Source: an uncultured archaeon (GTDB taxonomy: Archaea; Asgardarchaeota; Thorarchaeia; Thorarchaeales; Thorarchaeaceae). Taken from it: a stretch of 19,710 bases of DNA. Positions 1-19,710 of this stretch are shown here, in pieces. Position numbers and translations under genes: made by a program. The stretch covers positions 1 to 19,710 of the forward strand of contig CAZPWM010000057.1 of NCBI GenBank assembly GCA_964590575.1, read 5' to 3'. Below the pieces are notes generated by a model, which did no database searches, was not told the DNA's origin, and saw only the letters and a program-made list of their open reading frames with translations. How positions within the stretch are numbered: position 1 is the stretch's first letter; every line of letters begins with the position of its first letter.

Positions 1-143
1 AGGGTGTACTGTACAAGAAATATCACAACAGGTAGGAGAGGAAGAGCAGCACACAATACCGCACCAAAGATCATCTTCTTCCTTACTGATCTTCGGAGTG
101 CTTGTTCAATGTCTGATTCAGAGTCGCTATGTAACTCTTCCAC
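1..143 (-). CDS. Hypothetical membrane protein, 5' part only (runs off the window edge); putative fourth cassette gene
   Basis: Manual translation from GTG at 143: (M)EELHSDSESDIEQALRRSVRKKMIFGAVLCAALPLLPVVIFLVQYT... Acidic N-terminus, basic patch, then a hydrophobic TM segment, the same layout as the 247..702 protein. Not in the ORF track because it is truncated. Start codon uncertain. Confidence 0.6.
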   Translation of the reverse strand, partial: MEELHSDSESDIEQALRRSVRKKMIFGAVLCAALPLLPVVIFLVQYT

Positions 144-211
144 GATGAATCCCAACCAACACGTACAAGCAGGCATGTAGTAAGATAAGGTTTGGCGAGA
201 GTGAAATGAAA

Positions 212-234
212 TAGTAAGTGGGGTGTGATTCGAA
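212..234 (-). repeat. Degenerate copy of the tRNA-Ala 3' end (att-like repeat R3)
   Basis: + strand tagtaagtggggtgtgattcgaa vs R2 tggtggaccgggcgtgattcgaa: 16/23 ungapped, 6 of 7 differences are transitions. Intergenic, 12 bp past the stop of 247..702. Confidence 0.6.
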
Positions 235-246
235 CAGCAAAACCGT

Positions 247-702
247 CTACTGATTGGAGGATGTAATGGTTTCCCAAAGGTTCGATATGAACATCCAAGC
301 AAGCCCGAACCCAACAAGAGAAAACGACAAGCCCAATGGTATAGCAATAAGCCGTAGAGATGAGCCAATGAATCCAATTACAAATCCGTAGATTGATGGT
401 GCGGTAGCAAAAACGTACAAGAGAATAGCTGGAGCCATAATATTGTCCAACTCCGGGTTCTTTCCGAAGTGACGGTAGAACACATAGAGGAGCAGAAGCT
501 CAACGGGCATCAGAAGTATCAGCAGCCATGATAACACCTCAATTGGACCAGTGCTAGCTGGAAGTTCAGTGTCTGGTATTAGAAGAATGACAAAAGGCAG
601 CACTATGGAATAAGCTAAGAATACAATCCCTAGCAGTCTGGCTTTTCTGAGAGATGACTCGTTTTCTGGCTTCTCCGTTTCCATTTGAATCGCATTATCC
701 AT
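247..702 (-). CDS. Hypothetical 4-TM membrane protein (151 aa)
   Basis: ORF with four hydrophobic stretches (LLGIVFLAYSIVLPFVILLI, VLSWLLILLMPVELLLLYVFY, AILLYVFATAPSIYGFVIGFIG, LIAIPLGLSFSLVGFGLAWMFI). No family recognised. Confidence 0.8.
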   Translation of the reverse strand: MDNAIQMETEKPENESSLRKARLLGIVFLAYSIVLPFVILLIPDTELPASTGPIEVLSWLLILLMPVELLLLYVFYRHFGKNPELDNIMAPAILLYVFATAPSIYGFVIGFIGSSLRLIAIPLGLSFSLVGFGLAWMFISNLWETITSSNQ

Positions 703-771
703 CGTGATTTTGGTTTAAGTACTTCTCTTCTGATGAAAACAGGTCACTATGGAGTTATATGAAGAATTAGA

Positions 772-796
772 TGGTGGACCGGGCGTGATTCGAATT
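772..796 (-). repeat. Near-perfect copy of the tRNA-Ala 3' end (att-like repeat R2)
   Basis: + strand tggtggaccgggcgtgattcgaatt vs 2519-2543 tggtggaccgggcgagattcgaatt: 24/25 identical. Covers the T-loop, 3' T-stem, 3' acceptor strand and ACCA. Confidence 0.93.
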
Positions 797-851
797 TGAA
801 TCGGGCTCTTAAGAGAAGGTATATCTCTATTCACACGAATAATCCACTGAG

Positions 852-1136
852 ATGAATTCCAATACGGATTACCCAAAGAAGGGAGAATACGGTTCTACAA
901 CCGAGAGATGCCGCTGGTGTGGTAAAGAAGACCGGCATTTCCAGGGTGTCTATTGCTCAAGAAAATGTGCTGCTGCCGGTTCGTTCTATACATTCGCTTG
1001 TATGACACTCATTTTTTTGACACTGACCTTGTGGGCTCTAATCTCATTCGACGTACTTTGGATTGTGGTCTTCGGGATTTTCAGTAGTATATTAGTCTAT
1101 TACCTATATGTTGGAGCTAGAATGAGAAAGAACTAG
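852..1136 (+). CDS. Small Zn-finger membrane protein (CxxC...YCSxxC plus 2 TM; TRASH/DUF2116-like architecture)
   Basis: CRWCG...YCSRKC motif followed by two hydrophobic helices and a basic C-terminus. Confidence 0.75.
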   Translation: MNSNTDYPKKGEYGSTTERCRWCGKEDRHFQGVYCSRKCAAAGSFYTFACMTLIFLTLTLWALISFDVLWIVVFGIFSSILVYYLYVGARMRKN

Positions 1137-1164
1137 CGCTTAGTTCCATTATTATTGAAAAATG

Positions 1165-1186
1165 CGGTGGGCTGGGCGAGATTCGA
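1165..1186 (-). repeat. Copy of the tRNA-Ala 3' end (att-like repeat R1)
   Basis: + strand cggtgggctgggcgagattcga vs 2519-2540 tggtggaccgggcgagattcga: 19/22 ungapped. Intergenic. Confidence 0.85.
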
Positions 1187-1292
1187 TATATGTGCCATCT
1201 TGGTTCTTATCTGAGTCTAGTTTCCATTAGTCATGCTTCTTGGGGTATCCTAGTACACTGAGGGGGAGTACGCTCTCCACTGGCTCTCAATA

Positions 1293-2417
1293 TTATTCTC
1301 TCTCAAACTGTATACATTTCACTTTTCCTTTCAACCCAGCCACTAAACAACGGTTGCAAGATATGCAACGAGCAGGTTCCTGTTTGCTAATTTTCGTTTC
1401 TTCAGTCCACCGTTGCAAAAGTGCTGGTTCACTAATCAATGGACGACTGAGCTGAATTACATCGAAAGCAGCTGCGGAGTTTCCATCTCCCATTAGTAGC
1501 TTAACGACTGTCTCCGGAGATCGGATACCACCCACCAATCCGAATAAGAGACCACTGTCATGTGCAATCGAACGGATAAGCATTGCATCATCCAAGAAAT
1601 ACGCCTCCCCTGCATCTTTCGGGCTCTGAGTTGGGTTGGGACCACTGAATATCACACAATATGCCCCTGCCTCTGCGAGTTTCTTCGCCAACTCACCCAC
1701 TTCTTCGGGTCTGACGGTTTTCGAGCTTGAATCCACCTTTACTTGGATTGGAACATCGACCGCACTTTTAACAGCTCGTACAGCATCCACCATTGCTTTG
1801 CAGCGTCCTTCGATTGTTGATCCTGTGTATGGGTCATTCACTGCGCGCTTATTGTACGTTGGGTCAAAGAATTGCCAAAGGCCATAATTATGCGCTCCAT
1901 GAAGTTCAATCACATCAAATCCCGCTTCAACTGCGCGCTTCGCCGCATCTGCATAAGCCTGAGTGACCTTTTCAACATGGCCCACTGTCATTGCCTTTAC
2001 CTGAACAACATCACCCTTAGGATCAAGGAATTCCATATCACTAGGTCCATATACATCGTTGCCAGAATACTTCGGCAAACTCGTACTTCCACAATGAACC
2101 AATTGAGCTGCTGCTAAACTCCCCGAAGAATGAATAATCCCGGCCAGGCGTTTTAGACCTTCAACATCTGAGGGCTTTGAATTCGAAACCATACGCCGAA
2201 TTGATTGTCCTTCATACATTACATATTGAAAACCAGTTACCACGACACCTGCTCTAATTTTACTATATGTTTCAATAATCGTGTCTCCAATGATTCCATT
2301 TTCTTCTGCCTGCCCCATCCAAGTAGCAGCCCTCATAATTCGGTTGGAGGCAATCTTTCCATTTGGCAATTCGAGTTTCTGGAGCACCGTGTTCTCCCAT
2401 GTCTCTTGGTCTACCAT
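1293..2417 (-). CDS. NADH:flavin oxidoreductase, Old Yellow Enzyme family, with C-terminal Cys cluster
   Basis: NRIMRAAT, AQLVHCG, AAKRAVEAGFDVIELHGAHNY, VGGIRS, LSRPLISEP, C-terminal CISCNRC...C. Confidence 0.92.
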   Translation of the reverse strand: MVDQETWENTVLQKLELPNGKIASNRIMRAATWMGQAEENGIIGDTIIETYSKIRAGVVVTGFQYVMYEGQSIRRMVSNSKPSDVEGLKRLAGIIHSSGSLAAAQLVHCGSTSLPKYSGNDVYGPSDMEFLDPKGDVVQVKAMTVGHVEKVTQAYADAAKRAVEAGFDVIELHGAHNYGLWQFFDPTYNKRAVNDPYTGSTIEGRCKAMVDAVRAVKSAVDVPIQVKVDSSSKTVRPEEVGELAKKLAEAGAYCVIFSGPNPTQSPKDAGEAYFLDDAMLIRSIAHDSGLLFGLVGGIRSPETVVKLLMGDGNSAAAFDVIQLSRPLISEPALLQRWTEETKISKQEPARCISCNRCLVAGLKGKVKCIQFERE

Positions 2418-2518
2418 TGAATCAACTCACATCTCTCAATTTTCTACGCTCGAGAGGTAGGTCTTTCAGCTTTATTTCATCTGAGTATATAGGCTTGATG
2501 TGATAACATTAGAAGAAA

Positions 2519-2626
2519 TGGTGGACCGGGCGAGATTCGAATTCGCGCTCCGTGTGGTAATCACAGCAGAGTCTCGCGACCTCCTCCATGCCAAGGAGGC
2601 GATCTACCGGGCTGATCTACCGGCCC
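2519..2626 (-). tRNA. tRNA-Ala(GGC), CCA encoded, with a 31-nt intron at position 53/54
   Basis: Reverse complement folds as GGGCCGG-TA-GATC-AGCCCGGTA-GATC-G-CCTCC-TTGGCAT-GGAGG-AGGTC-GCGAG-[intron]-TTCGAAT-CTCGC-CCGGTCC-A-CCA. 77 nt after splicing. G3:U70 alanine identity pair present. Confidence 0.96.
2542..2572 (-). other. tRNA intron (31 nt) with relaxed bulge-helix-bulge motif
   Basis: ACTCTGCTGTGATTACCACACGGAGCGCGAA. Central 4-bp helix CGCG/CGCG, bulges AG|A and AA|T each cut after the second base, intron stem CTCTG/CGGAG plus TGTG/CACA. Removal restores a perfect T arm. Confidence 0.9.
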
Positions 2627-2736
2627 ACGGGTGTGCACATGTCGTGCGGTTCGCTAAGCTGGATGAAACGGTTAAAAGAATTGTGGAGTGATAGCAGCAA
2701 TTAAGAGCCTGTATAATCACGATGTAATGTGGAATT

Positions 2737-3012
2737 ATGCTGACTCAAGCTTCGCTCATGGAATGGATAGGTTCAAACCTAGCATACATGATGTTCGCAT
2801 TTTCAATGCTTTTCGTCATTATTCTGATCATCTACATCAAACTCTATGTTCGGATTTTCTACGAAGGGACACTCTATAGACACTATCGCAAAGGCAGGTT
2901 ACTAACAGAAAACGATCAGGGAGGAATGGTTGCACTTATTCCCTTCTTTGACAGACTTGAAGTGTTTGACAGAGAATCCACTGAATTCGATGAAAACCCT
3001 GATGAAACATAG
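2737..3012 (+). CDS. Small membrane protein resembling only the N-terminal part of SPFH/stomatin (band 7) proteins
   Basis: TM helix followed by VRIFYEGTLYRHYRKGRLL...GGMVALIPFFDRLEVFD, similar to the stomatin N-terminal pattern (IV..YERGVIFRLGR...GPGL..IIPFID...VD). Ends in an acidic tail. Confidence 0.6.
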   Translation: MLTQASLMEWIGSNLAYMMFAFSMLFVIILIIYIKLYVRIFYEGTLYRHYRKGRLLTENDQGGMVALIPFFDRLEVFDRESTEFDENPDET

Positions 3013-3018
3013 AAACTA

Positions 3019-3207
3019 TCATCCACGAACGCGAATTCCGTGAACTTTCTTGTGCGCCCAATTATACTGGCGGAGCTTTGCTGAGTCACCAAATCCACAG
3101 GCCGCACATGCCTTGTGTCGAACGTGATAGGACCTTCTCCCGCATCTCCTGCATCGTATATGGTGTGGGTTGTTTTTCTTACCCTTGGAGGGTGTGCCTT
3201 TAGTCAT
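3019..3207 (-). CDS. rpl37e: 50S ribosomal protein L37e
   Basis: [25 protein letters not shown]...CAACGFG; directly downstream of lsm, as is typical in archaea. Confidence 0.98.
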
Positions 3208-3225
3208 CGTTGTTTGCTCCTTGGA

Positions 3226-3471
3226 TTACTTTGGCGGGGGTGAAACGATCACAACGTTGTCGCCTCTCACTATCACAGTTTTGACTACCTCGATTATCTG
3301 TTCCCCTGTTTCAGGATTGAGTGAGATTTCCTCAGCATCCTCGAGGATGAGGTTCAAGTGCTGGTCATAGCCACGCAGTTTTCCCTTGATCTTTTTCTTC
3401 CCTTTCAGCTCAACAAGAACCTGAGCGCCAAGCGATTGCTGAAGTAGTTCCATGGGCCTGCCTGCGGTCAT
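3226..3471 (-). CDS. lsm: Sm-like archaeal protein (Lsm/SmAP1)
   Basis: Sm1 motif VLVELKG..IKGKLRGYDQHLNLILEDAEE and Sm2 motif IVRGDNVVIVSP. GGTGA RBS upstream. Confidence 0.97.
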   Translation of the reverse strand: MTAGRPMELLQQSLGAQVLVELKGKKKIKGKLRGYDQHLNLILEDAEEISLNPETGEQIIEVVKTVIVRGDNVVIVSPPPK

Positions 3472-3630
3472 TCTATCACCATCACAGAATCTACACCATG
3501 TGGCCGAGGGTCACAGGATGTCCGGCCTACCCTTTGGACTTAACTTAAAAACATGACGATGTTGACGACGTATTTTGATGGCTTCTTCATGGCGTAGGCT
3601 TCAAAAGGGGTGTACACTAACTATTACACG

Positions 3631-4137
3631 ATGCCAAAGATAGAACGTATCAAGAAGCGACATCTCCTCAAGAAACGCGAGCAAAGGGATGAGATTGCTA
3701 AGATTGAGCAAGAGATAGGCTCATCGATCAGTGGTTTAGATACGAAAGCACACCTTGAGGGTGGGGTACTAGACGACGGGTCCCGAATCCTTCTTCTTGA
3801 TGGTGATATTATCTTCTTCCAACACGAGGGCCGCATGTTCCCAGCCCTTCGAGCACTCCTCAATGGTCTAGTAGATGTCCCTCGAATTACTGTTGATATG
3901 GGCGCTGTGAAGTACGTGGTCAATGGTGCGGACATTATGCGTCCCGGTATTACACAGGTGGATGACAGAGTAAAGGAAAACGGGATAGTTGTAGTAGTCG
4001 ACGAGAATCATGGTAAGCCACTTGCAGTAGGGATATCCAAGCTGTCTGCAGAAGAGTTGAAAGCTGCTACCAGTGGGAAAGTCATCAAGTCAATTCATCA
4101 CATCAATGATGACCTCTGGGTCTTTGGTAAGTCTTAA
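3631..4137 (+). CDS. PUA-domain RNA-binding protein (DUF1947+PUA, MCTS1/Tma20-like)
   Basis: FPALRALL, ITVDMGAVKYVVNGADIMRPGI, KPLAVG, GKVIKSIHHINDDLW. ATG at 3631 preferred over GTG at 3610. Confidence 0.93.
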   Translation: MPKIERIKKRHLLKKREQRDEIAKIEQEIGSSISGLDTKAHLEGGVLDDGSRILLLDGDIIFFQHEGRMFPALRALLNGLVDVPRITVDMGAVKYVVNGADIMRPGITQVDDRVKENGIVVVVDENHGKPLAVGISKLSAEELKAATSGKVIKSIHHINDDLWVFGKS

Positions 4138-6791
4138 TCCACCTCCTCATCAAATTTTGCTCGAATATGTGACAAAGCTGCCTTGTAGACCTCTTTCGCA
4201 AGTTCGGGTTCCAGTCCACAGTTCTTTGCGAATCGGTCTCTTGCATACCCCTCCTTACTGGCGCCGAGGTCTTTCTTGACAACAACCGAGATTGACGTGT
4301 ACCCTTTTTCGTAGAGAGTCCTTGCTTTACTTCTTGAGAGTCTACCAGAGGGTGAATCATCCCCAGGGAGTAGACGTAATTCAAGAAGGTCTGAGTCAGC
4401 CAGATCTTTTCCTACACCATATTGAAGCTGTCTGGAGAGTGCACTCATTCGATTCGCTAGATTAGTCCTTCTTATTGTCATGAGGTACTGACCGATACTT
4501 TCTGCAACTCTACTGCAAATTCCAAGTAAAGAGTTAAGATCCCCTTCATCAAGACTGATCCCCCTCGCCATCTCAGCAGCGTTTTTCACAATAGTCGTCA
4601 CATCTTGTTCGTTCAACCAGTTCTCAAGTACCGCTCTCTTCACATCATGTCTTTCAGGCAATCTCCGAACATACCACTCTTCCGGTGGGTCTAATCCCAT
4701 CAGTTTGAGCTCCATCTTAGATGGAACAGACGTTCTTGGCCTGATAGACTGTGGTAGCTGGGTCTGTAGCAAGAGGTCTATCATGACTGGCTCATCAGAG
4801 TCATCATTAATCTTGGATAGGCTCTCCCTAATCCGTAGATAGTCACTGATGTCAAGATTTGCATGAACTGCACTACGTGCATCCTTTGACAATCTGAAAT
4901 CGCTTTCAACCTTCTCAAACACATCCTGCTTCACTAGCCAGTTAAAAAGAGTCTTGAAGAACTTCCTCATACCCGAACGGTATTCATTATCAATTGTTCC
5001 TCTAAATGTGCTATCTACAAATTTCAGAAAATCAGTTCTTAGTTGGTCCTGCGTGAACTTCTTTCCATCGACAGTGGCCCTCGTAAGAATGCTTATTGCC
5101 AAACTTGGATATAATATCCCCGGTCGTAGTGGCTTGAGAGGTCGATGAAGCAGTTTTTCTTTCATAGCTTGGGCATTAGGTATATTTCTATTAGGTCCTT
5201 CAAAAACTAGGTATACCCTGCCTCCATATTGAGCTAGATGATTCTCACCTATTCTCCCCGCAACCTGAAGGTACCTTGCTCTTGTTTCAAGATAGTATAG
5301 GTTCTGGTTCAGAAGTATTATTACAGAGTCAAATGGGAAGCTGATACCCGCCGTGATGCCTGTTGTCGATACAACCGTTCTGATTGTCTTATTCCTAATC
5401 TCCCGTTCCAATCGTTCACGAACTCCTGCATCGACACCTGAGTGATGGAATGCCGCTCCAAATTTTAAAGTTTCAGCAAGTCTATTACTCAGTGGTAGAT
5501 TCTCACCTAGCCCTATAACCCTGTCAACAACATCTGGTTTCACAGTTCGAGGATGACTTCTTGCTAGTCTTCGAGCTATTCCTTGAGCTCTGAATCTTGA
5601 TCCCACGACCACAAGTATCGACTTGTTCTGGTAGTCCTTGAGATGGTCTATCACAACGTCAAGTACATCCTCCTGTGACGAACTTGCTCGTTGAGTCCCA
5701 TCACTGCTCACTATCTCAAATTGGTCATTGACCATGTTCACTATGAACTCGTCTGGAACAAGTCGTACACTTGGTCTAAATACCTGAGCATCGAGCCAAT
5801 CAGTCACCTCTTCAGTTTCACCAAAACGAGAGGAAAGAGTCACTATCTGAGTTCGTTCTTTCAAGAGAGTGATGATACTGTCCAGCTTTGTACTACGGTC
5901 TGTTCCCAAGGTATAAGCTTCGACCTCAGTATTAGAATCGAGCTCTGTGAGTTCATCAACTATAGTAAGTCCTATGTTCTCAGTCCAACTTTTTTTCTGC
6001 AACATCGCAGCTGAGAATGACTCATACATGGCAATAATCAGATTTCCATTCTCTAGTTCCGAATCAGTCGCTATGCTGAGACCGTCATGTCGAACCACAG
6101 AGTAGCCTAGTTCTCGGAGGAGGGTGCCATATTCCTCAACAATCTGTCTACTCAAGGAGGTGTAAGGACTAAGATAGAGACATCGGATTCCTTTCTGGAG
6201 TTTCAACAATATGATTATCATAGCAAGAAACGTTTTTCCTGAACCAGGAGGCATCTGGATGACCAAGTTTCCTTCTACATCTCCAATCTCTTGTACAAAT
6301 TTCTCCTGAGCGGGGAGTAGACTCACGAAGTTCTTGTGTTTCAGGAGAATCTTTGCAGCCCTCTGGACATCTGTGCCTGTTCCAATAGGTCCACTTAATT
6401 TGCCAATAGCTGCTAATGCAAGCCTGCCCTCATGAGTAATCATGAAACCTCTCTGCTTTCTCCCCTTATCCCCCGTCGAAATCACAAAACCCGCACGTAT
6501 GAGCTTGTTCATAGTTTCGTATATTGTCCCACCTGACATGAGACTCTGGCGAAGACTCTCATAGTCGACCTGCGTCTGTGTTCGCTCTCCTTTTAATTTG
6601 GAAGATGGTTTGATGATTCCATCAAGATCCAACATACCTTCAACAATGCTGTCCCATCCATGAATTGGCACAATCTCTCCTGTCTGAGGACTCAATACCT
6701 GAAGAATCTCCATGGCATGACGATTGCTAAGAGCTTTAAGCTGGTCTCTCATTCTAGAGAGGTCGTCATCCTCCTTCCTCAATGTAGACAT
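4134..6791 (-). CDS. Divergent Ski2/Hel308-like SF2 helicase with N-terminal winged-helix extension
   Basis: Q motif LLPAQ, motif I MPPGSGKT, Ia SPYTSLSRQ, II VDELT, FHHSG, V STTGITAGISFP, VI QVAGRIG, C-terminal QLQYGV and KARTLYEKGY. ATG at 6791 has a GGTGA RBS (ORF track starts at 6803). Confidence 0.88.
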   Translation of the reverse strand: MSTLRKEDDDLSRMRDQLKALSNRHAMEILQVLSPQTGEIVPIHGWDSIVEGMLDLDGIIKPSSKLKGERTQTQVDYESLRQSLMSGGTIYETMNKLIRAGFVISTGDKGRKQRGFMITHEGRLALAAIGKLSGPIGTGTDVQRAAKILLKHKNFVSLLPAQEKFVQEIGDVEGNLVIQMPPGSGKTFLAMIIILLKLQKGIRCLYLSPYTSLSRQIVEEYGTLLRELGYSVVRHDGLSIATDSELENGNLIIAMYESFSAAMLQKKSWTENIGLTIVDELTELDSNTEVEAYTLGTDRSTKLDSIITLLKERTQIVTLSSRFGETEEVTDWLDAQVFRPSVRLVPDEFIVNMVNDQFEIVSSDGTQRASSSQEDVLDVVIDHLKDYQNKSILVVVGSRFRAQGIARRLARSHPRTVKPDVVDRVIGLGENLPLSNRLAETLKFGAAFHHSGVDAGVRERLEREIRNKTIRTVVSTTGITAGISFPFDSVIILLNQNLYYLETRARYLQVAGRIGENHLAQYGGRVYLVFEGPNRNIPNAQAMKEKLLHRPLKPLRPGILYPSLAISILTRATVDGKKFTQDQLRTDFLKFVDSTFRGTIDNEYRSGMRKFFKTLFNWLVKQDVFEKVESDFRLSKDARSAVHANLDISDYLRIRESLSKINDDSDEPVMIDLLLQTQLPQSIRPRTSVPSKMELKLMGLDPPEEWYVRRLPERHDVKRAVLENWLNEQDVTTIVKNAAEMARGISLDEGDLNSLLGICSRVAESIGQYLMTIRRTNLANRMSALSRQLQYGVGKDLADSDLLELRLLPGDDSPSGRLSRSKARTLYEKGYTSISVVVKKDLGASKEGYARDRFAKNCGLEPELAKEVYKAALSHIRAKFDEEVD

Positions 6792-6893
6792 TGCAATCAC
6801 CAAATCATTGGGTTTGGGGTTGTGATAAAGGTTGGCTCTTGAATATAATACTCGGTCTTTTCTTCAGACAAAGACTCGTTACCATGAGCTGAG

Positions 6894-7301
6894 GTGTTTA
6901 TTGTGAAGTCTCTATTCAGACGTAACCGAAGTACTGAATCATCTGAGGAAACAACAGTTCAACGAACGCTCCCAAGTCTTGGTCTATTTGGTCCAGTTTC
7001 AGAACGCAAACAATCAGACCCACAGCATGATATCAAAAGACTTGAAGAACTAGAACAAATTTTCATAAGAACCAGAAAACTTGAGTCGCTAGCTGATGTA
7101 CCTGAAATTGTTGGTGAGGTCCGAAGCGGAAACATCGTACTCATTGATATCTCAAAGCTTAATGATGGAAATAATCAATCCCATCTTGAACTCCGACGTA
7201 TTATTGAACGGATACGCGGAGAAACCCGTGGCTACCAGGCTGAAATAGCGCTAGTGAATGATGGTTGTATGATTGTGACTCCCTCATTTGTTAGCTTCTA
7301 G
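6894..7301 (+). CDS. sepF: Cell division protein SepF (archaeal type)
   Basis: C-terminal core EVRSGNIVLIDISKL...LRRIIERIR...IALVNDGCMIVTPSFV. N-terminal amphipathic segment (MFIVKSLFRR) and linker. Confidence 0.85.
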   Translation: MFIVKSLFRRNRSTESSEETTVQRTLPSLGLFGPVSERKQSDPQHDIKRLEELEQIFIRTRKLESLADVPEIVGEVRSGNIVLIDISKLNDGNNQSHLELRRIIERIRGETRGYQAEIALVNDGCMIVTPSFVSF

Positions 7302-7305
7302 AGGG

Positions 7306-9219
7306 TTATCTCAATTTTATAGTTTCAGTTACCATTGGTGCTTTCGTTTCTATATTCAGTGCCTTGTGGATAGTAGATGCAAGTCCGATCGTCTTACTTG
7401 CCTCTCCATGACAAACCAATATACGCTCCGGAACTGGATTTACCCTTTTAACAAAATTCAGGATTTGTTTTCTATCAGAGTGACCTGAAAAGCCCTCCAC
7501 AGTTGTCACTTCTAAATTCACTGGAACCACTGTCGTCTGCCCCTCGCGGTTTCTCATATTCACTTCTTTCCACCCTTTCTGGATGCGTCTTCCCATAGTA
7601 CCCTCCCCTTGGTAACTCACGAAACATAGCATATTCTTCTCATCTGGTGCGAGTAGTCTGAAGTAGTCAACACTTGGTCCACCTGCAAGCATGCCTGATG
7701 TAGCCATAATGATACAAGGTTCTGCTTCAACGATCTCTTCGCGGTTATCCGGATGATCAACTTGTACAAATATTTCAGATAGGAATGGATTCACTCCTTG
7801 GTGGAAAATCATCTCGCGTATCTTCTTACTAAGAGCCTCTGGATGAGTGGTATGGATTGCTGTGGCTTGGGCAATCATACCTTCAATGTATACCGGTACC
7901 TTCGGGATTCGTCCCTTTTCAGCTAAGTCTTCAATAACAAGCATGATTTCTTGAGCTCGACCTACCGCAAGAACAGGAATCAACACCTTTCCGCCTCGTT
8001 CCAACGTTCGTTTTAGGATCGAAGCAAACTTACGTTCAACCTCTTGTCGAGGTGGCATTTTGTCTGTTGGGTGTCCATAAGTGCTCTCTATAATGAGGGT
8101 TTCCAATCGTGGAAATGTGAAGGTTGCAGGCTCTAGTAGTCGTGTTCTTCCAAATTTGAAGTCTCCAGTGTAGGCCATATTGTATTGCCCATCACCAATG
8201 TGAAAGTGGACAATGGCTGAGCCTAGGATGTGTCCTGCATTATGAAGTGTGAGTCTGACATCTGGCGCAATATCCGTCACCTCTCCGTAATTAAGCGGTA
8301 TTGTATGGAGGATTGCTTCTTTTACATCACGGTCTCGATACGGTCTGAGTTTGCCTTCTCTTTCTGCAACATCCAGATAGTCAAGTTGGAGAAGCGTTGC
8401 CAGATTGAGAGTAGGGTGAGTCATATAGACTGGTCCACGGTAGCCATATTTGAAGAGAAATGGCACCATACCACAGTGGTCTAAGTGTGCGTGAGTTATG
8501 ACGACGGCATCTAGATTGTCAACGCTGAACTCAGGCATATCAAGACGTGGGAATGCCTTGGAAGGTGTTCCAACGTTGACACCACATTCAATCAGAATGT
8601 TACTCTCAGACGTCTGTAAGAACATACACTGTCTACCCACTTCTCTAAACCCTCCCAAGGCAACGAGTCTTATCCAACCGTTGTTCAGAAGGATGGGTCG
8701 GTGAATTCTCTTACCAATCTCACGAAATGACTTGTTTCGAGTTGCAGCTTCTGACTGGATAATATAACGAATTTGCTTGATAAGTTTGCTCTCAATCGGA
8801 GGGGTTCGCATCACATTAGGTCGCCAAAACGTCTGTCTTGTAATTTCTCTGAGAGTAGTACCACTACGACCTATTACTAATCCCGGTTTTTGAGCCTCAA
8901 TTATCACTTCTCCTCTTGAGATATCAAAGTCAATTGAAGTGATTTCCGCCTCGCTGGGGACAAGTTCTCGAACTGCTTTCTCAGTATCTTCATGAGTTAA
9001 CCTGACTTCAGGAGCTGATCTGACAACAATCCGTTTTCGCAACTTGCGTGCCAATGCCTTAATCTTGTCACCATCATCAAGTAGAATCTTTGGTGCTTTC
9101 GAATAGATAGCTATCTCCGGACCTTCATACTCGACTGAGCTAACAGCTGCTGAGCGAGGTAACGATTTCTTTAGCACCTCACGAATATCAACATATTCTT
9201 CTTCGTCATTGGGTTGCAT
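7306..9219 (-). CDS. fttA: aCPSF1/FttA KH-domain beta-CASP ribonuclease (transcription termination factor)
   Basis: VEYEGPEI, KH motif KPGLVIGRSG, LGGFREVGR, THAHLDH, AGHILGS, ESTYG, FSGHSD, HGE. 637 aa, adjacent to psmB. Confidence 0.97.
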   Translation of the reverse strand: MQPNDEEEYVDIREVLKKSLPRSAAVSSVEYEGPEIAIYSKAPKILLDDGDKIKALARKLRKRIVVRSAPEVRLTHEDTEKAVRELVPSEAEITSIDFDISRGEVIIEAQKPGLVIGRSGTTLREITRQTFWRPNVMRTPPIESKLIKQIRYIIQSEAATRNKSFREIGKRIHRPILLNNGWIRLVALGGFREVGRQCMFLQTSESNILIECGVNVGTPSKAFPRLDMPEFSVDNLDAVVITHAHLDHCGMVPFLFKYGYRGPVYMTHPTLNLATLLQLDYLDVAEREGKLRPYRDRDVKEAILHTIPLNYGEVTDIAPDVRLTLHNAGHILGSAIVHFHIGDGQYNMAYTGDFKFGRTRLLEPATFTFPRLETLIIESTYGHPTDKMPPRQEVERKFASILKRTLERGGKVLIPVLAVGRAQEIMLVIEDLAEKGRIPKVPVYIEGMIAQATAIHTTHPEALSKKIREMIFHQGVNPFLSEIFVQVDHPDNREEIVEAEPCIIMATSGMLAGGPSVDYFRLLAPDEKNMLCFVSYQGEGTMGRRIQKGWKEVNMRNREGQTTVVPVNLEVTTVEGFSGHSDRKQILNFVKRVNPVPERILVCHGEASKTIGLASTIHKALNIETKAPMVTETIKLR

Positions 9220-9339
9220 GGATAGTCATCACAATCCTTGGCCTATTAATTCCCCATTTGGCCTTAGTCCGGCCTCGCACTCTTGCGGTGGACAGACCTA
9301 GTCGAGATTATCTCGCCATATGTTCAACAAATATTGCCA

Positions 9340-9978
9340 CTACTGGCCTTTCCAGATCTTCGTGATAGTTTCTTTATCGATTTCCTGGTAACCACTCTTG
9401 TCAATAACACTAACAAGAATATTGTTGCCAGTTGCCGCATCTCTTTCGATTGCAGCTGCGATGGAGTGTACAGCCAGTTCGATTGCCTTTTTCTTGGGCA
9501 GATCCTCTTTGTAGCTATTTTCTAAAACACCAAGAGCTACAGGTGAACCTGAGCCATTTGCGACATACTTGTCTGGAATCACACTACCAACATAATCAGT
9601 ATAGAAGACTTGAGGACCCTCGTCATCAAATCCTCCCACAAGAGATCCTAGCATGTAGAGTCCTCGTGCTTGGAACAGAATATTGCTTAGAAGACGTGTT
9701 AAGGCTTTGACCCGAATAGGTCGACCCCTTTGGATTTCAAAGAGCTTGGCTTCAGCTTTGAGAAGGTCCATTATTGCCTGCGCATCAGCAACAGATCCCG
9801 CGATTGTTGCACCAATGCTATCTGTAATTTTGTAAATCTTTTTAGCTGTCTTGTTCGCAATCAAGTAACCCATAGTGGCTCTCTGATCACTTGCCAAGAC
9901 AACACAATCTTTGGCAATTAGACCAACAGTTGTTGTCCCCGTCTTCAATTCAGCCGGGGGTTGCGTATTATGTTCCAT
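9340..9978 (-). CDS. psmB: Proteasome subunit beta
   Basis: Propeptide followed by KTG|TTTVG (catalytic Thr), ASDQRAT, AGSVADAQ, GSGS, RDAATG. Confidence 0.97.
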   Translation of the reverse strand: MEHNTQPPAELKTGTTTVGLIAKDCVVLASDQRATMGYLIANKTAKKIYKITDSIGATIAGSVADAQAIMDLLKAEAKLFEIQRGRPIRVKALTRLLSNILFQARGLYMLGSLVGGFDDEGPQVFYTDYVGSVIPDKYVANGSGSPVALGVLENSYKEDLPKKKAIELAVHSIAAAIERDAATGNNILVSVIDKSGYQEIDKETITKIWKGQ

Positions 9979-10096
9979 GTCAATTAACTCCGTGTAGGAG
10001 ATGAAATCTAGAGAACTAGTGACAAACTCTCGTCATATTTCTGCCATTTTAAGGTTTTCTCAGTGACCATTGAGCCACCGAAATGACTATCGAGTG

Positions 10097-10903
10097 TTAG
10101 GTCGTATTCCCTTCTAGTGGTTTTGGTCTATCGAAAGTCACTACCAGTTTTACTTCATTAGCATCCTCAAACACTTTCAATGCGTCTGCAGCAATTCCAA
10201 TCTCTGCATACTGAATGTCCTGAACATATCTAGTTTCTTTGGGCAACTCTATAGTGACTACCTTTTTTGCGACTGAGAACTTGAAATCCTCCTCCGGAAG
10301 CCCAGGTACTCGTCTCTTAACGATAGCACGAAGTTTTTCTGATGGATCCGTAATGATGCTTCTCAATGTAACGTCAAAGACAAGAGTTTTTCCAGCAAGC
10401 GGGCTGTTAAAGTCAATTCGAACCTGTCTACCAAGTACAGCTGTAATCACTCCTCGTTCATTTCCAAAAGTAATCTGTTCTCCTTTGACGGGACGAGTCT
10501 TGTGCTTGGCAAGTTTTGTCTTGGCAATCATCTTGACCTTACTTGGGTCTCTTTCACCAGCACCTTTCTCAGGTGGTACTTCAACAGTCTTTGAATCGCC
10601 CACCTTCATTCCGACTAGTTCCTCTTCCAGTGCTCCGAGCAACCAGTTCCTGCCAATCGCCACTAACATTGGCTCGTAGCGGTCATTTTCTTTGAAAATA
10701 CCTGAATCCTTAGCTACTCCTGACATTGTTGTATCAAATACTATTCCGTCGTCCTTTGTAGTAGCGCTATAATCAATATAGACCAGGCTTTTCTCACCCA
10801 CAACAGTTTCACCCTCAGCTGCCGATTTTGTCTTAGCTGGTTTCTTTGCTGTGGCCTTCTTGGCTGGCGTCTTCTTCGACTTTGTCGATTTTTTCTCTGA
10901 CAT
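10097..10903 (-). CDS. slyD: Long-type archaeal FKBP peptidyl-prolyl isomerase (SlyD-like)
   Basis: VFDTT, GMKVGDSKTVEVPPEKGAGER, IDFNSPLAGKTLVFDV, plus C-terminal domain. Lys/Ala-rich N-terminal tail. Confidence 0.93.
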   Translation of the reverse strand: MSEKKSTKSKKTPAKKATAKKPAKTKSAAEGETVVGEKSLVYIDYSATTKDDGIVFDTTMSGVAKDSGIFKENDRYEPMLVAIGRNWLLGALEEELVGMKVGDSKTVEVPPEKGAGERDPSKVKMIAKTKLAKHKTRPVKGEQITFGNERGVITAVLGRQVRIDFNSPLAGKTLVFDVTLRSIITDPSEKLRAIVKRRVPGLPEEDFKFSVAKKVVTIELPKETRYVQDIQYAEIGIAADALKVFEDANEVKLVVTFDRPKPLEGNTT

Positions 10904-10981
10904 ATCTTGTTCCCTCTCGAGACTCCAAGAACACTTCTAACGGCCTCTTTCAGAGTTTCATAAAACCGTTTCCTTGTGGTC

Positions 10982-11578
10982 TTACTTGAGGATTCCTCTC
11001 AGTACTTGTATCTTTTCAAAGAACAAAAATTCCTCCGAAACAGTATCCACCACAAAACCGCACCTATTCATTGTCTGTCGAATTGATTCTACATTCGCAA
11101 GGGTTGAAACAACTACAAAGATACGACCTTCATTCAGAAGATGGTCTGCTGCTTGTCTGACGAATCGTTGAGTAAGTTCAGTTCCAGCCAGTCCCCCTAT
11201 GAGGGCATGGTCCAGATCAGTATGCTCGTCATCTTGTGGTAAATACGGCGGATTGAATACCATAAGTGAGAATTTGACAGAAGACGCTAAAGCACCAAGT
11301 AGGTCTGATTCAACAACGTGGCAGTTATTATACAAATCATTTCTCTTCAGATTCTCCATAGTATTGTGAACTGCTTCAAATGAACTATCGACACTCACAA
11401 TAGTTTGTGCTAGCTTTGCTGCAGTCAGAGTAATGAGTCCTGCTCCGCATCCAACCTCTAGAAATATATCATCCTGCCTGATATCTAAGTTGTCTAAGAG
11501 GAGGTATGTGTCTTCAGAGGGTGGATATACTCCTGGGAAGACAGTGATATTGGGTCTGCCCTCATCCATTATTCTCAC
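10982..11578 (-). CDS. HemK2/Mtq2-like protein-glutamine N5-methyltransferase
   Basis: VYPPSEDTYLL, LEVGCGAG, FNPPYLP. GTG start overlaps the ksgA stop; ATG at 11569 is an alternative. Confidence 0.92.
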   Translation of the reverse strand: MRIMDEGRPNITVFPGVYPPSEDTYLLLDNLDIRQDDIFLEVGCGAGLITLTAAKLAQTIVSVDSSFEAVHNTMENLKRNDLYNNCHVVESDLLGALASSVKFSLMVFNPPYLPQDDEHTDLDHALIGGLAGTELTQRFVRQAADHLLNEGRIFVVVSTLANVESIRQTMNRCGFVVDTVSEEFLFFEKIQVLRGILK

Positions 11579-12441
11579 TCTCGCGGGTCTGGGATGGTGC
11601 CTTCCTCAATCAAAACGAGGAGGATGTCTGAAAGCTTAACCAATTGATCCAGATTGATTGAGCGAAGACGCTCATTACCTGCTATAATACCCCCCAACCG
11701 GAACAGAACCTCATCAGACAAATTCTTGTCGATTCCAAGATTTCGGAACCATATTTGTAATGCCTTTCGTATGTTCTTGTTTGGGTAGGGATAGATACCC
11801 CCAATCATCCAATGAAACACTGAATCGTCTTTTGCGAATAACCCCTCAGTTCGTGGAGTCATCCGCACGACAGTAGAATCCACTGCAGGAGTCGGATAGA
11901 ATAGGTCTGCAGGGACTTCTAAAATCTTCTCCACTTCTGCATAATATTGTACGTTAATAGTAAGCCGAGAATATTCAGAGGTTCCTGGACATGCCACGAG
12001 TCGGGAAGCATACTCCTTCTGATACATCAGGATTGCTTCCTCGTATTTCATCTCTCTCATAATTCTAAATGTGATTTCTGATGAGATGCTGTAGGGAAGA
12101 TTGGCAATTATCTTATTCACTCGTGGTAGGTCTACGGTGAGTGCATCTCCCTCAATAATATCGACATTGGTGAAGTCCTTTAGGGTATCATGTAGAGCTT
12201 TATTCAATCTTGGATCTATCTCTATGACATAGACGTGCTGAGCTTTTTCAGCAATCCGTTTTGTTAGGACCCCGAAACCGCCTCCTATCTCCAAAACATC
12301 ATCTTGCTCAGATAGTTCAGCTAAATCAACAATATCCCTGGCTACACTATGACTGGTCAAAAAGCTTTGTCCGCGTTTCTTCTTAGGTTTCACATTGTAT
12401 CTATTGAGAAGCCAACGAATATCTTCTGACAGAGAGCTCAC
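11575..12441 (-). CDS. ksgA: 16S rRNA dimethyladenosine transferase KsgA/Dim1
   Basis: KKKRGQSFL, VLEIGGGFGVLT, IEID, ANLPYSISS, FYPTPAVDS. Confidence 0.97.
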   Translation of the reverse strand: MSSLSEDIRWLLNRYNVKPKKKRGQSFLTSHSVARDIVDLAELSEQDDVLEIGGGFGVLTKRIAEKAQHVYVIEIDPRLNKALHDTLKDFTNVDIIEGDALTVDLPRVNKIIANLPYSISSEITFRIMREMKYEEAILMYQKEYASRLVACPGTSEYSRLTINVQYYAEVEKILEVPADLFYPTPAVDSTVVRMTPRTEGLFAKDDSVFHWMIGGIYPYPNKNIRKALQIWFRNLGIDKNLSDEVLFRLGGIIAGNERLRSINLDQLVKLSDILLVLIEEGTIPDPRE

Positions 12442-12457
12442 CTACATCGTGCTCATA

Positions 12458-13072
12458 CTAGCGTCTAGGCGGACGGTCTCTATGATCTTGTTCCTCGTTC
12501 TCACGTTTTGGGGGTCGTACAAACAACCATCTCTTAACATCCTCTTTGAGTTCGTCAATTATACGGGCTGTAATGACCTTTTTCGGATTCTGTAATTTTG
12601 TACGTGCTGCAATATCATCAAAGTTCTTGAATGGTTTGCGTTTACGTTCCTCCAAAATAGCCCACATAAGTGTCTGTCCTATCCCAGGTAGAAGTTGGAG
12701 TGAATGCATCCTAGTTGTTATTGGGCTGGCTTCGTTGAAGAACATTACAAACTTGTGCTCATGTTTGGTCACAATCATCTCAACAACAAGAGCTAGCTCT
12801 GTAACACTCTCTGGTACAAGATTCTCGAAGAAAATCCTCCTTTTGACATGATCTATCTTACTGGCTGTATCGCGTTGAATAGAAACGCGTTCTTGAGGGT
12901 GCAGTTTCACATCTCTCTGAGGAAGCATCTCCAACAGCGTAAAATGACTCTCTCCTATGCCCTGAACAATAGTATCTCCCCGAGGTCGTGAATCGCGAAG
13001 GAACTCTTTTGGAGGAACAACTGACAGGACATACGCATGCGTCTCAAACATCCTGTTTTGCGGTCCTTCCAT
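12458..13072 (-). CDS. DUF655 family putative RNA-binding protein
   Basis: QGIGESHFTLLE, FFNEASPITTRMHSLQLLPGIG, ILEERKRKPF. Conserved position between rpo4 and ksgA. Confidence 0.92.
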   Translation of the reverse strand: MEGPQNRMFETHAYVLSVVPPKEFLRDSRPRGDTIVQGIGESHFTLLEMLPQRDVKLHPQERVSIQRDTASKIDHVKRRIFFENLVPESVTELALVVEMIVTKHEHKFVMFFNEASPITTRMHSLQLLPGIGQTLMWAILEERKRKPFKNFDDIAARTKLQNPKKVITARIIDELKEDVKRWLFVRPPKRENEEQDHRDRPPRR

Positions 13073-13195
13073 CTATTTACACTCCTATCGCTGATTGGGC
13101 ACATTAAGATAGTAATTGTTATGATTGGATAAAAACTAATCGGCCTCGGAAACGTCTTATGGCATTAAAACATAATGCAAATCGCTGCTTGTTCA

Positions 13196-13531
13196 CTAGG
13201 ATCTGCTCTTTATCACAAGGTCCACAATCTCAATCATCTGTTCGTCTGTGAGATTTGTTGATTTAGCATCAAGAATACTTCTTAGTTCCTCGACTGTGAC
13301 CGGGGCGATGTTAACCACTTGGACTGCTTGAGCCCTATTGAGGCTATAACCTTTGAGCAATCTATCTACGAGTTTAATAGCGACTGCGGGCGCCATTCTT
13401 GAAAAAGCACTTGCATGCTCAAGTGTGATAGACTGCTGAAACGATAGTTCCCCTTCCTTTGACCTCTGGGCAAGAAGTTTCTTGACCTGTGGGAGAGTCA
13501 CTTCTTCCTCGCTGATAATCTCCTTCGGCAT
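13196..13531 (-). CDS. rpo4: DNA-directed RNA polymerase subunit Rpo4 (RpoF)
   Basis: IISEEEVTLPQVKKLL, ELSFQQSITLEH, VNIAPVTVEELRSIL. Follows rpl21e. Confidence 0.93.
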   Translation of the reverse strand: MPKEIISEEEVTLPQVKKLLAQRSKEGELSFQQSITLEHASAFSRMAPAVAIKLVDRLLKGYSLNRAQAVQVVNIAPVTVEELRSILDAKSTNLTDEQMIEIVDLVIKSRS

Positions 13532-13539
13532 TTTATCAC

Positions 13540-13836
13540 TCAGCCTCTACTAGGTTGGAGATGCTCACGTCTAATTATGAGTGTCTTTATGACTTTTCCA
13601 AGACCCACATCGACAACAACTGCTCGCCCTCTCAAGCCTTTGACTATGCCAGTTCTGCCTTGATACCTGCGGTGTGGCATTCCTTTGTGGAACCCGCTAT
13701 CAATCACTACATCAACACGTTGACCTACTTCATAGTCAATTAACACCTTGCTTGGTGAGCTAAGTCCACGTTGGCGTACTCGTTTGCTCATCAAGGCACG
13801 GGTTCGTGCTCTGAAACCATGACTCTTTTTGACCAT
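13540..13836 (-). CDS. rpl21e: 50S ribosomal protein L21e
   Basis: SHGFRARTR, HKGMPHRRYQGRTG, IIRREHL. Confidence 0.98.
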   Translation of the reverse strand: MVKKSHGFRARTRALMSKRVRQRGLSSPSKVLIDYEVGQRVDVVIDSGFHKGMPHRRYQGRTGIVKGLRGRAVVVDVGLGKVIKTLIIRREHLQPSRG

Positions 13837-13981
13837 GAGGCATCACTTGCTTTGGGTTTATGTCTCGAAATGCAATAATTCAGTAGAACCTACACACGAG
13901 TTCCAGCATGACCTCTTAGGTCGCCACTTAAGGATTTCGCAACGGCTCTGTATAATTATGTAGCATATACATTGTTTGGGA

Positions 13982-15379
13982 TTAGTTGCTGTAGACCGCA
14001 GTCACATCTAATTTTCTACATACACAAGCCAATCCTAGTTTACTTGCGATTGACGGGTCTGTCCTACCATCATCCCCGGAAATTAACTCCTTCACATATG
14101 TTCCACCCTGTACTTTGAAAAAAGCCTCTATACTATCATCATTGAGCTTCCTGAGTCGAATCTCGTGAATCAATTTCTTTCTCACTAGGTCACTTCTTCG
14201 GTGTGAAACTCGAGTCGGTGTTCGTTGATTAATCTCAATCCCCGAGATCTCACCTTCCACTCTAGTAAGCTCAGTCTTTTGTACAGGCCTCTCGGTCTGA
14301 ATCACTGCTAGATATTCCTTGATATTCGAAGACGCATCTTCCTTTAGCCTTTGAGAATGCTCTCGATTTGTTATCTTGAGGTCCTGAACTTTGATACGTT
14401 TCTTAGACTCTTTATTTATTCTCTTCGTGAGTAACGCCAAATCAGGTTTTCTGACATGTGGCTCTGATATTTCTACAACAAAAGGCCTACCTTGTCCTAA
14501 CATGAGAACATCAACATCCTCACGACCAGCTGCATGGAATTTGAATCTCGATCCTCTCAAAAACCGCTGTGCAACATTTCCAACATATTCTGAGATTGAA
14601 TCAGGATACCTTCTTCCTGTTCCTTTGCAGGCTTCACAGCCCCTACCATTGCACTCTTTACAATCCCATCTGCTCTGTGGAATGCCACGAATCAGTTTCT
14701 GATACCTACCGTAGATGAATACTGGATTGATCTGCAGCTGAACATCATCATTCATCATATCATAGAGAAAAACCAGGTGCGGTCGGTCGAATTCTACTTC
14801 CTTCTTCAAGATTTCATGAAGATGCTTTCCAAGCTCTCTACTGAAATCCGATTTGATCGCTTCAGCATGCAATAGTGAATATTTAGCTCTAAGGTCATCT
14901 TGTCTGTCATCAAGGAGGGGGATAGTGATAGTTCCCACCAGAAAGTTGTCAAATTCAACATCTTTGACAAGCTCGGTAGCTTTCTTTGCGGCCGCTCCAA
15001 TTTTATCAAAAATAGATTGCCCCTCTATTGAACAGAGATGACAATCAGCAATCTTTTCATATGTAATGGAATTTTTCTCTGCGATTACCTGTGCTGGTTT
15101 AAACAGACCGTGACCAGCTAATAGCTCGATAATTTTCCTACCCTTCTCTGGATGTTCTGACTTCAATTTATCATCAGCCATCATCGAGAGGACAAGTTTC
15201 AATGAATGTCCTCGTTCGCTATTTGATGTGTTAGTGCTCAACCAAGCAAACTGTCGACCAAGACATCTGTCACAAATAGAGTACTGCTCAAGTATACTAA
15301 TTGCAGTGTCCAATACCCTGTTCTGGATTGGTGTTGTCATCTGTCTTGGCCTCTTGCAGACTGTAATTTCTTGATTCAT
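13982..15379 (-). CDS. pus10: tRNA pseudouridine(54/55) synthase Pus10
   Basis: ICDRCLGRQFA, GRYQKLIRGIPQSRW, FHAAGREDVDV, QRTPTRVSHRR, QGGTYVKELISGD. Start could be 15340. Confidence 0.96.
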   Translation of the reverse strand: MNQEITVCKRPRQMTTPIQNRVLDTAISILEQYSICDRCLGRQFAWLSTNTSNSERGHSLKLVLSMMADDKLKSEHPEKGRKIIELLAGHGLFKPAQVIAEKNSITYEKIADCHLCSIEGQSIFDKIGAAAKKATELVKDVEFDNFLVGTITIPLLDDRQDDLRAKYSLLHAEAIKSDFSRELGKHLHEILKKEVEFDRPHLVFLYDMMNDDVQLQINPVFIYGRYQKLIRGIPQSRWDCKECNGRGCEACKGTGRRYPDSISEYVGNVAQRFLRGSRFKFHAAGREDVDVLMLGQGRPFVVEISEPHVRKPDLALLTKRINKESKKRIKVQDLKITNREHSQRLKEDASSNIKEYLAVIQTERPVQKTELTRVEGEISGIEINQRTPTRVSHRRSDLVRKKLIHEIRLRKLNDDSIEAFFKVQGGTYVKELISGDDGRTDPSIASKLGLACVCRKLDVTAVYSN

Positions 15380-15383
15380 AAAG

Positions 15384-16580
15384 CTAGAGGAATGGGTTGA
15401 TGTACCTCATCGCTTTCAAACCCAACAAGAATGTGCGTGGATTCGTGATAAGTTTACGAATCACTTGGCCTTGAAGATCCATATCTCCTTCCCTTCGTAT
15501 AATATTGAGAAGTCCCAAGTTATTTGCATCCCATATTATGGAATCAAGACCTTTGTCCGTTAGTGATGTAAGGACCTTTTGGGCTAGATACATTGTCTGG
15601 AGTTCTCGATAGTAATTGGATTTGCACTTTTTGTCATATCTTGATAGCATCTTTCGTGATGTGTCATTCTGTTGAAGTGCCTCATTGACTGTTTCTCCTG
15701 CGATTCTAGCAGTTAAACCACCGATAATCACACCGCCCCCTGTAGTAGCTTTTACCATCCCTGCAGTATCTCCTACAATAATTAGTCCATCCGAGGATAT
15801 TTTGGACTTTGGTTGACCGACAATGACCGTTCCGCCCATACCCCTCACTCTTTCCGCATTCTTGAGTCGCTTGCTGATGATGGGATGATGAAGTAGTGCT
15901 GATTCAAGTCTGATTTTTGATTTACTTCTTGATGCTAAACCCACCCTGGCTCTTCCCTCACCAAGAGGGATAATCCATGCAAAGAAACCCGGGGCAAGTT
16001 TTCGTCCATAGAACATCTCAACCATGTCTTCTTCAATATCTACACCCTTGACTTCATACTGATAGGCGGGAAGTCTACTATTTTTTGATATAGGTTGAAA
16101 CCCTACACTCTTTGATAGAACTGAACGCACGCCTTCTGCAATTATTACTAATTTGGATTGAAGAGGTTGATTACTGGTCCTGACCGTTTGTACTCCTTTC
16201 TTTGACTGAGAAATTGCTTTCACTTTATTGTTAGTGAGGATTTTGACACCTCGATTAGAGGCTCTCGTGGCTAACCATGAGTCAAAATGTCTTCTATCCA
16301 CAACGAATGCTTCACGTCGACCACGTTCAATGAGTATGAAATGTCCTGAAGGAGCATGGATTCTCGCTCCAATGACAGTATTCTGAATGACCTCAGCTGG
16401 GGGCTTGAGATTTAAAGAACTGAGTCCTGAAGAGCTTAACAGACCTGCGCAGTGGTCTGGTTCTCCTATTTTCTTGTGTTCCTCTAAGAGTAGTACAGTA
16501 TGTCCATCTTCAGCTATCTTAGTGGCTGCAAGAATACCTGCAGGACCTGCACCAGTAATGATAGCATCATAGTCCATCAA
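15384..16580 (-). CDS. Geranylgeranyl reductase family FAD-dependent oxidoreductase
   Basis: GAGPAG, PDHCAG, VDRRHFD, APGFFAWIIP, VGDTAGMVKATTGGGV. Confidence 0.9.
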   Translation of the reverse strand: MMDYDAIITGAGPAGILAATKIAEDGHTVLLLEEHKKIGEPDHCAGLLSSSGLSSLNLKPPAEVIQNTVIGARIHAPSGHFILIERGRREAFVVDRRHFDSWLATRASNRGVKILTNNKVKAISQSKKGVQTVRTSNQPLQSKLVIIAEGVRSVLSKSVGFQPISKNSRLPAYQYEVKGVDIEEDMVEMFYGRKLAPGFFAWIIPLGEGRARVGLASRSKSKIRLESALLHHPIISKRLKNAERVRGMGGTVIVGQPKSKISSDGLIIVGDTAGMVKATTGGGVIIGGLTARIAGETVNEALQQNDTSRKMLSRYDKKCKSNYYRELQTMYLAQKVLTSLTDKGLDSIIWDANNLGLLNIIRREGDMDLQGQVIRKLITNPRTFLLGLKAMRYINPFL

Positions 16581-16648
16581 AAGACCCCTGTTTACTGAGC
16601 TTAGCGCATGTTTTTAACTCTCCCCTCAGATGAACCTTCAAGCCCGAG

Positions 16649-17035
16649 ATGGGGGAGGTAACTTCTTTGCCTGAACGAACTTTCACATACAAACAAGTTA
16701 TTGCTGTACGGACAGATCTAGACATGAGTCGAGGAAAAATCGCAGTTCAAGTCGCTCATGGGTCTGTTTCTTCTGCAGAACAGGCAAGAGTACTCAAACA
16801 AGATATCTGGAAAGCATGGTTACGTGAAGGCCAGAAGAAAGTGGCAGTCAAAGTGAGTTCTGAGGGAGAGCTTCTAGAACTAAGACGCCAAGCTATAAAC
16901 CACAGTCTACCATTTGCGCTGATTAGAGATGCAGGAATGACCGAACTACCCCCCGGCACAATTACAGTTCTTGGTATTGGACCTGCTAGAGCCGAGATTG
17001 TCGATGAAGTAACAGGTGACCTCAAACTGTTGTAG
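16649..17035 (+). CDS. pth2: Peptidyl-tRNA hydrolase Pth2
   Basis: KQVIAVRTDLDMSRGKIAVQVAHG, GQKKVAVKV, DAGMTEL, LGIGP, VTGDLKLL. True start may be TTG at 16667 (GGAGGT RBS at 16654-16659). Confidence 0.97.
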   Translation: MGEVTSLPERTFTYKQVIAVRTDLDMSRGKIAVQVAHGSVSSAEQARVLKQDIWKAWLREGQKKVAVKVSSEGELLELRRQAINHSLPFALIRDAGMTELPPGTITVLGIGPARAEIVDEVTGDLKLL

Positions 17036-17045
17036 AGTGAATCCA

Positions 17046-18386
17046 ATGATTGATGCACATCCTCTCGAGAAAGCATTAGGGATGGAGCTCTACTCAACAG
17101 ATTTTCCGGGTATTGGTGGAAGACTGAAACTACGATTCGAGGACTTTGTTGTCGAAGAAATTTCTGCAAATCAGACAACTCTTGGTATTCAAGACTGGCC
17201 TGAGCCAACAGAAACGCCTCAAATTGCTAAAGGCGAGTCGAATAGATTTGTAACATTCACAGTTCAGAAAATGGGTCTTTCAACGATGGATGCTGCAAAC
17301 ATCATAGCTGCAGCTATTAGAATTTCAAGAAACAATGTTACATATGCAGGCCTCAAGGATAAACGTGCCATTACTACCCAATCTATGAGTGTACCCTCTA
17401 CTGCTGTTGAATCTCTTGCTGTATTGGAGTTATCGCGGATTGCAATTCGTGATATTCATTACACACGACATCCGGTACAGATAGGCGAGCTCTGGGGTAA
17501 TCGGTTTTCGATTCTCATTAAGGAAATCGCCTCGGATTGTGATTCAGCTCTTGAAGTAGCGAGCCAGCTCCGGGACCTGACACTGCTGAATTATTTTGGA
17601 GTGCAGAGATTCGGTATCACTCGACCCAATACACATCTAATTGGAAAAGCTCTCTTAAAACGAGATTTTGAAGACGCTATTCGTATTATGTTAACTGCTA
17701 CAAGCGAGTATGAGTCTGAAGAACTAACCAATATCAGATTACAGATATCCGAAAATCTCACCCCTACAGAGAAAATGATAGAGTCTTTTCCAGAGGACAT
17801 GGGTTATGAAAAAGGCGTGATGAGGGAGCTCATGAAACATCCTGGAGATTTCGAGAGAGCAATCAACAAGATTCCTCCAAGGGTTTTAACTCTTCAAGTG
17901 CATGCGTTTCAGTCATATATGTTCAATCGCATTCTCAGTAGACGTGCAAACTTGGGATTGTCTTTGGATAGTCCAGAGGTAGGCGACTTTCTTATCAAAC
18001 TTGATGAGACTCATTCTGGGCGTGATAGTTGGCTCTATGCAACAGAATCCACCCTTGAAGAACGCCAACATCAGGTGGAATCAAAGAGGTACGGACTTGC
18101 TCTGCCAATTCCAGGATACTCAACAAGACTGCCTCCAGTAAAACAATCTGAGATTGTCAAACAAATAATGAAAGATGAGGATATTCGGTTGACTGATTTC
18201 AGAAATCCTAGGGAGAAAGCCTTAGACTCTCCTGGAGGTCTACATCTTGCGTCTATAAAACTCTCAGATTTGGATGTTTCATGCTCTGATAAGGGCTTTT
18301 TGGCACGATTCTCTCTCAGGAAAGGATCCTATGCGACAGTGGTGTTACGGGAGATAATGAAGAACCATCCGATAAACCGAGTTTAG
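17046..18386 (+). CDS. truD: tRNA pseudouridine(13) synthase TruD
   Basis: EDFVVEEI, YAGLKDKRAITTQ, GNRF, NYFGVQRFG, HAFQSYMFN, GSYATVVLREIMK. ATG at 17046 avoids overlap with pth2. Confidence 0.96.
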   Translation: MIDAHPLEKALGMELYSTDFPGIGGRLKLRFEDFVVEEISANQTTLGIQDWPEPTETPQIAKGESNRFVTFTVQKMGLSTMDAANIIAAAIRISRNNVTYAGLKDKRAITTQSMSVPSTAVESLAVLELSRIAIRDIHYTRHPVQIGELWGNRFSILIKEIASDCDSALEVASQLRDLTLLNYFGVQRFGITRPNTHLIGKALLKRDFEDAIRIMLTATSEYESEELTNIRLQISENLTPTEKMIESFPEDMGYEKGVMRELMKHPGDFERAINKIPPRVLTLQVHAFQSYMFNRILSRRANLGLSLDSPEVGDFLIKLDETHSGRDSWLYATESTLEERQHQVESKRYGLALPIPGYSTRLPPVKQSEIVKQIMKDEDIRLTDFRNPREKALDSPGGLHLASIKLSDLDVSCSDKGFLARFSLRKGSYATVVLREIMKNHPINRV

Positions 18387-18387
18387 A

Positions 18388-18981
18388 TCACCTGGACCTA
18401 GACCTTTTCTGACTAAGTTCCTCCATTCGTTGATCAAATTCGTCAGGAGCCTCTTCCTCTTTGTCTACTCTCTCTCTGTCTTTCTGATATTCAAAGAGTA
18501 CAGATTCACCCATAATACCTGATACAATTATTCTCAGGTCCTCGTTAGAATATTTGATTCTTCTCCGATCTTCTTCGCGAAGCATTACAATATTCTCCTT
18601 GGACCCGTCAGGAAGATACAGACTGTTCACTCCCACTTCACTTGCTGGATGAATGAACTCCTGAATCACTCGTCTAAGTTTTATTGGTCCTTCAATGACC
18701 ATAACTTTCCCAAACTTTTCTGTAAGCTCAGTAACTAGTGTTTCCTCAGCAAGAAAGAGCTCTTTCCCTTTCTTCTTCACGACGAGGATAAGTCGATCTT
18801 TTGTTCTTGTTGCTCTCTGTAGGGTTAGGCTTTCTAATTGTGGATGGTCCTTCTCTTTCTCTAATAACCACTTACTGAACTCAATATCGAAAGATGTTAT
18901 TTCTCCACGATCAAGCTTTGCCTGACAATTTGTGCATAGCATATCCGATTCAAGATCGAAGTTACATACTGGTAGTCGCAT
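18388..18981 (-). CDS. Archaeal NusA-like KH protein with N-terminal Cys motif
   Basis: N-terminus LPVCNFDLESDMLCTNCQAKLDRGEITSFD and GVNSLYLPDG match my recollection of the archaeal 'NusA-like' paralog family. KH GxxG motif degenerate. Confidence 0.7.
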   Translation of the reverse strand: MRLPVCNFDLESDMLCTNCQAKLDRGEITSFDIEFSKWLLEKEKDHPQLESLTLQRATRTKDRLILVVKKKGKELFLAEETLVTELTEKFGKVMVIEGPIKLRRVIQEFIHPASEVGVNSLYLPDGSKENIVMLREEDRRRIKYSNEDLRIIVSGIMGESVLFEYQKDRERVDKEEEAPDEFDQRMEELSQKRSRSR

Positions 18982-19052
18982 TTGTTTATCCTCGCCAATC
19001 TCGAAGGCTCAGTGAAGACTGGGCTTCAGGCGAGGACTAACAGAGAATCCAA

Positions 19053-19391
19053 CTATTTGGTCAACGTTATGTCAATGGTGGATACGTTGAGGTCACTACC
19101 TTTGTCCGTTTGGACAGTGGTAGTACCGATTTCTATGCTCTTCACCGTGAGGTCGGATATAAACCTATGACGAGTAATTTCAGCAACATCAACAGCTCGG
19201 CTAATCAACCTGCCTCTTGCTTTGATGACAACTTCCCCTGCACCTTTGTTGAATAAGGTTACACAGGCTAGAACATAGGACATAACATTCTTGTTGCCAA
19301 CTAAGATACAATCCATGTTGTCGCTGTCACGCAGCTTTTCTGCATTAGCTTTCTTGCTGCTTGACTTCTTGTCAGTGTCTTCCTCCGTCAC
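19053..19391 (-). CDS. albA: DNA/RNA-binding protein Alba
   Basis: [44 protein letters not shown] start with GGAG upstream; charged N-terminal extension. Confidence 0.96.
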
Positions 19392-19516
19392 CCGAAGTCT
19401 CTCCGCCTACTACTGTGGCCATTCATAAGTGTGACGTGGTCCGCAACTGATATAGATTTCGTTTTGAGGTTAAAACATATTAATTGAGAAAAAACATTGC
19501 TTATTAATGTGGGACT

Positions 19517-19690
19517 GAGAAGGTTCTAATGCCAAACCGTTCCCCGAAACTTAGACAATCTTGGACATCAAGATCCATGACTGATGTTCGGTTCCTGCTT
19601 CGCTGAGGTCTGCATCGTTATTCCAGGAGAATCACAATGTCTTACATCCTCTCCACAGGCAGTTTGAGTCTCCGGCAAACTGACGGTGAC
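19517..19690 (-). ncRNA. Putative omegaRNA (reRNA) scaffold plus flanking guide
   Basis: Stems CAGTTTG/CAAACTG (19660-19682), GGAGA/TCTCC with inner ATGT/ACAT (19626-19654) and ACATCA/TGATGT (19565-19587) overlap the tnpB 3' end. Predicted guide TTTGGCATTAGAACCTTCTC (19536->19517). Ends approximate. Confidence 0.6.
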
Positions 19691-19710
19691 TAGATTACGT
19701 GCAGCATTCA
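19537..19710 (-). mobile_element. Right end of a tnpB-encoding IS element, IS607-like (continues beyond window)
   Basis: TnpB C-terminus followed on the minus strand by ATGTCCAAGATTGTCTAAGTTTCGGGGAACGG. The terminal ...GAACGG matches my recollection of IS607 right ends (GG core dinucleotide). Boundary inferred, not verified. Confidence 0.75.
19568..19710 (-). CDS. tnpB: TnpB RNA-guided nuclease, C-terminal fragment
   Basis: Manual translation 19708->19568: NAARNLVTVSLPETQTACGEDVRHCDSPGITMQTSAKQEPNISHGS*. NAARNL is the end of the RuvC-III DxNAAxN motif; TACGE and KQEP are typical of TnpB tails. Confidence 0.82.
   Translation of the reverse strand, partial: NAARNLVTVSLPETQTACGEDVRHCDSPGITMQTSAKQEPNISHGS

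Follow-up and report, generated by a model that had tools for sequence, protein, structure and literature searches.

The closest known cases to the locus analysed here are islands anchored at tRNA genes and built by repeated integration. In the available text on the tycheposons of Prochlorococcus, islands adjoin tRNA genes, grow by repeated integration and contain scattered partial tRNAs (10.1101/2020.12.28.424599). As in our arrays, newer elements there push older ones outward, partial tRNAs mark the older events, the cargo consists of adaptive genes, and elements that bear an integrase are rare relative to the islands. The tycheposon elements of that text are several kb long and carry hallmark genes (a tyrosine or large serine recombinase, replication genes), whereas we found no such genes, the median unit is below 1 kb and mostly holds one gene, the host is an Asgard archaeon, and several tRNAs of one genome are involved. 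Tandem integrated elements at one locus also occur in archaea (PMC8371274), and a tRNA-Thr disruption model exists for Caldiarchaeum (PMC3293823). In the accessible portions of these sources, archaeal tRNA-integrated elements share with our locus the duplicated tRNA 3' parts, the tandem arrangement and the loss of integrase genes (PMC8371274), and a link between integration, tRNA introns and scattered tRNA fragments has been proposed for them as well (PMC8371274, PMC3293823). Unlike here, the known archaeal elements in those portions are few, larger, and have a recombinase or a recognisable remnant of one; they describe no arrays of as many as 10 sub-kb units reused throughout a genus. An earlier note on this DNA, which knew of no description of such a system, was too strong on this point in view of both the tycheposons and the tandem archaeal elements.

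Two further groups of systems resemble the locus in part. CIMEs of Streptococcus and satellites of integrative elements are att-flanked, have no recombinase of their own and are stacked beside a tRNA or another anchor, as the units here are, but their cognate helper with a matching integrase is known and none was found here. The dif modules of Acinetobacter plasmids are likewise small, site-bounded gene modules whose recombinase is encoded elsewhere; their XerC/D sites have inverted binding arms and alternate in orientation, whereas the sites here are direct tRNA fragments and 19 of 28 genomes of the genus are without a detectable Xer-type enzyme.

The window is the whole stretch of 19,710 nt that was analysed, on contig C57 of the Thorarchaeota (Asgard) genome G000; L-numbers denote loci and G-numbers genomes. 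Its array and the border of the array comprise the following features.

1..200, minus strand: start of cassette 4, family F25, about 230 aa, unknown function (tblastn)
212..234, minus strand: degenerate fragment copy, 15/23 match
247..702, minus strand: cassette 3, family F1 four-helix membrane protein (4-TM), 151 aa (ORF)
772..794, minus strand: fragment copy, 22/23 match
852..1136, plus strand, opposite to the tRNA: cassette 2, family F7 Zn-ribbon and transmembrane protein, 94 aa
1165..1187, minus strand: fragment copy of tRNA positions 54-76, 19/23 match
1293..2417, minus strand: cassette 1, Old Yellow Enzyme (OYE) flavin oxidoreductase, 374 aa (PF00724, 2.6e-33)
2510..2518, minus strand: pyrimidine-rich trailer after CCA, tttcttcta in tRNA sense, part of the conserved site
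2519..2626, minus strand: tRNA-Ala(GGC) gene, anchor and proximal end of the array (Rfam RF00005)
2519-2521, minus strand: encoded CCA, end of the tRNA-Ala(GGC) gene
2542..2572, minus strand: non-canonical intron of 31 nt, between the T-stem 5' strand (2573-2577) and the T loop
2737..4137, no strand assigned: housekeeping side of the tRNA, with a small membrane protein, L37e, Sm and a PUA protein (Pfam)

The tRNA-Ala gene was found by Rfam at 2522-2626(-) with 48.7 bits (E 1e-8) in E-value mode only, and was missed both by the Rfam gathering mode and by ARAGORN without introns. When introns were allowed ARAGORN called a Glu identity, which we rejected: the anticodon loop UUGGCAU, the anticodon GGC and a G3:U70 pair can all be read directly from the sequence. 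The intron was read by comparison with intron-less orthologues in L019, L021, L023 and L024, and the Rfam alignment places a 33-nt insertion at this position. Given the intron, the 3' exon (T54..A76, 2541..2519) is exactly the repeated core, so that the equation of the repeat with the tRNA 3' exon in the earlier note is literally correct. On the other side of the tRNA, the block at 2737..4137 was matched in all 24 same-genus genomes sampled and marks the fixed border of the variable region; the remainder of the window consists of housekeeping genes.

A repeat search of the window returned one direct family at 211-236, 771-796, 1164-1189 and 2518-2543. Searching with the 23-mer at no more than 3 mismatches matched only 772 and 2519, with 0.00 matches expected (200 shuffles), and the copy at 1165, with 4/23 mismatches, would be expected about 4e-4 times in the window by our own arithmetic. 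Sequence 5' of the 1165 copy has its homologue in L032, at the distal end of the OYE unit there, and the sole difference in the 772 copy is CACGC in the T stem, the resident tRNA allele of L023 and L031. The copy at 212, with 8/23 mismatches (65% in the repeat search), is not significant alone, as about 2 such matches are expected per window; it lies 13 nt past the stop of the 4-TM gene, where relatives have good copies, and L017 2439-3014 and L020 7068-7644 align to 221-796 of the window, reaching into it. The recurrence of the 3' exon in direct orientation at 1165, 772 and 212, as proposed before, thus holds with a degenerate third copy. Every copy in the window is intergenic and each interval has one ORF (OYE, the Zn-ribbon protein on the opposite strand, and 4-TM), as previously described. 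Another gene begins to the left of 212 and extends past the contig end.

That further gene, of family F25, continues on C22 of the same genome (3-596), with tblastn matches on both contigs, and the next (fifth) copy lies at C22:618-640, so the leftward extension suggested in the earlier note gained one more copy. The start of C57 overlaps the start of C22 exactly over 55 nt, and the join, including the copy at C22:618, is spanned by a 9092-nt Logan contig (run X1). These data bear on the possibility that the pattern reflects chance similarity or an artefact of metagenome assembly, for which one may point to the 212 copy, within chance on its own, and to the window beginning at a contig end. 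Both explanations are refuted by the zero expectation for the two best copies, by the presence of such arrays in every one of the 28 genus genomes, on contigs from metagenomes and on a closed chromosome, and by contigs of runs X2 and X5 that bridge the 772 copy and the OYE-tRNA junction with the arrangement unchanged.

All three complete units of the window recur elsewhere. The OYE unit (1188-2518) is also present in L014, L020, L021, L032, L048 and L074 at other array positions; it adjoins the tRNA in the window and in L018, and lies deeper in the array in L014, L021, L032 and L074. Over its whole length the F7 unit (795-1164) matches L026 236-649 at 76% identity, copies being present at either end, and a paralogue of its protein, 31% identical, is found in a tRNA-Leu array at C19:23456-23815. 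The F1 unit occupies 235-771 in the window, and in 7 of the 11 loci examined F1 lies in a unit of 517-539 nt flanked by copies on both sides; all 11 F1-related loci from a search of genome contigs are labelled Thorarchaeota or Promethearchaeota. Neither the F7 (852..1136) nor the F1 (247..702) protein had a match in Pfam.

Such arrays occur throughout the genus and at several tRNAs. The motif was present in 28/28 genus genomes, with no match for a reversed-pattern control scanned alongside. Direct arrays contain 10 copies in L021, 7 each in L019 and L029, and 4-6 in L013, L014, L015, L017, L020 and L023, and arrays of up to 7 copies were found in metagenome contigs. The units (77 from 21 loci) range from 275 to 3431 nt with a median of 947; 12 have no ORF of at least 70 aa, 48 have one, 15 have two, and 2 have more. 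Inverted copies and inverted arrays also exist (L025-L029; C22 and C69 in G000). The scan of other tRNAs that had been suggested was positive: in G000, three tRNA-Leu genes and tRNA-Thr-UGU have arrays of their own 3' ends, with 4 fragments and one ORF per unit at the tRNA-Leu on C19, and further fragments at Leu on C4, Leu on C174 and Thr on C6. All of the Leu and Thr fragments are downstream of, and on the same strand as, their tRNA, and a reversed-core control gave none. Array cargo includes flavin oxidoreductases, an aldehyde ferredoxin oxidoreductase with its ferredoxin, amidohydrolases, regulators, TIR and PLD proteins, a DNA methylase fragment and many small membrane proteins. Arrays mix genes of both strands, as with 852-1136(+) among the minus-strand genes of the window. 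As a side observation, contig ends interrupt most arrays, and the assemblies are thus broken by the arrays.

The units are modular and are not collinear between loci. The neighbours of the F1 unit change from locus to locus among the six examined (the window, L014, L017, L019, L020 and L021), and 132 of 358 homology-block ends fall within 30 nt of a copy edge, compared to 5% for random positions. Comparison of relatives, another check proposed earlier, revealed gain, loss and reordering of the same units. Lineage-specific tRNA alleles are found in the fragments, which speaks for repeated and recent events: the derived resident allele of L021 (TCAAATCCCAC) is present in 3 of its 9 fragments, L023 has its CACGC allele in 2 of 5 fragments, both the most proximal, and in L015 the most proximal of the 4 fragments has the CTCGT allele. 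Across 37 cassette HSPs, cassette identity minus flank identity ranged from -13.4 to +14.1 points, in favour of exchange between species; the F9 unit, for example, is 85.9% identical between G014 and G011 with a flank at 71.8%, and 71.6% identical between G005 and G011 with a flank at 80.2%. Copies also decay in place (L013 4113 and 2294, L023 2847, and 212 in the window), and in stretches of L013, L023 and L031 the same gene families stand side by side without recognisable copies. Part of the array pattern is therefore old and possibly inactive. The closed genome G044 has three Ala-type fragments with no detectable tRNA within 20 kb.

Decay of this kind, with copies lost in some stretches, would also be expected if larger, integrase-bearing elements had integrated serially and been deleted down to one or two cargo genes, with no cassette movement today and with later differences due to deletions and occasional rearrangements. 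The process is known from Prochlorococcus islands and tandem archaeal elements in the available parts of those reports (10.1101/2020.12.28.424599, PMC8371274), and cargo such as the DNA methylase fragment and the TIR and PLD proteins is common on mobile elements. A few copies, such as L019 8946 and L021 9912, retain 30-70 nt of the tRNA 3' half, and the attachment sites (attP) of integrative elements likewise keep long 3' parts. We nevertheless consider this history unlikely as an account of the arrays. The array loci have neither an integrase nor a recognisable remnant, all units are at most 3.4 kb and 48 of 77 have a single ORF, the fragments carry young lineage-specific alleles, and cassette and flank identities are incongruent. 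The ends of the F1 unit are constant (517-539 nt in 7 loci), yet each genome has other neighbours beside it, a pattern that independent deletions would not produce.

A profile of 62 fragment copies defined the site itself. Its 5' edge is sharp, as the information content rises from about 0.1 bit ahead of T54 to 1.3-1.9 bit at position 55 and beyond, and the edge of the core lies at tRNA position 54/55 in both the Ala and the Leu arrays, next to unrelated cassettes. After the CCA the trailer follows the consensus cTTcTTttt at 0.3-1.1 bit per position, and pyrimidines make up 79% of the first 12 nt. The T/C-rich tract, the identity of the copy with the exact 3' exon of an intron-bearing tRNA, and the position of copies directly after the stop codons of co-directional genes such as F1 could all be taken to mean that the copies are selected RNA or transcription signals, that is terminators, processing signals or spare 3' exons for the trans-splicing of a split tRNA. 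The lack of conservation 5' of the copies leaves no splice motif or T-stem partner possible there, and all 10 copies folded with their flanks behaved like shuffles (z -0.46 to +1.72), with no attC-like hairpin. Relative to the copies genes point either way, the copies decay, and some carry alleles of the tRNAs of other lineages, so that a signalling role is very improbable. The split-tRNA or spare-exon candidate was rejected specifically for want of a pairing partner or splice motif. A transposon or casposon was rejected also: in 79 units the best 14-nt inverted match averaged 9.04, equal to that of mismatched pairs, terminal inverted repeats thus being absent, and the repeat, at 22-31 nt or longer, is not a short target-site duplication.

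No enzyme or moving form was found. G000 had no match to PF00589, which was matched in 9 of the 28 genus genomes, never on an array contig, and PF16795 gave no match. A profile of 16 tyrosine recombinases from the genus, run against the array loci and against all six-frame ORFs of G000, had no match at E<=1, and integrases were absent among the 25 commonest of the 64 families matched in arrays. The recombinase sought at the distal end of the array was thus found neither in any array nor anywhere in G000. The 14 integrase contigs of the genus have no tRNA gene and 6 loose-motif matches, none resembling a real tRNA 3' end, and the Ala or Leu site was on no viral contig searched. Circular or excised forms, for which the earlier note had proposed looking at cassette junctions, were not seen in assembled contigs. 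Like a tRNA-integrated island, the arrays have a regenerated tRNA and a displaced direct 3' copy downstream on the same strand, while the array loci have no internal integrase gene; like an element mobilised in trans, the units are flanked by att sites and encode no recombinase themselves, while no helper with a cognate integrase and the same att was found on the viral and integrase contigs.

These null results would be expected if, after a few founding integrations, the 22-31-bp copies were used only by the host's own homologous recombination, with circles looped out and re-inserted at any copy and units swapped with the DNA of relatives. At 91% completeness, G000 yielded no detectable site-specific recombinase, PF00589 had no match in 19 of the 28 genus genomes, the core has no conserved arm on its 5' side, there are neither hairpins nor terminal inverted repeats, and inverted copies and arrays exist. 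Host recombination does not, however, explain how a new gene first gains a flanking copy. Also, most organisms need more than 22 bp to recombine efficiently by homology, although Asgard archaea may differ. The constant edge at 54/55 is more simply accounted for by a fixed crossover or site definition. We therefore regard host recombination alone as quite unlikely, and at the same time the present data do not separate a site-specific reaction from host homologous recombination on 22-31 bp of identity.

Our preferred reading, to which we assign a probability of roughly 0.6, is that the window holds the proximal part of a tRNA-anchored cassette array formed by serial insertion and cassette-wise exchange at an att site. 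The attachment site would be positions 55-76 of tRNA-Ala(GGC), from the T loop to the encoded CCA, together with about 9 trailer bases. Small DNA units with the same 22-31-nt segment would recombine with the tRNA site, and every event would restore the tRNA and leave the displaced 3'-end copy on the far side of the unit, so that repeated events would stack units outward. Recombination between copies could then delete, reshuffle or invert units, units could be transferred between species, and disused copies would decay and their genes become fixed. We infer a site-specific reaction and a trans-acting recombinase whose gene lies outside the arrays, probably on an unbinned mobile element. The earlier proposal of cassettes captured by an integrase acting in trans stands as to the units, which are cassette-like and variable and for which the checks were positive, but neither the recombinase nor a helper element was found.

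As a functional likeness, the suggested analogy with integrons also stands. Integrons likewise have a fixed anchor and a one-way array of mostly single-gene units with short bounding sites; their units are shuffled, gained, lost and common to several species, and their mixed cargo includes accessory enzymes and small proteins of unknown function. They differ in having IntI at the primary site, whereas no IntI or tyrosine recombinase was found by the anchor or in the genome here, and in an attC that is a hairpin-folding imperfect inverted repeat rather than a linear tRNA fragment. Integron cassettes are co-oriented with a common promoter, whereas the predicted genes here run in both directions, and no common promoter is therefore implied. 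In addition, the sites here decay in place, and the anchor is an essential tRNA gene that would be rebuilt by each event. In view of the absence of an attC-like fold, the mixed gene direction and the decay, the array does not belong to the integron family.

Asgard archaea attract study as the nearest relatives of eukaryotes among prokaryotes, and to our knowledge little is known about how accessory genes move among them. The arrays mark the entry and exit points of flexible Thorarchaeota genes to the base pair. More tentatively, Thorarchaeota may possess a gene-cassette platform of their own, in which the tRNA is the primary site and the 22-nt T-loop-to-CCA segment with its trailer is the cassette site, and in which single genes would be taken up, rearranged and exchanged between species, either by a recombinase with no relation to known integrases or without any dedicated one; this independent archaeal counterpart of the integron, a functional one, is a possibility that we hold with considerable doubt. 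If movement does depend on an enzyme acting in trans, or on none, the arrays would represent a second, independent solution to the capture and shuffling of single genes beside the integron. The arrays also share their position with a non-canonical tRNA intron, a coincidence relevant to the old idea of a connection between integration and tRNA disruption.

The tRNA-Ala gene that anchors the array lies on the minus strand, and its anticodon loop UUGGCAU, read directly from the sequence, holds the Ala anticodon GGC; the same direct reading shows a G3:U70 pair and an encoded CCA. An intron separates the T-stem 5' strand from the T loop, which makes TTCGAATCTCGCCCGGTCCACCA the 3' exon; direct copies of this exon stand at 772 (22 of 23 positions), 1165 (19/23) and 212 (15/23). 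The chance expectation for the two best copies was 0.00, and the copy at 212 was counted only because intact copies occupy that place in the homologous units of relatives. One ORF was found in each of the three intervals, which confirmed the earlier note's observation of a tRNA 3' exon repeated directly with one gene per interval. The features of the array and of its continuation on C22, another contig of the same genome (G000; 3.40 Mb in 194 contigs, 43% G+C, 91% complete), were as follows.

Features of the array in the window and on C22
2519-2626, minus strand: tRNA-Ala(GGC), Rfam score 48.7 bits (E-value mode, E 1e-8)
2542-2572, minus strand: tRNA-Ala intron, 31 nt, between T-stem 5' strand and T loop
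Cassette 1: OYE flavin oxidoreductase (PF00724, 2.6e-33)
Cassette 2: Zn-ribbon membrane protein, 94 aa, on the strand opposite to the other two
Cassette 3: four-helix membrane protein, 151 aa (family F1)
C22, start: remainder of the fourth cassette gene (family F25)
C22:618-640: core copy, 3 mismatches
C22, after the 618-640 copy: aldehyde ferredoxin oxidoreductase in frames of 502 + 75 aa, together with a 4Fe-4S ferredoxin
C22, after the ferredoxin unit: M23-type protein, then genes without recognisable copies
C22:7185-7293: tRNA-Phe

To the right of the tRNA lie genes for L37e, Sm, a PUA protein, a helicase, FttA, a proteasome subunit, KsgA, Pus10 and TruD, and this housekeeping side was kept in all 24 of the 24 same-genus genomes drawn. 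The sharing of this block by tRNA-Ala with Pus10, which modifies tRNA positions 54/55, and TruD (13982-15379 and 17016-18386) is probably a coincidence. On the left, the opening 55 nt of the window and of C22 are identical once one of them is reverse-complemented, and a 9092-nt contig from sequencing run X1 covers positions 1-4200 plus 2574 nt leftward, a stretch in which it has one more core copy; since X1 is possibly the source sample, its contig is not independent support for the join of C57, the contig that the window spans in full, with C22. The leftward extension proposed earlier thus led onto C22 and to one further copy. Distal to C22:618 the genome yielded no additional copy, the best site having 9 mismatches, which is the background level, and neither the tyrosine recombinase looked for nor any other recombinase lies at this distal end. 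The composition profile revealed no G+C anomaly in the array (0.42-0.48 vs 0.435 for the genome), and a sigma-70 promoter and terminator scan was set aside as not applicable to an archaeon. The aldehyde ferredoxin oxidoreductase, split in G000 (C22 658-2390), has in L018, a related locus, a homologue of one 577-aa frame that is about 90-94% identical, and the split probably reflects pseudogenisation or a sequencing error.

The same unusual intron place was seen in tRNA-Ala, tRNA-Leu and tRNA-Asp of G000 (window 2542-2572; C19 ~24544-24575 and ~25286-25320) and in loci L013, L018, L025-L027, L029 and L032, with L019, L021, L023 and L024 being without the Ala intron. These introns have constant ends (GAG|AC...G|CGCGAA) around a hairpin whose stem varies between species with compensating changes, and the Ala intron sits just where the repeated core has its left edge. 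The window tRNA-Ala went undetected by Rfam in gathering mode and by ARAGORN, which mislabelled it Glu(UUC) when introns were allowed; the tRNA-Leu at C19:24521 was missed by both alike, and tRNAs are likely to be undercounted in such genomes.

This architecture is spread across the genus. The 23-mer with at most 3 mismatches occurred in 28/28 genus genomes (reversed pattern 0), matches that include other Ala isoacceptor genes. Direct arrays in related loci comprised ten copies in L021, where the array ends in an intron-less tRNA-Ala, seven each in L019 and L029, six in L023, five each in L015, L017 and L020, and four each in L013 and L014, and metagenome contigs held up to 7 copies per array (L092); contig ends interrupt most arrays. 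The 77 units collected at 21 loci, among which L085 and L092 are alike and possibly one organism twice, measured 275-3431 nt (median 947; 71% at most 1.5 kb) and contained no ORF of at least 70 aa in 12 cases, one in 48, two in 15 and four or five in 2, contigs reached by two routes (e.g. L019, L050, L107) being counted once. Relatives of the 4-TM protein were found in the genome contig database at only 11 loci, all Candidatus Thorarchaeota or Promethearchaeota by title.

Over 62 fragment copies, information content was low 5' of T54 (about 0.1 bit per position), reached 0.5 at T54 and stood at 1.3-1.9 through positions 55 to A76; the mismatch cut-off used in collecting copies inflates the core values and leaves the flank values unaffected. 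The nine bases after CCA carried 0.3-1.1 bit (consensus cTTcTTttt), and pyrimidines made up 79% of the 12 bases that follow CCA, so that the site is formed by about 22 nt of tRNA and a trailer of about 9 nt. Longer tRNA remnants persist in a few copies, such as L019 8946, where the T stem is compensated, and L021 9912, which keeps an intron-bearing tRNA 3' half. All 10 copies tested folded no better than chance (z -0.46 to +1.72), and terminal inverted repeats were absent in 79 units, where the mean best inverted match of 9.04/14 equalled that of mismatched pairs.

Scanning the other tRNAs of G000, as had also been proposed, revealed arrays of their own 3' ends at Leu and Thr-UGU. The tRNA-Leu on C19 has its intron at the Ala position and is followed downstream by four fragments 422-627 nt apart, whose units have one ORF each, one of them 31% identical to the window's Zn-ribbon protein; downstream fragments were also found at Leu-CAG (C4), Leu-UAG (C174) and Thr-UGU (C6), and two series, C22 27527-30545 and C69 160-2462, are inverted relative to the nearest matching tRNA. 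A census of 36 tRNAs gave 11 with a same-strand downstream match within 10 kb (reversed-core control 0), several of these being neighbouring tRNA genes with similar ends and not fragments; fragments were checked by eye for Ala-GGC, Leu (C19, C4, C174), Thr-UGU and the C22 and C69 series. The left edge of identity falls at 54/55 for Ala and Leu and further 5', including the T-stem 5' strand, for Thr and the C22 series.

Units have been gained, lost and reordered among relatives with breakpoints at the repeats, as the cassette reading had predicted: 132 of the 358 ends of 94 homology blocks (at least 200 nt) lay within 30 nt of a copy edge, compared with 5% for random positions. The F1 unit (517-539 nt) had copies at both sides in 7 of 11 loci (the window, L014, L017, L019, L020, L021 and L051), and its neighbours differed in each of the six loci mapped; F1 in L013, L023, L031 and L048 had no bordering copy with at most 6 mismatches. 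OYE adjoins the tRNA in the window and L018, is second in L032 and L074, lies deep in L021 and forms the last unit ahead of the tRNA-Phe block in L014. Single-unit differences were also seen, with F25 followed by F1 in the window vs F25, F5 and F1 in L014, and F1 followed by a 339-aa cassette in L017 vs the same pair with an extra unit between them in L051.

The alleles of the fragments point in the same direction. In L021, 3 of the 9 fragments carry the derived T loop and T stem (TCAAATCCCAC) of the resident tRNA, the CACGC allele of the L023 resident is found in the 2 most proximal of 5 fragments, and the CTCGT allele of the L015 resident in the most proximal of 4; further fragments, the window's 772 copy among them, carry alleles resident in other lineages. 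The fragments with lineage alleles are not one ancestral set; they were made later than the alleles themselves or came in from other lineages. Cassette identity minus identity of the L37e-Sm-PUA flank ranged from -13.4 to +14.1 points in 37 cassette alignments. Family F9 was 85.9% identical between genomes G014 and G011 (flank 71.8%) vs 71.6% between G005 and G011 (flank 80.2%), and F1 was 87.5% identical between G020 and G012 (flank 77.2%) vs 69.0% between G020 and G005 (flank 80.4%), an incongruence that, over a flank of 1.1 kb and with paralogy possible, is suggestive of exchange. The parts covered by Logan contigs from four runs, whose salt marsh and sediment labels are habitat evidence for those runs only, contained no cassette-skipping joint, uncovered parts being uninformative; loose contig ends at 770-794, 1166 and 2508-2541 were not taken as variation, since any repeated 23-mer gives these in unitigs.

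Copies or series inverted relative to the matching tRNA were observed in L025 (5883/6161), L026-L029, C22 27120-30545 and C69 160-2462, and in genome G003 (L031) the tRNA-Phe and L37e blocks are swapped to opposite sides of tRNA-Ala relative to G000, which suggests inversions with ends at copies.

The sites are not preserved indefinitely, as decayed and missing copies indicate. Decayed copies stand at expected unit borders in L013 (4113, with an indel, and 2294), L023 (2847) and the window (212), and several cassette families are direct neighbours, with no good copies, in L013, L023 and L031. In the closed Thorarchaeota chromosome G044, an F1 gene and three Ala-type fragments are situated close to tRNA-Phe, and within 20 kb of these fragments no tRNA was detected.

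For the cargo, array ORFs were clustered by blastp and scanned against Pfam (n=87). OYE accounted for 7 of these, N6/N4 DNA methylase fragments for 5, amidohydrolases for 4 and FMN reductases for 3, with 2-3 each of HTH regulators, AMP-binding enzymes, class II tRNA-synthetase-like proteins and beta-helix proteins. TIR, PLD, MBL and cupin proteins were among the single occurrences, numerous small membrane proteins had no family match, and genes were found on either strand. A protein atlas search with F1 and F25 returned unnamed clusters only, at TM scores <0.5, and no function was assignable. The unit adjoining the tRNA in L021 (10048-11691) encodes a TIR-domain protein and a PLD-family nuclease that look like a defence pair, and the distal copy of this unit is a 70-nt intron-bearing tRNA 3' half with a foreign allele.

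The search for a recombinase or helper element covered metagenome-assembled genomes, which may therefore lack plasmids and viruses that these cells contain. PF00589 had 0 matches in G000 and was present in 9 of 28 genus genomes, never on an array contig; PF16795 gave 0 matches; and PF00239 had one gene in G000 and occurred in 8 of 28 genomes, unlinked to arrays. One small serine recombinase (PF00239) lies 2 kb from tRNA-Ala on contig G023:C161, and was rejected as it is unflanked by copies and has no second case. Neither tblastn of ORFs from genus integrase loci against G000 nor a profile of 16 genus integrases, at E<=1 in array loci and six-frame ORFs of G000, found an integrase, and the 14 genus integrase contigs (up to 20 kb of context) were without a tRNA gene or convincing tRNA 3' fragment. 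The Ala and Leu sites were absent from IMG/VR viral contigs, and L122, found with a looser 18-nt Ala pattern, was discarded as a chance match, being of high G+C, without a tRNA and matched inside a long ORF. At E<=0.01, PF00589 was absent from 19 of 28 genus genomes, among them G000 (91% complete), and a Xer-type chromosome-resolution recombinase seems to be missing from these Thorarchaeota or too divergent for detection. L121 (G020:C116, 2736 nt) contains three tandem tyrosine recombinase genes with no nearby tRNA, and looks like either contamination or a recombinase trio element.

Beyond the structure, spread, modular behaviour and allele pattern of the arrays, which are observed, we propose the following as the most likely route by which units move. 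A unit would carry, or would once have carried as a circle, the segment from T loop to trailer; recombination with the tRNA gene or an intact fragment would insert the unit, rebuild the tRNA and displace a copy, while recombination between direct copies would remove a unit and that between inverted copies would flip a segment. Host homologous recombination could do this in place of a dedicated recombinase, a view that agrees with the finding of neither a candidate enzyme of any kind nor a conserved arm next to the core. The left edge, fixed at one tRNA position in unrelated units, favours our inference of a site-specific reaction carried out by an enzyme supplied in trans. An origin by reverse transcription, with the tRNA 3' end as primer, was rejected on the grounds that copies occur only beside their own tRNA gene, carry a non-transcript trailer and bound genes in both directions. 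Casposon-type and Tn7-type mechanisms (the latter as set out in the available part of 10.1101/2025.07.27.667033) were likewise dismissed, as the units lack terminal inverted repeats and a target-site duplication would be shorter than the repeat.

Integrase-less, site-bounded units are familiar as CIMEs and dif modules, which are analogues of the array units. The array works like an integron, but three of four defining features tested, namely an integrase, an attC fold and co-orientation, were lacking. The earlier note's integron-like reading is partly supported, in the cassette-like array and its modular behaviour. An att duplication is shared with tRNA-integrated islands, but the integrase of such islands is not. 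In the available parts of the sources, Prochlorococcus tycheposons are tRNA-anchored islands formed by repeated integration that leaves partial tRNAs behind (10.1101/2020.12.28.424599) and tandem integrated elements are described for archaea (PMC8371274); on that basis, these two are the nearest described situation. A link of integration, introns and tRNA fragments has been proposed for Caldiarchaeum, in the portion available of PMC3293823. Searches of the literature on Asgard and other archaea, supplements and subscription journals aside, turned up no account of single-gene, sub-kb arrays bounded by tRNA fragments. That the arrays are a cassette platform of independent origin, run by a new enzyme or by no dedicated one, appears rather unlikely to us, at roughly three chances in ten. 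What is new is a tRNA-anchored island of very small, recombinase-free units, found genus-wide and at several tRNAs.
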